From: Vicinamibacteria bacterium
Lineage (GTDB): Bacteria; Acidobacteriota; Vicinamibacteria; Marinacidobacterales; Marinacidobacteraceae
Direction of reading: 5' to 3'
Assembly (NCBI GenBank): GCA_963555995.3
Contig: OY821641.1
Location: 1,120,001 to 1,184,000 of the forward strand
Length of the DNA: 64,000 nucleotides
Shown piece by piece: positions 1 through 64,000 of the stretch. The notes beneath the pieces were generated by a model. That model saw nothing but the letters and a program-made list of their open reading frames with translations. It was not told where the DNA came from and did not search any database. The translations under genes were made by a program, and so were the position numbers. The stretch's first letter is position 1; each line of letters opens with the position of its first letter.

Positions 1-332
1 GGGAAGCGGGCCACGAACTCGATGTCCACCATGTACCACCAGGGCTTTTCCTCGGTGGCGCGCGGGTCGTGGTACTTGGACTTCGGGTCGAACTGGGTGA
101 AATCGGGGTAGGCGAGACGGCACACCCGGGCAACGCCGGCGATGCCGGGGGGCTTGGCGTTCGAGTGGTAGAAGAGGACGCCGTCCCCGATCTCCATCTC
201 CTTCATGTAGTTCCGCGCCTTGAAGTTGCGGACGCCGTCCCAGTGGGTCCGGCCGTCGCGTTCGAGGTCGTCGAGGCTGTAGGCGTCGGGCTCGCTCTTC
301 ATGAGCCAGTAGCGGCGGGGGCGGTCGGTCAC
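1..332 (-). CDS. EVE domain protein (3' end outside window)
   Basis: Manual translation from GTG at 332: MTDRPRRYWLMKSEPDAYSLDDL...WDGVRNFKARNYMKEM..GDGVLFYHS..PPGIAG..WYMVDIEF, the typical EVE/PUA-like motifs. Not in the ORF track. Confidence 0.9.
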   Translation of the reverse strand, partial: MTDRPRRYWLMKSEPDAYSLDDLERDGRTHWDGVRNFKARNYMKEMEIGDGVLFYHSNAKPPGIAGVARVCRLAYPDFTQFDPKSKYHDPRATEEKPWWYMVDIEFVARF

Positions 333-380
333 GGGGCGGAGGGTACCAGCGGCGGGCCGTGCGGGTGGCGGCCCCGGCCT

Positions 381-680
381 GGCTGTGAAAATGCAGTGTC
401 GGCGAACCGCGGTCCGTCGAGATGGCGCCGCCGGCCTGGAGCGCCGGCTTCAGCCGGCACCGCGAGCCGAAGGCTCGCGGATGTCGTGCCGCGGTGCGCG
501 GTGATGGACGGAGAGCCGAACGTCACCGGGCGGGTCAGGGCTCTGCCGCGCGCTGCGCTTCGCGCAGCGGGTGCCGGCTGAAGCCGGCGTTCCCAGCCGG
601 TGCGCCATCCCGGCAAGTGACGTACGCGCCGCCGCCCGCCTGCGGCGGGCTGTGCCGGCTGAAGCCGGCGTTCCAAGCCG
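381..680. repeat. REP/REPIN-like palindromic repeat cluster (family 1)
   Basis: GGAGCGCCGGCTTCAGCCGGCAC with inverted GTGCCGGCTGAAGCCGGCGTTCC copies, an internal CGCGAGCCGAAGGCTCGCG hairpin and a GCTGTGAAAATGCAGT end motif. Confidence 0.85.
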
Positions 681-706
681 TACGCGCTGTCGGTGGGAGG
701 TCGGCG

Positions 707-1597
707 TTAGAGGAGTCGGAACTCGACTTCGATCTCGGCGAGGACGTCCACGGCTTCGCCGCGGTAGCGGCCGGGCTGGAAGGTCCACTCCCGGACCGCG
801 GCGATGGCCTTGGCGTCCAGCCCGGCGTCGAGGCTGCGGATTACCCGGGCCGGCCCGACGCGGCCGCTCTTCAGGATGACGACTTCGAGGATCACGATGC
901 CCTCGATCTTGCGGGCCAGGGCGTCGTCGGTGTACTCGGGGGTGACACGCCGGCGAAGCTGGGGCGGATCCACGCCGCTGCCGATCCGGTAGGCGCCCCC
1001 GCCGAACCCGCCGCCGGTCCCTTCTCCGATGCCGTCGCCGTCTCCCTCACCGAGCCCGCCTCCGCTGCCGGTTCCCGCGCCGCTGTTGCGGCCGGGACCC
1101 CGGTAGGTCAGCAGGTCCGAGGCGTCGCGGATCAGTCCGGCGAGCGCTTCGGGATCGGGGGCGAAGGGGGCGTTGATGGCGTCCTCGAGGATCTCCTCCG
1201 CGACTTCCTCGGGGTCCTGCAGGACCAATTCCTCTGGCTCGGGGAGATTCTGGGTGGCCACGGTCTGGACCTCGAGCGGTTCCGCCTCGGTCTCGTCGCC
1301 GCCGCCGCCACCGCCGCCGCCCGGCCCCTCCTCGACGACGAAGACGAGGCCCGGAAGATCGAACCCGGACTCCTCGATCTCCTCCGCCGCGAAGACTCCG
1401 AACACGATCAGCGCCAGGATGCCGCCGTGCGCGGTCATCGCCGAGGCGAACCCGCGACGCCCGGCCGCTGCGTCGAGGTGGTCCACCGGGCGCCCGGAGA
1501 TCGGGCTGATCTCCGGCCCGGCGGGAGCCAGGACCGTCCGCAGGTTGTCCAGCGCCCGGCGGAGGATCGAGGTGTCTGGAGAGTCTGGGGCTGCCAC
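707..1597 (-). CDS. Energy transducer TonB family protein
   Basis: N-terminal TM segment (HGGILALIVFG), Gly-rich linker and TonB_C domain (PEYTDDALARKIEGIVILEVVI...GLDAKAIAAVREWTFQPG). Start uncertain. Confidence 0.85.
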   Translation of the reverse strand: MAAPDSPDTSILRRALDNLRTVLAPAGPEISPISGRPVDHLDAAAGRRGFASAMTAHGGILALIVFGVFAAEEIEESGFDLPGLVFVVEEGPGGGGGGGGDETEAEPLEVQTVATQNLPEPEELVLQDPEEVAEEILEDAINAPFAPDPEALAGLIRDASDLLTYRGPGRNSGAGTGSGGGLGEGDGDGIGEGTGGGFGGGAYRIGSGVDPPQLRRRVTPEYTDDALARKIEGIVILEVVILKSGRVGPARVIRSLDAGLDAKAIAAVREWTFQPGRYRGEAVDVLAEIEVEFRLL

Positions 1598-1867
1598 GCT
1601 GGGGACGGCGGCGCGTAAGGGCCGTACCGCATTGTAGCGACGCCGGAGGCCGGCGACCGGGCGCGTGGTACCCTCCGCGCCGCTCTCGGCGTCTCGACGC
1701 TCCCGGCGCCGCAGCCGGATGTCCGAGCGATGGGTTACCCGGCGCCGTCCGGTCGCGCGGGGAGCGCCGGCGGCGATTTTCCCGGTGGTCGACCAGACCT
1801 GCCGTCGGCCCCCGGCGCCGTCTCCGCGTCGCCCTCGAAGGCGCCGGCTCCTTCCCCTCGATTCCCC

Positions 1868-2407
1868 ATGCTCTACCCGTTCGGCGACCACGCTCCGGTC
1901 GTTCCCGAGACCGCGTTCGTCGCCCCCGGCGCCCGGGTGATCGGGGACGTGGTGCTCGGCGAGGACGCGTCGGTCTGGTTCTCCGCCGTGCTCCGCGGCG
2001 ACCTGAACTTCATCCGGGTCGGCGCCCGCTCCAACCTGCAGGACGGGGTGGTGGTGCACGTGAACGCCGGGGCCGAGTCCACCACCGTCGAGGAGGAGGT
2101 GACCGTCGGCCACCAGGCGATCCTCCACGGGTGCCGTCTCGGACGGCGCAGCCTCATCGGCATGGGATCGGTCGTGCTCGACGGCGTCTCGGTGGGCGAG
2201 GAGGCCATGGTGGCGGCGGGGGCGGTGGTGCCGCCCGGTCTGCAGGTCCCGCCGCGGGTCCTGGTGCGCGGCGTGCCGGGGCGGGTGGCCCGGCCGCTGA
2301 CCGACGCGGAGATCGCCCACCTCGCCGACTCCGCGGCGCGCTACGTCGAACTGAAGGACCAGTACCTCGACGAGCGGCGCAGGGAAGCGCCGGAGTCCGC
2401 GCGGTGA
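1868..2407 (+). CDS. Gamma-carbonic anhydrase family protein (YrdA/PaaY-like)
   Basis: LRGD, NLQDGVVVH and VGHQAILHGC motifs, hexapeptide repeats. Confidence 0.93.
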   Translation: MLYPFGDHAPVVPETAFVAPGARVIGDVVLGEDASVWFSAVLRGDLNFIRVGARSNLQDGVVVHVNAGAESTTVEEEVTVGHQAILHGCRLGRRSLIGMGSVVLDGVSVGEEAMVAAGAVVPPGLQVPPRVLVRGVPGRVARPLTDAEIAHLADSAARYVELKDQYLDERRREAPESAR

Positions 2408-4188
2408 GCGTTCCGACCCGCCCCACCCACCACTGCGCGGCGCTCGATCTCGAGCACGCGGGCCGCGGCGTCGTGCTCATGGGCTGGGTGGAGCGCATCC
2501 GCGACCTGGGAGGGCTGCTTTTCCTCGACCTCCGCGACTACCGGGGGGTGACCCAGATCGTGGTCCGCCCCGGGTCGGGACCGGCAGCGGCGGCGAAGCG
2601 CCTGGGGGCCTGGTGGGTCGTCGCCGTCGAGGGGGTGGTGCTCGCCCGGGAAGCCGAGACCGTCAACCCCAACATCCACACCGGCAGGATCGAGGTCGAG
2701 GCGGAGCGCATCCACGTCCTCAGCGAAGCCCGGACGCCTCCCTTCCCGCCGACGGACTCCGAGGGCGTGGCGGAGGACCTGCGCCTCCGCTACCGCTACC
2801 TGGACCTCCGGAACCCCCGGCTGCAACGGAACCTGCGGATCCGCGGCCGGCTGGCCGCCGAGATCCGCGGCCATCTGGATGACCACGGGTTCCTCGAGGT
2901 CGAAACGCCGTTCCTGACCCGGTCCACCCCGGAGGGCGCGCGGGACTACCTGGTGCCGTCCCGGGTCCACCGCGGCCGCTTCTACGCCCTCCCGCAGTCG
3001 CCGCAGCTCTTCAAGCAGTTGCTCATGATCGGCGGGATGGACCGCTACTACCAGATCGTCCGCTGCTTCCGCGACGAGGACCTGCGGGCGGACCGGCAGC
3101 CGGAGTTCACCCAGGTGGACGTGGAGATGTCCTTCGCCGACCCGGACCAGGTCATCGAGATCACCGAGGGGCTCTTCCGGCGGGCGCTGGGAGCGGTGGG
3201 TATCGAGGTCAGGCCGCCCTTCCCGCGTCTCACCTATCGGCAGGCGATGGACCGCTACGGGGTGGACCGTCCCGACCTCCGCTACGGCGCGGAGATCCGC
3301 GACCTCACCGAGCTGGCGCGGGGAACCGGGCACCCGTTGCTGGACCGGGTGCTCGAAGCCGCCGGTTCGGTCCGCGGGATCGCGGCGCCCGGGTGCGCGG
3401 GCTTTTCCCGGAAGCGCCTCGACGGGCTGCAGGCGGCGGCGGTCGAGGCCGGCGCCGGCGGCCTCCTGTGGGCGGCCTTCCGGGACGGCGAGGTCCGCTC
3501 GCCGCTGCTGAAGACGCTCGGCGCCGACCGCCTGCGGGCGCTCGTGGAGGCGGCGGGCGGAGGGCCCGCGGACCTGCTGCTGATGGTCGCCGGCGAGGCG
3601 AAGACCGCGTGCGAGGCCCTCGGCGCGCTCCGCCGGCAACTCGCGGCGAGCGAGGGCTGGACCTCCCCCGAGCAGTTCGCCATGGCCTGGGTCACCGAGT
3701 TCCCGCTCTTCGACCATTCGGAGGCCGAGGGGCGGCTCACGTCGGTCCACCACCCCTTCACGAGCCCGCATCCCGAGGACGTGGACCGGCTCGCCACCGA
3801 TCCGCTCGGCGTCCGCTCGCTCGCCTACGACGTGATCGCGAACGGCCACGAGCTCGGCGGGGGCAGCATCCGGATCCACGACCGCGCCATGCAGCAGCGG
3901 GTCTTCGAGGCGCTCCGGATCCCGCCGGCCGAGGCCGCGGAACGCTTCGGGTTCTTTCTGGAGGCGCTGGAGTACGGGACCCCGCCGCACGGGGGCATCG
4001 CGCTCGGTTTCGACCGGATCGCCATGCTGGCCTCGGGCAGCGCCAGCCTGCGGGACGTGATCGCGTTTCCGAAGACCACCTCGGCCACCGACCTGATGAC
4101 CGGCTCGCCGGCGGGGGTGGATGCGTCGCAGCTTGACGAGGTGGGGGTGGCGCTGGCGAAAGCGCGCGACCGGGGTCAAGACGACTGA
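2404..4188 (+). CDS. aspS: Aspartate--tRNA ligase
   Basis: RDLGGLLFLDLRD, YRYLDLR, TPEGARDYLVPSR, FRDEDLRADRQPEFTQ, PPHGGIALGFDR motifs; GTG start overlaps the upstream stop. Confidence 0.98.
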   Translation: MSVPTRPTHHCAALDLEHAGRGVVLMGWVERIRDLGGLLFLDLRDYRGVTQIVVRPGSGPAAAAKRLGAWWVVAVEGVVLAREAETVNPNIHTGRIEVEAERIHVLSEARTPPFPPTDSEGVAEDLRLRYRYLDLRNPRLQRNLRIRGRLAAEIRGHLDDHGFLEVETPFLTRSTPEGARDYLVPSRVHRGRFYALPQSPQLFKQLLMIGGMDRYYQIVRCFRDEDLRADRQPEFTQVDVEMSFADPDQVIEITEGLFRRALGAVGIEVRPPFPRLTYRQAMDRYGVDRPDLRYGAEIRDLTELARGTGHPLLDRVLEAAGSVRGIAAPGCAGFSRKRLDGLQAAAVEAGAGGLLWAAFRDGEVRSPLLKTLGADRLRALVEAAGGGPADLLLMVAGEAKTACEALGALRRQLAASEGWTSPEQFAMAWVTEFPLFDHSEAEGRLTSVHHPFTSPHPEDVDRLATDPLGVRSLAYDVIANGHELGGGSIRIHDRAMQQRVFEALRIPPAEAAERFGFFLEALEYGTPPHGGIALGFDRIAMLASGSASLRDVIAFPKTTSATDLMTGSPAGVDASQLDEVGVALAKARDRGQDD

Positions 4189-4196
4189 AGACGCCG

Positions 4197-4365
4197 CCGG
4201 CTTGGAGCGCCGGCTTCAGCCGGCACCCGCTGCGCGGAGCGCAGCGGACTGCACGACGCTGCTCCGCGCGATGACGCTTGGTTCGCGGTCCATCACCGCG
4301 CATAACGGCACGACATCCGCGGGCCTTTGGCCCGCGGTGCCGGCTGAAGCCGGCGTTCCAAGCCG
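4197..4365. repeat. REPIN-like element (family 1)
   Basis: Inverted pair GGAGCGCCGGCTTCAGCCGGCAC ... GTGCCGGCTGAAGCCGGCGTTCC, ~170 bp. Confidence 0.85.
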
Positions 4366-4401
4366 TGGGCGCCACTCGGCGCGGTCCGGAGCGCCCCTCA
4401 C

Positions 4402-4430
4402 TTGATCCGGCCGACCCCCGGTGTTAGCGT
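4402..4430 (+). promoter_or_regulatory. Putative sigma70 promoter of the phoH operon
   Basis: TTGATC-N17-TAGCGT with TGn extended -10. Confidence 0.4.
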
Positions 4431-4625
4431 GAGTGCGTCCATGAAGCGCGTGGCGGACCACGTTTCCCGCCCCGGCCTTCGCCCTGTTCCGTGCTGAGTA
4501 GACCGAGGGGTCCGCTCGCAGCCGGATCGCTCTCCGAGAATTCCGCCGGCTCGCCGGATGCCTCGCTCCGAGAGGCCGAAGCGGATGGCGGAACCCTCGC
4601 CCCCGTTCCCGCCGGAACGCCGTCC

Positions 4626-5633
4626 ATGACCCGAATTCCCATCCCCGGCGAAGGGGGACTCGCCTTCTTCGGCATCCGGGACCGCAACCTCCGCTCGCTC
4701 GAACACGACCTCGGTCTCACGCTCGCGAGCCGGGGGGACATCCTGCTCGCGGACGGGCCGGAGGACCGGATCGCCCTGCTCGGGACCGCGCTCGAGGGAC
4801 TCGCCGCGCTGCGCCGCGACCTCGGCCAGCGCTACCGGATCTCCGACCTGCGGGCGGCCATCCGCATCCTGGGCCAGGATCCGGGCGCTTCGCTCCGCGA
4901 GTACTTCGTGGAGACGGTCGTCACGCCCGCGCCCGGGAAACTGGTGCGGCCGCGGAGCCTTCGCCAACTGGAATACGTCCGGGCGCTCCGCGCCAAGGAA
5001 CTGGTGCTCGGCGTCGGCCCGGCCGGGACCGGCAAGACGTGGCTCGCGATGGCGGTGGCGGTGGAGGCGCTCCGGAACCAGCAGGTCCGGCGCATCGTGC
5101 TCACCCGGCCCGCCGTGGAGGCCGGCGAGAAGCTCGGCTTCCTCCCCGGAGACCTCATAGACAAGGTGGACCCCTACCTGCGTCCCCTCTACGACGCCCT
5201 CCACGACATGATGGACGCCGAGAAAGCCCAGCGGCTCCGGGAGCGCGGGGTGATCGAGATCGCGCCGATCGCCTTCATGCGGGGCCGGACGCTCAACGAC
5301 GCCTTCATCATCCTGGACGAGGCGCAGAACACGACCTCGGAACAGATGAAGATGTTCCTGACCCGCATGGGGAACGGGACGCGCGCCGTGGTCACCGGGG
5401 ACATCACCCAGAACGACCTGCCGCCGGGCCGGGTCAGCGGACTCGTCGAGTCCCTCGGCGTGATCGGGAACCTCGAGGGAGTGGGCCTCGTCCGGCTCGA
5501 GGACAGCGACGTGGTGCGCCACCGGCTCGTCCAGGCGATCGTCCGCGCCTACGCGAAGAGCGAGCAGGCCCGGAAGCGGTCCCGCCGCGGCGAGGAGTTC
5601 GAAGCGGCGGCGGTCTTCGCGGAGCCGCGCTAG
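4626..5633 (+). CDS. phoH: PhoH-like protein (YbeZ)
   Basis: GPAGTGKT, RPAVEAGEKLGFLPGD, FMRGRTLN, DEAQN motifs. Start uncertain (ORF open from 4491). Confidence 0.95.
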   Translation: MTRIPIPGEGGLAFFGIRDRNLRSLEHDLGLTLASRGDILLADGPEDRIALLGTALEGLAALRRDLGQRYRISDLRAAIRILGQDPGASLREYFVETVVTPAPGKLVRPRSLRQLEYVRALRAKELVLGVGPAGTGKTWLAMAVAVEALRNQQVRRIVLTRPAVEAGEKLGFLPGDLIDKVDPYLRPLYDALHDMMDAEKAQRLRERGVIEIAPIAFMRGRTLNDAFIILDEAQNTTSEQMKMFLTRMGNGTRAVVTGDITQNDLPPGRVSGLVESLGVIGNLEGVGLVRLEDSDVVRHRLVQAIVRAYAKSEQARKRSRRGEEFEAAAVFAEPR

Positions 5634-5646
5634 CCGTGACCGGGAA

Positions 5647-7968
5647 ATGAACGGACGCCTGGCGGACTTCTCGCTGCGCGCGTTCCTGCTCCGGCAGCGG
5701 GACCGGCTGTTCGCCCGCACCCGCGTGATGACCGCTCTGCTCGCGGCGGCCCTCGCGTTTCTCGTCTGGCCCGGACTCGGGCTCCGGACCCCGCTCTACG
5801 AAGTCGGCGAGATCGCCCCCCGGACGGTCCGCGCGACCGAGGACTTCACCTACGAGGACGCCGCCACCACCGAAGCGCGCCGGCGCGAGGCGGTCGAGCA
5901 GGTGCCGGAGGTCTACGACTTCGATTCCCAGGCGCGGGACGAGGTCCGCGCCCGGATCGCCCGCGGGTTCGATTTCGGCCGGGCGGCGGTCGAGTCCGAC
6001 ATCGTGGGGGAACCCGATTTCGCCGAGACCTTCGCCGGCATGCTCGGCATCGAGGTGACCGCGGCGCAGCTCGGGCTGCTGGTGGAATCGGAGTTCGCCG
6101 AGGAGATCGAGCAGAACCTGGCGGACACCGTGGCCAGCGTGCTGGCGCGCGACATCCTGGCGGAGAAGGGCGCCGTCGCCGCGCTCGGCCGCTCGGTACT
6201 GCGCCGCGATCCGCGGACGGGAGAAACGGTGCCGCTGGCGGACTTCACCAACGTGCTGTCGGTGGGCGAAGCCGAGCGGGCCGCCGAGCAGCAGATCCTC
6301 GCGCTCTCCGAGCTGAACCGGACGCGGCGGCGGACGCTCGCCGGACTGGCGGCGCGCTTCATGCGCCCCACGCTGGAGGCGAACACCGTGGAGACCACCC
6401 ATCTCCGCACCGAAGCGGAGTTGTCGGTGGATCCGGTCGTCATCCAGGTGCGGCGGGGCCGCACGCTGGTGCGCGCCGGCGACGTGGTGACGGAGCTCGC
6501 CCGCCGCCAGTTGGAGCGGATGCGCACTCCCCGGGTGGGAGCCTCCGGCTGGGCCGGGCTCGGCGCTCTCGGGTTCGCCGCGGCGATCGCGGTGCTGCTC
6601 GGGGTGCTGCTGGTCCCGGCCCGCCGGGACGAGAACTGGGGGCGGCAGGCCTTCGCCATGTGCGGCCTCCTCGTCGTTCTCGGCCTCACCCTGACCCGGG
6701 TCCTCGGGTTCGTGGGGCGCGGCGCCGCCGCCCAGTTCGTGAGCGAGCCCTTCTCCGATCCCACGGTCTACCTGTGGGGGGTTCCCTTCGCGGCGTTCGC
6801 GCTGCTGGTCGTGATGCTCGAGACGCAGCAGTCGGCGGTGGTCACCCAGGGACTCTTCGCCGCGACGCTCGCCCTGATGACCGGGAACCTGAAGCTGGCG
6901 CTCTTCGCCCTGCTGACCGGGTTCGGCGCCATCTTCATCTACCGGATCGCCGAGCGCCGCTCGCAACTGCTGCGGGTCGGGACCTTCGTCGGCCTGCTGG
7001 GCGCCTCCCTGGTGGTGGCGATGGAACTCGTGACCGGAGACTTCGGGGGGGTGAGCCGGCTGGCGCTCGAAGCGGTCAGCGCGTTCGCCGGCGGCCTGCT
7101 GGCGGGGCCGCTCGTGATCCTGCTCCTTCCCGTGCTGGAATGGGTCTTCGAGCGCACCAGCGACATGCGGCTCATGGAGCTCTCGCAGCGCGACAACCCG
7201 GTGCTCCGCCAACTGGCGCTCACCGCCCCGGGCACCTACCAGCACAGCGTCACCGTGGGGATGCTCTCCGAGTCCGCCGCCGACGCCATCGGGGCGAACC
7301 CCACCTTCTGCGCCACCGCGGCGCTCTACCACGACATCGGCAAGCTGAGCCGCGCCGGCTACTTCGTCGAGAACATGCGGGGCGAGACGCCCCACGACCT
7401 GCTCCCCCCGGAAAAGAGCGCGGACATCATCCGGCGGCACGTGACGGAGGGCATCGAGGCGGCCGAACGGATGAACCTCCCGAAGGACATCGTGGACGTG
7501 ATCCCGCAGCACCACGGGACCCGCATCATCCGGGTCTTCTACGAGAAAGCGAAGGCGGCCGCCGCCCGGAACGGTTCCGAGGCCGACGAGAGCCTCTTCC
7601 GCTATGCCGGACCGCGCCCGCAGACCCGCGAGGCGGGCATCATCATGATGGCCGACAGCATCGAGGCCGCCGCCCGCAGCCTGAAGAACCCCACCCCCGC
7701 CGAGTTCGAACAGGTGATTGACCGCATCATGGGCGCCATCGTGGACGACGACCAACTGGCCGAATGCGACCTGACCCTGAGCGACATGGCCCGGATCCGG
7801 GAGAGCTTCCTTTCCACGCTACAGGGCATCCACCACGAGCGGCTGCCCTACCCGGGGTTCGACTTCGGAAGACGGGCGCGGGCGGCGGCCGCTCCGGTCC
7901 TCCCGGTGGGGCCCTCCCGACCGGAATCGGGCGGCGGCCGATCCACGCCGGAACGATCGCCGTTGTGA
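5647..7968 (+). CDS. 7TM-HD phosphohydrolase (PgpH/YqfF-like, putative c-di-AMP phosphodiesterase)
   Basis: Extracytoplasmic 7TMR-HDED region, multi-TM region, APGTYQHS, YHDIGK, QHHGT, MADSIEAA; conserved phoH-ybeY context. Confidence 0.9.
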   Translation: MNGRLADFSLRAFLLRQRDRLFARTRVMTALLAAALAFLVWPGLGLRTPLYEVGEIAPRTVRATEDFTYEDAATTEARRREAVEQVPEVYDFDSQARDEVRARIARGFDFGRAAVESDIVGEPDFAETFAGMLGIEVTAAQLGLLVESEFAEEIEQNLADTVASVLARDILAEKGAVAALGRSVLRRDPRTGETVPLADFTNVLSVGEAERAAEQQILALSELNRTRRRTLAGLAARFMRPTLEANTVETTHLRTEAELSVDPVVIQVRRGRTLVRAGDVVTELARRQLERMRTPRVGASGWAGLGALGFAAAIAVLLGVLLVPARRDENWGRQAFAMCGLLVVLGLTLTRVLGFVGRGAAAQFVSEPFSDPTVYLWGVPFAAFALLVVMLETQQSAVVTQGLFAATLALMTGNLKLALFALLTGFGAIFIYRIAERRSQLLRVGTFVGLLGASLVVAMELVTGDFGGVSRLALEAVSAFAGGLLAGPLVILLLPVLEWVFERTSDMRLMELSQRDNPVLRQLALTAPGTYQHSVTVGMLSESAADAIGANPTFCATAALYHDIGKLSRAGYFVENMRGETPHDLLPPEKSADIIRRHVTEGIEAAERMNLPKDIVDVIPQHHGTRIIRVFYEKAKAAAARNGSEADESLFRYAGPRPQTREAGIIMMADSIEAAARSLKNPTPAEFEQVIDRIMGAIVDDDQLAECDLTLSDMARIRESFLSTLQGIHHERLPYPGFDFGRRARAAAAPVLPVGPSRPESGGGRSTPERSPL

Positions 7969-8468
7969 TGCCCCGTCCGGAGTCGGGGGATCCTCCCCGA
8001 GAACCGGAGCCGTCCGGCTCCCGGTTCACCGTCCAGAACCGCCAGCGCCGTTTCGCGGTGGACTCTCCGGCGCTGGCCGCCTTCCTCGAACGGGTCGCGG
8101 CGGACGTGGCGCCGGGGGACCGCCGCGCGGCCACCCTGCGGATCGTTTCGGACCGGAACATCCGGGCACTGAACCGGCGTTACCGCGACCGGGACCGCGC
8201 GACGGACGTGCTCGCCTTTCCCGCCGATCCCGTGCCCGCGGGATTGCTTGCCGAGGAAGAGGCCGCCTACCTGGGGGACCTGGTGGTCTCCGCCGAGACC
8301 GCCGCGCGGCAGGCGCGCGAGGCGGGCGTCGAGCTCGGTGAGGAAATCCGGGTGCTGGCGGTGCACGGCTACCTGCACCTCCTCGGCTACGACCACGAAC
8401 GGGACCGCGGCGAGATGGTGAGGCTCGAGCGCGTCCTGCGGTTGCGGCACGGGCTGCTCCGGAACTGA
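7968..8468 (+). CDS. ybeY: rRNA maturation endoribonuclease YbeY
   Basis: LNRRYRDRDRATDVLAF, LGDLVVS, HGYLHLLGYDH. Confidence 0.96.
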   Translation: MPRPESGDPPREPEPSGSRFTVQNRQRRFAVDSPALAAFLERVAADVAPGDRRAATLRIVSDRNIRALNRRYRDRDRATDVLAFPADPVPAGLLAEEEAAYLGDLVVSAETAARQAREAGVELGEEIRVLAVHGYLHLLGYDHERDRGEMVRLERVLRLRHGLLRN

Positions 8469-8470
8469 TC

Positions 8471-9694
8471 GTGTTCCTCTGGACCCTCCTTCTCCTGGTC
8501 GCCGGGCTCCTCGTCGTCCTGTTCGCGCTCTTTGAGATCGCCTTCTTCGCCTCGAGCCCGATCGCGGTGCGGGCGCTCGGCGAGAGCGTCGAGGAGGCGC
8601 GCACCCTCCGCGAGCGCCTCGCGGACCCGCTGGTGGTCCTCATTCCGGCCCGCTCCGGGCTCCTGGCCGCCGGGGCGCTCTTCGGCTTCGCGCTCGACCG
8701 GCTGGGGTTCGGGGCGACCGGCCTGCTGTGGACCTTCGGCGTGTTCGTCCCGGCGTGGTTCGTCCTCCGGGAACTGGTTCCGGCCGCCATCCTCCTGCGC
8801 GATCCCGAAGAGGTGCTGCGGCCGCTCCTTCCCTGGTTCGGCCGTTGGGAACGGCTCGTACGGCCGCTCGGCGAACCGCTGCGCAACCTCCTCCGGCGCG
8901 CGTTCCCGCTCCCTTCGGAGCCGGACGACGAGGCCTCCGACGAGGAGGTCGAGGCGTTCCTCGAGACGGGCGAGGAGGAGGGGATCCTCGAGGAGGAAGA
9001 GGCCGCAATGGTGCGCGGGGTGCTCGAACTCGACGAGATGCTGGTCCGCGAGGTGATGACGCCGCGGCCGAGCGTCGTGTCGGTCTCCGGCGAGGCGTCC
9101 CGGCGCGAGGTCGAGCGGCTGGTGGCCGAGAGCCGGCACCACCGGATCCCGGTGTTCGGCGCCGCCGACGAGGTGGTCGGGGTGGTGGACGCCGTGGACC
9201 TCGTCGCGGTGCCCGGCGACGGGGAAGAACTCGCCCCGCTGCTCCGGGAGGTGCCCGTGGTCCCGGAGACCAAGCGCGTGGACGACCTGCTGCGGGAGTT
9301 CAAGCTCACCAAGCAGACGTTCGCGGTGGTGGTGGACGAACACGCGAGCGTCTCCGGAATCGTCACGCTCCGCGACATCTCGGAAGAGATCGTGGGCGAG
9401 GTCCACGAGGAGGGCGAGCCGTTCGAGGAGGACCTGGCGCGCGAGGCGGACGGCGTCTTCCGGGTGCGCGGCGGGGCGGAACTCGACGAGGTGGCGCGGC
9501 TCACCGGGCTGACGCTCCCCGATTCGCTGAACGGCGCCGCCTTCGACACGGTCTCCGGCTTCGCGCTCGCGGCCTTCCGGAGGATCCCGGCGCCCGGCGA
9601 AGCGATGGAACAGGACGGCCTCCGCATCGAGATCCTCGAGGCCGACGAACGGCGCATCCACCGGGTCCGCCTGTCGCGGGTTGGGGCAGGCTAA
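8471..9694 (+). CDS. HlyC/CorC (CNNM) family CBS-domain membrane protein
   Basis: N-terminal TM domain, VREVMTPR, CBS pair (HHRIPV, VVVDEH), C-terminal CorC_HlyC domain. Confidence 0.9.
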   Translation: MFLWTLLLLVAGLLVVLFALFEIAFFASSPIAVRALGESVEEARTLRERLADPLVVLIPARSGLLAAGALFGFALDRLGFGATGLLWTFGVFVPAWFVLRELVPAAILLRDPEEVLRPLLPWFGRWERLVRPLGEPLRNLLRRAFPLPSEPDDEASDEEVEAFLETGEEEGILEEEEAAMVRGVLELDEMLVREVMTPRPSVVSVSGEASRREVERLVAESRHHRIPVFGAADEVVGVVDAVDLVAVPGDGEELAPLLREVPVVPETKRVDDLLREFKLTKQTFAVVVDEHASVSGIVTLRDISEEIVGEVHEEGEPFEEDLAREADGVFRVRGGAELDEVARLTGLTLPDSLNGAAFDTVSGFALAAFRRIPAPGEAMEQDGLRIEILEADERRIHRVRLSRVGAG

Positions 9695-9718
9695 GCCGGT
9701 GATGGAACCCGCGCAGCT

Positions 9719-10046
9719 CTCGGAGCGCCGGCCTCCGGCCGGCATCGCGCGGGCGCGCGAAACGGGCATGATCGGGTCCTTCCGCACACCCCGCCGGTCA
9801 TGAAAACGGCGGAGACGGCGGGGAGCGCCGGTCTTCAGACCGGCACCGCGGGCCGAAGGCCCGCGGGTGTAGTGTGGCAGTTCGCGGTGATGACGGAGAA
9901 CATAGCGCCACCCCGCAGGTCAGCGTCGTGCCGTGCGCTGCGCTCTGGCGCAGCGCGTGCCGGTCTGAAGACCGGCGCTCCCGACCGGCGGCGCAACGTG
10001 CGCTTGTTGAGGTTTCGCCGAAACCCCATTTTCACAGTAACTGGGT
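9719..10046. repeat. Composite REP cluster (family 1)
   Basis: GGAGCGCCGGCCTCCGGCCGGCATC plus the GGAGCGCCGGTCTTCAGACCGGCAC / GTGCCGGTCTGAAGACCGGCGCTCC pair; ends CATTTTCACAG. Confidence 0.85.
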
Positions 10047-10101
10047 CAGCCGGGCGTCCCACCGGGCTCGACGCTCACCCGGGTTCCACGAGCGGCTGTT
10101 A

Positions 10102-11064
10102 GTGGCCTCTCCACCGCCGGAATCGGGTCCCCTGGAAAGCCCTGAACACCGCGCCGGCTTCGTGGCGCTGGTGGGGCTTCCGGGCGCCGGAAAGTCCACG
10201 CTGCTGAACCGCCTGGTCGGCGAGCGCCTCGCCGCTGTTCACAAGAAACCCCAGACCACCCGGCGGCGCATCCTGGGGGTGGCGCGCCGCCCGGGGCTCG
10301 AACTGATCCTGCTCGACACCCCGGGGATCCACCGCCCGCGCTCCGGCCTCGGCCGCGCGATGATGCGGGCGGTGACCGAGAGCCTCGGAGGCGCGGACGC
10401 CGCGCTCGCCGTCGTGGACGGGACGCGGCCGCTCACCGGGCGCGACCGGGACCTGCTGCGCCGGCTGGAAGGGTTTCCCGGCCCGCGGGTGATCGGGATC
10501 AACAAGACGGACGCGGCGCCGCGGGCGAGGCTCGAAGAACTCGAGGGCTTCTACCGCGAGCGGGACCTCGGGCCGGTGGTGCGTTTCTCCGCCCGCACCG
10601 GCGCGAACGTGCACGGTTCGGGCGAACCGCGGGACCGGGGGCAGGGGGACCGGACGCCCGGCTCGCTGGTCGGCGTGCTGGCGGAGCGCCTCCCCTTCAG
10701 TCCGCCGCTCTATCCCGACGGGCAGATCACCGATCTGCCGGAGGCGTTCTTCGCCTCGGAGATCGTCCGCGAGCGGCTGCTCGAACACCTCCACCAGGAG
10801 GTGCCCCACGCCGCCGCGGTGCGGATCGAGGCGTACGACGATTCGGAGCCGCTGGTGCGGATCGCGGCCTCGCTGCTGCTCGATCGGGACTCCCAGAAGG
10901 GGATCGTGATCGGCCGCGGCGGCCGGATGCTGCGGCGGATCGGCAGCGAGGCGCGCGGCCGCATCGAAAAGCGCCTCGGCCGCCGGGTCTTCCTCGACCT
11001 GCAGGTCAAGGTGCGCCAGAAATGGCGCGACAACCCCGGCATTCTCCGCGACCTGGGGCTCTGA
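10102..11064 (+). CDS. era: GTPase Era
   Basis: GLPGAGKST, PQTTR, DTPG, NKTD and KH domain (SQKGIVIGRGG). Confidence 0.96.
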   Translation: MASPPPESGPLESPEHRAGFVALVGLPGAGKSTLLNRLVGERLAAVHKKPQTTRRRILGVARRPGLELILLDTPGIHRPRSGLGRAMMRAVTESLGGADAALAVVDGTRPLTGRDRDLLRRLEGFPGPRVIGINKTDAAPRARLEELEGFYRERDLGPVVRFSARTGANVHGSGEPRDRGQGDRTPGSLVGVLAERLPFSPPLYPDGQITDLPEAFFASEIVRERLLEHLHQEVPHAAAVRIEAYDDSEPLVRIAASLLLDRDSQKGIVIGRGGRMLRRIGSEARGRIEKRLGRRVFLDLQVKVRQKWRDNPGILRDLGL

Positions 11065-11070
11065 GTTACC

Positions 11071-11099
11071 TTGACTGGAAGCGGGGTTCGGCCTACCCT
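11071..11099 (+). promoter_or_regulatory. Putative sigma70 promoter of the rpsP operon
   Basis: TTGACT-N17-TACCCT upstream of rpsP. Confidence 0.55.
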
Positions 11100-11156
11100 T
11101 CCGGCCTTCCGAGTGGCCGTCGGTGACGGCTCTTTCAGAGAAGAGAGACTCCTCAC

Positions 11157-11474
11157 GTGTTGAACATCAGGCTTGCCCGCACCGGGCGGAAGCGCGACGC
11201 CCACTTCCGGGTGGTCGTGTCCGATTCGGTGCACGGACGGGTCGGCCGCATCGTGGAGACGCTCGGCTACTACCACCCGCGCATGCCCAACGACGCCGAG
11301 GGCCGGCTGCACATCAAGGCCGACCGCGCGCGTTACTGGCTCGGGCACGGTGCGAAGCCGAGCCTCACGGTCAAGAGTTTTCTGAAGAACGCCCTCGCGG
11401 AGCCGCCCCCATCCGGGGAAAACCCGCCCGAGGGAGTGGAGTCCGGCGAGAACGGCTCCGCCCAAACCGGTTAA
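11157..11474 (+). CDS. rpsP: 30S ribosomal protein S16
   Basis: MLNIRLARTGRK..FRVVV..GRIVETLGYY..YWLGHGAKPSLTV. Confidence 0.97.
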   Translation: MLNIRLARTGRKRDAHFRVVVSDSVHGRVGRIVETLGYYHPRMPNDAEGRLHIKADRARYWLGHGAKPSLTVKSFLKNALAEPPPSGENPPEGVESGENGSAQTG

Positions 11475-11513
11475 GGGACCCCCTCCCGACGTGACCAGGA
11501 GACATGGAGAACA

Positions 11514-12176
11514 ATGGCTTCTGGCGCGACGGCATCCGGGTCGGGGCACGAAGACCGGCTAGGCCGGTCTGGCCCCCGGGACGACGCTCCGGCGGACGTT
11601 CCCGCCGGCGCTGACCCCGAGGCCGCCGCCGAGGTCGTCATCGGGCAGGTGGTCCGGCCGTTCGGCCGCCGGGGCGAGGTCTTCGTCGAACCGCTGACCG
11701 ACGATCCCGGCCGGTTCTTCGAGATCGGGAGCGCCGAAGTCGGCCCTCCGGAGCGGCCGGGGACCCGGCGCGGCCTCGAATCGGTGCGCATCCACAAGGG
11801 ACGCCCGGTGATCCGGTTCGACGGCATCACCGACATCACGTCCGCCGAGACGCTCCGGGGGATGGAAGTCCGGATCGGCGCGGCGGAACGCGCCCCGTTG
11901 CCGGAGGGCCGCTACTACTCCGACCAGCTCGTCGGCTGCCGGGCCGAGACCGAGGAGGGCGCGCCGCTCGGCGAGATCGTGGACACCCTCGACACGGCGG
12001 GCCCCAGCCTCCTCGTCCTCCGCGGCCCGGACGGGTCCGAGGACCTCATCCCCTTCGTCGAGGCCCTCTGCGTCCGGGTCGAACCGCCTGCCGGCGAGGC
12101 CGCCGGCCGGGTCGTTCTCGACATCCCGGACGGCCTCCTCGGGCTCAACGCCCCGGCTCCCGCCAATGCGCGTTGA
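11514..12176 (+). CDS. rimM: Ribosome maturation factor RimM
   Basis: IGQVVRPFGRRGEV, YYSDQLVGC, LIPFV; rpsP-trmD synteny. Confidence 0.94.
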   Translation: MASGATASGSGHEDRLGRSGPRDDAPADVPAGADPEAAAEVVIGQVVRPFGRRGEVFVEPLTDDPGRFFEIGSAEVGPPERPGTRRGLESVRIHKGRPVIRFDGITDITSAETLRGMEVRIGAAERAPLPEGRYYSDQLVGCRAETEEGAPLGEIVDTLDTAGPSLLVLRGPDGSEDLIPFVEALCVRVEPPAGEAAGRVVLDIPDGLLGLNAPAPANAR

Positions 12177-12906
12177 CATCCTGAGCCTCCTCCCCGGCAT
12201 GTTCGGGGAGGTCTTCGACCACGGCATCGTGCGGCGGGCGCGGCAGGCCGGCCTCCTGCGGATCGAGACGCACGCGCTCACCGACTGGACCGAGGGCCGC
12301 TTCCAGCGGGCCGACGACGCTCCCTACGGCGGCGGGCCCGGCATGGTCATGCGCGTCGAGCCGCTCGTCGAGGCGGTGGAGGCGATCCGCGGACTCGACG
12401 CGGCGAAGCCCCGGGTGGTCCTGCTGTCGCCGCGCGGCCGGCAGCTCGACCAGACGGTGGTCACCGAGCTCGCCCGCGAACCGCGGCTGCTGCTGGTCGC
12501 CGGGCGCTACGAGGGCGTGGACGAGCGCTTCGCCGCGCTCAGCGGCGCCGAGGAGCTGTCGGTCGGCGACTACGTCCTTTCCGGGGGAGAGATCCCGGCC
12601 ATGGTCGTGGTGGACGCCGTGACCCGGCTGCTCCCCGGCGCCGTCGGAGACTCCGAATCCGTGGTCCGGGAGTCGTTCGCCGCCGGGCTCCTCGAGCACG
12701 CCCAGTACACCCGTCCCCCGGTCTTCCGGGGGAGGGAGGTGCCGCCGGTTCTCCTGTCGGGGAACCACGAGGCGGTTCGCCGGTTCCGGCTGGAAGAGTC
12801 GGTCGAGGTGACCCGGAACCGGAGGCCCGACCTGTTCTCGACGTTCGCGGGAGCGCGAGCGGCGGCCTCGAAACCGAATCCAGAACCGAAGGAGAAAACG
12901 TCATGA
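12166..12906 (+). CDS. trmD: tRNA (guanine37-N1)-methyltransferase
   Basis: DDAPYGGGPGMVM, GRYEGVDER, SVGDYVLSGGE, YTRP. Confidence 0.98.
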   Translation: MRVDILSLLPGMFGEVFDHGIVRRARQAGLLRIETHALTDWTEGRFQRADDAPYGGGPGMVMRVEPLVEAVEAIRGLDAAKPRVVLLSPRGRQLDQTVVTELAREPRLLLVAGRYEGVDERFAALSGAEELSVGDYVLSGGEIPAMVVVDAVTRLLPGAVGDSESVVRESFAAGLLEHAQYTRPPVFRGREVPPVLLSGNHEAVRRFRLEESVEVTRNRRPDLFSTFAGARAAASKPNPEPKEKTS

Positions 12907-13352
12907 ACGTGAGTGAGCCAGAGGCCGTGGACGCCCCGGAGGAGACCGCCCTCGCGGTCCCGGTGGACGCGGATGTCGAGCCGGAGCCGCCGCGCGTCAA
13001 GCCGGGGGCCGAGATCCTTCGGGAACTCGAGACCGCCGACCTGAAGGCGGACCGCCCGGACCTCCATCCCGGCGACGCGGTCCGGGTCCACGCGACCATC
13101 CGCGAGGGGGACCGGGAGCGCATCCAGATCTTCGAGGGGATCCTGATCGCGATGAAGCACGGCGGGAACCGCCGCACGATCACGGTCCGCAAGACCTCGT
13201 TCGGCGTCGCTGTCGAGCGGATCTTTCCGCTGCATTCGCCCCTGGTGGCGAAGGTGGAGGTCGTCCGCTCGCACCACGTACGCCGCGCCAAGCTCTATTT
13301 CCTCCGCAAGCGGAAGGGGAAGGCCGCCCGGCTCCGCGAGAAACGACGCTAG
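12903..13352 (+). CDS. rplS: 50S ribosomal protein L19 with acidic/Pro-rich N-terminal extension
   Basis: RERIQIFEG, TVRKTSFGVAVERIFPLHSP, VRRAKLYFLR. Confidence 0.97.
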   Translation: MNVSEPEAVDAPEETALAVPVDADVEPEPPRVKPGAEILRELETADLKADRPDLHPGDAVRVHATIREGDRERIQIFEGILIAMKHGGNRRTITVRKTSFGVAVERIFPLHSPLVAKVEVVRSHHVRRAKLYFLRKRKGKAARLREKRR

Positions 13353-13376
13353 TCAAACACCCCGTGCCACGAGCAC

Positions 13377-14165
13377 TCGGAGCGCCGGCCTCCGGCCGCG
13401 AACCCCTCATGCTCGGGTCCTCCTGCGCACGCCGCCGCGCATGAAACGGCGGAGGCGGCTGGGACCGCCGCTCTTCAGAGCGGCACCGCGGGCCGCAGGC
13501 CCGCGGATGTCGTGTCGCTGTTTGCGGTGACGAACCGGGAGCAGAGCGCCACCGCGCCGGTCAGCGTCGTGCCGTGCGCTGCGCGGTTGCGCAGCGAGTG
13601 CCGGTCTGAAGACCGGCGCTCCCAGCCGGCGGCGCCACCTACGTTCGTGCGGAGCGCCGGCCTCCGGCCGGCATCGCGCGGGAGCGCGAAACCTACATGA
13701 TCGGTCCTCCGGCACACCCCGCCGGGCATGAAAACGGCGGAAACGGCTTGGAACGCCGGCTTCAGCCGGCACCGCGGGCCGCAGGCTCGCGGGCGACGTG
13801 TCGCGGTTCGGCCTTGCGGGATGCCATTACCGAAACGTCCGGTCTGTTCAGGTCGGCGCAGAAAAAGAACCACTCCGCAGATCAACGTCGGGCCGTGCGC
13901 TGCGCTGTCGCGCAGCGCGTGCCGGCTGAAGCCGGCGTTCCAGGCCGGCCGCGCCATCACTGCACCTGGCCGACCCGCGCGGGACTGCCTTTACACAGCA
14001 AACCCGCGCTGAGGGTGCTGCTTCCCGTGAACGCGGCCACGTTCGGCTCGTTTCGGACGGCGCGACGCCGTTCCGGGGTGGGATCGCGCCAAAGGAAATC
14101 CGTTGGGGCGCGCGTTTCGCGGCCTGCGGCCGCGATGTCGGCCGGAGGCCGGCGCTCCGAGCCGT
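13377..14165. repeat. Large composite REP cluster (family 1)
   Basis: At least 7 REP-type hairpins (TCTTCAGA, CTTCAG and CCTCCGG cores) and a module shared with 27150-27330. Confidence 0.85.
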
Positions 14166-14169
14166 TTTC

Positions 14170-14808
14170 GTGACCGGCACGGGCGATTCGTTCCCCTTGG
14201 GATCGCCGGATCGCCCCGTCGCCTGCGCGATCTGCGCCGTCCGCGAGCTGTCGGTGGACCATCTCCTCGACCTCTACGCGCTCGGGGTGGACTTCTTCCA
14301 GTTGCGCGACCGGGAGGTCTCCGACCGCGAGTTCGAACGGTTTCTGGTTGGCCTCGCTTCCCGGGCCCCGGAGGTCCTGTCGCGCGTCGTCGTGAACGAC
14401 CGGCTGGCGCTCGCCGCCGCGTTCCCGGTGGCCGGCGTCCACCTGCCCGAGGCCGGCCTGGCGGTCGCGGCCGTCCGCGCCCGGTTCCCCCGGGGCCGGC
14501 TGCTCATCGGCCGCTCGGTGCACGGGGTGGACGCGGCCGCCGCCGCGGAAGAGGACGGGGCCGACTACGTGATCCTCGGACCGGTCGCGCCCACCGGCGG
14601 CAAGCGCCCCCTGCCGCCGGAGGTCTTCCGCGAGACCTGCCGGCGGCTCCGGATTCCCGTGTGGGTGGTCGGGGGGCTGGGACCCGAAAACCTCGATCTC
14701 CTGCGCGGGGCAGGGGTCTCCGGTTTCGCGGCGATCCGTTCGTTCCGCGATGCCGGCCGGGCTCGCGCCTTCGTCGCCCGCTGCGCCGATCCGGGGATGG
14801 GCAAGTAA
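14170..14808 (+). CDS. Thiamine phosphate synthase / TenI family protein
   Basis: FQLRDR, VVNDR, GVHL, IGRSVH, GADYVILGPV, GGL. Confidence 0.85.
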   Translation: MTGTGDSFPLGSPDRPVACAICAVRELSVDHLLDLYALGVDFFQLRDREVSDREFERFLVGLASRAPEVLSRVVVNDRLALAAAFPVAGVHLPEAGLAVAAVRARFPRGRLLIGRSVHGVDAAAAAEEDGADYVILGPVAPTGGKRPLPPEVFRETCRRLRIPVWVVGGLGPENLDLLRGAGVSGFAAIRSFRDAGRARAFVARCADPGMGK

Positions 14809-14826
14809 ACTGACGGGGTTCCCTTC

Positions 14827-16404
14827 ATGACCACTCGCGTGGCATGGCTCTCGGCTCTGATCGGGCTCGCGGTTGCGCCGCCGCTCCTCGCCCAGACAGG
14901 AGCCGATGCCCAGCTCGAACGTGCCGCCGAACGGCGTTTCCGGAGTGCGGAGCAGTTCTACGCGGGCGGGCGTCACGGACAGGCGCTGCGCGACTTCGAA
15001 GCCATCCTGGACACCATGCCGGAGAGCCGGCTCGCCGACGACGCGGCGCTCCGCATCGCCCGGCACCGCTTCGACGTGGAGGGGGACCCGGCCGCCGCCG
15101 CGGCGATGGTGGACCGGCTGTTCCGCGCCTATCCGGCGGGCGACTCGATCCCGGGGGCGCACCTGCTGCTCGGCGAGATCGCCAGCCGGAGCCTTCCGCC
15201 GCGCCCCGAGGACGCCCTGGCCGAGTACGAGCGCGTGCTGACCGCGAGCGGCGCCGCCGACTCTCCCTGGTCGTTCGCGGCGCTCACCGGGATCGCGGCG
15301 ATCGCGTCCGACTTCATGGATGACCGGACGGTGGCGGGGGCGCTGCTCTCCGCGCTCCACGAGACGCGCGCCGCTCCGGCGTCCGCCGCCGAGCGGTTCC
15401 GCGCCCGGTTGCTGCTCGCCCGCACCCTCGCGCGGCTGGGCGAGTCGGACGCCGCCCTCGGTGAGGTCGCCGGCCTCCGCGCCGACCTCCTGCGGGTGGT
15501 CCGGGACGAGGCCGCCGGCGGCGCCGCGCCCGCCGGCGGGGCGAACGGGGCCTTCTCGGCGGCGGGGCTCGCGGAAGAAGCCCGGAAGCTCGCCACCCTC
15601 GTTTCGCGTTACCGGGCGCCCGACGGTCCCGCCTGGCGCTTCGCCGGGGCGATCCAGCCGCCGCAGCGCCTCGACCGGCCGCTTCGGGTGCGGGTCGCGG
15701 GCGGCAGCCTCCACGTCCTCGACCGGGACACCGACGAGTTGCAGACGTTCACGCCGGAGGGCGCGTTCGAGGAAGCCATCGGGGTCGAAGATCCCCGGGA
15801 CCTGGCGTTCAACGACAACGGCGCGGCGGGCGCCCCGACCGCGGTCCCGGTGGTGGCGGCCGAGGGCGCGCTGATCGTCGGCGGCAACCTGATGACGCTC
15901 CGCCTCGAGAACGGCCCCGAACGCCTCCGCCGCATCCGCGCCCTCACCGTCGCCCCCGAGGGCTACTGGGTCTGGGACGACCGCGAGAAGGGGGTGTTCC
16001 GGTTCGCGCGGTCGGGCCTCTATCTCGGGCGGGTGGCGCATCCCCGGCTGAACGAGGTGCACCGCATCGAGCGGCACCCCGCCGGACACCTGGTCGTGGT
16101 CGAGGACCGGCAGGGAGTCCTCGCCTTCGATGCGGAGGGCCGGCGCATCTTCCACCTGGCGCGCGATGCCGGCTTCCCCGAACCCGTGGACGTGGCCTTC
16201 GACGCGCTGGGCAATCTCTTCGTGCTGGACCGCGACGGCCCCACCCTCGGCATCTTCGACCGGGACTTCCGTCCGCTGGTGACCCTCAGGGGAGAAGCGT
16301 GGTCGGGAGGAGCGGTGCGCCGTCCGGTATCGCTCGACGTGGGTCTCGACGGGGTGCTCTACGTCCTCGACGAGTCCACGCGCGCCGTGGCGGTGCTCCG
16401 GTAA
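14827..16404 (+). CDS. Exported TPR (BamD/CpoB-like) plus NHL beta-propeller protein
   Basis: Signal peptide, TPR-like helices (PESRLADDA, YPAGD), C-terminal NHL repeats (EPVDVAFDALGNLFVLD; RPVSLDVGLDGVLYVLD). Confidence 0.7.
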   Translation: MTTRVAWLSALIGLAVAPPLLAQTGADAQLERAAERRFRSAEQFYAGGRHGQALRDFEAILDTMPESRLADDAALRIARHRFDVEGDPAAAAAMVDRLFRAYPAGDSIPGAHLLLGEIASRSLPPRPEDALAEYERVLTASGAADSPWSFAALTGIAAIASDFMDDRTVAGALLSALHETRAAPASAAERFRARLLLARTLARLGESDAALGEVAGLRADLLRVVRDEAAGGAAPAGGANGAFSAAGLAEEARKLATLVSRYRAPDGPAWRFAGAIQPPQRLDRPLRVRVAGGSLHVLDRDTDELQTFTPEGAFEEAIGVEDPRDLAFNDNGAAGAPTAVPVVAAEGALIVGGNLMTLRLENGPERLRRIRALTVAPEGYWVWDDREKGVFRFARSGLYLGRVAHPRLNEVHRIERHPAGHLVVVEDRQGVLAFDAEGRRIFHLARDAGFPEPVDVAFDALGNLFVLDRDGPTLGIFDRDFRPLVTLRGEAWSGGAVRRPVSLDVGLDGVLYVLDESTRAVAVLR

Positions 16405-16410
16405 CGCGGC

Positions 16411-18462
16411 GTGAGCTCCCTCCGGACCGGGGCCGTTTTCGCGCCGGTCCCGCTCCTGTTCGCGCTTCTCCCGGCCGGCATCCCGGCGCAGGAGATGGCC
16501 GCCGCGGACCCGGCCGCCATCGCCGGCGACCTGCGGACCCTCCGGCCGCAGACCGGAGATCCCGATCTGGCGGTGGAGGCGGTGCTGGCCCTCACCGCGA
16601 TCCTGGACCGGCTCGACGCGGCCCGCGACCGGGAGGGGCGTCTCCCCGAGATCGAGAACGAACTCTTCCTGCGCGCCCTCGAGTACCGCGCCCGGGCCCA
16701 CGTGACCCGGGCGTCGCCCGAACAGGCCTCCGACGACCTGCGCCTGCTGATCCTGGCGGACCCGGCGTGGCGGCTCGACGTCGCCGGCCTTTCGCCCGCG
16801 GTGCTGGACCTCTTCGAGGAGCAGCGCAGCGAGCTGCTCGCCTACCTCACCGTCCGGACCGAGCCCGCCGGGGTCACCGTGTTCGTCGAGGACCAGCCCG
16901 TCGGCGCCACGCCGCTGACCGGGCGCCCGGTGTTCGCCGGGCTGCTGACGATCCGGCTGGAGCGCCCCGGATTCACTGTCTACACCGAACCGCGCCGCGA
17001 GGTGCTGGCGGGCGAGAGGATCGCGATCGAGCACGAGATGGTGCGCAGCCGTCCGGTCCTTTCGGTGATCACTTCGCCGGCGGGGGTCACGGTGCGGGTC
17101 GGGGGCCGCGTCGCGGGCGTCACCGGCGGCAGTCTTCCGGAGGACCTCCGGCCCCTGGTGCCGCCGCGCTTCGCGCGCGACGAGTTCTCGGCCCCGCTCC
17201 AGCTCGGCCTCCTCGAGACGGGCGCCAACGAGATCACCCTCGAGGCGCCCTGCCGGACCCCGTCCCGGTTCACCTTCCACGCCGACGAGCCCCGCGACTA
17301 CCTGCCGCGCTTCGTGCGGCTCCGTCCCTCCACCGGGGGTCTGCGGATCGAGAGCGAGCCCAGCGGCGCGGCGGTGGTGCTCGACGGCGAGGAGCGCGGG
17401 GTGACCCCGCTCTCGTTCTCGGCGATGTGCTCGGGGGAACACGAGGTCGAGATCCGGCACCCCGCCGGCCGCTGCGCCCGTTCCGTCACGGTCTCGCGGG
17501 GTTCCCGGACCGCCGTTTCCTGCGAGGTGTTGCCCGTGCTCGCGATGACGCCGAGCGACCCGGAGGAGACTTCCGACGCCGACCGCGCGGTCCGCCGGGT
17601 GCTGGAGGCGCGGGACGACTACTTCGTCGTGGACGGCGGGGACGCGCCCGGCGTGCAGGCGCGGGTGCGGGTGCGGCTGCCGGAACCGGGAGCGGGGCCG
17701 GCGCAGGTCGAGTTCCTCGCCGCCGGGTCGCGGACGCCGGACGTGGCGCCGTTCGACCGCTTCGCCCCGGCGAGCGCGGGCGCTGCGGCCGAGCGGCTCC
17801 TCACCCCGCCGACGCGCCGCCGTTCCTGGACCGGCCTGACGGCGGTGGCGCTCGCGAACTCCGGCGCGGAGGACGGCTCCGCGGGTCTCCGGGTCACGAG
17901 CGTCCACCCGGCGGGTCCGGCGGTGCTCGCCGGGGTGGAACCGGGAGACGAGCTTCGCGAGGTGGAGGGCCGGCTCCTGTCCGACGAGCTCGGGCTCGCC
18001 GAGCTGGTCGCGGGCGAACCGCCGGACACGACGATCGGTCTCGTGGTGCGGCGCGAGGGCAACGAACGGCAACTGCGCCTCGTCCTCGCCGAGACCCCCG
18101 TGCTGCCCTCCCTGTCGGCGGGAGAGTGCAACCGGCGCCTGGTCGAACTGGAGGCGGACTTCGCGAGGGGCCGGAGCGACGCCACCCGCCAGCTCGAGGC
18201 GGGGATCTGCTGGATCCTGCTGGGAGATCCGGAGCGCGCCCTGGTCCGCTACCTGGCCGAGGCGCGGGGGGCGGCGGGGGCCGGGATCGGCGAGGGCACC
18301 GTCTTCTACTACCGGGCGCTCGCCCTCGACGCCCTCGGTGAACGGGCGCGGGCCGCGCGGGCGTTCGAGGCGGCGGCGGCGGTGCCCGGCGCCACCCTGG
18401 TGACGCACGACGGACCGCTGCTCGCGCCCCTCGCCTCCCGGCGGCTCGGGACCGCGCGGTGA
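16411..18462 (+). CDS. Exported PEGA-domain protein with PDZ domain and TPR-like C-terminus
   Basis: Repeated PEGA motifs (VRTEPAGVTVFV..GATP; IESEPSGAAVVLDG..GVTP) and PDZ (GLRVTSVHPAGPAVLAGVEPGD). Confidence 0.8.
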   Translation: MSSLRTGAVFAPVPLLFALLPAGIPAQEMAAADPAAIAGDLRTLRPQTGDPDLAVEAVLALTAILDRLDAARDREGRLPEIENELFLRALEYRARAHVTRASPEQASDDLRLLILADPAWRLDVAGLSPAVLDLFEEQRSELLAYLTVRTEPAGVTVFVEDQPVGATPLTGRPVFAGLLTIRLERPGFTVYTEPRREVLAGERIAIEHEMVRSRPVLSVITSPAGVTVRVGGRVAGVTGGSLPEDLRPLVPPRFARDEFSAPLQLGLLETGANEITLEAPCRTPSRFTFHADEPRDYLPRFVRLRPSTGGLRIESEPSGAAVVLDGEERGVTPLSFSAMCSGEHEVEIRHPAGRCARSVTVSRGSRTAVSCEVLPVLAMTPSDPEETSDADRAVRRVLEARDDYFVVDGGDAPGVQARVRVRLPEPGAGPAQVEFLAAGSRTPDVAPFDRFAPASAGAAAERLLTPPTRRRSWTGLTAVALANSGAEDGSAGLRVTSVHPAGPAVLAGVEPGDELREVEGRLLSDELGLAELVAGEPPDTTIGLVVRREGNERQLRLVLAETPVLPSLSAGECNRRLVELEADFARGRSDATRQLEAGICWILLGDPERALVRYLAEARGAAGAGIGEGTVFYYRALALDALGERARAARAFEAAAAVPGATLVTHDGPLLAPLASRRLGTAR

Positions 18463-19088
18463 CCGAGCGCACCGGTCCGACGCGCTCGCTCTACGCGCTC
18501 GTCGTGGAGAACGTCCGGTCGGGCACGACCCCCGGAGAACGTCTCGAACCCCCGGTGCGCTACGAGATCCAGAACCGCGAGACGAGCGTCGGCCGCTCTC
18601 CCGAGTGCGCCATCCGGCTCGACGACATCTTCGTGAGCCGCAAGCACGCCCGGCTGGTGCTCCGCGACTTCGAGCTGCACCTCGAGGACCTGGAGAGCAC
18701 CAACCAGACCCGCGTCAACGGGGCGCCGGTGCCCACCCGGGTCCGGATCCATCCGGGGGACGTACTGCTCTTCGGCGGGGCGCGTTGCCGCATCGAATCC
18801 ACCGCCGGCGCGGATGCGGCGGCCCCCGGCGCGCCGGCCCCCGCCGGTCAGGAGGCTGCCGGAACCGGGGAGCCTGCCGGCGGCGGCGAGGCCGGAGAGA
18901 CGCCCCCCGCGGACGCTGACGCGGAGGAGCCGGCCGGCGAGGAATCGTTGCCGTGGCCCCCGGCCGCACCGCCGCGGCTGCACGTCGCCGGGCCACTCCC
19001 CGGGGAACCCGGGCGAACGCGCCTCCGGTTCCTCGCGGTGGCGGTGGCCGCGCTGGCCATCGTGGCCGCCGCCTGGTTCCTCCTTTGA
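18459..19088 (+). CDS. FHA domain protein with C-terminal membrane anchor
   Basis: VGRSPEC..VSRKHA..DLESTNQTRVNG..GDVLLFG, low-complexity linker, C-terminal hydrophobic helix. Confidence 0.88.
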   Translation: MTERTGPTRSLYALVVENVRSGTTPGERLEPPVRYEIQNRETSVGRSPECAIRLDDIFVSRKHARLVLRDFELHLEDLESTNQTRVNGAPVPTRVRIHPGDVLLFGGARCRIESTAGADAAAPGAPAPAGQEAAGTGEPAGGGEAGETPPADADAEEPAGEESLPWPPAAPPRLHVAGPLPGEPGRTRLRFLAVAVAALAIVAAAWFLL

Positions 19089-20002
19089 CGGTGCGCCCTC
19101 CGCCGGTCCTTCCCGGCGCCACCGTGGGGATCCTGGCGCCGGCGAGCCCGGTGCAGCTCCCCTGGCTCGAAGCCGGCGAGGCGGAACTCCGCCGCGTTGG
19201 ACTGGTGCCGCGCCGGTCCCGCAATCTCCTGAAGCGGACCGTGTACACCGCCGGGTCCGCGGCCGAGCGCACCGAGGATTTCCTCGAGCTGCTCGAGGAC
19301 GGCGAGGTGAGCGCGCTCTTCGGCGCCCGTGGGGGCTATGGCTGCCTTGATCTCCTGCCCCGGATTCCGGCGGACCGGCTCCGCCAGAGCCCCAAGGCGA
19401 TTCTCGGGGGGAGCGATCTGACCGCGCTGCTGGCGCTCGCTGCGGGGGCGGGGGGCGTTTCCTTCCACGGCCCGATGGTCGCGCAGCAGATCGCCCGCGG
19501 GCCGTCGCGCTGGGATGCCGAGGAAACGCTCGGGCTGTTGCGGGCGCGCGAACCCGGCTTCGGGCTGCCCTGGCGGCAGGCGGAGAGCCTCCACCCGGGG
19601 CGCGCCGAGGGGGTCCTGCGGGGCGGCTGCCTCTCGATCCTGGCCGCGCTCGCCGGGACGCCGTTCGCGACCTCGTTCCGGGGCGCGATCGCCGTCCTCG
19701 AGGACATCGCCGTCAAGCCGTACCAGATCGAGCGGATGCTGGTCCAGCTCGCGCTCGCCGGACTGCTCGACGGGGTGCGGGGCATCGTCTTCGGCCGGAT
19801 GCCCGGCTGCACCCAGCATCCGGACCAGGGGTACACCACGGCCGAGCTCCTCGCCCGTCTCAGCGAGCGGTTCGAGGTCCCCGTCGCCTTCGGCTTCGCC
19901 ACCGGCCACACCGACGACGAACCCTGCCGGACGGTCCCGCTCGGAGTGAGAGCCCGGATGGACGAAGACGGACTGACGCTGCTCGAAGGCGCGGTGGCGT
20001 GA
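19085..20002 (+). CDS. ldcA: LD-carboxypeptidase (peptidase S66)
   Basis: APASP, RGGYG, GGSDLT, HGPM, LEDI, TGH motifs. Confidence 0.92.
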   Translation: MTVRPPPVLPGATVGILAPASPVQLPWLEAGEAELRRVGLVPRRSRNLLKRTVYTAGSAAERTEDFLELLEDGEVSALFGARGGYGCLDLLPRIPADRLRQSPKAILGGSDLTALLALAAGAGGVSFHGPMVAQQIARGPSRWDAEETLGLLRAREPGFGLPWRQAESLHPGRAEGVLRGGCLSILAALAGTPFATSFRGAIAVLEDIAVKPYQIERMLVQLALAGLLDGVRGIVFGRMPGCTQHPDQGYTTAELLARLSERFEVPVAFGFATGHTDDEPCRTVPLGVRARMDEDGLTLLEGAVA

Positions 20003-21450
20003 TCCACGGGCTCCGGGCGGGCGACCGCCTGCACGTGCTGGGGGTCGCCGGAACGGCGATGGCCTCGCTCGCGGGGCTCCTGACCCGGCTCGGCTACCGG
20101 GTGAGCGGGTCCGATCAGGGGGCCTATCCCCCGATGTCCACGCTGCTGGAACGCGAGGGGATCGAGGTCCGGACGCCGTTCGGCGCCGGGAATCTCCCCG
20201 GCGAATGCCGGGCGGTCATCGTCGGCAACGCGATCTCCCGCGGGAACCCCGAGCTCGAGGCGGCGCTCGACCGGCGCCTGCCGCTCGTCTCCTTCCCGGA
20301 GACGCTCCGGGAGCTGGTCCTCCGGCGTCGCGTCCCGGTGGTGGTCGCGGGGACCCACGGCAAAACGACCACCACCTCGCTGCTCGCCTGGATCCTGCGG
20401 ACCTCGGGGCGGGACGCCGGTTTCCTGGTGGGAGGGGTGGCGAACGATCTCGGGGGGAGCTTCGCCCTGGGCGCCGCCGGGGAGCCCTTCGTCGTCGAGG
20501 GCGACGAGTACGACAGCGCCTACTGGGACAAGGGACCCAAGTTCCTCCACTACCTCCCCGAGGTGGCCATCATCGGCAACGTGGAGTTCGACCACGCGGA
20601 CATCTACGCCGACTTCGCGGCGGTGCGGCGGCAGTTCGCCTTCCTCGCCCGGCTCCCCCCGCGCCGCGGGCTGCTCCTCCTCGGCGCCGACTCGCCGGCC
20701 GCCGCCGCGCTTGCCGAGGCGGCCCACACCACGGTGCAGACGTTCTCGGTCGCCGGCGGGAAGGAGGTCCCGGCCGACTGGGTCGCCGCAATCGAGTCGA
20801 GCGGCCCGTCCGGGAGCCGTCTCCAGGCCACGTTTCGCGGCGCGGCGCGGCCACCGCTCGAGGGCCGGTTCTGGGGCCGCGCCGCCGCCCGGAACGTCCT
20901 GGCGGCGGCCGCCGCCGCCGACTGGCTGGGCGTCGCGTGGGAAGCGGTCCGCGAAGCGGTCCGCGGCTTCTCCGGGGTGGAGCGCCGGCTGCAGGCGCTC
21001 GCCGCGAGTCCCGACGGACGAGTACAGGTGGTGCGCGACTTCGCCCATCACCCCACCGCCGTCGAGGCGGTGCTCGAGGCCGCGTCCCACCGCTGGCCCG
21101 ACGCGCGCCTCGCGGCGGTCTTCGAACCCCGCTCCTTCACCGCCCGCAGCGCCCTCTTCCAGGACCGCTTCGCCGAGGCGTTCCGGGCAGCCGACCACGT
21201 CCTGCTGGCCTCCCCCACCGGCGAGAGCCGCGGCCGCCGCCTCCCGGGAACCGCCGCCCTCGATCTCGGCCGCCTGGCCTCGGACCTCGGGTCGGCCGGC
21301 GTCCCGGCGGAGGTCCACCACGACCACGACGCCCTGCTCCGCCGGGTGAACGAACTCGGCGGCGGAGACCGCCCGGCCGTCTTCCTCTTCCTCTCCAACG
21401 GCCACTTCGGCGGCCTCCCCGAACAGGCGGTGGACCTCATTCAGGGATAG
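19999..21450 (+). CDS. mpl: Murein peptide ligase Mpl (MurC family)
   Basis: YPPMST, GNAISRGNPE, GTHGKTTT, EGDEYDSAYWDKGPKF, EFDHADIY, DFAHHPT, FEPRS. Confidence 0.93.
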   Translation: MIHGLRAGDRLHVLGVAGTAMASLAGLLTRLGYRVSGSDQGAYPPMSTLLEREGIEVRTPFGAGNLPGECRAVIVGNAISRGNPELEAALDRRLPLVSFPETLRELVLRRRVPVVVAGTHGKTTTTSLLAWILRTSGRDAGFLVGGVANDLGGSFALGAAGEPFVVEGDEYDSAYWDKGPKFLHYLPEVAIIGNVEFDHADIYADFAAVRRQFAFLARLPPRRGLLLLGADSPAAAALAEAAHTTVQTFSVAGGKEVPADWVAAIESSGPSGSRLQATFRGAARPPLEGRFWGRAAARNVLAAAAAADWLGVAWEAVREAVRGFSGVERRLQALAASPDGRVQVVRDFAHHPTAVEAVLEAASHRWPDARLAAVFEPRSFTARSALFQDRFAEAFRAADHVLLASPTGESRGRRLPGTAALDLGRLASDLGSAGVPAEVHHDHDALLRRVNELGGGDRPAVFLFLSNGHFGGLPEQAVDLIQG

Positions 21451-21505
21451 GCAAGACCGCTGGCTCGGAACCCCCGCCGGGCACGAAAACGGCCGGGAGC
21501 GCCAG

Positions 21506-21760
21506 CCAGTTGCTGTGAAAATGCGGTTCCGGCGCGACGTCAACCAGCGCGAGTGGCGACGCCGGCTGGGAACGCCGGTCTTCAGACCGGCACCGCGGGC
21601 CGAAGGCCCGCGGATGTCGTGCCGGTGTTCAAGGTGATGATCCGAGAGCCGGGCGCCATCACGTGCGGAAGCGTTGTGCCGTGCGCTGCGCTGTGGCGCA
21701 GCGCGTGCCGGTCTGAAGACCGGCGCTCCCAGCCGTCTCAACCGTTTTCATGCCCGGCGG
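21506..21760. repeat. REPIN-like element (family 1)
   Basis: TGCTGTGAAAATGC end motif, then the GGAACGCCGGTCTTCAGACCGGCAC / GTGCCGGTCTGAAGACCGGCGCTCC pair. Confidence 0.85.
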
Positions 21761-22012
21761 GCTCCCTGCATTGGCGGGGTCTCCGGGCGGGAGCTCCCAG
21801 CACTACGGGAGTCTGCTGGCCGGGGACTCCATGCATTAGGAGAGCCGGTTGGTGGGAGCTCCCAGCACTACGGGGGTCTGTTGACCGGGAACTCCATGCA
21901 ATAGGAGCTTCGGTTGGTGGGAACTCCATGCATTGGCGGGGTCTCGGGGCGGGAGCTCCATGCACTACGGGGGGCCTGCTGGCCGAGGACTCCATGCAGT
22001 AGGAGGTTCGGA
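21757..22012. repeat. Degenerate tandem array, 8 units of 32-34 bp
   Basis: Core GG(G)A(G/A)CTCC(A/C)(T/A)GCA with CTCC at 21762, 21794, 21827, 21859, 21892, 21924, 21956 and 21990. Confidence 0.85.
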
Positions 22013-22036
22013 TGGCGCGGCCCACCAGCCCGGGGA

Positions 22037-25000
22037 CTACGCCGCCTGGGGCGGTGTGCCGGCGCGGTCGTAGGCGAGCGCGAACGAGCGCTCGCTCATC
22101 CACTGCCGGAAGCCGGGGTTGTCCATGAACTGCTTGAAGAGCTCGGTGTCGTCCTTCATCAGGGCGGTCATGACCCGCAGCAGCGCCTTGTCGTGTTCGA
22201 TCCGGGCGTTCTCCCGGTCGGAGTTCTCACGGGCGTTCCGGAACGCGGCGTCGGCGGCGACCCGCGCCGGGATGGTCTCGACGATCAGGCGCTGCACCCG
22301 GTCGGCGTCCTCCCACTGGATGCCGCCGAAGAGATCGTTGAACTCCCGTAGGATGTTCGACAACTGGTCCATCTCCGGCTCGGGACGACGGCCGCCGCCG
22401 TCCGCCGGGACGGGGCCGATCTCGGCGTCCTCGTCGGGGAGGACGATCCTCTCCATCGTCCGCTTCTCGACGCGGTAGCTGTCCATGTCAATCGCGTCGA
22501 GGATGCCGCGCGCGAGATCGTCTTCCCGGGGCGAGGGGAGCTTCGGGATCAGGAAGTTCAGGAAGATCGAGAGCCGCTCCCAGGCGGCGTTCCCGTAGGG
22601 GAGGACGGACGCCAGGAAGGCGTAGGTCCGCACGAACGCCTTCGCCTTGCCCTTGAAGTCCACCTGCCCGTCCTCGTCCAGCTCCGCGAGATACACCGCG
22701 ACGCACGCGTCGAGGATCGGATCGAGCCGGTCCCGGTCCGTGCCGTCCAGGTAGAGCTTCACGAGGTCCTCGACCTGCCCGGCGGAGTACACGTGGGAAC
22801 CGTCGAGGTCCGCCTTCAGGTCGTGGAGCTTGTCGGGGTCGGTCTCCTCGGCGAGGATGGTGGTGCGGTAGAAGTCCGCGAAGGAGTCCCGGATCGTGTC
22901 CGCGTCGTTCAGGAAGTCCAGCACGAAGACATCGTGCTTCCCCGCGTGCTCGCGGTTGAGCCGCGACAGCGTCTGCACCGCCCTGATCCCGGAGAGCGTC
23001 TTGTCCACGTACATGGTGTGGAGCAGCGGCTCGTCGTACCCGGTCTGGAACTTGTCCGCGCAGACGAGGAAGCGGTAGGGGTCCTCCCGGATCTTCCCGG
23101 CGATCCGGCTCGACGGGAAGCCGTTCAGGGAAGCCTCGGTGACGGTCGCGCCCCCGAACTCGAAATCGCCGGAGAACGCGACGATGGCCCGGTAGCGGCT
23201 CTTCCGCGCGGTCAGGGCGTCGCGGATGGCCTCAAAGTACTGGATCGCCCGCGCCACCCCGTTGGTGACCACCATCGCCCGCGCCTCGCCGCCGATCTTG
23301 CCCTGGCGGAGCACCTGGTCGTGGAAGTGATCCACCATGATCTCCGCCTTCAGGCGGATCGCGTGGTCGTGGCCCTCGACGAAGCGCCGGAGCTTCCGGT
23401 GCGCCTTCCGCGCGTCGAACTCGGGGTCGTCCTCGACCGTCTTCGCCAGCTTGTAGTAGCTCGCCACCGGCGTGTAGTGCGCGAGCACGTCCAGGATGAA
23501 CCCCTCCTGGATCGCCTGCTTCATGGTGTAGCTGTGGAACGGGCGGTGCTTCACCGCGCCGTCGGGCTGCGGGTCCGGGACGCCGAAGAGTTCGAGCGTC
23601 CTGTTCTTCGGGGTCGCGGTGAAGGCGAAGTAGCTGGCGTTCGGGAGCAGCTTGCGCGACTCCATGAGGCGGTTGATCCGGTCCTCGGTCGTCTCCTCCT
23701 CGTCCTCCCGGCCGGCCTCGGAGAGCGAGCGGGTCATCGCCGCCGCCGTCCGGCCGCCCTGGCTCGAATGGGCCTCGTCAATGATGATGGCGAAGCGCCG
23801 ACCCCGGTGCTCGTCGCCGATCGCGTCGAGGATGAAGGGGAACTTCTGGACCGTCGAGATGACGATCTTCTTGCCGGACTCGAGGAACCGCCGCAGATCG
23901 CCGGAGTCCTCGGCGTGCCCGACGGTGGCCCTGATCTGCGCGTACTGCCGGATCGTGTCGCGGATCTGGGTGTCCAGGATCCGCCGGTCGGTGACCACCA
24001 CGATGGAGTCGAAGACCGGCGCGCCGTCCTTCGCGAGCCCGATGAGCTGGTGCGCGAGCCAGGCGATGGAGTTGCTCTTCCCGCTCCCCGCCGAGTGCTG
24101 GATCAGGTAGCGCCGGCCCGCGCCGTGCCCGGCGGCGTCGGCGAGCAGCCGGCGGACGACGTCGAGCTGGTGGTAGCGCGGCCAGATCTGGCTCTTCCGC
24201 TTCTTCCGCGTCGTCCCGTCCTTCGTGGCGACGAGCTGCGCGTAGTTCTCGAGGATGTTGGCGAGGCTCTCGCGCCGGAGCACCTCGCGCCACAGGTAGC
24301 CGGTCCGGATGCCGCCGGAATCGGGCGGGTTGCCCGCGCCGTCGTTCCAGCCGCGGTTGAAGGGGAGGAAGCGCGATCCTTTCCCCTTGAGTTCGGTGCA
24401 GAAGCGCACCTCGCCCTCGTCCACCGCGAAGTGCGCCACGCATCGGCCGCACTCGAAGAGCTTCTCGCGCGGGCTGCGGTCCCGTTCGTACTGCGTGACC
24501 GCGTCGGCCACCGTCTGCTTCGTGAGGTTGTTCTTCAGCTCGAAGGTGAAGACCGGCAGCCCGTTGACGAACAGCCCGAGGTCGAGCGCCCGCCGCGTCT
24601 CGTCCCCGCTGTAGCGAAGCTGCCGGGTGACGGTGAACCGGTTCGCGGCGAAGCGCTCCCGCGCCTTCGGGTTCTCGGCCGACGGCGTGCAGTAGAAGAG
24701 GTCCAGCGAGTGCGCCCGGTGCCGGACGCCGTGCCGGAGCACCTCGATGGTCCCGCGCTTCGAGATCTCCCCCTGCAGCCGCGCCAGGAACGCCCGCCTC
24801 CGCGGCGTGTCCTCCGCTAGGTCGAGCGACGCCGCCGCTTCCGGCTGCATGGCGCGCAGGAAGGTGGCGAGCTGCGCCAGGTCCACGCAGTACTCCCGGT
24901 CATAGTCCCGCGGGTTCCCGCACGCCCAGCCCACCCCACCATACCCGGCGGCCGGCTCGGCCACCCCGTCCGCCCCCACCGGATCGCACGGCTGCCCCGT

Positions 25001-25063
25001 CAGCGCAGTACAGATCAGCCGCTCCAGCCCCCGCTCCGACGTGTCGGTCGCCTTAGCCACCAT
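22037..25063 (-). CDS. hsdR: Type I restriction enzyme R subunit
   Basis: LDLGLFVNGLP..ELKN nuclease motif, QHSAGSGKS Walker A, DEAH, TATP, KFQTGYD, QTLSRLNR. Confidence 0.97.
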   Translation of the reverse strand: MVAKATDTSERGLERLICTALTGQPCDPVGADGVAEPAAGYGGVGWACGNPRDYDREYCVDLAQLATFLRAMQPEAAASLDLAEDTPRRRAFLARLQGEISKRGTIEVLRHGVRHRAHSLDLFYCTPSAENPKARERFAANRFTVTRQLRYSGDETRRALDLGLFVNGLPVFTFELKNNLTKQTVADAVTQYERDRSPREKLFECGRCVAHFAVDEGEVRFCTELKGKGSRFLPFNRGWNDGAGNPPDSGGIRTGYLWREVLRRESLANILENYAQLVATKDGTTRKKRKSQIWPRYHQLDVVRRLLADAAGHGAGRRYLIQHSAGSGKSNSIAWLAHQLIGLAKDGAPVFDSIVVVTDRRILDTQIRDTIRQYAQIRATVGHAEDSGDLRRFLESGKKIVISTVQKFPFILDAIGDEHRGRRFAIIIDEAHSSQGGRTAAAMTRSLSEAGREDEEETTEDRINRLMESRKLLPNASYFAFTATPKNRTLELFGVPDPQPDGAVKHRPFHSYTMKQAIQEGFILDVLAHYTPVASYYKLAKTVEDDPEFDARKAHRKLRRFVEGHDHAIRLKAEIMVDHFHDQVLRQGKIGGEARAMVVTNGVARAIQYFEAIRDALTARKSRYRAIVAFSGDFEFGGATVTEASLNGFPSSRIAGKIREDPYRFLVCADKFQTGYDEPLLHTMYVDKTLSGIRAVQTLSRLNREHAGKHDVFVLDFLNDADTIRDSFADFYRTTILAEETDPDKLHDLKADLDGSHVYSAGQVEDLVKLYLDGTDRDRLDPILDACVAVYLAELDEDGQVDFKGKAKAFVRTYAFLASVLPYGNAAWERLSIFLNFLIPKLPSPREDDLARGILDAIDMDSYRVEKRTMERIVLPDEDAEIGPVPADGGGRRPEPEMDQLSNILREFNDLFGGIQWEDADRVQRLIVETIPARVAADAAFRNARENSDRENARIEHDKALLRVMTALMKDDTELFKQFMDNPGFRQWMSERSFALAYDRAGTPPQAA

Positions 25064-26537
25064 GCTCCTCCCCGGCCGGGCCGCGAGGGAAGGGAGCGCC
25101 GGTCTTCAGACCGGCACCGCCCGCCGCAGGCGGGCGAGGACGTCTCCCGGGTCGAGTCTCGGATACTCCCGGAGGATCGTCCATCGGCAACCGCGACGCC
25201 GCCTCACGCACGTCCAGCTTCCCGGTGACGACATCGGCGATGAGCCGGGTGCGGTATTCGTTCAGGTGGGAAATGGCATCGTTCGATTTCTGCACGTATT
25301 GGTCGATGATCGCGCTCCGTGCCGTGACGAACCTGACGATCGCATGCTGCTCGTCCCGTGTTGGACAGAGGAGCGGGAGACGTAGGAACTCGTCCGGATA
25401 GAGGCGCAGTCGCGATGGCCGAATGCCCGTCGACCGGCGCCTGTATTCACGCTTGTAGGGAGTGGTTCGCAGCAGGAGTTCCACGTAATCGCCGACAAGT
25501 CTGGATGATGGTCGGGGACGGTAGACAGCGTACGAGGGACTCACGATACCGGTCTGCCGAGCCAACCCAAGAGCTGCCATCCAGGCCCACATCGTGTTGA
25601 CCACGATGTCACCCTCCTGACACAACTTATGCCCAACGTGCGATTCTGCTTTGAACATCGTTACGTTCTTTTCGCTGCGTGGCGTGACACCGGTCATGTG
25701 AGATACCGACATCAGTTCTTCGGTGCCCGTGGTGGAACGGTCGTCCGATTCACGGAAAGCCCGCTTCGCTGCTGGTGCCGACCAATGTTCCGGAATCTCC
25801 CGCAACCAGTCCACGCCGCAGTCCTTGTAGGCCGGGTAGGGCTTTCCGGTCCGGACGTCGATCTGGCCGGTGACAGCCTCGTGAACGAGGGCCTGCTTCT
25901 GCTCCTCCAGCAGCGCGATCCGCTTCTCCTTCGCCGCGATGGCGCGCTGGAGCCGCTGGTCGGCGTGGTCGAGGAACCGAGCGATGGCACGTTGTTCGGT
26001 GAGGGAAGGACCCAGGAACGCCGCTCCTCCGATTGCGTTAGAGCCCAATCCAATGATTGTCGTTCCACGCGCCTTAGACAGAAAATACGCATTCACCACA
26101 GAGCAACCGAGATACCAGAACAGATAGCGCGAATGCACGCTCGACAGATGCGGGCGAATCATCGTTAGGTGATATCCGCACACAACGTCTTCCAAGGGCT
26201 CTGCGACAATCGAGACATTGGCGATCCGCGTCGGAACTACCGAGTCCTTTGTGAGAACGATGTCGCCCTCTTGAAGCGAGTAGTTGTGGATTTCCTTCGT
26301 ACTCACCGATGCGGTTTCGAGTTTCAGCGCATCCCGAATCTCACTCACGTGGTAGACGGAGTCAGTACCGAGGAACCTGATATTGACTTCGCCTTCGCGT
26401 TGATTCCTGTCAACGCTGCTAGCTCGTAGGTCCGCGACGTGCTTTAGCTTCGCGAGCCGCCAATTGACGGGGATGTCCCCCAACCAATCCACGCCGGAAT
26501 TTCGGTAGGCCGGGTACGGCCTCAGTTCGGCGATCAC
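25053..26537 (-). CDS. hsdS: Type I restriction enzyme specificity subunit
   Basis: Two TRDs, each preceded by PYPAY(R/K)xxGVDWL; EQRAIARFLD..LLEEQKQALVHEAVTG and EYRTRLIADVVTGKLDVR spacer helices. Confidence 0.96.
   Translation of the reverse strand: MIAELRPYPAYRNSGVDWLGDIPVNWRLAKLKHVADLRASSVDRNQREGEVNIRFLGTDSVYHVSEIRDALKLETASVSTKEIHNYSLQEGDIVLTKDSVVPTRIANVSIVAEPLEDVVCGYHLTMIRPHLSSVHSRYLFWYLGCSVVNAYFLSKARGTTIIGLGSNAIGGAAFLGPSLTEQRAIARFLDHADQRLQRAIAAKEKRIALLEEQKQALVHEAVTGQIDVRTGKPYPAYKDCGVDWLREIPEHWSAPAAKRAFRESDDRSTTGTEELMSVSHMTGVTPRSEKNVTMFKAESHVGHKLCQEGDIVVNTMWAWMAALGLARQTGIVSPSYAVYRPRPSSRLVGDYVELLLRTTPYKREYRRRSTGIRPSRLRLYPDEFLRLPLLCPTRDEQHAIVRFVTARSAIIDQYVQKSNDAISHLNEYRTRLIADVVTGKLDVREAASRLPMDDPPGVSETRPGRRPRPPAAGGAGLKTGAPFPRGPAGEEHGG
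25092..25125. repeat. Single REP unit inside the 3' end of hsdS
   Basis: GGGAGCGCCGGTCTTCAGACCGGCACCGC. Confidence 0.75.
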
Positions 26538-26746
26538 GCGATCGGCGCCTCGTTGCGCACGAAGCGAAGGCGAATCAATCCGGGCCGCTGCGCAAACTCG
26601 TCGAAATAGCAGGCAACGGCCTCCTCGACGTTGCGGCGGATTTCCTCGACGGAGTCGCCCTGGGTGTGGATGCCGTACCCGAGGGCCGTGGCCGAATAAC
26701 CGCCGTCCACCTCGTCCTCGCGGACCTCAAAGATGATCTCGGGCAT
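26534..26746 (-). CDS. HicB-like antitoxin (orphan)
   Basis: EDEVDGGYSATALGYGIHTQGDSVEEIRRNVEEAVACYF; stop overlaps the hsdS GTG. Confidence 0.85.
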   Translation of the reverse strand: MPEIIFEVREDEVDGGYSATALGYGIHTQGDSVEEIRRNVEEAVACYFDEFAQRPGLIRLRFVRNEAPIA

Positions 26747-26812
26747 GGTGCCGCCTCCGGGCGAATGCCGGGGCAGGGTAGCCGATGGCGGGGAGGAGCG
26801 CCGTCAGCGCAG

Positions 26813-27340
26813 CTTTGCTGTGTAAATGCAGTCCCGTTGGTCCGCGTCGGAGCGCCAGCCTCCGGCTGGCATCGCGCGGGAGCGCGAAACAGGCATGATC
26901 GGTCCTCCTGCACACCCCGTCGGGCATGAAAACAGCGAAGACGGCTGGGAGCGCCGCTCTTCAGAGCGGCACAGCGGGCCGAAGGCCCGCGGATGTCGTG
27001 TCGCTGCTTGCGGTGATGAACCGAGAGCAGAGCGCCACCGCGCCGGCCCGCGTCGTGCCGTGCGCTGCGCGGTCGCGCAGCGCGTGCCGGTCTGAAGACC
27101 GGCGCTCCCAGCAGGCGGCGCAGCCCACGCTGGTTGACCCTTCGCCCAGACTGCACTTTCACAGCAAACCCGCGCTGAGGGCGCTCCTCCCCCTGAACGC
27201 GGCCACGTTCGGCTCGTTTCGGACGGCGCGACGCCGTTCCGGGTTGGGACCGCGCGAATGGGAACCGGTTGGAGCGCGCGTTTCGCGGCCTGCGGCCGCG
27301 ATGCCGACCGGAGGTCGGCGTTCCGAGGCGGCGGCGCCAT
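26813..27340. repeat. TIR-bounded MITE-like REP composite plus adjoining module
   Basis: TTTGCTGTGTAAATGCAGTC ... GACTGCACTTTCACAGCAAA inverted ends enclosing three REP hairpins, followed by the module shared with 13990-14165. Confidence 0.8.
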
Positions 27341-27405
27341 CCGGTGGGGACGGGTTCCCTTGCCGCCTCCCGCGCGACCTCCTCTCCGGGAACGTCGCTG
27401 CGGCG

Positions 27406-27627
27406 TCAGCCTTCGCGGGCCTTTCGGCGAGCCCTTTCCCGCCAGACCTCCGGATCCTCGCACCGGTCCCAGAGGGCGGCCAGGAAGGGATCGGACGGCC
27501 GCCGCGCCTCCTGCCGACGGAGCCGCTCCTCTACGGAAAGTCCGGCGACCTCGGCGTCAATCCGGGCGCGGGCTTCGCGCATGAAGCGAACGGCGTCAAA
27601 CCTCTCGGGGGGGCGCTCATTGGTCAT
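27406..27627 (-). CDS. Small PIN-associated protein, paralog 3
   Basis: MTNERPPERFDAVRFMREARARIDAEVAGLSVEE, same motif as the ORFs at 30063 and 30296. Confidence 0.75.
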   Translation of the reverse strand: MTNERPPERFDAVRFMREARARIDAEVAGLSVEERLRRQEARRPSDPFLAALWDRCEDPEVWRERARRKAREG

Positions 27628-27770
27628 CGGTCGGTACCTGGGGTTTTCGGCCTCTGGCCGCGATGCCGGTGTGAACACCGGCGCTCCCGAACTCGTGGCG
27701 CGTGGTCGCTCCCGGTTCCCGCATCAGGCGCCCGCAGTCTAGCCGAGCCGGTCGGGCGTCTTGAGGGCGC

Positions 27771-28205
27771 TCAATCGTCGCCCGTTTCGCGCTCGGACGC
27801 GCGCACCCAGTCTTCGAGCCGCAGGCCGGGGATCCGTTCGAACTGTCGGGTGTTTCCGGTCACGAGGACGCCGTCGAGCGCCAGCGCGTGCGCGGCGATG
27901 GCGGTGTCGAAGTCCTCCAGGAGGACGCTCCGCCGCGCCAGGTCCGCCTTGATCTGCCCGAAAATGCCGCTCACGTCGTCAGTCCACTCCGCGCGGGGCT
28001 GCGAGTCGGCGAGGACGCGGAAACGATGCGTCAGGCGGGTGCGCCGGGCGGACTCGGGCAGCCGGGCCAGTCTGTAGGCGATTTCGGCGAGAACGGGTTG
28101 CGGAATCAGGATGTCGCCTGCGGACCTCGCGGTGAACTGCTTCCAGATGCGCGGCTCGTTGTACATCGCGGCCGAAACGGCATTCGTGTCGAGGATGTAC
28201 TTCAC
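27771..28205 (-). CDS. vapC: VapC-family PIN toxin
   Basis: MKYILDTN..VLAEI..DFDTAIAAHA..LVTGNTRQFERIPGLRLEDW. Confidence 0.95.
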   Translation of the reverse strand: MKYILDTNAVSAAMYNEPRIWKQFTARSAGDILIPQPVLAEIAYRLARLPESARRTRLTHRFRVLADSQPRAEWTDDVSGIFGQIKADLARRSVLLEDFDTAIAAHALALDGVLVTGNTRQFERIPGLRLEDWVRASERETGDD

Positions 28206-28456
28206 AGGTCCACGGGCGCTTTCCGGGTCCGGTCAGCGGCGATGATCGAGAGCATCTCCTCCACGGCCTCCCGGTCCTCGTCGTCGGTCGGCCCCGGCTG
28301 GAAGGCGCGGAGCACCTCGGGCCGCCAACTACGCTCGGCGTCAAGCGTCCGCTGAACCGCCCGGGCGATGTAGCGGCTGCGGCTGATGCCCTGAGCGCGG
28401 GCGCTCTCGTCAACGGCCGCCAGCAGGGGGGCCGGCAGGTGGATGGTGGTCGGCAC
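28202..28456 (-). CDS. Ribbon-helix-helix (CopG-like) antitoxin
   Basis: MPTTIHLPAPLLAAVDESARAQGISRSRYIARAV; stop overlaps the vapC start (GTGA). Confidence 0.88.
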   Translation of the reverse strand: MPTTIHLPAPLLAAVDESARAQGISRSRYIARAVQRTLDAERSWRPEVLRAFQPGPTDDEDREAVEEMLSIIAADRTRKAPVDL

Positions 28457-28573
28457 GTTCGTAGAATATAACCTATTCGGTCGGTAAGGTTCGCGTCCGC
28501 TGTCCGGTCCAGTAGATCTCTCTCGGTTCCGCCGCGTTGGGCCTAACGGGACGACGCCACCGCCATCCGGGCG

Positions 28574-28896
28574 GGTTTGCTGTGAAAATGCAGTCGAGCG
28601 GGTTGGCCAACAGCCGTGATGGCGGCGCCGGCCTGGAACGCCGGCTGCAGCCGGCACAGCGGCCCACAGGGCCGCGGGCGGTTTGTCGTTACCCCGGGTG
28701 CGTTGGCGCGCGTAGCCGCACCATCCTGGCGAATGAGGTCCGTCTCGCCGCCCGCCTATGGCGGGCTGTGCCGGCTGAAGCCGGCGTTCCAAGCCGGCGC
28801 CGCCGTTTTCGTGACCGGCGAAGTGCGCCGGAGGACACGCGCATGGGCGTTTCGCGCTCCCGCGCAATGCCGACCGGAGGTCGGCGCTCCAAGCCG
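28574..28896. repeat. Composite REP cluster (family 1)
   Basis: GGTTTGCTGTGAAAATGCAGT end, GGAACGCCGGCTGCAGCCGGCAC / GTGCCGGCTGAAGCCGGCGTTCC pair, GCCGACCGGAGGTCGGC. Confidence 0.85.
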
Positions 28897-28931
28897 GCCT
28901 TGCTATGCGGCGGTGGCAAGTTCGGGACGCG

Positions 28932-29267
28932 TCAGCCGAACATCGAGGACGGGGGCGGCGAGTTCGACGCGGCGACGGCCTCCGGGCTGGGGACCTCGAC
29001 CTCGCCGAGGTCCCCCCAGCCTCGCCGGTGGAGTCGCTGGCGCTCCGCCGCCGTGCCCCCCGCCGCTGCCCAGACGGACGCCGCGAAGGTCCCGATGCCG
29101 AGGAACACCACGTTCCCGGCGATCGCGACCACGAGCACACCGAAACCCATCAGCCAGCACCGCCGGTACCAGAGCCAGAGGAAACTCAGGAAGAATCCGG
29201 GCCAGCGCCAGCCGAGCCGGACCACCCGGCGCTGGGCGCCGAGCCCGAAGAGCGCGTATCGCTTCAT
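28932..29267 (-). CDS. Small membrane protein, DUF2628-like
   Basis: GWRWPGFFLSFLWLWYRRCW followed by TM helices and LHRRGW. Confidence 0.65.
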   Translation of the reverse strand: MKRYALFGLGAQRRVVRLGWRWPGFFLSFLWLWYRRCWLMGFGVLVVAIAGNVVFLGIGTFAASVWAAAGGTAAERQRLHRRGWGDLGEVEVPSPEAVAASNSPPPSSMFG

Positions 29268-29333
29268 CCCATTTCATGCTCGCAGAACCGGGTTGGCTCT
29301 GCGATCACCGTTCCCCATCCGGGTCGCCAGCCT

Positions 29334-29939
29334 TCATCCCGGTGATTCGGGCGGTACGGCAAACATATGGAGCCAGGCGATGACCTGCGGCCGCCGGATT
29401 CCGGAGAAGTGAATTGCCCGGGCCAGTTCGTAGAGCGACAGGCGCTCTTCAGAGAGAAGCCCCGCCAGATCCGAGGGGGAGATACAGCCGAGAATGTGGT
29501 ACAGCGTGAAACGCTCACGACGGGAGGGACTGTCCGATCGGAGAATTCGTGCGAGGTCCGGGCCAGTCGGGGGTTCGGGGTATCCCGCCAGGTGCGCGGC
29601 AATGAGGTGGTCGAGCAGAGGGTGGTCGTCGGGTGCCGGACCCAAGGGTTTGCGGGCGGCGGGCCACGAGAACCACGGCAGCGGCAACGGCGTCCAGGGT
29701 CCGGCGTACTCCGGCCGCGAGTGGAAGTGGGAGACGCGCAGCGGCTTGCCCGGACCCCCGATGAGGGAGCCGTGTTCGCCAAGACCCTCGACACGCGGGT
29801 CGCCACCGGCGGCAAGGCAGGCGCTGACGGCTCGTCGTTCGTGCAGGGCGATGTGTTCTTCGCGGGTGAGGATGTGGTCGGGCGGGTCGTTCGCGGGCGG
29901 GTTGAAGTACGCGTGCCGGACTCTGTCGAAATCAATCAC
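29334..29939 (-). CDS. Hypothetical protein
   Basis: 201-aa ORF co-oriented with the RM cluster with protein-like composition; no family recognised. Confidence 0.6.
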   Translation of the reverse strand: MIDFDRVRHAYFNPPANDPPDHILTREEHIALHERRAVSACLAAGGDPRVEGLGEHGSLIGGPGKPLRVSHFHSRPEYAGPWTPLPLPWFSWPAARKPLGPAPDDHPLLDHLIAAHLAGYPEPPTGPDLARILRSDSPSRRERFTLYHILGCISPSDLAGLLSEERLSLYELARAIHFSGIRRPQVIAWLHMFAVPPESPG

Positions 29940-30062
29940 GATCAGTGTCCCCGCTTCGTGCCGCGCTCCTGTTCCAGCATCGCGCGGACCGCGAATACGG
30001 CCTGCCGGGCCGCGTCCGGGTGTGTCGGTTCGACGACGGGCTCCGGGTGCGTGGGCTGCCGG

Positions 30063-30299
30063 TCAATCGCCCTGGCGTTCCGCCGCCCGCGCCGCCGCGG
30101 CCCTTCGGGCGGCCTCGAGGGGTTCAATGCTGCGGTCCTTCATCGCGGCAAGTTCGGGATGCGTTGGCCGCCGGGCGCGCAGCCACTGGACGAATTCCTC
30201 CGCCGACATGTGCTTCGTCTCCTCGTGGATCCGGGCGCGGGCTTCACGCACGAAGCGAATGCAGTCGAAGTTCTCGGTGGCGGGAGCAGTCATGGTCAC
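30063..30299 (-). CDS. Small PIN-associated protein, paralog 2
   Basis: ENFDCIRFVREARARIHEETKHMSAEE; start overlaps the stop of paralog 1. Confidence 0.75.
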   Translation of the reverse strand: MTMTAPATENFDCIRFVREARARIHEETKHMSAEEFVQWLRARRPTHPELAAMKDRSIEPLEAARRAAAARAAERQGD

Positions 30300-30508
30300 C
30301 TGGGGCTCTCGCCGGTGCGGCTTGCCGAGCGCTTCGCGCGGCTGGCGAACCGGCGCAGGATCGGATCCGAGTACTCGCGGGAGTTGAACCAGCGGCGCAA
30401 CTCCTCCCCGGACATTCCGGCGATTTCGGCGCTGATTCCGTCCCGGATCTTCCGCACGCTCGCCACGCAGTCGAAGTCCTTTGGCTTCCTTTCCGGGTCA
30501 TTCGTCAT
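30296..30508 (-). CDS. Small PIN-associated protein, paralog 1 (putative antitoxin)
   Basis: KDFDCVASVRKIRDGISAEIAGMSGEE; overlaps the end of hsdM-PIN. Confidence 0.8.
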   Translation of the reverse strand: MTNDPERKPKDFDCVASVRKIRDGISAEIAGMSGEELRRWFNSREYSDPILRRFASRAKRSASRTGESPR

Positions 30509-32945
30509 CGGGTAGCTCCCACGGAGACTGGATCGTAACCGGCCGGTACCCCATCTCGCGGTTCACCGCGTCGAAGATCGGGATGCGCCGCCGGTTGACG
30601 ATGTGCTGGAAGTTCCAGCTCACCAGCACATCCGCCCCCGAGACGGTGGCGAGGGCGATGTGGAGGGCGTCGGCGTACATCCGGTCGGTAAGCGCGCCGC
30701 GGTCAATGTATTGGCGGGCGAGGCCCCGCGCGGTCTCGGCGTCTTCAAGCAACTCGGTGTTCGCTGGAGGCACCGCATCAAGCGCCTCCCGCACCCGGGC
30801 GGGCGCCTTCTTGAGTTCCTCGAGCAGGACCGGCGAGAGGAGGAGCGTCACTTCCCCCTGGGCGCACCGCTCCAGCAGCCGGCGTGACGCCTTCTGGAAC
30901 TTTGCTTCCTCGCAGCCGCCGATCACCGACGTGTCCACGTAGATGCGGCGCTTCCCGTAGGGGGCGCGCGGTTCGGCCACCATCAGGCCGTCGAGGAGCC
31001 CCTCGGTCTGCCGTTCGAGCGCCAGGATGTCGGCCCCGATCTCCGCGAGCGTCCGCATCGGCTGCGGCTTGTAGAAGGTGCGGTTGAAGCTGATCTCGTA
31101 GCCGACCTTCACCGCCTCGGGCCGGTACCAGGCGTCCGGGGCGTAGGGCAGCACCTCGCGCCGGAGGAACGCTTCGATGCCGCCCTCCTCCAGCAGCGGG
31201 ATCTGCTCCGTGTCGCGGAGGTCGGTGTCCGGCTCGTACTCCACCACCGCCCGCCGGCCGCCCACGGTCGCTTCGAAGCGGCCCCGCAGCGGGTCGGGTT
31301 CCGTCCCCCGCCCCAGGACCTTGCGGATGACCGCCGGCGCGTTCTCGCCGCGCTCGCCGTCCTCCTTCAGGCGCTTGATCTCGGCGGCCTTGTAGGCGCG
31401 GCCCGGGTCCGCGCCCTCGATGCGAAGCGGGCGCTCGACCGTCACCTTCCAGTAGCCGAAGGCGGCGTTGTCGAAGATCCGGCTCTCGGCGGTCTCCTCG
31501 AAGGCGAGGAAGGCGTCGCAGATGCGGGCGATGTCCGCTTCCGCGAGCTCGCGGTTCTTCTTGCCCAGGTTCTTGCGGAGCGGCCGGAACCAGCCGGTGG
31601 CGTCCAGCAACTGCACCTTGCCCCGGCGGTGCTCCGGCTTGCGGTTCGTGCAGACCCACACGTAGGTCGCGATTCCGGTGTTGTAGAAGAGGTTCAGCGG
31701 GAGGGCGACGATGGCTTCCAGCCAGTCGTTCTCGATGATCCAGCGCCGGATGTTGCTCTCGCCCTGGCCGGCGTCGCCGGTGAAGAGCGAGCTGCCGTTG
31801 TGGACCTCGGCGATCCGGCTTCCGAGCGGGGTGTGCTCCTTCATCTTGGAGAGCTTGTTGACGAGGAACAGGAGCTGGCCGTCGCTCGAACGGGTGACGA
31901 GCGAGAACTCGGGATCGCCCGCGTGTTCGATGACGAAACGGGCGTCCCGCATGTCCTTCTTCCCGCCCATCCGTTCGAGGTCCGTCTTCCAGCTCTTGCC
32001 GTAGGGCGGGTTCGAGAGCATGAAGTCGAACTCGCGGGCGCCGAAGGCGTCGTTCGCGAGGGTGGAGTGCGCGGGGCCGCCCACGATGTTGTCGGCGGCG
32101 GCGCCCTCGCCCTTGAGCAGCAGGTCCGCCTTGCAGATGGCGTAGGTCTCCGCGTTGATCTCCTGGCCGAAGAGGTGGGTGGAGACCTGCTTTCCGCGCG
32201 CGGCGGCGAGCTCGTGCAGGGTCTCTTCCCCGACCGTCAGCATCCCCCCGGTGCCGCAGGCGCCGTCGTAGAGCAGGTAGGTGCCCGAAGCGATCCGGTC
32301 GGCGACGGGGAGGAACACGAGCTTCGCCATCAGCCTGACGGCGTCGCGCGGGGTCCAGTGCTCTCCCGCCTCCTCGTTGTTCTCCTCGTTGAAGCGGCGC
32401 ACCAGCTCCTCGAAGATGGACCCCATCCCGTGGTTGTCGAGGCCGGGATGCCGGAGGGAGCCGTCGCCGTTCCGCACCGGGTCGGGACCCAGGTTGATGT
32501 CCGGCGAGGTCAGCTTCTCGATCAGCCCGCCCAGCGCGTCGCCGTCCGAGAGCCGGGGGATCTGGTTGCGGAACTCGAAGTTGTCGAGGATGTCCTGGAC
32601 GTTCGGCGAGAACCCGTCGAGGTACGCCACGAAGTCGGCGCGGAGCCGCTGGCGGCTGGCGCGCGCCTTCAGGTCGCGCAGGGTGAACCGGGACGTGTTG
32701 TAGAACGCCTGGCCGGCCGCCTGGCGGAGGGCCGGGTCCTGTTCGACGACCCCGACGGCGTCGAGCGACGCTTTCCGGTCGAGCACGGCCTGCTTCGTGT
32801 CCTCCAGCACGGCGTCCAGCCGGCGGAGGACCGTTATCGGGAGGATCACGTCGCGGTACTTGCCCCGGACGTAGAGGTCGCGGAGGACGTCGTCGGCGAT
32901 GCCCCAGATGTAGTTCGCGATCCAGTGCAGGTCGGCGCTCGTCAT
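30498..32945 (-). CDS. hsdM: Type I R-M methyltransferase subunit fused to a C-terminal PIN domain
   Basis: IWGIADDVLR, GEHWTPRD, DGACGTGGM, NPPY, LFYNTGI, GYEISFN; then IYVDTSV..LEEL..ADALHIALA..DVLVSWNFQHIVN (PIN). Confidence 0.95.
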   Translation of the reverse strand: MTSADLHWIANYIWGIADDVLRDLYVRGKYRDVILPITVLRRLDAVLEDTKQAVLDRKASLDAVGVVEQDPALRQAAGQAFYNTSRFTLRDLKARASRQRLRADFVAYLDGFSPNVQDILDNFEFRNQIPRLSDGDALGGLIEKLTSPDINLGPDPVRNGDGSLRHPGLDNHGMGSIFEELVRRFNEENNEEAGEHWTPRDAVRLMAKLVFLPVADRIASGTYLLYDGACGTGGMLTVGEETLHELAAARGKQVSTHLFGQEINAETYAICKADLLLKGEGAAADNIVGGPAHSTLANDAFGAREFDFMLSNPPYGKSWKTDLERMGGKKDMRDARFVIEHAGDPEFSLVTRSSDGQLLFLVNKLSKMKEHTPLGSRIAEVHNGSSLFTGDAGQGESNIRRWIIENDWLEAIVALPLNLFYNTGIATYVWVCTNRKPEHRRGKVQLLDATGWFRPLRKNLGKKNRELAEADIARICDAFLAFEETAESRIFDNAAFGYWKVTVERPLRIEGADPGRAYKAAEIKRLKEDGERGENAPAVIRKVLGRGTEPDPLRGRFEATVGGRRAVVEYEPDTDLRDTEQIPLLEEGGIEAFLRREVLPYAPDAWYRPEAVKVGYEISFNRTFYKPQPMRTLAEIGADILALERQTEGLLDGLMVAEPRAPYGKRRIYVDTSVIGGCEEAKFQKASRRLLERCAQGEVTLLLSPVLLEELKKAPARVREALDAVPPANTELLEDAETARGLARQYIDRGALTDRMYADALHIALATVSGADVLVSWNFQHIVNRRRIPIFDAVNREMGYRPVTIQSPWELPDDE

Positions 32946-33034
32946 TCGGTTGCTGGTCGGGGGAAGTCGGCGGCGGGAGGGTACCCGTCAGCTTGCACAC
33001 GCGGGCGTTTCGCGATTCCGCCCGCCTCTCGGCG

Positions 33035-33552
33035 GGCGATGCCGGCCGGGGGCCGGTGCTCCACTGCCGTCGCGCTGGACGCGGGTCGTCGTTGCGCCTT
33101 TCGCCTCGTTACGCGCCCCCACCGGGAGAAACCGTCATGTTCGGTCCTCCTGCACACCCCGCCGGGCAGGACAGTGCGGGCCGGGACGTTGAGGCCCGGG
33201 GTGGCAGGGACCGTTTGGAACGCCGGCTTCAGCCGGCACCGCCCGCCGCGGGCGGGCGGCGAGACGGACCTCATGCGCCGGGATGGCTCGGCTGCGAGCG
33301 CCCATGCACCCGGGGTAGCGACGAACCGCCTGCGGCCGTGCGGGCCGCTGTGCCGGCTGAAGCCGGCGTTCCAAGCCGTACGTGCCGTCAGCACGGATTC
33401 GTGGTGCGCGATTTCGCCGCGCTTTGCGCAGCGGTGCCGGCTAAAGCCGGCGTTCCAGGCTGGCGGCGCCGTCACGGCTGTTGGCCACCCCCGCAGGACT
33501 GCACCTTCACAGCAACTGGGGCGATGCCGGCCGGAGGCCGGCGCTCCGAACC
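33035..33552. repeat. Composite REP cluster (family 1)
   Basis: Several GGAACGCCGGCTTCAGCCGGCAC-type units and a GACTGCACCTTCACAGCAA end motif. Confidence 0.8.
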
Positions 33553-33564
33553 GTTCGAGCAGTT

Positions 33565-35211
33565 CTACCTTCTGACGATGTGCGGCAGCAGCGTCTCCCG
33601 GTCGAGGTCCGCGCGGCGGGCGATCCGGGGGGTGATCGTCAGGATGATGTCGGACTCCGTCAGGTTGTCGGAGTTCTGGCCGAACAGCCGGCCGATCACC
33701 GGCACGTCGGCGATTCCGGGAAGCCCGCTGAGGCTGGTCCGCTCTTCCTGGCGGATGAGGCCCGCGATCATGCTGGTCTCGCCGTTCCGGAGGCGCAGGG
33801 TCGTCTCCACGTTGCGGTTGCCGAAGGTCGGGAGTCCCGAGTAGCCGGTGCCGGACACGTTGTCGAGCCGCACCTTGAGGTCGAGCGTCACGCTGTCGTC
33901 GTGATGGATCCGGGGCGTGACCTCGATGCTGACGCCCACGACTTCGTACTCGAAGGTCGTGGTGGGCTGCTGCGCCAGGCCGCCGGTGGCGATGGGGGCG
34001 AAGGTGGTCACCGGGACCGGGACCCGCTCGCCGAAGTCGGCGAGCGCGGGCTTGCCGTCCGACGCCCGGAGCTGCGGGTTGGCGAGCACGTGGGTGTCGG
34101 TGTCCGAGCGGACCAGGTTCAGGATGGCGCCGGGGAGCCCCGCGACCTGGAGGCTGTCCCGGTCGTAGGGATTCTGGAGCACGGTGTCGAGGCGCGGGGT
34201 GAGCGCCACCGAGATGCCGTCGGTTCCGGCCGAAAGCAGGGGGATGCCGTACTGCTCGAGGTGGGTCCGGTTCACCTCCATGAGCTCGACGTCCACGATC
34301 ACCTCGCCGGGACTCCGGTCGAGCGCCTCGATGATGCGCTGCGCCGAGCGGACCTGTTCCCAGGTGTCCACCAGCGTGATCGAGTTCGTCCCCGCGTGCT
34401 GGGCGACCTGGCGGAGCCCCAGCACGATGCGCAGCGTGTCCGTGGTCTGCGTGAGGTCCGCCGAGGAGAGGTAGAAGGTCTGCGCGACCTGCTGTTCGTA
34501 CTGGAGCCGCTTGTTCTGGGTGTCCGGGACGATGGTGATGAGGTGGGGCGACTCGACCCGGAAGAAGTGTCCGGTGGTCTCGGTGAGGCTGCGGATGGCG
34601 TCCTCGAAGGTGGAGTCCTCCGCCTCGATGGAGACCGTCCGGTCCGCGAAGTCCTCGTCGAAGGCGACGTTGACCCCGGCGATCTCGCCCAGCGTCAGCA
34701 GGACGTAGCGAAGGCTCGCGTCCCGGAAGACGAAGCTCGCTGGCGCGCGGGCGTCCTCCGGCACGTCGAGGCCGAGGGGCCGCGTCAGGGCCTCCTCCTT
34801 GAGCTCGGCGAGGGTCAGCGCGCGCGCTTCCTCGGCCTGGTCCCGGACCGCCTCCTGGATGACCGCGAGGCGCTCCTGGTAGGAGGTCTCCTCGGGCGCC
34901 AGGATGATGGCCGCCCGGAGGGCGTCCTCCGCCGCGCCGTAGTCCTTCAGGGCCGCGAGGCGCTCCGCCTCCTTCGCCTGCCCCTCGGCCGCCCGCAGCT
35001 TGGCGCGGGTCAGCGAGAGCCGGGCCGCCGCATCGGAGGGGTCCTCGGCCACCGCCCGGGCGTAGTGGACCACCGCGTCGTCGTAGCGGCCCATCCGTTC
35101 CGCCGTCTCGCCCGCCGTGAAGTGACGGCTCGTGGCGCAGCCGGCGAGGCCGGCGGCGAGGAGGAGCGCCGCGACGGGGAAGCCTCGCGGGTTCCCTCCG
35201 GGGAACGTCAT
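33565..35211 (-). CDS. Lipoprotein secretin with N-terminal TPR (GspD/PulD-like)
   Basis: Lipobox LAGC, TPR helices, N domains, secretin core (VLANPQL, GERVPV, VGVSIEVTP, LRNGETSMIAGLI, GLPGIADVPVIGRLF, ITPRI). Confidence 0.9.
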   Translation of the reverse strand: MTFPGGNPRGFPVAALLLAAGLAGCATSRHFTAGETAERMGRYDDAVVHYARAVAEDPSDAAARLSLTRAKLRAAEGQAKEAERLAALKDYGAAEDALRAAIILAPEETSYQERLAVIQEAVRDQAEEARALTLAELKEEALTRPLGLDVPEDARAPASFVFRDASLRYVLLTLGEIAGVNVAFDEDFADRTVSIEAEDSTFEDAIRSLTETTGHFFRVESPHLITIVPDTQNKRLQYEQQVAQTFYLSSADLTQTTDTLRIVLGLRQVAQHAGTNSITLVDTWEQVRSAQRIIEALDRSPGEVIVDVELMEVNRTHLEQYGIPLLSAGTDGISVALTPRLDTVLQNPYDRDSLQVAGLPGAILNLVRSDTDTHVLANPQLRASDGKPALADFGERVPVPVTTFAPIATGGLAQQPTTTFEYEVVGVSIEVTPRIHHDDSVTLDLKVRLDNVSGTGYSGLPTFGNRNVETTLRLRNGETSMIAGLIRQEERTSLSGLPGIADVPVIGRLFGQNSDNLTESDIILTITPRIARRADLDRETLLPHIVRR

Positions 35212-35939
35212 GGGCGGAGGTCCGATGCGGTCACCACGTCCGTCCCCGGTGGGATCGTGAAGGTGAACAGCGAGTCGTCGGGGGAGGTTCCGAACCGGAA
35301 GTCGGTGAAGCGGAACGTCGTCCGGTTCCCTTCCGGGTCTTCCGACTCGATCCCCTGGATCAGGCCGCTCTCGGCGTGGACCGTGAGCGACAGCGAGGTG
35401 ATTTCCCCGTTCGTCCGCCGCGGGACGAGCGCCACCGCGCGCAGGCCGGGGCCCGGCGGCTCGCTCCCGAGCAGCGCGTCGAAGTGATCGAGGATGGTGG
35501 CGTCCCCGGTCAGGAATTCGAGGGGGTTCAGTCCTCCGGCTTCCCCGTCGTTCCCCTGGCCGTCGCTGCCGAAGGCGCCCACCACGACCTGCTGGTCGGC
35601 GGGTACGTGGAACCAGGTGCTCTGCCCGTCGCTGACGAAGACCTTCGGCTCGGGCGCCTCGTAGTCCCAGCGCATCCGGGCCGGCCGCTTGACCGTCAAC
35701 CGCCCAGTCTCCACCCGGTCGCGCCCGAAGATGCGCGGGGAGAACCGCTGCTCGAAGCGCGCTTCGAAGTGGGGCAGGGACTGGTGGTACGCCTCGACGC
35801 GTTCGATGAGGGCCGCCGCTTCCGGGTCGGGCGCGGGTCGCCAAGACGGCGCGTTTCCCGGTCCGGCCGACGCCAACACGGCCAGACCGAACAGGACGAC
35901 AGCGAGGGGGAGGATCCGCAACCAAACGGTTCGTCGCAT
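35208..35939 (-). CDS. lolA: Outer-membrane lipoprotein carrier LolA family
   Basis: Signal peptide; ARFEQ, GRLTVKRPARMRWDYEAP..VSDG, D.EGNRTTFRF, FTFTIPPGTDVV. Confidence 0.9.
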   Translation of the reverse strand: MRRTVWLRILPLAVVLFGLAVLASAGPGNAPSWRPAPDPEAAALIERVEAYHQSLPHFEARFEQRFSPRIFGRDRVETGRLTVKRPARMRWDYEAPEPKVFVSDGQSTWFHVPADQQVVVGAFGSDGQGNDGEAGGLNPLEFLTGDATILDHFDALLGSEPPGPGLRAVALVPRRTNGEITSLSLTVHAESGLIQGIESEDPEGNRTTFRFTDFRFGTSPDDSLFTFTIPPGTDVVTASDLRP

Positions 35940-35957
35940 GTTGGACTTCCCTCCCGG

Positions 35958-36033
35958 TGGTGGACGGCACGGGGATCGAACCCGTGACCTCGGCATTGCG
36001 AACGCCGCGCTCTCCCAGCTGAGCTAGCCGCCC
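35958..36033 (-). tRNA. tRNA-Ala(CGC)
   Basis: GGGCGGC TAGCTCAGCTGGGAGAGC GCGGCG TTCGCAA TGCCG AGGTC ACGGG TTCGATC CCCGT GCCGTCC ACCA; G3:U70 identity pair, encoded CCA. Confidence 0.97.
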
Positions 36034-36112
36034 CCGGTGGATGGATTTTCTTCAAGTATAACTTGACGCTGAGGCGCTGCTGTCCACACACGGCGCGGCG
36101 CGCATGTCCGCC

Positions 36113-36440
36113 GGGTTTGCTGTGAAAGTGCAGTCTGGGCGAAGGGTCAACCAGCGTGGGCTGCGCCGCCTGCTGGGAGCGCCGGTCTTCAGACCGGCAC
36201 GCGCTGCACGACAGCGCAGCGCACGGCACGACGCGGGCCGGCGCGGTGGCGCTCTGCTCGCGGTTCATCACCGCAAGCAGCGACACGACATCCGCGGGCC
36301 TTCGGCCCGCTGTGCCGCTCTGAAGAGCGGCGCTCCCAGCCGTCTTCGCTGTTTCATGCCCGACGGGGTGTGCAGGAGGACCGATCATGCCTGTTTCGCG
36401 TTCCCGCGCGTGCCGGTCTGGAGACCGGCGTTCCAGGCCG
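36113..36440. repeat. REP composite, near-identical inverted copy of ~26880-27172
   Basis: About 290 bp match the reverse complement of the 26.9-27.2 kb element with only a few differences. Confidence 0.88.
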
Positions 36441-36460
36441 GCGCGCGATCCGGGCTGCGG

Positions 36461-37561
36461 TTAGCCGGAGGTCTGGGGCTCCGGACGGATCGCCGCCTGG
36501 CGCAGGGCGTGGTCGGCGAGGACGAGGCAGGCCATGGCTTCCACGATGGGGACGGCGCGGGGGAGGACGCACGGGTCGTGGCGGCCCCTGGCTTCGAGGG
36601 TGACTTCCTTGCCCTCGGAGTCCACGGTCCGCTGGGCCTTCCCGATGGTCGAGGTCGGCTTGAACGCCACCCGGAAGACGATCGGCATCCCGGTCGAGAT
36701 GCCGCCGAGCACGCCGCCCGCGCGGTTCGTCTCGGTCGTCGTCGCTCCGTCCTTCATCACGAAGCGGTCATTGTGCTCGCTTCCGAAGAGGCGGGTGCCG
36801 GCGAACCCGGAGCCGATCTCGAAGCCCTTGCTGGCGTTGATCGCCAGCATGGCCTTCGCGAGGTCGCTCTCCAGCTTGTCGAAGACCGGTTCCCCGAGCC
36901 CGGGAGGGACGCCGCGCACGGAACACTCGACGACCCCGCCGAGCGAGTCGCGGGCGTCCCGCGTCCGCTCGATGAGCTCCACCATGCGGGCAGCGGCCTC
37001 GGGGTCCGGACAGCGGACCGGCGTCTCCTCCACCGCGGCGCGGGTCACGGTCTCCGGAGCCACGTCGGCCTCGATGTCCTTGGTCCGCTTCACGTACGCG
37101 GTGCACTCGACCCCGAAGCGCTCCTCGAGGAACCGCCGGGCGACCGCGCCCGCGGCGACGTGTCCCACCGTGACGCGGGCCGAGGAGCGGCCGCCGCCGC
37201 TCGGGTCGCGGATCCCGTACTTCGCCTCGAACGTGTAATCGGCGTGACTCGGCCGATAGACGGTCTTGAGCGCCTCGTAGTCGCTGGGCCGGGCGTCCTC
37301 GTTGCGGACCACCATCGCGATGGGGTGACCGGTCGTCCGGCCGGCGATCACTCCCGACTCGATGGCCACCCGGTCCGCCTCCCGGCGCGGGGTGGTGAGC
37401 CCGCTCTGGCCGGGACGCCGGCGGTCGAGCTCCGCCTGCACGTCGCCTTCGGCGAGCGGGATGCGCGGCGGGCAGCCGTCCACCACCACCCCGATGGCGG
37501 GGCCGTGCGACTCGCCCCAGGTCGTCACCCGGAAGGCCTGGCCGAGCGAGCTACCGGGCAT
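36461..37561 (-). CDS. aroC: Chorismate synthase
   Basis: [35 protein letters not shown]. Confidence 0.98.
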
Positions 37562-39626
37562 CGCGAGCCCTCCGGGCGGCGTCCGCCATGGCCTCGACCG
37601 GCGCCGGCCGGCCGGTCCAGCGCTCGAAGGCGGCGGCCGCCTGCAGGATGAGCATGCGGAGTCCGGGGACGGTCCGTTTCCCCATCCCGGCCGCCTTCCG
37701 GAGGAGCGGGGTCCGCTCGGGGTGGAACACCAGGTCGAAGATCACCTCGTGGGCGGCGATCGCGGCGTCGGGGGCGGGGCAGCCGTCGTGGTCGGGCGCC
37801 ATCCCGACCGGGGTGGTGTTGATCAGGATGTCCCCCTCGATCCGTTCCAGCGCGGCGCGCGGGGCGTGCCCCACTCCCATTTCGCCGGCGAGCGCCGCCG
37901 CCTTCCGGTCGTCCCGCGAGACCACCACCGCGTCCGCGCCGCTCCGGGCCAGACCGTGGAGGACGGCCCGCGCCGAGCCGCCCGCCCCGAGCACGGTGGC
38001 GCGCCGGCCGGGCAGCGCGACCGCTTCCTCGAGCGAGCGGACGGCGCCCGTCCAGTCGGTGTTGGCGCCCCCGAGTCCGCCGTGCATCGGGATGATGGTA
38101 TTCACCGCGCCGATCCGGCGCGCGTCGTCGTCGAGCGAATCGAGCAGCGGCAGGACGGCGCGCTTGTGGGGAATCGTCACGTTCAGCCCGCCCACCCCGC
38201 TGAGGCGCGCCGCCGTCAGGAAGTCCGCGAGTTCCGCCGGGGGAACGGCGAACGCGAGGTAGGCGGCCTCGATGCCCAGCCGCCGGAAGGCCGCCTCGTG
38301 CATCGGGGGACTGAGGCTCTGCCCGATCGGATTTCCCACGACGCCGTAGACCGGGACGGGCGCGGCAAGCCGGCGTCCCCAGCGGCGGTGGCGCGAACGG
38401 GTTTCCTGCGCCGTGAGCTGCCCGCGGGCGACCGCGGGCAGCCCTTCCGGCGGCGCATAGCTGGCGAGCGCGGCGCCGGCCGAACCCGCGATGACCCTGA
38501 GCGCCCTCCCCGCCGCCCCCATGGCGATCCCGATGAAGGGGACGTCTTCGGAACCCTGACTCCGGATCAGCGAATGGACCCGCTGCACGTCGCCCCAGCC
38601 GGCAGCGGAGACCGCCACCTTGGCGATGGCCGGTTGCATCGAGGCCATCCGGCCCGGAAGCGCTTCGAGGTCCGGCGGTACGCCGTCCGGATCGTGGAAC
38701 GACGCGACCAGCCGGGCATCCGGCGCGGTCCGGCGCAGCCGGCGGGCGGCGGCGCCGCCGCTCTCCCGGAACGCCTCGAACTCGAGGTCCAGGTAGGCCG
38801 CGCCGAGCCGTCCCGCCTCGCCCAGGAGGCGGAGGCGCTCGTCCTCGCTTCCGGCGAAGCGGCCGCCCTCGCTCCCCCGCCGGACGGTTGCGATCATCCG
38901 CGCAAGGAGCGACCCCGGAAGGTCCGCAAAGATCCGGCCGAGCTCGGCCGTCCCGGGGGTTTCGAGACCGTCGAGCCGCAGCTCGATCAGATCCAGCGGC
39001 CCGCTCGCCGCGTCCGCGGTGGCGAGCCCCGCGCGCACTTCGGATGCGGCGCCGCCGGTCACGACCAGGGCGAGAGGAGGGCCGAAATGGGCGGCCAGCA
39101 GCGTCTCGACCGCTTCCGCGATCGCCTCCCGGTCCGAGGCGGTGCTCCAGGCGTCCGCTTCCGCAGCTTCCCGGTAGAGCGGGGTACGGCGTTCCAGCAC
39201 GAGCGCCACTTCCTCGGCGGGGGGGACTCCCCCCACCAGCGCCGGGCGGCGCTTCGCGTGTTTCGGACGGGAGAGCCTCTCCCGAAGTACCGCCGCCGGG
39301 GCCCGGACCCAGTACACGGTTCCGAGTTCCCGCAGCCGCGAGAGGTTTTGCGGCGTCTCGACAATTCCCCCGCCGCAGTCCACGATGAGCTGCTCGCCAG
39401 TGAGCCCCCGGAGGACCGCGCTCTCTTCTTCCCGGAATCGCTCCCAGCCGAATTGCGCGACGAACTCCGGGATCGGGCCGACGCGGGTCTCCAGCAGTTC
39501 GTCGGTGCTGACCCGTGTCCAGCCGGTCCGCTTCGCGAGCCGCCGGGAGGCGCGGCTTTTCCCCGACGCGCGGGCGCCGATCAGGACGACGTTCGGGAAA
39601 CGGACGGCCGGGCCGGACGGGGTCAT
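37551..39626 (-). CDS. Trifunctional shikimate kinase / type I 3-dehydroquinate dehydratase / shikimate dehydrogenase (AroK-AroD-AroE)
   Basis: [17 protein letters not shown] (kinase); [21 protein letters not shown] (type I DHQase); [27 protein letters not shown] (SDH). Confidence 0.93.
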
Positions 39627-39627
39627 C

Positions 39628-39810
39628 AACAGTCTGTGGAGAAAGTGACGCGGGCACCGAGAGCGGCGAGGCGCCCGGCTGACGAGGCGCGCGAGGGAGG
39701 AATACCGAGTGTATTCCGACCGAAACGCAACGATGAGGGCCGCGTAGCGGCGCGTTTCAGCCGGGATGGATCGCCGCTCGAATGCCGGGTGACTTTTTTC
39801 ACAGGCTGTT
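39628..39810. mobile_element. MITE-like element (family 2)
   Basis: Imperfect TIRs AACAGTCTGTGGAGAAAGT / ACTTTTTTCACAGGCTGTT; internal GGAATACCGAGTGTATTCC hairpin shared with the 54.9-55.2 kb element; no transposase. Confidence 0.75.
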
Positions 39811-41137
39811 AGGTGTTCTCCCCGCCGGACACCCGGACCCCGAGTCGGGCCAGCGCGCCCCAGAACCCCGGGAACGACTTGGCCACCACCTCGGGAGTCC
39901 GGACCCGGACGCCCGGAACGCGGAGTCCGGTAAGCGCCGCCGCCATCGCGATCCGGTGGTCGCCGTGCGCATCGAGAGCCGCCGCCCGGAGGGACGCCCC
40001 GCCCGCCGGCGGTTCGATGACGAGGCCGTCGTCCGTCGCGGCCGCCCGCGCGCCGAGACGCCTGAGCCCGTCCGCGAGGGCGGCGATCCGGTCGCTCTCC
40101 TTGTGCCGCAGGTGCCCGATTCCCTGAATCCGGGTGGCCCCCTCCGCGAACGCCGCGACCGCCGCCAGCGTCGGCGCGGCGTCGGGCATCGAGCGCATGT
40201 CCGCCGAGACGCCGCGGAGGCGGGCAGGGCCGGTGACCGTCACCCGCACCCCTTCCTCCGACGCGGCTTCCGAGACCTCGCAGCCCATGCGGCGGAGGAC
40301 CTCCGGGAAGCGGCGTTCGCCCTGCGGCGACTCCGGGTCGAGGCCGTCCACCGAGACGCGGCCCGGCGCCAGGGCGGCCGCCGCGAGGAAGTAGCCGGCC
40401 GAGGTCCAGTCTCCCGAGATCCGGTGGTCGCCCGGCCGGTAGCGCGCCCCGGCCGTCACCCGGTACCGGCCCGGTCCGGGCCGCTCGACCTTCACGCCGC
40501 AGCGGGCCATCACGCTCACGGTCAGGTCGAGATAGGAGGCCGACACCGGATCGCCTTCCAGCTCGACCGCGACCGCCCCGGCGGCGCGGGGGGCGGCGAG
40601 GAGCAGGCCGCTCGCGAACTGGCTGCTCTCGGTAGCCGGGACGGAGGCGGCGCCGCCGTCCAGCCGGCCCGAGCGGACCGTGAGCGGCGCGAAACCCCCG
40701 GTGGTCTCGATGTCCGCGCCGAGCGCGCCGAGCGCCGCCACCAGGCCCGCGACCGGCCGCTCCCGGATCCGTCCGGCCCCGGTGATGGTGATGGATCCCG
40801 GCACGGTGGCCGCCGCCGCGGTGAGAAAGCGCAGCAGCGTCCCCGATTCGCCGACCGAGACCTGCGTGGGGCTTCCGGGATCGGAAGGGGACGCCGGACT
40901 CGCGTGGCCGGGGACCCCCCGCACCTCGACGCGGTCCCCGCGACGGGCCGCACGGCCGCCCAGCGCGCCGACCGCCGCGATGGCGGCCCGGATGTCTTCC
41001 CCCTCCGGCAGGCCCGCGAGGCGGGTCGTCCCCTCGGTGAGGGCGGCGGCGATCAGGAACCGGTTCGCCTCGTACTTGCTGCCGGGGACCCGGACCGCGG
41101 CGTCGAGCGGCGCCGGCCCGGGGGCGATCTCGATCAA
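39809..41137 (-). CDS. aroA: EPSP synthase
   Basis: VPGSK, VGESGTLLRF, SSQFASGLL, GDWTSA, LRHKESDRI, HGDHRIAMA, KSFPGF; TTG start overlaps the aroB stop. Confidence 0.96.
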   Translation of the reverse strand: MIEIAPGPAPLDAAVRVPGSKYEANRFLIAAALTEGTTRLAGLPEGEDIRAAIAAVGALGGRAARRGDRVEVRGVPGHASPASPSDPGSPTQVSVGESGTLLRFLTAAAATVPGSITITGAGRIRERPVAGLVAALGALGADIETTGGFAPLTVRSGRLDGGAASVPATESSQFASGLLLAAPRAAGAVAVELEGDPVSASYLDLTVSVMARCGVKVERPGPGRYRVTAGARYRPGDHRISGDWTSAGYFLAAAALAPGRVSVDGLDPESPQGERRFPEVLRRMGCEVSEAASEEGVRVTVTGPARLRGVSADMRSMPDAAPTLAAVAAFAEGATRIQGIGHLRHKESDRIAALADGLRRLGARAAATDDGLVIEPPAGGASLRAAALDAHGDHRIAMAAALTGLRVPGVRVRTPEVVAKSFPGFWGALARLGVRVSGGENT

Positions 41138-42243
41138 AGCCCGATCGCGCGGAGCCCCGCGTCCACGATCTCGGCGGGCAGGGGGAACGAATACGCGAGC
41201 CGTCCCCGGTCGTCCCGGTCGCGGACCCGGCCGATGTCCTCCAGCAGCACGAAGCGCGGCTCGCCGCCGCGCGCCTTCTTGTCGCTCCTCAGCGCCGCCA
41301 GGACGCGCCCGCGTTCCACCCCGTCCGGCGCCCGGACCGGAAGCCCGAGGGAGGCGATCAGCGAGTGCAGGCGATCTTCGGCCGCGGGCGCGAGGCGTCC
41401 CGCGCGGCGCGCCATCCGGCTCTCCGCGATCATGCCGACCGCCACCGCGGCGCCGTGCGCCAGGAGGTAGTCCGTCGCGCTCTCGAGGCCGTGTCCGATG
41501 GTGTGGCCGAAGTTGAGCACCTCGCGCAGCCCGCTCTCCCGTTCGTCGGCGGACACGACGGCGGCTTTGATCCGCACCGCGGCGGCGATGAGCCGGGTTA
41601 GCGGCCCGGACTCGCGGGCCTTCACGGCCCCGATGTCCTTCTCCAGGCGCGAGAAGAGTTCCGGATCGCTGGTGGCGGCCATCTTGAGCGCCTCGGCGAC
41701 GCCGTTCAGGAACTCCGGCTCGGGCAGGGTCTCGAGGAAGCGCGTGTCGGCGAAGACGGCGGTGGGCTGGCGGATCGCCCCGATGAGGTTCTTGCCGTGC
41801 GGCGTGTTGATCCCGGTCTTGCCGCCCACGGAGGCGTCCACCGCCGCGAGCAGGGTGGTGGGGATCGCCACGAACGGGACCCCGCGGAGGTAGGTGGCGG
41901 CCACGAAACCCGCGAGGTCGGTGACCACGCCGCCGCCGAACCCGACGAGCACGGTGTCGCGGCCCAGCCGGCGGGACAGCAGCTCGTCTTCGAGGCGCGC
42001 TTTCTCCGCCCGGGTCTTCGACGCCTCGCCGGACGGCACTTCGAGGACGATGGTTTCCCGGGGCAACGCGTCGCGCAGCCGGTCTCCGTGATGCCGGAGC
42101 GCCGCGGCGTCGCCGATTACCGCGACGCGGCGCCCCGCGTCGTGTTCTTCGAGAAACGCCGGAAGGCCGTCCAGCGCGCCATCCCCGACGGCGATCTCGT
42201 AGGAAACGTCCTGTCCCGGCGTCTCCACCGGAACCCGCAGCAT
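41134..42243 (-). CDS. aroB: 3-dehydroquinate synthase
   Basis: GEASKT, GGGVVTDLAGF, PTTLLA.VDASVGGKT, LNFGHTIGH. Confidence 0.97.
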   Translation of the reverse strand: MLRVPVETPGQDVSYEIAVGDGALDGLPAFLEEHDAGRRVAVIGDAAALRHHGDRLRDALPRETIVLEVPSGEASKTRAEKARLEDELLSRRLGRDTVLVGFGGGVVTDLAGFVAATYLRGVPFVAIPTTLLAAVDASVGGKTGINTPHGKNLIGAIRQPTAVFADTRFLETLPEPEFLNGVAEALKMAATSDPELFSRLEKDIGAVKARESGPLTRLIAAAVRIKAAVVSADERESGLREVLNFGHTIGHGLESATDYLLAHGAAVAVGMIAESRMARRAGRLAPAAEDRLHSLIASLGLPVRAPDGVERGRVLAALRSDKKARGGEPRFVLLEDIGRVRDRDDRGRLAYSFPLPAEIVDAGLRAIGL

Positions 42244-43310
42244 CAGGTGGCGGGCGCCGCTCGATGCCGCAGCACACGCCTCCCGACGGCCATCCCCACC
42301 TTCCGCAGGTCATCCATGAGGTTCATGAACTGATGCGGATAGAGCGACTGGTCGCCGTCGCTGAGCGCCACCGCGGGATTGGGATGCACCTCGACGATGA
42401 GTCCGTCGGCGCCGGCCGCGACCGCCGCCAGTGACAGTGCCGGAACCAGCGTCTTGTTCCCGGCGGCGTGGCTCGGGTCGGCAATGACCGGGAGGTGGGT
42501 TTCCTGCTTCAGTACTGCGATCGCCCCCACGTCGAGGGTGTTGCGGTAGGCCGTCTCGAACGAGCGGATCCCGCGTTCGCAGAGGATGACGTTCGGGTTC
42601 CCCTGGAGGATGTACTCGGTGGCCAGCAGGAACTCGCGGATGGTGTTCGAGGCGCCGCGCTTCAGGATCACCGGCGTCTGGACGCGGGCCATCTCCTTGA
42701 GGAGGTCGAAGTTCTGCATGTTGCGGGCGCCGATCCGCACCACGTCCACGAGTTCGGCGGCGATCTCCACGTCCCGGACGTCCATCACCTCGGTCTCGAC
42801 CAGCATGCCGGTGCGCTGCCGGATGCGGTTCAGGATGTGAAGGCCGTCCACTCCGAGTCCCTGGAAGGAATACGGCGAGGTGCGCGGCTTGAACGCCGAG
42901 GCGCGCATGATCTCCAGCCCGATGTCCCGGAGCATCAGAGCCGCCGTGGTGCCCTGCTCCTCGCTCTCGAGGGCGCAGGGCCCCCCGATGACCACCAGGT
43001 CCTCGCTGCCGAGCTGCTGACTTCCGATGGGGATGCGGGTGTTCGACTTGCGATGGGTCTTGTTCGCGAGCTTGTAGGGCTTGGCGAGACCGTAGACCTG
43101 CTGGACGCCGGGCTGGGTGCGCCAGGAGGCCTCCGTTTCCTGCGAGAGGTTGCCGAACACATGAATCTGGTTCCGGACCTCGCCGGGATGGAGCGCCCAC
43201 TCGAGGGCCTTTTCCTCGATCAGGTGGGTCAGGTGGTCGATTTCCTGCCGCGTCGCCCATGGATGCAGGATGAGCACCATGGTCGCGAAGTCGGGAGAGC
43301 GTTTGGTCAT
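42243..43310 (-). CDS. aroF: DAHP synthase, type I-beta with N-terminal regulatory domain
   Basis: GGPC, FKPRTSPYSFQG, IGARNMQNF, LCERGIR, DPSH, EVHP. Confidence 0.96.
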   Translation of the reverse strand: MTKRSPDFATMVLILHPWATRQEIDHLTHLIEEKALEWALHPGEVRNQIHVFGNLSQETEASWRTQPGVQQVYGLAKPYKLANKTHRKSNTRIPIGSQQLGSEDLVVIGGPCALESEEQGTTAALMLRDIGLEIMRASAFKPRTSPYSFQGLGVDGLHILNRIRQRTGMLVETEVMDVRDVEIAAELVDVVRIGARNMQNFDLLKEMARVQTPVILKRGASNTIREFLLATEYILQGNPNVILCERGIRSFETAYRNTLDVGAIAVLKQETHLPVIADPSHAAGNKTLVPALSLAAVAAGADGLIVEVHPNPAVALSDGDQSLYPHQFMNLMDDLRKVGMAVGRRVLRHRAAPAT

Positions 43311-43870
43311 GTCAGGTGGAGAAAGTTCTGGAGCAGTTGACGCCCCGCGGGGGTGAGAATGGATTCGGGATGGAACTGCACGCCCCAGAGCGGCGCGCTC
43401 CGGTGCCGCAGTCCCATGACCTCCTGGTCGTCGGAGCGAGCGGTCACCTCAAGCTCACTCGGGAGCGGCTCGTCGGCGACCAGCGAGTGATAGCGGGTGG
43501 CCTCGAAGGGATTTTCCAGCCCCGCGAACAGTTCCTCGCCATTATGGCGCACGGAGGAGGTCTTGCCGTGGACCAGGTGGTGCGCGCGCCGGATCCGGCC
43601 GCCGAGCGCCTGAACCACGGATTGGTGGCCGAGGCACACCCCCAGGATGGGGGTTTCGCCGGCGAGTTCCCGTACGAGGTCCACCGAGATGCCCGCTTTT
43701 TCGGGGGAACAGGGACCCGGGGAGATGACCACCCGCTCGGGCTTCCGTTCCCGGACCTCCCCCGGAGTCAGCGCATCGTTGCGAAACACCTCGGGCCGCG
43801 CCCCCAGTTCGCCCAGCAGTTGTACCAAGTTGAAAGTAAAGGAGTCGTAGTTATCGAGGACGAAAGTCAT
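43307..43870 (-). CDS. trpG: Anthranilate synthase component II (glutamine amidotransferase, TrpG/PabA)
   Basis: DNYDSFTFNL, SPGP, GVCLGHQ, RYHSL, QFHPES. Confidence 0.93.
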   Translation of the reverse strand: MTFVLDNYDSFTFNLVQLLGELGARPEVFRNDALTPGEVRERKPERVVISPGPCSPEKAGISVDLVRELAGETPILGVCLGHQSVVQALGGRIRRAHHLVHGKTSSVRHNGEELFAGLENPFEATRYHSLVADEPLPSELEVTARSDDQEVMGLRHRSAPLWGVQFHPESILTPAGRQLLQNFLHLT

Positions 43871-43884
43871 GACGGATCGTCCTG

Positions 43885-44082
43885 CACCCGTTCGCGGCGC
43901 GTAGCGCCGCGGGGGTGGGGTGTGGGGAGGGGTTTCCCCTCCCCGCGAGAAAACGATGGGGCGCATCGCGGAGCGAAGCGCCCCATCGGCCCGGGGGGAA
44001 AGCGCCCCGCACTCCGACCACGTGGCAGCCTCGGTGTGTTCCCTGCGCGGCGTCCGGTGCGGGGCGGTTTCCGCTCGGGCTT
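43885..44082. mobile_element. MITE-like palindromic element related to 54688-54900
   Basis: GGGGAGGGGTTTCCCCTCCCC hairpin and AAAGCGCCCCGCAC..GTGCGGGGCGGTTT inverted arms; the same modules occur inverted at 54.7-54.9 kb. Confidence 0.65.
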
Positions 44083-44111
44083 GAAGTCGAGGACGAAGGT
44101 CATGGAGGCCG

Positions 44112-45602
44112 TCAGTCCAGGCCTTCGTGGGCCATGCGGAGGGCGGCGAGCACGGCGTCCGCCTTCCGGCAGCTCTCGTCGTACTCGGCGGCGGGATCGG
44201 AGTCCGCCACCACGCCGCCCCCGGCCTGGAAGTAGCCGACGCCGTCCTTGGCGATCAGGGTGCGGATCGCGATGGCGGTGTCGGAAGCGCCGCTGTACGA
44301 GAAGTAGCCCACCGCGCCGCCGTAGATGCCGCGGCGTTCCGTTTCCAGTTCGTCAATGATCTCCATGGCGCGGATCTTGGGGGCGCCGGAGAGCGTTCCG
44401 GCCGGGAAGGTGGCGCGGAGCGCGTCGAAGGCGTCCAGCTCGGCGCCGAGCTGTCCCCGCACCCGGGACACGATGTGCATCACGTGCGAGTACCGCTCGA
44501 TGCTCATGAAGTCCTCGACTTCGACTTGGCCGTAGCCGGCCACCCGCCCGACGTCGTTGCGGGCCAGGTCCACGAGCATCACGTGCTCGGCGCGCTCCTT
44601 CTCGTCGGCGAGCAGTTCGGCCCCGAGCGCCGCGTCTTCCTCGGGGGTACGGCCGCGAGGCCGGGTGCCCGCGATCGGACGGGTCTCGATCACCCCGTCC
44701 TCGGTCCGGGTCATCATCTCGGGCGACGCGCCGGCCACCACCAGCCCGTCGAAGTCGATGTAGTACATGTAGGGCGAGGGGTTCACCACCCGGAGCGCCC
44801 GGTAGAAGTCGAAGGGGTGGACGGTGAGCGGCGTCTCGAAGCGCTGGGAGGGCACGACCTGGATGATGTCCCCGGCGGCCACGTAGTCCTTGGCCCGGCG
44901 CACCATTTCGAGGTAGCGGTCCCGGCTCGTGTTGGAAGCCGGTTCGGGGAACGGCCCCGCGTCGCCTCCGGGCAGTCCCAGCCGATAGGGAAGCGGGGCG
45001 CGGATCTCCCGCACCGTCGCCTCGATCTGCGCCTCGGCGGCGTCGTAGGCCTGGTCGGCGAGGCTCGGGTCCGGAACGCTGGCGTTCGCCACCACCTGGA
45101 TCACGTTGCGGGCGCGGTCGAAGCCGAGCACGCTGTCGGTCAGCAGGAACATGGCGTCGGGAATGCCGAGCGAATCGTCCACGCTGTCCGGGAGGCGCTC
45201 GAAACGCCGTACCGCGTCGTAGGACAGATAGCCGACGAAGCCGCCGTGGAAGGGCGGCAGGCCCTCGACGTGCGCCGGGCGCACCTCGGCGAGCATGTCC
45301 CGCAGGGCCGACAGGGGGTCGGCGCTATCGCTGGTCTCGACGCGGCCGTCCTGCAGGTAACGGCGCCGGACCTCGTCGCCGCGGCTCTCGACGATGAGGC
45401 GCGGCTTCGACCCCAGGAACGAATACCTCGCCACGCTCTCGCCGCCCTCGACCGACTCCATCAGGAACGCCGGACCGCGATTCCCCACCCGGAGGAACGT
45501 GGAGACCGGGGTATCGCAGTCGGCGAGGATGTCCCGCCGGACGGGGATCAGGTTCGACTGCCGAGCGAGCGCGCGGAAGTCGGAGCGGGAAGGAAGCAGC
45601 AA
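44112..45602 (-). CDS. trpE: Anthranilate synthase component I
   Basis: FLMESVEGGE..RYSF, NPSPYMY, RPIAGT, KERAEHVMLVDLARND, FPAGTLSGAPK. Confidence 0.92.
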   Translation of the reverse strand: MLLPSRSDFRALARQSNLIPVRRDILADCDTPVSTFLRVGNRGPAFLMESVEGGESVARYSFLGSKPRLIVESRGDEVRRRYLQDGRVETSDSADPLSALRDMLAEVRPAHVEGLPPFHGGFVGYLSYDAVRRFERLPDSVDDSLGIPDAMFLLTDSVLGFDRARNVIQVVANASVPDPSLADQAYDAAEAQIEATVREIRAPLPYRLGLPGGDAGPFPEPASNTSRDRYLEMVRRAKDYVAAGDIIQVVPSQRFETPLTVHPFDFYRALRVVNPSPYMYYIDFDGLVVAGASPEMMTRTEDGVIETRPIAGTRPRGRTPEEDAALGAELLADEKERAEHVMLVDLARNDVGRVAGYGQVEVEDFMSIERYSHVMHIVSRVRGQLGAELDAFDALRATFPAGTLSGAPKIRAMEIIDELETERRGIYGGAVGYFSYSGASDTAIAIRTLIAKDGVGYFQAGGGVVADSDPAAEYDESCRKADAVLAALRMAHEGLD

Positions 45603-45692
45603 GGGTCCACCACGGATGGCGGGGCCATCTTAGTCGGGCGGCCGGCCGTTTCCGGCCGTGCGGGTCAAGCTGGCCGCACCGCCCGCGGGCCG

Positions 45693-47447
45693 TCAGGTCC
45701 GGGCGGAGGCGAGGGCGTCCACCCGGACCGCCACCACGTCGGTGTCGTGGTACTGCTGGTGCCGCACCGACGAGGCGTAGTGGCGGAGCAGCCGCAGCGG
45801 CAGCTCCTCTTCGCTCGGGGTGCCGGCGGCCCCTTCGGTCAGCATCGCCATCCGGTCCTCGAGATTCGCGTCCTCCATCGCCGCGATGAACTCGAGTTCC
45901 GCGCGGCCGGCGTCTCCTTCGGCGATGAGGAGCAGCCGTCGTTCCCCCCGCGCCTCCCCGGCGTCCCGGAGCAGCACGTGGAGGGTCTCCTCGCCGACGG
46001 CCCGGAGCTGGCGCACGGTGCGTTCGTCCCAGCGACGGTCGGCGGCGAGTCGCGAGAGGACCGCGTCCACCTCGGCGAAGGCGTCCTCGTTGAGGGCGGT
46101 CCGGAGCCGCAGGCGGCGCTTTCGTCCGAACTCGGCGACCAGGTTCAGGAACACCACCATGAAGCCGCCCACGGTCATGCCGTTTCCGAGCAGGTCGCTC
46201 CACGACCCCTGGAAGTATTCGGGGAAGATCCAGCCGAACTTGAACGCGACGCCGATCCAGAAAGCCAGTCCGACCACGAGGCTCCGGCGGGAGTCGAGGC
46301 CGTCCTGGAGGATGATCCTGACGCCCAGGACGAAGAGCAGGGCGACCAGGATCAGGTAGTACGCGGCGACCGTCGGTCCGGGAATCGCGATGATCGCGGC
46401 CACGAACTTCGGCAGCACGGCGAACAGCGCGAAGAGGACGCCCACGGCGATTCCCACCGAACGGGCGGCGATGCCGGTCAGCTCGGCGACCGCGACGCTG
46501 TTCCCGTAGGTGGTGTTCGGCACCGTGCCGGCGACGCCCGCCAGCAGGTTGCCGACTCCGTCGGCGTTCAGGGCGCCCTGGATGGACCGGAAATCGATCG
46601 CCCGCGGTTTCCTCCAGGAGACCCGCTGGATCGCGATTGCGTCGCCGAGGGTGTCCATGGCCCCGACGAGCGTCACGAGCACGAAGGCGGGAAGCAGCGC
46701 CCAGAACGTGGGGCCGAAGCTGAGATCGAGCCCCGGATACGCGAACGCCGGAAGCCCCACCCACGCAGCGGCCGCGATCCCCGAGGTGTCGTAGATGCCG
46801 AAAACCACGCCGCCCACCACGCATCCCGCGACGATGCCGACGGCCGGCGCCCACACCCGCCAGGCGCCGAAGGAACGGAGCGCAATACCGGCCGTGACCA
46901 GCAGGGTTACGGCGGCGACAACCGGGGCCGCGGCGGCCGAGGCGCCATCCGGTACGTCGGTGAGCTTGCGAATGATCAGCGGGGCCACGTCCACCGGGAT
47001 GAGCATCAGCACGGTCCCCGCGACCGTCGGCGTGAAGATGCGCCGCAGGAGAGACATCTTGGCCGCCAGCGCGAACTGGAACAGGGCCGCGACGATGATC
47101 AGGGTCCCGAGGAGTCCGGGGCCGCCCCGTTCGAGCGCGGAGACGCAGATGGCCAGGAACGCCGAAGAGGTGCCCATGACCAGGATGTACCCCGCCCCGA
47201 TGCGTCCCACCCGCCGGGCCTGGATCGCGGTGGTGATGCCGCTGATCAGCAGCGCCGCGCAGACGGCCCAGGAGAGATAGGCGTCGCTGCCCCCGGCGAT
47301 GCTGATCATGATGGTCGGCGCCAGCACCACGCTGGCCACCGAGATCAGCGCGTACTGGAGCCCGAGCCCGATGGTGATCGGCAGCGGGGGCCGGTCGTCG
47401 GCTTCGTAGCGAACGTGCTGCTCGGCGGGAGCCGCACCCGAATCCAT
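45693..47447 (-). CDS. NCS2 (xanthine/uracil permease-like) protein with C-terminal degenerate HATPase/RsbW-like domain
   Basis: GLGLQY, SGITTAIQ, IGAG..VMGTS, FTPTVAG, ELTG, PKF; soluble ~135-aa tail ending LPLRLLRHYASSVRHQQYHD. Confidence 0.8.
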   Translation of the reverse strand: MDSGAAPAEQHVRYEADDRPPLPITIGLGLQYALISVASVVLAPTIMISIAGGSDAYLSWAVCAALLISGITTAIQARRVGRIGAGYILVMGTSSAFLAICVSALERGGPGLLGTLIIVAALFQFALAAKMSLLRRIFTPTVAGTVLMLIPVDVAPLIIRKLTDVPDGASAAAAPVVAAVTLLVTAGIALRSFGAWRVWAPAVGIVAGCVVGGVVFGIYDTSGIAAAAWVGLPAFAYPGLDLSFGPTFWALLPAFVLVTLVGAMDTLGDAIAIQRVSWRKPRAIDFRSIQGALNADGVGNLLAGVAGTVPNTTYGNSVAVAELTGIAARSVGIAVGVLFALFAVLPKFVAAIIAIPGPTVAAYYLILVALLFVLGVRIILQDGLDSRRSLVVGLAFWIGVAFKFGWIFPEYFQGSWSDLLGNGMTVGGFMVVFLNLVAEFGRKRRLRLRTALNEDAFAEVDAVLSRLAADRRWDERTVRQLRAVGEETLHVLLRDAGEARGERRLLLIAEGDAGRAELEFIAAMEDANLEDRMAMLTEGAAGTPSEEELPLRLLRHYASSVRHQQYHDTDVVAVRVDALASART

Positions 47448-47514
47448 ACTCACGCGTGGTCCGTATCGAGTGTACCGGGACGCGCCGGACGCCCAGGCTC
47501 CTAAACTTCGGGAC

Positions 47515-48603
47515 ATGGACCTCGACGCGCTGCGCGCCGCCCTCGAAGCGGTGGACGGGGAAATCCTCGACGCCTGGGCGCGGCGGGACGCGATCACGAC
47601 CGCCATCGGCCGGCTGAAACAGTCCGCCGGGCAGGCGATCCACGATCCCGAACAGGAGGCGCGCGTCGTGGAGCGGGCCCGCGCCCAGGCCGCCAGGAGG
47701 GGCATCCCCGGAGACCTTGCCGCCGACCTCGTGGGTCTGCTCATGCACTCCGCGCTCGCCCGGCAGGAAGACGTCCGGGTGCGGGCGGAGGGGCGGGGGG
47801 CCGGCCGGCCCGCACTGGTCGTCGGGGGCGGCGGGAACATGGGCCGCTGGTTCTGCCGGTTCCTCACCGCCCAGGGCTACGAGGTCCGGGTGGCCGACCC
47901 CGCCGGAGGGCCGCCGGGCGTTGCCGCCGCCGCGGACTGGCGGGAGACCCCGGACGAGTTCGCGCTGACCGTGGTGGCGGCGCCGCTCCACATCAGCGCC
48001 GGCATGCTGGAGGGGATCGCCGCGGAGCGGCGGCGGGGCCTGATCTTCGATATCGGGTCGGTCAAGGCGCCGCTCGCGCCTGGACTTCGGGCGCTGGCCG
48101 AGAGCGGCTGCCGGGTCGCCTCGGTGCACCCCATGTTCGGGCCCGACGCCCACGTGCTCCACGGCTGCCACGTGCTGGTCATGGACGTGGGCCACCCTGA
48201 GGCCGCCGAGGAAGCGGCGGCCGTGTTCGGCGGCACGATGGCGGAGATCCTGCGAATGCCCCTGGCGGAGCACGATCCCCTGATCGCCTACGTGCTGGGG
48301 CTCTCCCACGCGCTCAACCTGGCCTTTCTGACCGCGCTTCAGGAGAGCGGAGAGCAGGCGCCCCGCCTCGCCCGCCTGTCGAGCGTGACGTTCGACCGGC
48401 AGTTGCGGGTGGCGGCGGCGGTGGCGCGGGAGAACCCGCACCTCTACTACGAGATCCAGCAGCGGAACCCGCACGGGCCGGCGGCCATCCATAGCCTTGC
48501 CGCCGCCGTTTCCCGCCTCGCGGCCGTGATCCACGACGACGACGAGGAGGCCTTCGTCCGGCTCATGCAGGCTGGCCGGCGCTACGTCTCGGGCCGCGGT
48601 TAG
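47515..48603 (+). CDS. tyrA: Chorismate mutase / prephenate dehydrogenase
   Basis: AroQ-like N-terminus (LDALRAALEAVD..IGRLK..DPEQE), GGGGNMG, DIGSVK, HPMFGP, EHD..LGLSH. Confidence 0.92.
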   Translation: MDLDALRAALEAVDGEILDAWARRDAITTAIGRLKQSAGQAIHDPEQEARVVERARAQAARRGIPGDLAADLVGLLMHSALARQEDVRVRAEGRGAGRPALVVGGGGNMGRWFCRFLTAQGYEVRVADPAGGPPGVAAAADWRETPDEFALTVVAAPLHISAGMLEGIAAERRRGLIFDIGSVKAPLAPGLRALAESGCRVASVHPMFGPDAHVLHGCHVLVMDVGHPEAAEEAAAVFGGTMAEILRMPLAEHDPLIAYVLGLSHALNLAFLTALQESGEQAPRLARLSSVTFDRQLRVAAAVARENPHLYYEIQQRNPHGPAAIHSLAAAVSRLAAVIHDDDEEAFVRLMQAGRRYVSGRG

Positions 48604-48685
48604 CCGTTTTTCCCTCCGCCTCAGAGCCTTGGTGGAGTCCGTGTGCGCGCCTTGAAGCTGGGTGGGTTCGCGCCGTGCGCGGCGC

Positions 48686-48722
48686 GGAGCGCCGCGGTGC
48701 CGGTCTGGAGACCGGCGTTCCC
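48686..48722. repeat. Single REP unit between convergent genes
   Basis: GGTGCCGGTCTGGAGACCGGCGTTCCC. Confidence 0.65.
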
Positions 48723-50146
48723 TACGACCTGCCGAGCAGGTCCCGGAGCGTGCTGATCGCGCGCACCGCCTCCGCCCCGGAGGCGAACGCTCGCGGCTGG
48801 AACGCGCCCGCGTCCGAGACCCGCAGCAGACCGAGTTGCGCCGCGACCGCGACCGCTTCCCGGTAACGGTGGTCGGGGGGCACGTCGCTCAGGTCGAGCC
48901 GCGCGGAGTCTTCCGCGGCGGCCCGGAGAGCCGCCGGGTCGAACTTCCCGAACACCGCCGCCAGTGATTCCGCGAGTTCGGCGCGGGTCACGAGGGCCTG
49001 CGGTTTGAAGGTGTGGTCGGGGAACAGGCGGAGATAGCCCGCGCCGACCGCCGTCTGGATCAGGCTCGCCGCCCAGCTCCGTTCGAGATCAATGGCGATC
49101 ACCGGGTCCGTGTTGCGGTCGTCGTCCGGTTCTCCGATCTCGGCCGCGAGCAGCGCGGCGAGCTGTTCGCGGGTGACGCGCTCCGCTTCCCGGATCGTGG
49201 CGTAACGCTCCGAGAGTCTCGCGACCTCGAGGCGGCGCTCCAGCCCGGCGGCCCGGTCCACGAGGTCCGCGAAGCCGTGCAGCGCGGGGTCCCGCAGGAT
49301 CCCGTCGAGACGCGTCAGGCTCTCGGTGAAGCGGCGCCCGTCGGCCAGCAACTCGGCGGCGGCCAACCCGGAGAGCAGCGCCTGGCGCCGGTTCGCCGCC
49401 GGGTTCGCGGCGACGGTCTCGAACCAATGGCGCGCGCTCGCCCGGTCTCCGGCGGCGAGGGCCGCCTCGGCCGCTTCGAGGAACAGGTCCGCCGAGTCGG
49501 GCATCGCTTCCAGCGCCGCCCGGTACGCCTCCGCGACCGACGGACCCGATTCGCCGGCGCGCGCCCGTTCCCGGGCGAGCGAGAGCCGGTTCTCCGCCAC
49601 CTCGAGCGCGAGTCCCGGCAACCGCTCCGACACCACGGAAGCGTCCGGATCGAGCTCCGACAGGCGCTTCAGTTTGGTGAAGAGCAGTTCCTGGTCCTCG
49701 ATGTCCAGAACCAGGAGCAGGTCCCCGAGCGACGCCAGGACGTCGTCGGGCGCCGCCGCGAGAGCCCGCTCGAAGAGTTCCCCGGCCCCCGGCCGGTCTC
49801 CGCTCCGGAGGGCGAGGAAGCCGGCCGCCGCGAGGACCCCGGGATCGCCGGAGGCGAGGGTCCGGAGCGGCGCGAGCCGCAGGTCGGCTTCGCCGAGGCG
49901 TCCCGCCACGATGAGCGCCCAGCTCTCCCCCAGATCCCGCGCCGCTCCCTCGGTCAGATCCGGGCCCGGAACCGGCGCCCGGTCCTCCACGTACGCCCAT
50001 TCGTCCAGGGGAACCAACGGGATCTCGGGTGGAGGCGTGCTGGCGCAGCCCGCGCCCAGGCACAGCGAGCCGATCCAGCGCGCGGCGCGACCGAGCGCCC
50101 GGCCCCCGGATTTGGCTACCCGCAACACGCCGCCGAGTCTATCCAT
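48722..50146 (-). CDS. Putative lipoprotein with TPR-like helices and SLH domains
   Basis: Lipobox LGAGC; SLH motifs FPDHTFKPQALVTRAE and LSDVPPDHRY..GLL..FQP. Confidence 0.8.
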   Translation of the reverse strand: MDRLGGVLRVAKSGGRALGRAARWIGSLCLGAGCASTPPPEIPLVPLDEWAYVEDRAPVPGPDLTEGAARDLGESWALIVAGRLGEADLRLAPLRTLASGDPGVLAAAGFLALRSGDRPGAGELFERALAAAPDDVLASLGDLLLVLDIEDQELLFTKLKRLSELDPDASVVSERLPGLALEVAENRLSLARERARAGESGPSVAEAYRAALEAMPDSADLFLEAAEAALAAGDRASARHWFETVAANPAANRRQALLSGLAAAELLADGRRFTESLTRLDGILRDPALHGFADLVDRAAGLERRLEVARLSERYATIREAERVTREQLAALLAAEIGEPDDDRNTDPVIAIDLERSWAASLIQTAVGAGYLRLFPDHTFKPQALVTRAELAESLAAVFGKFDPAALRAAAEDSARLDLSDVPPDHRYREAVAVAAQLGLLRVSDAGAFQPRAFASGAEAVRAISTLRDLLGRS

Positions 50147-50205
50147 CCGGTGGCTCGGCGGGCACCCCCGAGCGGCGCTCTCGGGGACAAAACTAGAATG
50201 CGCCG

Positions 50206-51096
50206 ATGCGCTTCCTCCTCCTTTCCCTCGTTCTCCTCGTCGGGGCTCCGGCCCCGGCCGCCGCCCAGGCGCAGGATGCCGAACGGCGCATCCTCGAACA
50301 CGTCCGGGACACGCTGCAACCCGGCGAGCGGCTGCTGCTGTCGGCGCTCGTGGAGCGGTTCCAGGCCCCCGACGAACAGCGGGCGCTCGGGCGGCTCAAC
50401 GACGTCTTCTTCCGCACCCCGCTCTTCATCCTCGAGTTCGAGGGCCGCGAGGGACGGCTGCCGACCCTGTCGGAGATCTCGGGGCAGTTCTCGCTCTACG
50501 GCGAGGAGGCGGCCGACATCGTGCTGCGGATCATGGAATCCGACCCGCGGGTCCCCAGGTTCCTGGTCCGCGACGATGACGGGAACCTGGTGTCCATCAA
50601 CGAGGAGATGATCCGCGCCGACGAGCGGTTCGCGGTCGCCGTGGACCGGAGCCTCACCGGCTGGGAGGGCCGCACGCTTCCGGAGGTCGCCGGAGAGCGG
50701 CTTCTCGGCGGGGACGCGGCGCTCGCCGACCTGATGGACGACGCGACCCTCGTCTACGTGTGGTTCACGAACTGCCCGCCCTGCGTCCAGATCGCGCCGG
50801 TGCTGCAGGCGCTCCACCAGGACCTCGGCGACCAGGGGCTCACCATCGTCGGCCTGAACGCCGACCGGGTCCTGAAGTTGCCCTATACCGACGACGACCG
50901 CGCCGCGCACCAGGAGAAAGGCGGGGTGACCTTCGAGAACCTCCACCTCACCGAAGAGGATCGGGCGGAGCTCGGGAACGTCAACATCTTCCCGACCCTG
51001 TTCCTCGCGGGACGCGACGGGACCATCGTCCGCCACTTCGTGAACTTCCAGGAGCGGGAGACGCTCGAGCCCGCCATCCGCGAACTGCTGCCGTAG
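50206..51096 (+). CDS. Exported TlpA/ResA-like thiol-disulfide oxidoreductase
   Basis: Signal peptide; WFTNCPPC, IVGLNAD, IFPTLFL..RDG. Confidence 0.88.
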   Translation: MRFLLLSLVLLVGAPAPAAAQAQDAERRILEHVRDTLQPGERLLLSALVERFQAPDEQRALGRLNDVFFRTPLFILEFEGREGRLPTLSEISGQFSLYGEEAADIVLRIMESDPRVPRFLVRDDDGNLVSINEEMIRADERFAVAVDRSLTGWEGRTLPEVAGERLLGGDAALADLMDDATLVYVWFTNCPPCVQIAPVLQALHQDLGDQGLTIVGLNADRVLKLPYTDDDRAAHQEKGGVTFENLHLTEEDRAELGNVNIFPTLFLAGRDGTIVRHFVNFQERETLEPAIRELLP

Positions 51097-51118
51097 GGGG
51101 CTGGCCACCTGGCGCCAC

Positions 51119-51312
51119 GGGCTGGGAGCGCCGGTCTTCAGACCGGCACGCGCCGCGCGATAGCGCGGCGCACGGCACGACGCCGAGCGGCGTGGTGGCG
51201 CTCTCCTCTCGATTCATCATCACACACAGCGACACGACATCCGCGGGCCTTCGGCCCGCTGTGCCGCTCTGAAGAGCGGCGCTCCCAGCCGTTCCCGTTG
51301 TTCTCATGCCGG
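51119..51312. repeat. REPIN-like element (family 1)
   Basis: GGGAGCGCCGGTCTTCAGACCGGCAC ... GTGCCGCTCTGAAGAGCGGCGCTCCC. Confidence 0.85.
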
Positions 51313-51379
51313 CGGAGTGACCCGGAAAACCCGATTACGGTTTGGTACCGGTGCTCACGAACAAGAAGCGATCAGTGAT

Positions 51380-51409
51380 CTTGACAAGAAATCACTCATA
51401 TCTTATACT
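51380..51409 (+). promoter_or_regulatory. sigma70 promoter of the dnaK operon overlapped by a HAIR-like HspR operator
   Basis: TTGACA-N17-TATACT; CTTGACA-N7-ACTCATA resembles HAIR (CTTGAGT-N7-ACTCAAG); hspR lies in the same cluster. Confidence 0.75.
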
Positions 51410-51471
51410 TTGGGCTGGCTAAGGGAAAAGCCATTCTGGTCCGCTTGGCCTGTCTGTCGAGGAGAGATGTC

Positions 51472-51624
51472 ATGACAGTCACCGCCGTGTTGAGCGCAAA
51501 GGAAATCGCCGCCATCGGTGCAATCGTCATCGTTGGCATGGTGGCCCTTGTCGGGATCGGGCGGGCCACCCAATCCAACCCAACAGGAGATCTGAAGCAG
51601 AATGAGCAAGATCATCGGTATTGA
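51472..51624 (+). CDS. Putative 50-aa single-TM protein upstream of and overlapping dnaK
   Basis: GAGGAG SD then [50 protein letters not shown]; below the ORF-track cutoff. Confidence 0.5.
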
Positions 51625-53533
51625 TCTGGGGACGACCAACTCGGTGGTCGCCGTGATGGAGGGCGGACAGCCCACCATCATCCCGAACGCCGAGGGCGGC
51701 CGCACGACCGCGTCGGTCGTCGGCGTTTCGAAGTCCGGCGAGCGCCTGGTCGGCGAGGTCGCGAAGCGGCAGGCGATCACCAACGCCGCGAACACGGTGT
51801 TCTCCATCAAGCGGTTCATGGGCCGCCGCTACGACGAGGCCGCCGACGAGCGGGAGTCCGCCCCGTACCAGGTCCTCCGGAAGGACGACGGCGGCATCGA
51901 GGCGCTGCTCGGCGACAACAAGTACACGCCGCCACAGATCTCGGCGATGGTGCTCCAGAAGATGAAGGCCTCGGCCGAGGCCCACCTCGGCGGGAGCGTC
52001 GAGCGGGCGGTCATCACCGTCCCCGCCTATTTCAACGACTCGCAGCGTCAGGCCACCAAGGACGCCGGCGAGATCGCCGGACTGGAGGTGGTGCGGATCG
52101 TCAACGAGCCGACCGCCGCCGCGCTCGCCTACGGGCTCGACAAGCAGAAGAGCGAGAAGATCGCGGTCTACGACTTCGGCGGCGGGACCTTCGACATCTC
52201 GATCCTCGAGGTCGGCGAGGGGGTGGTCGAGGTCCGTTCCACGAACGGAGACACCTATCTCGGCGGCGACGATCTCGACAAGCGGGTGATGGACTGGATC
52301 GTCGCCGAGTTCCGGAAGTCCGACGGGATTGACCTGTCGAAAGACCGGATGGCGCTGCAGCGTCTCAAGGACGCCGCCGAAAAGGCCAAGATCGAGCTCT
52401 CGACCACCCACGAGACCGAGATCAACCTCCCCTTCATCACCGCCGACGCCTCCGGGCCGAAACACCTGGCGCTCACCCTGTCGCGGGCGCGGCTCGACGC
52501 GCTGATCGGAGACCTGCTCGAACGCACCCGCAAGCCCTGCCTCCAGGCGCTGGAGGACGCCGGGCTCGCGGAAGGCGGCATTGACGAGGTCGTGCTGGTG
52601 GGCGGCTCGACCCGGATCCCCCGGGTCCAGGAACTCGCCAAGGAGATCTTCGGGGCGGAACCGCACCAGGGCGTGAACCCGGACGAAGTGGTCGCGCTCG
52701 GCGCCGCGATCCAGGCCGGCGTGCTCGGCGGCGACGTCAAGGACCTGCTGCTGCTGGACGTGACGCCGCTGTCCCTCGGGATCGAGACGCTGGGCGGGGT
52801 CTTCACCTCGCTCATCAAGCGCAACACCACGATTCCGCACCGGGCGAGCGACGTCTTCTCCACCGCGAGCGACAACCAGACGCAGGTCGAGGTGCACGTC
52901 CTCCAGGGCGAGCGCTCCATGGCCGCCGACAACCGCACCCTCGGGAAGTTCAACCTGGTCGGCATCCCGCCGGCCCCCCGCGGGGTGCCGCAGATCGAGG
53001 TGGCCTTCGACATTGATGCGAACGGCATCGTCAACGTCTCGGCGAAGGACCGGGCCACCGGCCGCGAACAGGCGATCACCATCACCGCCTCGAGCGGGCT
53101 CTCGAAGGACGAGATCGAGACCATGAAGGCGGAGGCCGCCTCCAACGAGGAGGCCGACAAGACGCGGAAGGAAGAGGTCGAGTTCCGCAACGAGACGGAT
53201 TCCCTCGCGCACCAGGTCGAGAAGACCCTGAACGAGAACCGCGACAAGATCGAGAGTTCGGACGCCGAGGAGATCGAAAAGGCGCTGGCGACGGTGCGCG
53301 CCGCGCTCGCCGACGGCGACATGGAACGGATCCGGGCGGGGCGTTCCGAAGTGGAGAAGGCGAGCCACCGGCTGGCGGAGGTCATGTACAAGAAGACCTC
53401 CGAGACCGACGGCGCCGCCGGGGCCCAGGATCCGGCCGCCCCGCCGCCCCCTCCGCCGCCGGGCGGAGGCAAGCGCAAGGGCAACGGCGCGGCGGACGAC
53501 ATCATTGACGCGGAGGTCGTGGGCGACAACTGA
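51602..53533 (+). CDS. dnaK: Chaperone DnaK
   Basis: [42 protein letters not shown]. Confidence 0.99.
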
Positions 53534-53565
53534 CGCGATCGCCAACGCCTGCCTCCCGGCGCGAA

Positions 53566-54687
53566 ATGCCCCCGCCCGCCGATTACTACGCGGTCCTGGG
53601 GGTCGGGCGCGACGCGGACGTCCCGCGCATCCGGCAGGCGTACCGGCGGCTCGCCCGGCGCCTCCACCCCGACCTGAACCCCAACGACCGCGTCGTCGAG
53701 GAGCGGTTCCGGCAGATCCAGCGGGCCTTCGAGATCCTGGGTGATCCCGACCGCCGCGCCGAGTACGACCGGCACGGCGGGGCGGAGCCGGCCCCCGCGC
53801 GGGTCCAGCGGGTGCACTACGGGTTCGCCGGGTTCGACTTCGGCGAGGCGCCCGCGAAGGAGGAGTGGGCGCTCCACGAGATCTTCGGCGGATCCGAGGG
53901 TTCCGAGTCCGGATCCGCCGAGGCCGATCCCGACATCCACGCCCGCGAACGGATCTCCTTCGTCGAGTCGCTGGAGGGCAAACAGGTCCGGCTGCGCGTG
54001 AACCGCCGGGAGATCTGCGGCCCCTGCGGGGGACGGGGAGAACGCCCGGTCGGGGAAACGGCGCCCCAGGGAATCGAGTGCACCGCCTGCGGCGGCGCCG
54101 GCCGCCGGCTCCGGCGCTACGGGCACATGGTGTTCGCCCGTCCGTGCCGGCGCTGCGGCGGGCAGGGGACGCTGTTCCACACCGCCTGTTCCTCCTGCGG
54201 GGGGCGCGGCAACCGGGTCCGGTCGGTCCGGGTGGTCGCGCGGGTGCCCGCCGGGGTCTCCGACGGAGCGACGGTGGTCGTGGACGGTCAGGGGCACGAG
54301 CGGCTCCCGGGCGAGCCGGTCGGAAACCTCCGGCTGCACGTCGAGGTCGCTCCCCATCCGGTCCTCGAGCGCCGGGGCGACAACCTCGTCTGTCCCCTGC
54401 CGCTGACGCTCGCGGAAGCCACGCTCGGGGGACGCGTCGAGGTTCCCACGCTTGCCGGGAACGTCGCGGTGCGGCTGCCGCCCGGAGTCCAGCCGGGCAC
54501 CCGGCTGCGGCTCGCCGGGCGCGGCGTCCCCTCGATCCGCGGGGACGGCCGCGGCGACCTCTTCCTCGAGGTACGGATCCACATCCCGGAGATCCGGGAC
54601 GACCGGTCGCGGGACCTGGTCCGCGAGCTGGAGGAGCGTTACCCGGAGTCGCCTCGCGACGCCCTCCGTGAGAAGCTTCGCCAATAG
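53566..54687 (+). CDS. dnaJ: Chaperone DnaJ
   Basis: J domain with HPD, four CxxCxGxG repeats, C-terminal domain. Confidence 0.94.
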
Positions 54688-55180
54688 CAGCCCGTGGAAA
54701 AAGCACCCCGCACCGTTTCCGAAGGGATCGGCGCACCGACTCTGTCACTGTTCGCGGGTGCGGGGTGCTTTCCCCACGGGTTGATGGCGCGCGGCGCTGC
54801 GCGCTGCGCGCCATCGTTTTTCGTGGGGAGGGGAAACCCCTCCCCACACCTCTCCCCCGCGGCGCTGCGCGCCGCGAAGGGGCGGTGGCAGACTTTCTCC
54901 ACCCAGCAGCCTGTGGACAAAGTCACGCGGCATTCCCGAGCCAAGAGGGATAGGAGCCGGGTGAACCCGTCCCCTGTCCCTCTCGCTCCGGGGTCTGCGC
55001 GGGGCTCACGCCCCGCTAACGACGCGAACGCCGATGCATCCCGCCCGAACCGCGCCTCTACGAGGCGCTCTGCGTTGCGTTTCGGTCGGAATACACTCGG
55101 TATTCCTCTCTCACGCGCCTTGTCAGCCGGGCGCCTCGACGTTCTCGGTGCTCACGTCACTGTATCCACAGGCTGCTAGC
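54685..55180. mobile_element. Nested/tandem MITE-like elements (family 2)
   Basis: CAGCCCGTGGAAAAAGCACCCCGCACC..GGTGCGGGGTGCTTTCCCCACGGGTTG arms, then CAGCCTGTGGACAAAGT..ACTGTATCCACAGGCTG with a GGAATACACTCGGTATTCC hairpin; flanked by TAG / CTAG. Confidence 0.75.
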
Positions 55181-55194
55181 AGCCGGTCCCGACA

Positions 55195-55632
55195 ATGAGC
55201 GCCGAGCGCCGGAAGGGCGTCTACATGATCAGCGCGGTGGCCGAGCTGTTCGGCATCCACCCGCAGACGTTGCGGCTCTATGAGCGCGAGGGCCTGCTCC
55301 GGCCGTCGCGCACCGAAGGGAATACCCGCGTCTATACCGACGAGGACCTCGAACAGTTGCAGACCATCCTCAACCTCCGGGAACTCGGGGTGAATCTCGC
55401 CGGCGTGGACATCATCCTGAACATGCGCGCGAAGATGCAGCGGATGCAGGAGGAGATCACCCAGTTCACCGATTTCGTGCACCGGGAGCTGTCGCGGGAG
55501 GACAACGCGTTGAGCGAGCGCGCCAGGAACGCGCTGGTCCGGCTGCCGCGGAAGGACATCGTCCCCGCCGGTCCGGGTGCGGACGCGGGACCGGCGGGCG
55601 ACGCGGCGCCGTCCCGTCCCCGAAGTTCGTAG
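55195..55632 (+). CDS. hspR: HspR-like MerR-family heat-shock repressor
   Basis: YMISAVAELFGIHPQTLRLYEREGLLRPSRTEGNTRVY..LGVNLAGV; follows dnaK-dnaJ. Confidence 0.9.
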   Translation: MSAERRKGVYMISAVAELFGIHPQTLRLYEREGLLRPSRTEGNTRVYTDEDLEQLQTILNLRELGVNLAGVDIILNMRAKMQRMQEEITQFTDFVHRELSREDNALSERARNALVRLPRKDIVPAGPGADAGPAGDAAPSRPRSS

Positions 55633-55651
55633 GAAACGGTTCTTGCCGGCA

Positions 55652-56368
55652 GTGCAGACCTGTCCCGACTGCGGTGACACGGGGTGGAAGGCGACCGCCC
55701 GGCCGGACGGGTCGCCCGCGGTGGCGGCCTGCGGGTGCCGGGACGCGGCGCAGGCTCCGGTCCGTCTCGAGGACATCGGGGTCCCGCCCCGTTTTTCCGA
55801 GCGGGCGCGGTTCGACTACTTCTTCAAGGTGTCTCCCGCCCTCGAGCGTGCCCGGCAGACCGTTTACAAGTGGGCCGACGCGTATCCGGACGTCAAGTCG
55901 GGACTGCTGCTCACCGGGCCGGCCGGAGTGGGCAAGACCCACCTCGCCGTATCCCTGCTCCGCCACATCCTCCTCGAGCGGGGATTCCCGGTCCGCGCGC
56001 GCTTCGAATACGTGCCGCGGCTGCTGCGGGACGTGCAGCGGGTGTGGAACGACCCCCTGCTGATTGACGAACGCCGGTTGGCGGACGTCACGCGCGCCGA
56101 GATCGTGGTCCTCGACCAGCTCGGGGCGGACACCGGCTGGGACAAGCGGGTGCAGGAGCGGCTCCTCTACATCCTGAACCGGTGCCTCCTTGGCGAGTGC
56201 GTCCTGATCTGCACCACGACGTTCCCGTTGCAGGCGGCCGAGCAGGCGACCCTCGCCGACCAGATCACGGCGCGCGGGGTGTCGCTGCTGCACGAGGCCT
56301 GCCGGGTGATTCCCATGCCGGGCGAGGACTATCGCGATAAGGTCATCAATCCCGGGCTGAGCGTCTAG
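55652..56368 (+). CDS. DnaC/IstB-like AAA+ ATPase with N-terminal Zn-binding motif
   Basis: CPDC..CGC, GLLLTGPAGVGKTHLA, VVLDQLG, ILNR, GEDYR. Confidence 0.85.
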   Translation: MQTCPDCGDTGWKATARPDGSPAVAACGCRDAAQAPVRLEDIGVPPRFSERARFDYFFKVSPALERARQTVYKWADAYPDVKSGLLLTGPAGVGKTHLAVSLLRHILLERGFPVRARFEYVPRLLRDVQRVWNDPLLIDERRLADVTRAEIVVLDQLGADTGWDKRVQERLLYILNRCLLGECVLICTTTFPLQAAEQATLADQITARGVSLLHEACRVIPMPGEDYRDKVINPGLSV

Positions 56369-56402
56369 CCGCCCGATGCACCATCGAAGGAGATTTCAGG
56401 TC

Positions 56403-57236
56403 ATGCGCACCCTTCTCACCGCACTCATCCTTTCCGTCGGGATGCCGGTTCTGGGACTCGCCCAGAGCCCGGACCCCGACAAACCGCGTCCGATCCCGAT
56501 CCGGGACAGCGTCTTCATTGAGGACCTCACCTGGATGGAAGTGCGCGACCTGATCGCGGACGGCAGGAACACCGCGATCGTGGCGAGCGGCGGCGTCGAG
56601 CAGAACGGTCCCTACCTGGTCACCGGCAAGCACAACGTGCTGCTCCGGGGTGTGACCGAGGCGATCGCCCGAGATCTCGGGAACGCGCTGGTGGCCCCGA
56701 TTCTCAAGCTGGTGCCCGAGGGCGACTTCGATCCGCCCACGGGCCATATGCGCTATCCGGGGACGGTGGGGCTCAGCGAGGAGACGTTCCGGGCGGTGCT
56801 CCGGGACGTGGCCTCGAGCCTCCGGGCCAGCGGCTTCGACCACATCATCTTCCTCGGTGACAGCGGCGGCAACCAGGCCGGAATGCAGGCGGTGGCCGAG
56901 GAGATGCACGCCAAGTGGAACGGATCTCCCGGCGTTCACTTCATTCCCGAGTTCTACGACGTGATGGGTCTCCGGACCTGGCTCGCCGACAACGGCATCA
57001 ACGAGGAGCCGGAGGGCATCCACGACGAGTTCGCGATGGCGGCGATGATGGCGGCGGTGGACCCGAACTCCATCCGCCCGTCGGAGCGGCGCCAGGCCGG
57101 CCTCTTCCGGATCAACGGCGTGGATCTCGATCCGCTGGACGAGACCGTCGCCTGGGGCCTTCGTCTCTTCCGGCACCGCTCCGAGGTGACGGTCAAGGCC
57201 ATCAAGGCCGCCATCGCGTCCCACTCCACGAACTAG
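56403..57236 (+). CDS. Creatininase-family amidohydrolase with signal peptide
   Basis: EDLTWMEV, GGVEQNGP, PGT, DSGGN, HD. Confidence 0.88.
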   Translation: MRTLLTALILSVGMPVLGLAQSPDPDKPRPIPIRDSVFIEDLTWMEVRDLIADGRNTAIVASGGVEQNGPYLVTGKHNVLLRGVTEAIARDLGNALVAPILKLVPEGDFDPPTGHMRYPGTVGLSEETFRAVLRDVASSLRASGFDHIIFLGDSGGNQAGMQAVAEEMHAKWNGSPGVHFIPEFYDVMGLRTWLADNGINEEPEGIHDEFAMAAMMAAVDPNSIRPSERRQAGLFRINGVDLDPLDETVAWGLRLFRHRSEVTVKAIKAAIASHSTN

Positions 57237-57307
57237 GCGGCCCCGGCTCGGAGCGCCGGCCCTGCCGGCGCCCGCCGCGCGAGAGCGCAGCGGGACCGCG
57301 CCACGCA

Positions 57308-58225
57308 CTACATCGTCGGGGTTCTGCGAATCGCGGCCCAGCCCGGATCCGGGTCGCCGGCCATTACCTTCCGGATTGCGGCGCCGGCGGGTCCGGCCGT
57401 GCCCCAGCGGTCCGCAATCTCGGGCGTCCGTTTCCACACCGTGGGTTCGTGGGTTGCCTCGTCGGCGATGTGCTCCATGTCGCTCGTGTACTCGCACACG
57501 TAGCCGGCGGGATCCCTGAAGTAGCAGAAGATGTTGTTGCCCGGCCCGTGACGCCCGGGCCCCCAGTCGGGCTCGTGCCCGCGGGCGCGCAGGTTGGCGA
57601 GACCGGTCATCACGCCGTCCACGTTCGCCATCACGTACGCCACGTGGTTGACCGAGGCGTACGGCGCGCGATGGAAGGCGAGGACGTGGTGTTTCCGACC
57701 GCAGCGCAGGAACGCCATCCGGTCCTCGATCCAGTCCGAGACCCGGAACCCCAGGACCTCGGTGTAGAACGCGACGATCCGATCGAACCGGGCGGTGTTC
57801 AGGACCACGTGGCAGAGTCGGCGCGGCTCGACGCGGCCGGCGGACCAGCCGTTCGGGTGTTCGGCGACGCCCGCCGACAGCTCGATGCAGCGGTTCTCTG
57901 GGTCGAGCAGGCGGAGGCCGTAACCGCCGCCCGGCGCCTCGAGGTCGTGGGGCGGCGCCACGATGGGGACGCCGCGCTGTTCGAGTTCGGCTGCCGCCGC
58001 AGCGATGGCCCCGCGGCCGTCCACGCGGAAGGCGAGATGGTGCAGCCCGCGCCGGCCGGCCGGGTGCAGGCTGAGAATGTGGTGCTCGGACGACGATCCG
58101 CGGAAATACCGCGCGTGACGGTCTTCCCCGGCCGATTGCAGTCCCCAGGTCCGGAGGTAGAACCCGGCCTGCGCCGCAATCGCGGGCGACAGCAGCGCCA
58201 CTTGGCGGATGTCCCGGATCTTCAT
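57308..58225 (-). CDS. VOC-family protein, extradiol dioxygenase-like
   Basis: Two VOC domains; LCHVVL, GFRVSD, HHVLA..NHVAY, WGPGRHGPGNNIFCYFRDPAG..EY. Confidence 0.88.
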   Translation of the reverse strand: MKIRDIRQVALLSPAIAAQAGFYLRTWGLQSAGEDRHARYFRGSSSEHHILSLHPAGRRGLHHLAFRVDGRGAIAAAAAELEQRGVPIVAPPHDLEAPGGGYGLRLLDPENRCIELSAGVAEHPNGWSAGRVEPRRLCHVVLNTARFDRIVAFYTEVLGFRVSDWIEDRMAFLRCGRKHHVLAFHRAPYASVNHVAYVMANVDGVMTGLANLRARGHEPDWGPGRHGPGNNIFCYFRDPAGYVCEYTSDMEHIADEATHEPTVWKRTPEIADRWGTAGPAGAAIRKVMAGDPDPGWAAIRRTPTM

Positions 58226-58244
58226 CGGCAGGAAACCCCGTGCA

Positions 58245-58970
58245 TCAGGCGTCTCTCCTCCGGGTCAGCTCGATCCTCAGGTCCCGCCGGATATAGACCT
58301 CGAAGAACTCGCGCAGCCAGACCTCCTCGGCGAGCGTGAACCGGTCGGTCAGTTCCTGCGCGGGCCGTTCCGTGAGATAGACGATACGCCACCGGTTGAG
58401 CGGCCGCGATTCGTCGCCGCCGGCCGCGTGCTCGACGTGGAAGAGCGGCTGTCCGCCGCCGGCCCGCAGCCGGTTCCCGTCCTCGTCGAGGAGTTCCGAG
58501 GCTCCGATGAAGGTGGCGCTCTGCCGCGCGGGGTTCAGGAAGACCTGCTCGAGGACCAGCCCCCGCCGTGACGGCTCCAGCCACCGGCGCTGCTCGGAAC
58601 ATCGCGCGAACGACTCGGCGCCGCCGTCCGCCGTCCGCCGGCCCCAGTGGCGGGCGCTGCCCGCCGTCACGACGGACGGAATGTAGAGGTCGGGCCGGAA
58701 CGCCTTCTTCACCTCCATGTCCCACATCATGGTCCGGGTGAAGGTGAGCGGTTCGGTCGTTCGGTAGCGCTCGGCGAGCACCCGGTTGACGTCCACCGGA
58801 GGCAACTCGATGCGGGTGTTGCCCCGATCGGTCCAGGCCCGCTCGAACTCCGCTTCATGATCCAGCGAAGCGGCCGGCGTCGCCGCCGCCCGCTCGGGTG
58901 GTGACGCGGTCGTTCCCGGCGCCGCCGCCCTGCGTCGCGTCCGCACGTGGCCCCCCATCCCGCTCGTCAC
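58245..58970 (-). CDS. Hypothetical protein (possibly SRPBCC/AtaL-like fold)
   Basis: GTG overlaps the upstream stop; protein-like C-terminal part of the 58245..60269 ORF; MWDMEVKKAFRPDLYIP weakly recalls DUF1857. Confidence 0.6.
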   Translation of the reverse strand: MTSGMGGHVRTRRRAAAPGTTASPPERAAATPAASLDHEAEFERAWTDRGNTRIELPPVDVNRVLAERYRTTEPLTFTRTMMWDMEVKKAFRPDLYIPSVVTAGSARHWGRRTADGGAESFARCSEQRRWLEPSRRGLVLEQVFLNPARQSATFIGASELLDEDGNRLRAGGGQPLFHVEHAAGGDESRPLNRWRIVYLTERPAQELTDRFTLAEEVWLREFFEVYIRRDLRIELTRRRDA

Positions 58971-60400
58971 CCCGCGGCGAACGCCTGAAGCGCCGGCACC
59001 AGGACCATGCTCAGGGCGATCACCACGATCGAGGTCAGGACGGTGGCCACGAGACCGACCCGGAACAACGTCCCGAATCCGACCGCGCCGAAGGAGAAGG
59101 TGGCGGCCACCGCCGGGCTGGACCAGGGCAGGGCCACCCCCTGGGCGGTGCCCGCGATGATCCGCGCGAGGATCGCCGGGTTGTAGCCGAGAGCCTCCGC
59201 CATCGGGAAGAGCATGGTCGAAACCATCATGGTGGTCGCCGTACCGCTGGCCAGTTGCGTCAGCAGCGGGGTGGCCAGCCCCGCCACCCAGGGCAGGGCC
59301 GCCGCCGTAACGTGGCCCGTGAGGATGCCGACCAGCCAGTCCAGCATGCCCAGGCTCGCGAGCACCCCGGCGAGCGCCGTCCCGCCGAGCACCAGGAACA
59401 GCAGGTTCCATCCGACGCCGCGCTGAAAGTCGTCGGCTTCCAGAGTCATCGCGCCGCGCTTCGCGTCGGCCGGCAGCACGAAGAGCAGCACCATCGCCAC
59501 GGGCGGCACGAACCAGATGTCGAGAAACCCGACGGTGACGACCGTGGGCAGGGTCCACAGGACCAGCATCAGGATCAGCACCGCCAGGACGTTCCTTTCG
59601 CCCCGGCTCATGGGACCGAGTTGCTCGCGTTCGCGGCGGAAGCGTTCGCGCGCGCCGGCGATGGCATGGATTTCGGGCCGCAGCATGAACTTCAGGATCC
59701 AGTAGCAGACCGGGAAGTGGGCCGCCGTCAGGAATACGCCGCTCAGCGTCCACTGCGCGAAGCTGACGCTGTAGCCGGTCAACTGTTCGAGCAGCGAGAG
59801 GGCGAGCGCGTTGAAGACGATGCCGGCCGGCGTCGCCAGCCCGCCGGCGGCGGCGCCGTAGAGGACCGCCAGGGTCGCCGCCGCGGCCATCCGGTCCGCG
59901 CCGGGCGCCAGGGAGCGGATCAGGGACAGGACGATGGGCGTCATCGTCACGATGACCGCCAGGTCGCTGACCGCCGCGGACATCACCGCGGACACCACCA
60001 GGATCGCGAAGATCAGGCCGGCGCCGGATCGCGCCACTCCCGGCAGGGCGAGCGCGGCCAGGGCGATTCGCCGCGCCAGGCCGTGTTTCCGGAACGCGTG
60101 CCCGAACAGCATGATGCCCATCAGATAGGGGAAGATGGGCTGGCCGTAACGGGCGGCGACCTCGGAGAAGGGCATCGCGCCAAGCGGGAGCAGGACGAGC
60201 GGCAGGAAGCTGGCGACCGCCCAGGGCACGGGCCGGGTGACCCACCACGCCACCGTCCACGCGCTGCAACCGAGAGCGAAGTGCGCCTCGGGAGCGAGGC
60301 CGGTCAGGGGTGCGGCGTGGACGAGCGCGAACGCCGCCGGCCCCGCCAGCAGGCGCCAGCCGAACCCTCGCCGGCCGGTCGGCGCCTCACCGGCCCCCAT
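58967..60400 (-). CDS. SLC13/DASS-family transporter
   Basis: WWVTRPVP..FLP, HGLARRIAL, GGLATPAG..N, VSFAQW, VGWNLLFL, multi-TM; SNT motifs degenerate (SDL, SGT). Confidence 0.85.
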   Translation of the reverse strand: MGAGEAPTGRRGFGWRLLAGPAAFALVHAAPLTGLAPEAHFALGCSAWTVAWWVTRPVPWAVASFLPLVLLPLGAMPFSEVAARYGQPIFPYLMGIMLFGHAFRKHGLARRIALAALALPGVARSGAGLIFAILVVSAVMSAAVSDLAVIVTMTPIVLSLIRSLAPGADRMAAAATLAVLYGAAAGGLATPAGIVFNALALSLLEQLTGYSVSFAQWTLSGVFLTAAHFPVCYWILKFMLRPEIHAIAGARERFRREREQLGPMSRGERNVLAVLILMLVLWTLPTVVTVGFLDIWFVPPVAMVLLFVLPADAKRGAMTLEADDFQRGVGWNLLFLVLGGTALAGVLASLGMLDWLVGILTGHVTAAALPWVAGLATPLLTQLASGTATTMMVSTMLFPMAEALGYNPAILARIIAGTAQGVALPWSSPAVAATFSFGAVGFGTLFRVGLVATVLTSIVVIALSMVLVPALQAFAAG

Positions 60401-62150
60401 CGCTGGCCTCCGGGACGTCCACCCGGACGGTGACGATTTCCGAGTCGTGGAACTGCTCGTGGCGAACCGAGGTCGCGAGGTGGCGCAACAGTCGCAGCGA
60501 GACTTCCTGCTCCGCGCGTACCGGGTCGGGCCGGTCGGTCAACAGGCCGATCCGGTCCTCGACGTTCTCCTCACCGGCCGCGGCGATGAACTCGAGGACC
60601 GCACCCCCGCTCTCCTTGCGCGCCCTGAGCAGCAGGCGCCGCCGCTCGGGTCTTTCGGGGTCCCGTTCCTCCCCGGTCAGCGTCAGCAACGTCTCCTCGC
60701 TGACCGCGTCCAGACGGTCCACCATCGCCGCGCCCCAGCCGTTACGGGCGGTGAACGCGCCGAGGAACTCCCGGATCTTCGGCATCGCGGACAGATCGAG
60801 GCCCACCTCGATCCGGCTGCGCCGGGGCGCCGTCGCCTCGAGGAACAGCGTCATGAAGATGGCCACCACGCTGCCGGCCGTGATTCCGTTCCGCAACAGG
60901 CCGCCCGCGAACTCCGCGAGAACCTGGGGGAAGATCAGGTCGTTCTGGCAGCCGACCCCGACCCAGAAGGCGACCCCGGCGATCAGCGCCTTGCGGTGAT
61001 CCATCCCGCCCTGCAGCACCTCCGTCATGCCGCGGACGAAGCTCATCGCCAGCACCACGGTCAGGTAGGCCACCACGACCGCGCTGGGGATCGCCAGGAT
61101 CAGGGCGAGGACCTTGGGGAGGAACGCCAGCGCGATCAGCGCGCCCCCGGCGGCGATCCCCACCCGGCGGGACGCCACCCCGGTCAGCTCCACCGTCGGG
61201 ACGCTGATCCCGATGGTCTGGGTCGGCATGATCGCGGTGAAGCCGGACAGCAGCTTGCCGATGCCGTCCGCCGCCACCGCGCCCTCCACCGCCCGGTAGT
61301 CCACGGCCCGCTCCCGCCGCCAGGACACGCGCTGGATGGCGACCGCCCCGGTGATCGTCTGGATGGCGCCGATGAGGGCCACGAACCCGAAGGCCGGAAG
61401 GAGCTCCACGAACGCCGGCCCGAAGTCGAGCCCGATACCCGGCCAACCTCCCTCCGGCACGCCGACCCAGGGCGCCCGGCCGACGCGGCCCGGATCGTAG
61501 AGGCCCAGCGATGCGGCGACCAGGGTGCCGGCGACGATCCCGACGAGCGGCGCCCACAGGCGCAGGGTCGCCCCTCCCTTCAACGAGATGGCGCTGATGA
61601 TCAGGATCGTCGCCAGTGCGGTGAGCGGCGCGTCCAGCGGCGCCGCGTCGCCCGGCGCCTCGGCCAGGCGGGTGAACACCACCGGCAGCACCGTCGCCGG
61701 CACCAGCATGTTGACCGTGCCGACGATGGTCGGCGTGAGCAGCCGCCGGAACAGGGCGAGCCGCAGCGAGATCACCACCGGGACGAGCGACGAGGCGATG
61801 ACCAGTGTCGCGAGCAGCAGCGGACCCCCTTCGACGAGCGCGGTGACGCAGACCCCGATGTAGGCCCCGGCGGGGCCCATCGCGAGTACGTATCCCGCTC
61901 CGATGCGGCCCAGCCGGACCGCCTGCAGCGCCGTGGAGATGCCGCTGACGGCCACCGCGCTGAACACCGCCCACGAGAGGTAGGCGTCCGTGCCGCCGGC
62001 GACCCGGATCACGATGGTCGGGATCAGGACGATGCTGGCGAGCCCGAGCACCACGAGCTGCAGCCCGGAACCGAGCGTGAGTGCGGTCGGCGGCCTCTCG
62101 TCGGCTTCGTAGCGAACGCCGGCGTCCGGCGGCGCGTTGCGGGCGCTCAC
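60387..62150 (-). CDS. Second NCS2 permease-like protein with degenerate HATPase/RsbW-like tail
   Basis: Clear paralog of 45693..47447 (VRYEADERPP, YLSWAV, IGAGY, ELTG, LEFIAA..EDR..LRLLRH..SVRH). Confidence 0.8.
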   Translation of the reverse strand: MSARNAPPDAGVRYEADERPPTALTLGSGLQLVVLGLASIVLIPTIVIRVAGGTDAYLSWAVFSAVAVSGISTALQAVRLGRIGAGYVLAMGPAGAYIGVCVTALVEGGPLLLATLVIASSLVPVVISLRLALFRRLLTPTIVGTVNMLVPATVLPVVFTRLAEAPGDAAPLDAPLTALATILIISAISLKGGATLRLWAPLVGIVAGTLVAASLGLYDPGRVGRAPWVGVPEGGWPGIGLDFGPAFVELLPAFGFVALIGAIQTITGAVAIQRVSWRRERAVDYRAVEGAVAADGIGKLLSGFTAIMPTQTIGISVPTVELTGVASRRVGIAAGGALIALAFLPKVLALILAIPSAVVVAYLTVVLAMSFVRGMTEVLQGGMDHRKALIAGVAFWVGVGCQNDLIFPQVLAEFAGGLLRNGITAGSVVAIFMTLFLEATAPRRSRIEVGLDLSAMPKIREFLGAFTARNGWGAAMVDRLDAVSEETLLTLTGEERDPERPERRRLLLRARKESGGAVLEFIAAAGEENVEDRIGLLTDRPDPVRAEQEVSLRLLRHLATSVRHEQFHDSEIVTVRVDVPEASDGGR

Positions 62151-62259
62151 GACGCTGCCCGCGGGCGCCGGGCATCACCCCCGGGGCTGACGTTCCGGGT
62201 GGCCCGCGACGAGCCCGGCCAAATCGTCCCGTCCTCCACTTCCATGGCTGGCGGTCAGG

Positions 62260-63000
62260 CTATCCGCGTTTCTTCCCGCCGCCCAGAATCGCGGCGCGAA
62301 GCGCCCGCGACTGCTCCGAAAACCAGGTGTCCAGGAACCCTTCCCGCTTCTCGGCGGCCTGGCTCAGGGCCCGCTCCGCGAACCCGGCGCGGAGTTCCCG
62401 CTTCGTGTGGGTGTACGCCTCGCGAGGAAGGGCCCCCAGCTCTTCGGCCCGCTCCGCCGCCCGCTCCGCCAGGTTTCCGGGTTCGGCCAGTTCGTGAAGG
62501 AAGCCGTTCGCGAGGGCGTCCTCGGGTCCCGTGAGCCGGCCGCGCAGGAGCACCTCCGCGGTCCGCTCCGGCGGAATGGCCGCCCGCAGGACCTCGAAGG
62601 CCGCCGCCGGAAAGATGACCCCGAGCTGCACTTCGGAGACGCCAATCCGATAGGCGCCGGTGGCCCCCATCCGGACGTCGCAGGCGGCCGCGAGGATCGC
62701 GCCGCCCGCCACCGCGTGGCCGTTCACCGCGGCGACGGTGGGGCAGGGGAAGAGGAAGAGCCGGCGGACGAGCTCGTCGAAGGCTTCGACGAACGCGCCC
62801 ATCGCGTCGCGGTCCTCCGGCAGTCCCGCGAGATCGAGACCCGCCGAAAAGAAACGGCCCGTTCCGGTCAGGACCAGCGGCCGGCCGCCCGCTTCGGCTT
62901 CATCGAGGCTCGCCCCCAGTTCGGCGACCAGCGCCGGGTCGAGGGCGTTCGCCGGCCCGTGGCGCATGGCGGCCACGAGGGCCGACGGCGCGGACGACAC
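62260..63000 (-). CDS. Enoyl-CoA hydratase/isomerase family protein
   Basis: ANALD, FFSAGLDL, AAVNGHAVAGG, GVSEVQLG (single catalytic Glu, isomerase-like). Confidence 0.92.
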   Translation of the reverse strand: MSSAPSALVAAMRHGPANALDPALVAELGASLDEAEAGGRPLVLTGTGRFFSAGLDLAGLPEDRDAMGAFVEAFDELVRRLFLFPCPTVAAVNGHAVAGGAILAAACDVRMGATGAYRIGVSEVQLGVIFPAAAFEVLRAAIPPERTAEVLLRGRLTGPEDALANGFLHELAEPGNLAERAAERAEELGALPREAYTHTKRELRAGFAERALSQAAEKREGFLDTWFSEQSRALRAAILGGGKKRG

Positions 63001-63025
63001 GGGCCGGGAAGCCGTACTCGCGGGT

Positions 63026-63655
63026 TTACTCGAGTCCGGCCAGGACTTCCATCAGCGGTTCGTAGTCCTCACGGATCTGGTAGTCGTAGTTGACGTACTG
63101 GAGGACGCCCTCGCGATCGATCACGAAGGTCGCGCGCGAAGCGTAGGTCGCGCCGTTGATCTCGAGCGGGGTCACGCCGTAGGCGCCGACGACCTCCGCC
63201 TGGCGGTCCGAGAGCAGCACCAGTCCCGGCAGTTCACCCTCGGCGGCCGGCGCCACCATCATTCCGGATTCCTCGCCCATGTTCTGGAGCCAGTTCCACT
63301 GGGAGAAGGGGGTGTCCACGCTGATTCCGAAGACCTGGGTGTCCGCATCCAGAAACTTCTGGATGTCGTCCTTGTAGGACGAGAACTGGAGCGTTCAACC
63401 ACCCGTCCAGTCGGCCACGTAGAAGGCCAGCACGATGTTCTTCCTGCCCAACGCGGCGCTCATGTCGAGCTTCGCCGCGCCCGGCGATTCGCCCGCGGTG
63501 GAGGGCAGCGGATTCGGGAACATGGGCGCCTTGTCTCCCACCCGGAGCGAGACGTCCTGCGCCACGGCCTCAGGAATCCCCGCGGCCGCGGCCAGCCCGG
63601 CAACGAGCCCGAGGGCCAGGACGCCGGACAGTCGGCGGCTCTTGATGTGTTTCAT
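63026..63655 (-). CDS. Exported AhpC/TSA peroxiredoxin with in-frame UGA at the peroxidatic site (probable selenoprotein)
   Basis: ORFs 63395..63655 and 63026..63319 share a frame and join as VLAFYVADWTGG-(TGA)-TLQFSSYKDDIQKF..VFGISVD..LLSD..SRATFVID. Confidence 0.88.
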
Positions 63656-63846
63656 GGAGAACCTCCCTCGGTTGCGCCATCTGGTTCGGAGTGCGGATCA
63701 TGCCCGCTGGCCGTGCCTCCCGCAAGGGTGGCGCTTTCGGCCGTTGCCGCGGTACGGCGCCGAGCCTCCTCGGCCGCGCGGACCAGGCGCCGGCGGTGCT
63801 ATTCTGATTCGCTCGGTTCTCGTTCCAGAAAGGCTCCCAGGCACCC

Positions 63847-64000
63847 GTGACACTGTCCTTCCGCGCCCGCCTCGAGGCGGAAGTGCGCGAACTCGAGGAA
63901 GAGCTGCACCTGCGGCTTCCCCAACAGATCAAGGAGGCCCGCGAGCACGGCGACCTTTCCGAGAACGCGGAGTACGAGGCCGCGAAGGACCGGCAGAGCT
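63847..64000 (+). CDS. greA: Transcription elongation factor GreA/GreB (partial)
   Basis: Translation ..LPQQIKEAREHGDLSENAEYEAAKDRQ. Confidence 0.92.
   Translation, partial: MTLSFRARLEAEVRELEEELHLRLPQQIKEAREHGDLSENAEYEAAKDRQS

Follow-up and report, generated by a model that had tools for sequence, protein, structure and literature searches.

A PIN Domain Fused to the Type I Methyltransferase HsdM as a Candidate Toxin-Antitoxin Cassette in the Restriction Locus of a Vicinamibacteria Bacterium

Introduction

Toxins linked to type I restriction-modification (RM) systems are already known, and several described systems resemble the locus studied here. PrrC with its host system EcoprrI is similar in that a complete type I hsd locus contains a toxin predicted to cut RNA. 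However, PrrC is a separate ABC-ATPase protein kept inactive by the RM system (bioRxiv 2024.01.29.577857, in the part of the text available), whereas here the PIN domain is fused and brings a partner gene of its own. Ronin (RonA + HsdMS) likewise ties a toxin to HsdM and HsdS, but according to the accessible portion of bioRxiv 2023.04.06.535777 it has no hsdR and its toxin is a separate 61-aa membrane protein that HsdMS suppresses, while hsdR is uninterrupted in our locus. Matelska et al. (2017, PMC5499597) described PIN genes that are transcribed together with type I RM operons, where a PIN nuclease also lies beside hsdM and hsdS. In the available sections of that paper, by contrast, the genes are separate, their arrangements are unconserved and no fusion is named; these sections also state that, as of 2017, toxin-antitoxin and RM systems had not been shown to interact directly.

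The type II VapBC systems (PDB 7vwo, 5k8j, 6sd6) share with the hsdM-PIN module the PIN fold (Z 10.9-12.6), the acidic triad and a small overlapping partner gene. They differ in gene order, since here the toxin gene comes first and the partner lies downstream. They also differ in that the partner matches no RHH, AbrB, Phd or HTH family as a group, and in that the putative toxin sits covalently on HsdM, with 13-22% sequence identity to solved VapCs. Polymorphic toxins consist of a conserved N-terminal carrier and a C-terminal toxin exchanged by recombination, with cognate and extra immunity-like genes behind. The apparent exchange of a C-terminal toxin on a conserved carrier is a likeness to these systems (PMC3482391, as far as the available text goes), here within alleles of one PIN family only. 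In contrast to them, the carrier is a cytoplasmic methyltransferase and no secretion or delivery domain is present, Pfam finding only HsdM_N, N6_Mtase and PIN. In PcrIIC1-Cas9 (PDB 8wmm), a PIN-fold protein is also physically tied to a defence nuclease complex, but as a separate enhancer subunit, and the accessible part of PMC13153721 mentions no partner gene.

Our literature searches, whose coverage left out most subscription papers, returned no description of an HsdM-PIN fusion. As read from the sequences, what would be new is the covalent HsdM-PIN fusion, the undescribed partner family and the polymorphic exchange.

The Restriction Locus and the Fusion Gene

The window, which is the whole 64,000-nucleotide stretch of Vicinamibacteria DNA analysed, carries the components by which a type I RM system is recognised: HsdM_N, an N6-adenine methyltransferase with motifs I and IV, hsdS and hsdR. 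Table 1 lists the features of the locus.

Table 1. Features of the hsdM-PIN locus, in window coordinates
Feature	Position	Strand	Remarks
hsdM-PIN fusion gene	30498..32945	(-)	815 aa, single stop-free ORF
Type I HsdM part, residues 1-654	30984..32945	(-)	HsdM_N + N6_Mtase, GACGTGG and NPPY intact (Pfam)
Short linker, residues 655-664	30954..30983	(-)	sequence variable, length nearly fixed
VapC-like PIN domain, residues 665-815	30498..30953	(-)	D671, E710, D759, N778
Partner gene 1, 70 aa, likely cognate antitoxin	30296..30508	(-)	ATG overlaps last 11 nt of fusion gene
Partner gene 2, 76 aa	30063..30293	(-)	family member by core similarity
Separate canonical RHH antitoxin + VapC pair	27771..28456	(-)	Pfam RHH_1 + PIN; RHH start approximate
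Partner gene 3	27406..27627	(-)	putative start at internal ATG
HicB-like gene, 70 aa, overlapping hsdS start	26534..26746	(-)	weak Pfam match, E 0.017
hsdS	25053..26537	(-)	Pfam, PADLOC
hsdR, 1008 aa, uninterrupted	22037..25063	(-)	Pfam, NCBIfam, PADLOC

The original prediction, made from the DNA letters, was that a complete type I HsdM runs without a stop into a PIN domain, and the 815-aa frame bears this out with every named motif located. GACGTGG lies at 228, NPPY at 312, GYEISFN at 615 and VAEPRAPYG at 656, followed in the PIN part by YVDTS at 669, LEEL at 708, ADALH at 758 and SWNFQHIVN at 776. Pfam places HsdM_N at residues 9-145, N6_Mtase at 171-486 and PIN/PIN_3 at 668-779. Scored on the full-length protein, the PIN matches are weak (E 3e-4 to 6e-4, under the cut-off), and PF01850 clears its cut-off when the domain is scored alone (24.8 vs 23.6 bits). 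The HsdM part matches PADLOC MTase_I at E 7e-231 and ends in a segment that corresponds to the C-terminus of unfused relatives, which extend 1-20 residues beyond the aligned EGLL.

Around the fusion, the separate RHH and VapC pair shares the hsdM-hsdS interval with the partner genes, and its NCBIfam VapC match falls below the cut-off. Across 25 distinct hsdM-PIN loci, hsdS was detected downstream in 21. Homologues of the 70-aa HicB-like gene recur across hsdM-PIN loci. No ABC-ATPase domain, or PADLOC match of that kind, was detected in the fusion protein or the neighbours scanned, and no sigma-70 promoter was detected within 29300-33600.

Reality and Distribution of the Fusion

The junction (~30983) proved genuine when checked in assembled contigs (not raw reads), which bridge it gap-free in 4 of 4 runs from two studies. 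Three of these contigs, X1 (30928-31068), X2 (30860-31068) and X4 (30700-31068), show 0 differences each and come from a single study that possibly includes the window's own source. The contig of the second study (X5, a sponge metagenome per its record) spans 30871-31037 with 10 substitutions and no gaps. Residues 600-815 were also scored against proteins of 448-1427 aa, giving 3417 matches among 7998 candidates. The best 120 of the 3417, with lengths of 457-943 aa, all cover 97-100% of these residues, so that 120 fusion clusters, some of them near-copies, is a lower bound. An assembly error is rejected on the contig bridging in all four runs together with these clusters, and a one-off read-through on the coverage among the best 120 matches.

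Named records with hsdM directly 5' of the PIN belong to Acidobacteriota, Gemmatimonadota, Latescibacterota and Gammaproteobacteria, and the groups concerned are typical sponge symbionts. The tail on HsdM is optional and patchy in occurrence. A strong PIN match exists in 1 of 15 same-genus genomes, and the full junction in 4 of 400 genomes of the phylum, once with a stop. Of the 120 HsdMs closest to the window's methylase part (84-87% identity), 11 bear the PIN tail and the other 109 lack it. Viral contigs yielded nine PIN loci, three with a partner and none with hsdM.

The linker keeps a nearly constant length, with 53-56 residues between two flanking motifs in 114 of the 120 fusions. Met occurs at position 655 in 57/120, and 52/120 have a linker without any Met. 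Between the last HsdM helix and the PIN, four of 19 loci contain no ATG, GTG or TTG, and a Shine-Dalgarno-like word precedes any such start codon in two of 19. An internal PIN start at Met655 is therefore rejected as a general rule of the family, a statement that does not extend to the window gene taken singly. Since no internal start is conserved, the PIN domain is likely translated as part of HsdM.

The PIN Domain

The predicted structure of the PIN domain (pLDDT 90) has the VapC fold. Its best structural match is 7vwo_A (Z 12.6, rmsd 2.5, 127 aligned), and the top Foldseek matches are VapC/PIN entries. Among the best 120 fusions, which were chosen by similarity, D671 and E710 are kept in 120/120 and D759 in 118/120; all three are also intact in 11 of 11 fusions picked through HsdM alone. 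Their roles were assigned by motif position, D671 after strand 1, E710 in helix 2 and D759 where helix 4 begins. The site that follows the last PIN strand is Asn778 in all of the best 120 fusions, with His781 in 116. Some active VapCs carry Asn at the site after the last core strand. The available text of PMC5499597 describes Asp or Glu as almost invariant there. The acidic residues proposed at the outset as catalytic (D671, E710 and D759) are retained, with Asn (N778) at this last position.

The PIN is more divergent than its carrier, with a mean identity across the best 120 fusions of 53% vs 75-87% for the HsdM parts. In 20 locus pairs with a PIN identity of at least 72%, none of which includes the window's PIN, dN/dS is 0.09-0.23, which indicates purifying selection on the fused PIN; positive selection as the driver of its divergence is disfavoured by the same maximum of 0.23. 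Synonymous distances of PIN vs HsdM differ in both directions, as in L025-L117 (0.99 vs 0.46) and L025-L121 (0.80 vs 1.24). The PIN clade has no NCBIfam family at the cut-off, no PADLOC match and no solved sequence relative. The PIN likely acts as an RNA-cutting toxin.

The Partner Genes and the Free Two-Gene Module

The PIN appears to derive from a widespread free two-gene module in which the PIN comes first and an overlapping small helical partner second. A PIN profile finds 2523 representatives at E 1e-10. In a survey of the best 80 of 592 GTDB loci of the PIN clade, many on short contigs, a matching hsdM lies immediately 5' of the PIN in 13 (in frame in 11, broken in two) and is lacking upstream in 67. 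A small ORF lies immediately behind the PIN in 79/80 and starts 4-20 nt inside the PIN end in 71/80. The partner proteins are 44-90 aa long with a common consensus FDxVxxxRxxR, and the window ORF 30508-30296 belongs to them, its ATG preceded by GGGAG 7 nt upstream. Partners lie downstream of the PIN in all 24 of the 25 hsdM-PIN loci that have downstream DNA. Among 22 long proteins there are natural PIN-partner fusions in both orders, 11 with the partner behind and three with it in front. The model of one of these (P0131; pLDDT 94, pTM 0.72) forms the partner part as three helices.

Family searches returned little for the partner. No Pfam or NCBIfam family matches more than three of 77 members, all weakly, an ESM Atlas search gave hypothetical clusters only, and a search for longer fused forms gave one weak match. 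Over 19 fused loci, partner identity follows PIN identity (partial rho 0.55, 0/2000 permutations) rather than that of the HsdM tail (partial rho 0.10, 477/2000), a comparison in which linkage alone predicts co-variation, since the partner adjoins the PIN, and in which kinship of loci also inflates rho. The partner sequence, by these correlations, tracks the PIN and not HsdM. The small downstream protein (30508-30296) likely holds the PIN in check as an antitoxin.

The source genome contains a single PIN of the clade; it and the genome's three partner genes all lie at the hsdM-PIN locus. Compared by their cores, partner 2 is 34% identical to partner 1 and 74% to a partner in another genome's locus (L016), and partner 3 is 40% identical to partner 1. 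Such stacks are common, as 13 of 24 loci hold 2-5 partner genes between hsdM and hsdS. Among the extra partners, 15 of 23 scored closer to the first-position partner of another locus than to their own, a count biased upward because the best of 21 other loci was compared with one own gene. An example is the second copy in L048, at 74% to a foreign first-position partner vs 36% to its own. Several stacks consist of plain tandem duplicates (L019, 96%; L020, 72-90%). Five loci (L016, L035, L048, L164, L165), four of which look related and so are not independent, contain a second PIN fused to a partner, in every case without D759 or E710.

Exchange and Loss of the Cassette

Toxin-antidote cassettes appear to have been swapped on the same methylase across many unrelated bacteria. 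Three fusions (P0001, P0006, P0008) are 97-98% identical over HsdM (1-654) and 48-50% over PIN residues 704-815, and the switch point in P0006 lies just past the first PIN motif. In an HsdM tree of 220 rows (FastTree), the fused state changes 11 times, nine of them forced by well-supported branches; such changes on trees do not separate gain from loss. A single clade of fused HsdMs is rejected (p-AU 1e-40, 28 rows), and a single clade of fused PINs is compatible with the data (p-AU 0.57, 51 rows). A group with moderate support (86) holds 46 of the 47 fused PINs together with only three unfused rows, which argues that reversion to a free gene is rare.

Loss of the PIN appears to have occurred as well, judging from two sequences. 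The hsdM of G018 closes with what is left of a linker, attached to a 3' end of PIN type that the partner still overlaps, and G424 also retains a linker remnant. Broken loci make up 4 of 25 (L017, L034, L035, L165).

Mechanism and Alternatives

The reading we prefer, to which we assign even chances of being right or wrong, is a toxin-first toxin-antitoxin cassette that is tethered to HsdM, exchanged by recombination and likely to make the locus addictive. A free toxin-first module would have landed in the hsdM-hsdS interval, where the PIN would have lost its own start by fusing to hsdM, possibly once, with which the p-AU of 0.57 is compatible. The cassette may then have moved between HsdM backbones and phyla via recombination, at the hsdM 3' end or at the conserved first PIN motif. 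HsdM-PIN would be the stable protein, a built-in component of the M2S/R2M2S complex with two PINs in each, and the partner would be short-lived and translationally coupled to the fusion gene. When partner synthesis stops, through loss or replacement of the locus or through host shut-off in phage infection, the PIN would cut RNA and the cell would arrest. Replacement of a cassette would leave the old toxin behind, which may favour keeping earlier partner genes and hence the stacks, and allele-specific neutralisation would account for both the swapping and the stacking. The addiction would be weak at best, since the PIN is dispensable and can be lost, as the 109 of 120 nearest HsdMs without it and the broken loci indicate.

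The original prediction of a guard or addiction architecture therefore survives in its addiction-type half, which fits, while latency held by the RM system with PrrC-style release is unsupported. The PIN has a dedicated partner, present also in free copies far from hsdM, which speaks against the RM complex as the keeper of its latency. Release of the toxin from the complex fares no better, because a covalent domain would need proteolysis and no internal start is conserved. PrrC-style release by anti-restriction proteins is less likely than the tethered cassette. A guard may take another form, in which the PIN and its partner monitor the RM complex: Ocr or ArdA, on binding, would alter M2S and thereby displace the partner or let the tethered PINs dimerise, ending in abortive infection as with PrrC and Ronin. 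The precedents of PrrC and Ronin (bioRxiv 2023.04.06.535777, in its accessible part), the PIN placed after the HsdM C-terminal segment and the nearly fixed linker length favour this, and rapid cassette turnover is also compatible with phage pressure. The two M tails of PacII are anchored on HsdS (PMC9613975, available portion), and similar anchoring would bring two PINs together. However, the four-helix bundle is reported in both open and closed states (again from a partial source), which fits an anchor more than a switch. The linker sequence is variable, an ABC-ATPase sensor of the PrrC kind is absent, and the module occurs, with its partner retained, without any RM system; we consider such a guard unlikely.

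A pair that works as it does when free, joined to hsdM through a chance read-through at a hot spot of insertion and retained only because the PIN needs the hsdM start codon, is also improbable in our judgement. Single chance read-throughs do exist at the same C-terminus, HsdM running into a HicB-like fragment (L172) or a DUF262 fragment (P0368), but these are single truncated cases set against at least 120 fusion clusters whose HsdM backbones do not group as a single clade. The hsdM-hsdS interval gathers other cargo, embedded genes have been described in type I RM loci (bioRxiv 2024.01.29.577857, partial text), and the fusion is missing from 109 of the 120 nearest HsdMs; against this, reversion to a free gene is rare, with 46 of 47 fused PINs in one group. 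The least likely of the readings, and a very unlikely one, is a non-toxic accessory similar to PcrIIC1, in which the PIN would dimerise or stabilise the RM complex, or clear RNA near the target DNA, tuned by the small protein. PcrIIC1 (8wmm_G) does match the PIN model (Z 10.7, rmsd 3.2, 123 aligned), and the available text of PMC13153721 has it forming a heterotetramer with Cas9, enhancing Cas9 and being predicted to bind the Cas9 C-terminal helix. But nine entries, nearly all VapC toxins, score equal to or above PcrIIC1, the module is free in most genomes and the putative active-site residues are conserved. An enhancer role also gives no ground for allele swapping or stacked partners.

The tethered cassette can be carried further, to a version we regard as doubtful. 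HsdM would then carry an intracellular polymorphic toxin, each PIN allele being blocked only by its own antitoxin of the undescribed family. Co-habiting bacteria would swap cassettes and hoard foreign antitoxins together with catalytically dead PIN-antitoxin decoys, and the PIN pair would fire on RM block or locus replacement. If this were true, restriction and abortive infection would be combined in one machine.

Significance

Toxins that back RM systems are known as separate proteins such as PrrC and RonA, and a toxin domain built into HsdM would turn this link into a physical one, open to testing with a single pair of genes. The locus also leads to a widespread PIN module, putative toxin gene first, for whose partner family Pfam and NCBIfam have no entry. 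The natural series of alleles on near-identical HsdMs would permit a cross-neutralisation test of the stability and replacement of RM loci.

Linker Word and Single Read-Throughs

The linker of the hsdM-PIN fusion (window 30954-30983) carries a short V/A-x-E-x4-Y word, and E-x4-Y/H is present in the linker of 65 of the 120 fusions. The word also occurs near the HsdR N-terminus (window ~24965) and in the linkers of two natural fusions of PIN to its partner, the small predicted antitoxin (proteins P0196 and P0199); a literature search for the motif gave no paper. An HsdM C-terminus of the same type runs into a HicB-like fragment at locus L172 (1712-3841) and into a DUF262 fragment in protein P0368, each being a single case.

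Cargo Genes and Repeats

Cargo blocks between hsdM and hsdS are flanked by palindromic REP-like repeats, two short motifs of which gave 337 and 381 genome matches (at most 2 mismatches, both strands). The 201-aa ORF has no match in Pfam, NCBIfam or PADLOC, and two paralogues, at 46% and 36%, lie elsewhere in the genome. Besides the window, six loci (L019, L020, L028, L152, L154 and L168) have a lone HicB-like gene in the hsdM-hsdS interval, and it is found both with and without the PIN fusion. At L016, a 348-aa gene unlike the cargo of the window directly precedes hsdS (7132-8178).

Features of the window and of related loci
Feature	Location	Strand
201-aa ORF	window 29334-29939	-
DUF2628 membrane protein gene, within RM locus	window 28932-29267	-
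Lone HicB-like gene	window 26534-26746	-
Palindromic REP-like repeats	window 26790-27340, 28560-28920, 33030-33560, 36110-36445	
Tandem repeat, 32-33-nt unit, directly after hsdR	window 21759-22029	
PIN-partner fusion, putative catalytic residue lost	L016 8933-9370	
same	L035 8785-9234	
same	L048 9174-9599	
same	L164 7446-7892	
same	L165 5157-5594	
same	proteins P0185, P0195, P0214, P0260, P0268	

Rearranged Loci and Altered PIN Domains

In L035 (~8034) and L165 (~3967), the Tyr codon opening the PIN is replaced by a stop, TAA in one and TAG in the other, and hsdM is also interrupted upstream of this stop in both loci. In L020 (G018:C1:1692000-1708000), four partner copies accompany a free PIN belonging to the fused clade. 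Downstream of them lies an hsdM whose own PIN has apparently been lost, followed by two further partners.

Downstream of hsdM, a PIN lacking one putative catalytic residue and joined to the partner protein is recurrent, and is present in genome G424 even without an active PIN. These residue-deficient fusions may possibly act as decoys or broad antitoxins.

Follow-up and report, generated by a model that had tools for sequence, protein, structure and literature searches.

A predicted exported, cysteine-free selenoprotein with a peroxiredoxin fold from marine Acidobacteriota, and the two abutting hairpins behind its UGA codon

The minus strand of the window, by which we mean the whole stretch of 64,000 nucleotides that was analysed, carries close to its end a peroxiredoxin-like gene whose reading frame contains a TGA codon (Table 1). 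A first-pass annotation, made from the letters of the DNA, had placed this TGA at the peroxidatic position and had described a product of 209 residues without Cys that runs on to the catalytic Arg. Both statements have stood, as in alignments with solved peroxiredoxins codon 87 falls on the peroxidatic Cys, and the translation of 63026-63655 gives the frame in question, with SRATFVID encoded 3' of the TGA in the same 209 codons. Neither a sigma-70-like promoter nor a terminator has been detected at the gene. It is flanked by a diverging gene (63850-64000, plus strand), which we take to be greA-like, and directly downstream by a gene on its own strand (62260-63000), presumably crotonase-like. 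Both neighbours have been found at 24 of 24 loci, which marks the gene as a stable resident of this place and leaves no reductant gene adjacent to it.

Table 1. Features of the selenoprotein locus, with positions in the window listed in the order of transcription
Feature	Position	Strand	Basis
Likely ribosome-binding site	63661..63669	-	Purine-rich, holds GGGAGG a few bases 5' of the ATG (sequence)
Peroxiredoxin-fold selenoprotein gene	63026..63655	-	ATG to TAA, 209 codons, one in-frame TGA, no Cys codon
Predicted signal peptide, residues 1-32, cleavage predicted after AVA	63560..63655	-	Sequence features
Val80, replacing Pro of Pxxx(T/S)xxC	63416..63418	-	Val in 33/33 orthologues; Pro in three aligned solved structures
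Thr84 of TxxU	63404..63406	-	33/33 orthologues
In-frame TGA, codon 87, peroxidatic position (inferred Sec)	63395..63397	-	Context FYVADWTGG-U-T
Ser92, +5 position	63380..63382	-	Ser in 33/33; second Cys of CxxxxC in homologues P0029, P0038, P0043
Hairpin 1, inferred spacer	63366..63382	-	7 pairs including closing U-A, starts after 12 nt, loop at 19 nt
Hairpin 2, inferred SelB-binding SECIS	63346..63365	-	8 pairs, loop AGUU (63354-63357), 37 nt after UGA
Arg174, conserved catalytic Arg (SRATF)	63134..63136	-	33/33; invariant in 74-row alignment

Elsewhere in the window, three genes in a row (51602-55632, plus strand), presumably dnaK-, dnaJ- and hspR-like, form an ordinary heat-shock cluster. 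An intergenic stretch at 54691-54960 has given 31 blastn matches in the host genome (G000), six of them of at least 150 nt, and a similar stretch lies just 5' of selB; it probably represents a family of miniature mobile repeats. A dispersed repeat able to sit within coding sequence has been found in the orthologue of genome G008 (L036 / L064), where an in-frame insertion of ~190 nt lengthens the predicted signal peptide and adds no stop. The inserted sequence has 129 blastn matches in G000, including window positions of about 39642-39808 and 54903-55167.

Orthologues of the gene have been found in 34 of 61 related genomes at 59-100% identity (E ≤ 2.5e-70, the next best match being at 1.3e-12), and among 251 sampled genomes of the class they are confined to one order, whose three families possess the gene in 26 of 27, 4 of 8 and 3 of 19 genomes. 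Each of the 34 carries one TGA and none has TGC; the position of the codon, read in 33 distinct sequences including that of the window and in one more, is always the catalytic one. Where 33 orthologues are counted below, these are the 33 distinct sequences, and ten metagenome loci, which had been found by means of the hairpin pattern itself, have been left out of every count of conservation. Amino-acid change per column is alike on either side of the TGA (2.46 before, 2.55 after). An alternation of TGA and TGC, which the first-pass annotation had proposed as a check, has not been seen among the orthologues, and Cys stands at the site only in distant homologues: the protein collection holds no full-length close Cys homologue, and the 24 full-length matches among 3955 candidates, all 37-41% identical, have Cys (20) or Trp (4) at the peroxidatic site.

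The second check, a search for selABCD or a tRNA with UCA anticodon, has been positive. The host genome (3.8 Mb, 70% GC, 93% complete) encodes selA (489.7 bits), selB (297.1 bits) and selD (247.4 bits) above the curated cut-offs, together with a single tRNA-Sec with UCA anticodon (69.7 bits). All 34 orthologue-bearing genomes have selA, and 33 of them have tRNA-Sec, the exception being 75% complete; as selA also occurs in 58 of the 61 relatives, including most of those in which the gene is absent, this co-occurrence does not discriminate and speaks for compatibility only. SelD (L011, G000:C1 2909235-2913173) has Cys instead of Sec and carries at its N-terminus a long fused domain, which we assume from its appearance to be flavin oxidoreductase-like. 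A genome-wide scan of TGA inside coding-like sequence has yielded seven further genes with TGA at a redox-motif position, all of which match their own Pfam families when read through, two of them also passing NCBIfam selenoprotein models. Because the candidates have been chosen by eye from longer lists, eight Sec genes in G000 are a lower bound. The eight that were found are all of thiol-redox types: the genes of an exported Prx-like UxxC protein and of an OsmC-like protein are adjacent and have a canonical SECIS each (L162, L163; G000:C1 1619481-1621317), and the remaining five lie at G000:C1 840497+ (DCC1-like), 1335270- (CYCXC family), 3698142+ (AhpD-like), 3532433+ (Trx7/PDZ) and 1885614- (rhodanese).

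Two hairpins downstream of the UGA had already been noticed in the first-pass annotation, and both have been found where it placed them, with the correction that the second is one pair longer, so that the stems abut with zero bases between them. The 58 nt from the UGA onwards fold with -24.2 kcal/mol (z = -4.63), and none of 200 shuffles has been equally stable. Over codons +5 to +16 of the 33 orthologues, 5 synonymous changes have been seen against 38.7 expected from amino-acid-matched columns (0 of 200,000 resamples, a figure that serves as a guide rather than a formal test, given the small control pools for some residues), and in the flanks synonymous change is normal (52 against 56.7 expected and 68 against 63.9 expected). 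All five changes concern a Tyr codon whose third base lies inside loop 1. The stem cells of the orthologue alignment are paired in 405 of 405 cases; among the 15 stem pairs 12 are invariant, 3 vary on one side, to G-U, and two-sided compensatory changes are absent, so that the structure rests on conservation and energy. A lower stem between +1 to +5 and about +73 to +77, seen in one single-sequence fold, has been rejected, being absent from the consensus structure and accompanied by normal synonymous change in codons +17 to +30. A search of Rfam has given no SECIS match, only a chance sRNA match (E 0.24).

The lack of G in the first loop had led the first-pass annotation to consider a non-canonical SECIS. 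Loop 1 is indeed free of G in every one of the 33 orthologues (ACA 26, AUC 3, AUA 2, ACC 2) and fails the G rule of the published bacterial model, which describes a loop of 3-9 nt, a stem of 4-16 bp, G in the first two loop positions, a stability of ≤ -7.5 kcal/mol and a spacing of 16-37 nt from UGA to loop (PMC13188914). Hairpin 2, however, agrees with the model in all four structural points, having a 4-nt loop, an 8-bp stem, G then U at loop positions 2-3 and -10.4 kcal/mol, and its spacing of 37 nt is the upper limit of the published range. Consequently, the oddity of the element is its position and tandem layout and not the lack of a canonical loop: the model is a single stem-loop, whereas here a second conserved, G-less hairpin occupies the gap and abuts the SECIS hairpin. 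Atypical bacterial SECIS elements have been acknowledged (PMC13188914, PMC12013277, PMC10778597), and our literature search, which covered mainly openly accessible papers, has found no description of a tandem-hairpin SECIS.

Sec might also be inserted with hairpin 1 and its G-less loop as the binding site of SelB, hairpin 2 being accessory. The distance of loop 1 would be the usual one, as the seven other Sec genes of G000 have their loops at 18-25 nt; its stem is conserved, with none of the 5 synonymous changes of the hairpin 1 region (21.5 expected) falling within it; and among 29 distant Sec-peroxiredoxins 3 have no G-loop hairpin in a strict scan, and L166, a distant exported Sec-peroxiredoxin, has a G-less ACA loop in its best fold. 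Some bacterial SECIS elements are also described in reviews as lying outside the model (PMC13188914, PMC12013277). Against this stands the free variation of loop 1, with four forms in 33 sequences, where loop 2 is AGUU in all 33. Coding constraint by itself would also go far less towards explaining the second stem, since of 20,000 random synonymous recodings 11% retain stem 1, whereas 0.6% retain stem 2 and 0.09% the two together. Moreover, the loops of the seven other targets are all of the G[G/U] type, and SelB of G000 retains the SRK stretch of the RNA-binding domain of solved SelB structures, presumably the part that reads the G of the SECIS loop, as in a canonical recognition stretch. We therefore regard hairpin 1 as an unlikely site for SelB, and the AGUU loop of hairpin 2 as the probable one.

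The protein itself, read through the TGA, matches PF00578 with 79.1 bits (cut-off 26), and its AlphaFold model has a peroxiredoxin fold at a mean pLDDT of 92.5, with an inserted loop of low confidence at about residues 91-110. The best sequence matches among solved structures are Sulfolobus Bcp4 (3hjp, E 3e-13) and 2ywn (E 1e-12), with which the catalytic residues align, and the fold matches those of Bcp4 (best) and of the one-Cys proteins Prx6 and AhpE at TM 0.74-0.79; these structures differ in that they are only about 20-30% identical, have Cys and not Sec, keep the motif Pro and have no signal peptide. Thr84, the Sec87 site and Arg174 are invariant in the 33 orthologues, and the mature domain is without Cys in all of them, so that there is no resolving Cys. 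The first-pass annotation was silent on the exchange of Pro for Val in the active-site motif. This Pro is called absolutely conserved in peroxiredoxins in PMC4749874, which also reports one-Cys forms in all six subfamilies. As it is absent here, seven residues before the peroxidatic residue, the protein has been filed as a variant predicted to work like a peroxiredoxin.

No NCBIfam peroxiredoxin model has reached its cut-off (best 50.7 bits against 211); the PrxU model NF040737 has given 41.6 against 270, and the BCP/PrxQ model NF006960 42.9 against 140; the closest structures are Bcp-type. In the tree the orthologues form a clade with a support of 100/99 on a long branch. Joining it with the clade of the other exported Acidobacteriota proteins is rejected by the AU test at p = 0.036, a weak result, for three long rows were left out and the group was named after the tree had been seen. 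Among the 41 Sec rows 38 lack Pro, compared with 11 of the 135 Cys rows, but the rows are kin. A loss of Pro in adaptation to Sec is not borne out, as independent pairs give a median p of 0.5 and Pro is retained in six more Sec-peroxiredoxins from the class and order, of which three have N-termini resembling signal peptides.

If the selenoprotein served chiefly as a redox relay or sensor, handing oxidation on to a partner, and the scavenging of peroxide were not its main task, the absence of both Pro and resolving Cys would be accounted for. Consistent with such a role are Val in the place of Pro and the missing second Cys, each in all 33 orthologues, the long branch and the failure of every subfamily model. 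It is nevertheless quite improbable in view of the invariant Thr, Sec site and Arg and of a fold held in common with Bcp4, Prx6 and AhpE. It is further opposed by the occurrence of one-Cys forms throughout the peroxiredoxin subfamilies (PMC4749874) and by a second Acidobacteriota Sec clade with Val at the same position.

A route other than Sec, which had also been raised for the UGA, would be its decoding as Trp, Cys or Gly through an alternative code or a suppressor tRNA. Four database homologues indeed have W at the site (P0003, P0004, P0006, P0010); these are exported peroxiredoxins whose genome counterparts have TGA, and the W is likely the product of a wrong translation table, which is the simplest explanation of it. 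TGA is the main stop of G000, terminating 777 of 1206 gene-like long frames, release factor 2 is encoded, the tRNA with UCA anticodon is the tRNA-Sec, and three orthologues end in TGA as the true terminator at the homologous C-terminus, all of which makes such a decoding highly improbable.

The databases hold the gene in pieces. The best matches in the 50% library are fragments; among the 120 listed of 152 short homologues, 54 are N-terminal pieces, every one of which ends exactly at DWTG[GT], and 66 are C-terminal pieces, Cys being found in none; and the two halves from the window itself have been deposited as separate proteins of 86 aa and 97 aa. Contigs from three RNA studies cross the TGA site unbroken, and among the 40 of 75 differences that are listed none falls there; these contigs stem from relatives at 90-96% identity, reveal neither strand nor level and so are no measure of expression. 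The two deposited proteins might suggest a pair of small genes with a genuine stop between them, and the first-pass annotation would have concluded on a nonsense mutation or an error of sequencing from a genome devoid of Sec machinery with TGC in all close homologues. These readings can be dismissed, since the machinery is present, the TGA stands in 34 of 34 orthologues of three families down to 59% identity with equal conservation on both sides, a stop would cut the fold at the catalytic residue, and the RNA contigs pass the site in one piece. The proposal of a one-Sec peroxiredoxin that gene callers have split, its export being predicted from sequence, has been corroborated on four sides, by the machinery, the unbroken conservation of TGA, the distant Cys homologues and the stored halves, and the gene is almost certainly a real selenoprotein gene.

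The prototype of the Sec-peroxiredoxins is PrxU of Eubacterium acidaminophilum. Sec is exceptional among peroxiredoxins (PMC7231847), and the TxxU peroxiredoxins figure as a family in catalogues of selenoproteins (PMC13188914, PMC9312934). With this family the present gene shares PF00578, TxxU, one UGA at the peroxidatic site, a downstream SECIS and a selABCD genome; it differs in a predicted signal peptide, in Val replacing the Pro of PxxxTxxU, in a Cys-free mature protein and in a tandem-hairpin SECIS. A resemblance also exists to PprX of Caulobacter crescentus, a periplasmic BCP/PrxQ protein, which has been compared by its published description (PMC3322552): a predicted signal peptide precedes a small peroxiredoxin domain, and a TlpA-type thioredoxin is a plausible donor. 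PprX, however, is a Cys enzyme that also has a resolving Cys and an unaltered PXXXTXXC motif and that is supplied by ScsB, whereas here there are Sec, no Cys and a short CcdA-type protein. The other exported Acidobacteriota peroxiredoxins (FY[VI]xAFTGGU, FYPAAFTGGC) are alike in the predicted signal peptide, in TGG-U/C and, in the Sec forms, in Val for Pro, but are only 41-48% identical to the protein, form a separate clade in trees and retain in 25 of 25 Sec forms a C-terminal Cys that is absent here.

A widespread second clade of exported Acidobacteriota Sec-peroxiredoxins (L127-L155) combines Val at the Pro position with a Cys near the C-terminus. In a 45-row, unrooted tree, Cys/Pro forms nest within this clade, which may reflect a reversion from Sec to Cys. 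For the distant Acidobacteriota Sec-peroxiredoxins one hairpin is the rule, 23 of 29 having a G[G/U]C loop at 23 nt, in difference to the tandem found here. Four of the distant genes (L132, L141, L146, L166) have no G-loop hairpin in the strict scan or in the best fold, L132 folding as a 7-bp stem with an 11-nt loop and L166 with the ACA loop mentioned above; these are possible further atypical SECIS forms. A literature search, mainly of openly accessible papers, has found no description of an exported Sec-peroxiredoxin or of an Acidobacteriota selenoprotein, though supplementary selenoproteome tables may list such genes.

The prediction of export is based on a basic N-terminus, a 12-residue hydropathy of 2.5 and AVA followed by Q at residues 30-33, and by pattern a hydrophobic 12-mer (hydropathy ≥ 1.5) and an AxA-type site ahead of the mature domain have been found in 33 of 33 orthologues. 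Twin-arginine export is not supported, the N-terminal RR being absent from many orthologues. The single PF02683 gene of G000 encodes a short CcdA-type protein and adjoins a gene for a TlpA-like CxxC lipoprotein. By analogy with the ScsB-TlpA-PprX route of Caulobacter (PMC3322552), we infer that a TlpA-type thioredoxin with a CcdA-type carrier would be the likeliest electron source.

For the account as a whole, namely an intact gene whose UGA is read as Sec and whose product is a predicted exported, Cys-free enzyme of peroxiredoxin fold that likely reduces envelope peroxides, we estimate a probability of about 0.85. With a frame conserved on both sides of the UGA and a cell provided with SelA, SelB, SelD and tRNA-Sec, the codon would be read as Sec after SelB has bound, as is probable, the AGUU loop of hairpin 2. 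The first hairpin would stack on the second, and since it takes up 17 nt, the AGUU loop would come to lie ~20 nt-equivalents from the UGA, within the range of 18-25 nt that is used in this genome. The signal peptide would be cut after Ala32 and the protein is predicted to reach the periplasm, where, going by peroxiredoxin chemistry, the selenolate of Sec87, positioned by Thr84 and Arg174, would attack the peroxide and be converted to selenenic acid. Reduction must come from another molecule, as there is no resolving Cys; a TlpA-type envelope thioredoxin fed by the CcdA-type membrane carrier is the foremost candidate and has about an even chance of being the actual reductant, with the two exported thioredoxin-fold selenoproteins of G000 as alternatives. 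The complete proposal joins both halves: a two-helix SECIS, in which the G-less spacer hairpin at the mRNA entrance of the ribosome stacks and brings the loop at 37 nt to SelB, would serve an exported peroxiredoxin without Cys and motif Pro, whose chemistry would rest solely on selenium and which would need a reductant of the envelope. In this full form we hold it to be equally apt to prove right or wrong.

As the class of enzyme is already known, the gene is mainly a repair of annotation in one order of marine, partly sponge-associated Acidobacteriota. Its departures from the known kind are the lack of Cys, the lack of the motif Pro, and a probable twin-hairpin SECIS whose reading loop would stand at the limit of the range. 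If the spacer model is true, it would explain why a SECIS loop still functions when its spacing is at the upper end of 16-37 nt and would give a concrete class of atypical bacterial SECIS; Sec would have been acquired without altering the helix residues that a SECIS at the usual position would overwrite, and the layout would offer a design option for placing a SECIS within coding sequence at the cost of fewer residue changes. A natural peroxiredoxin that has Sec only and is without the Pro would be a clean case for the recycling of selenenic acid in an oxidising envelope and for the role of the Pro.
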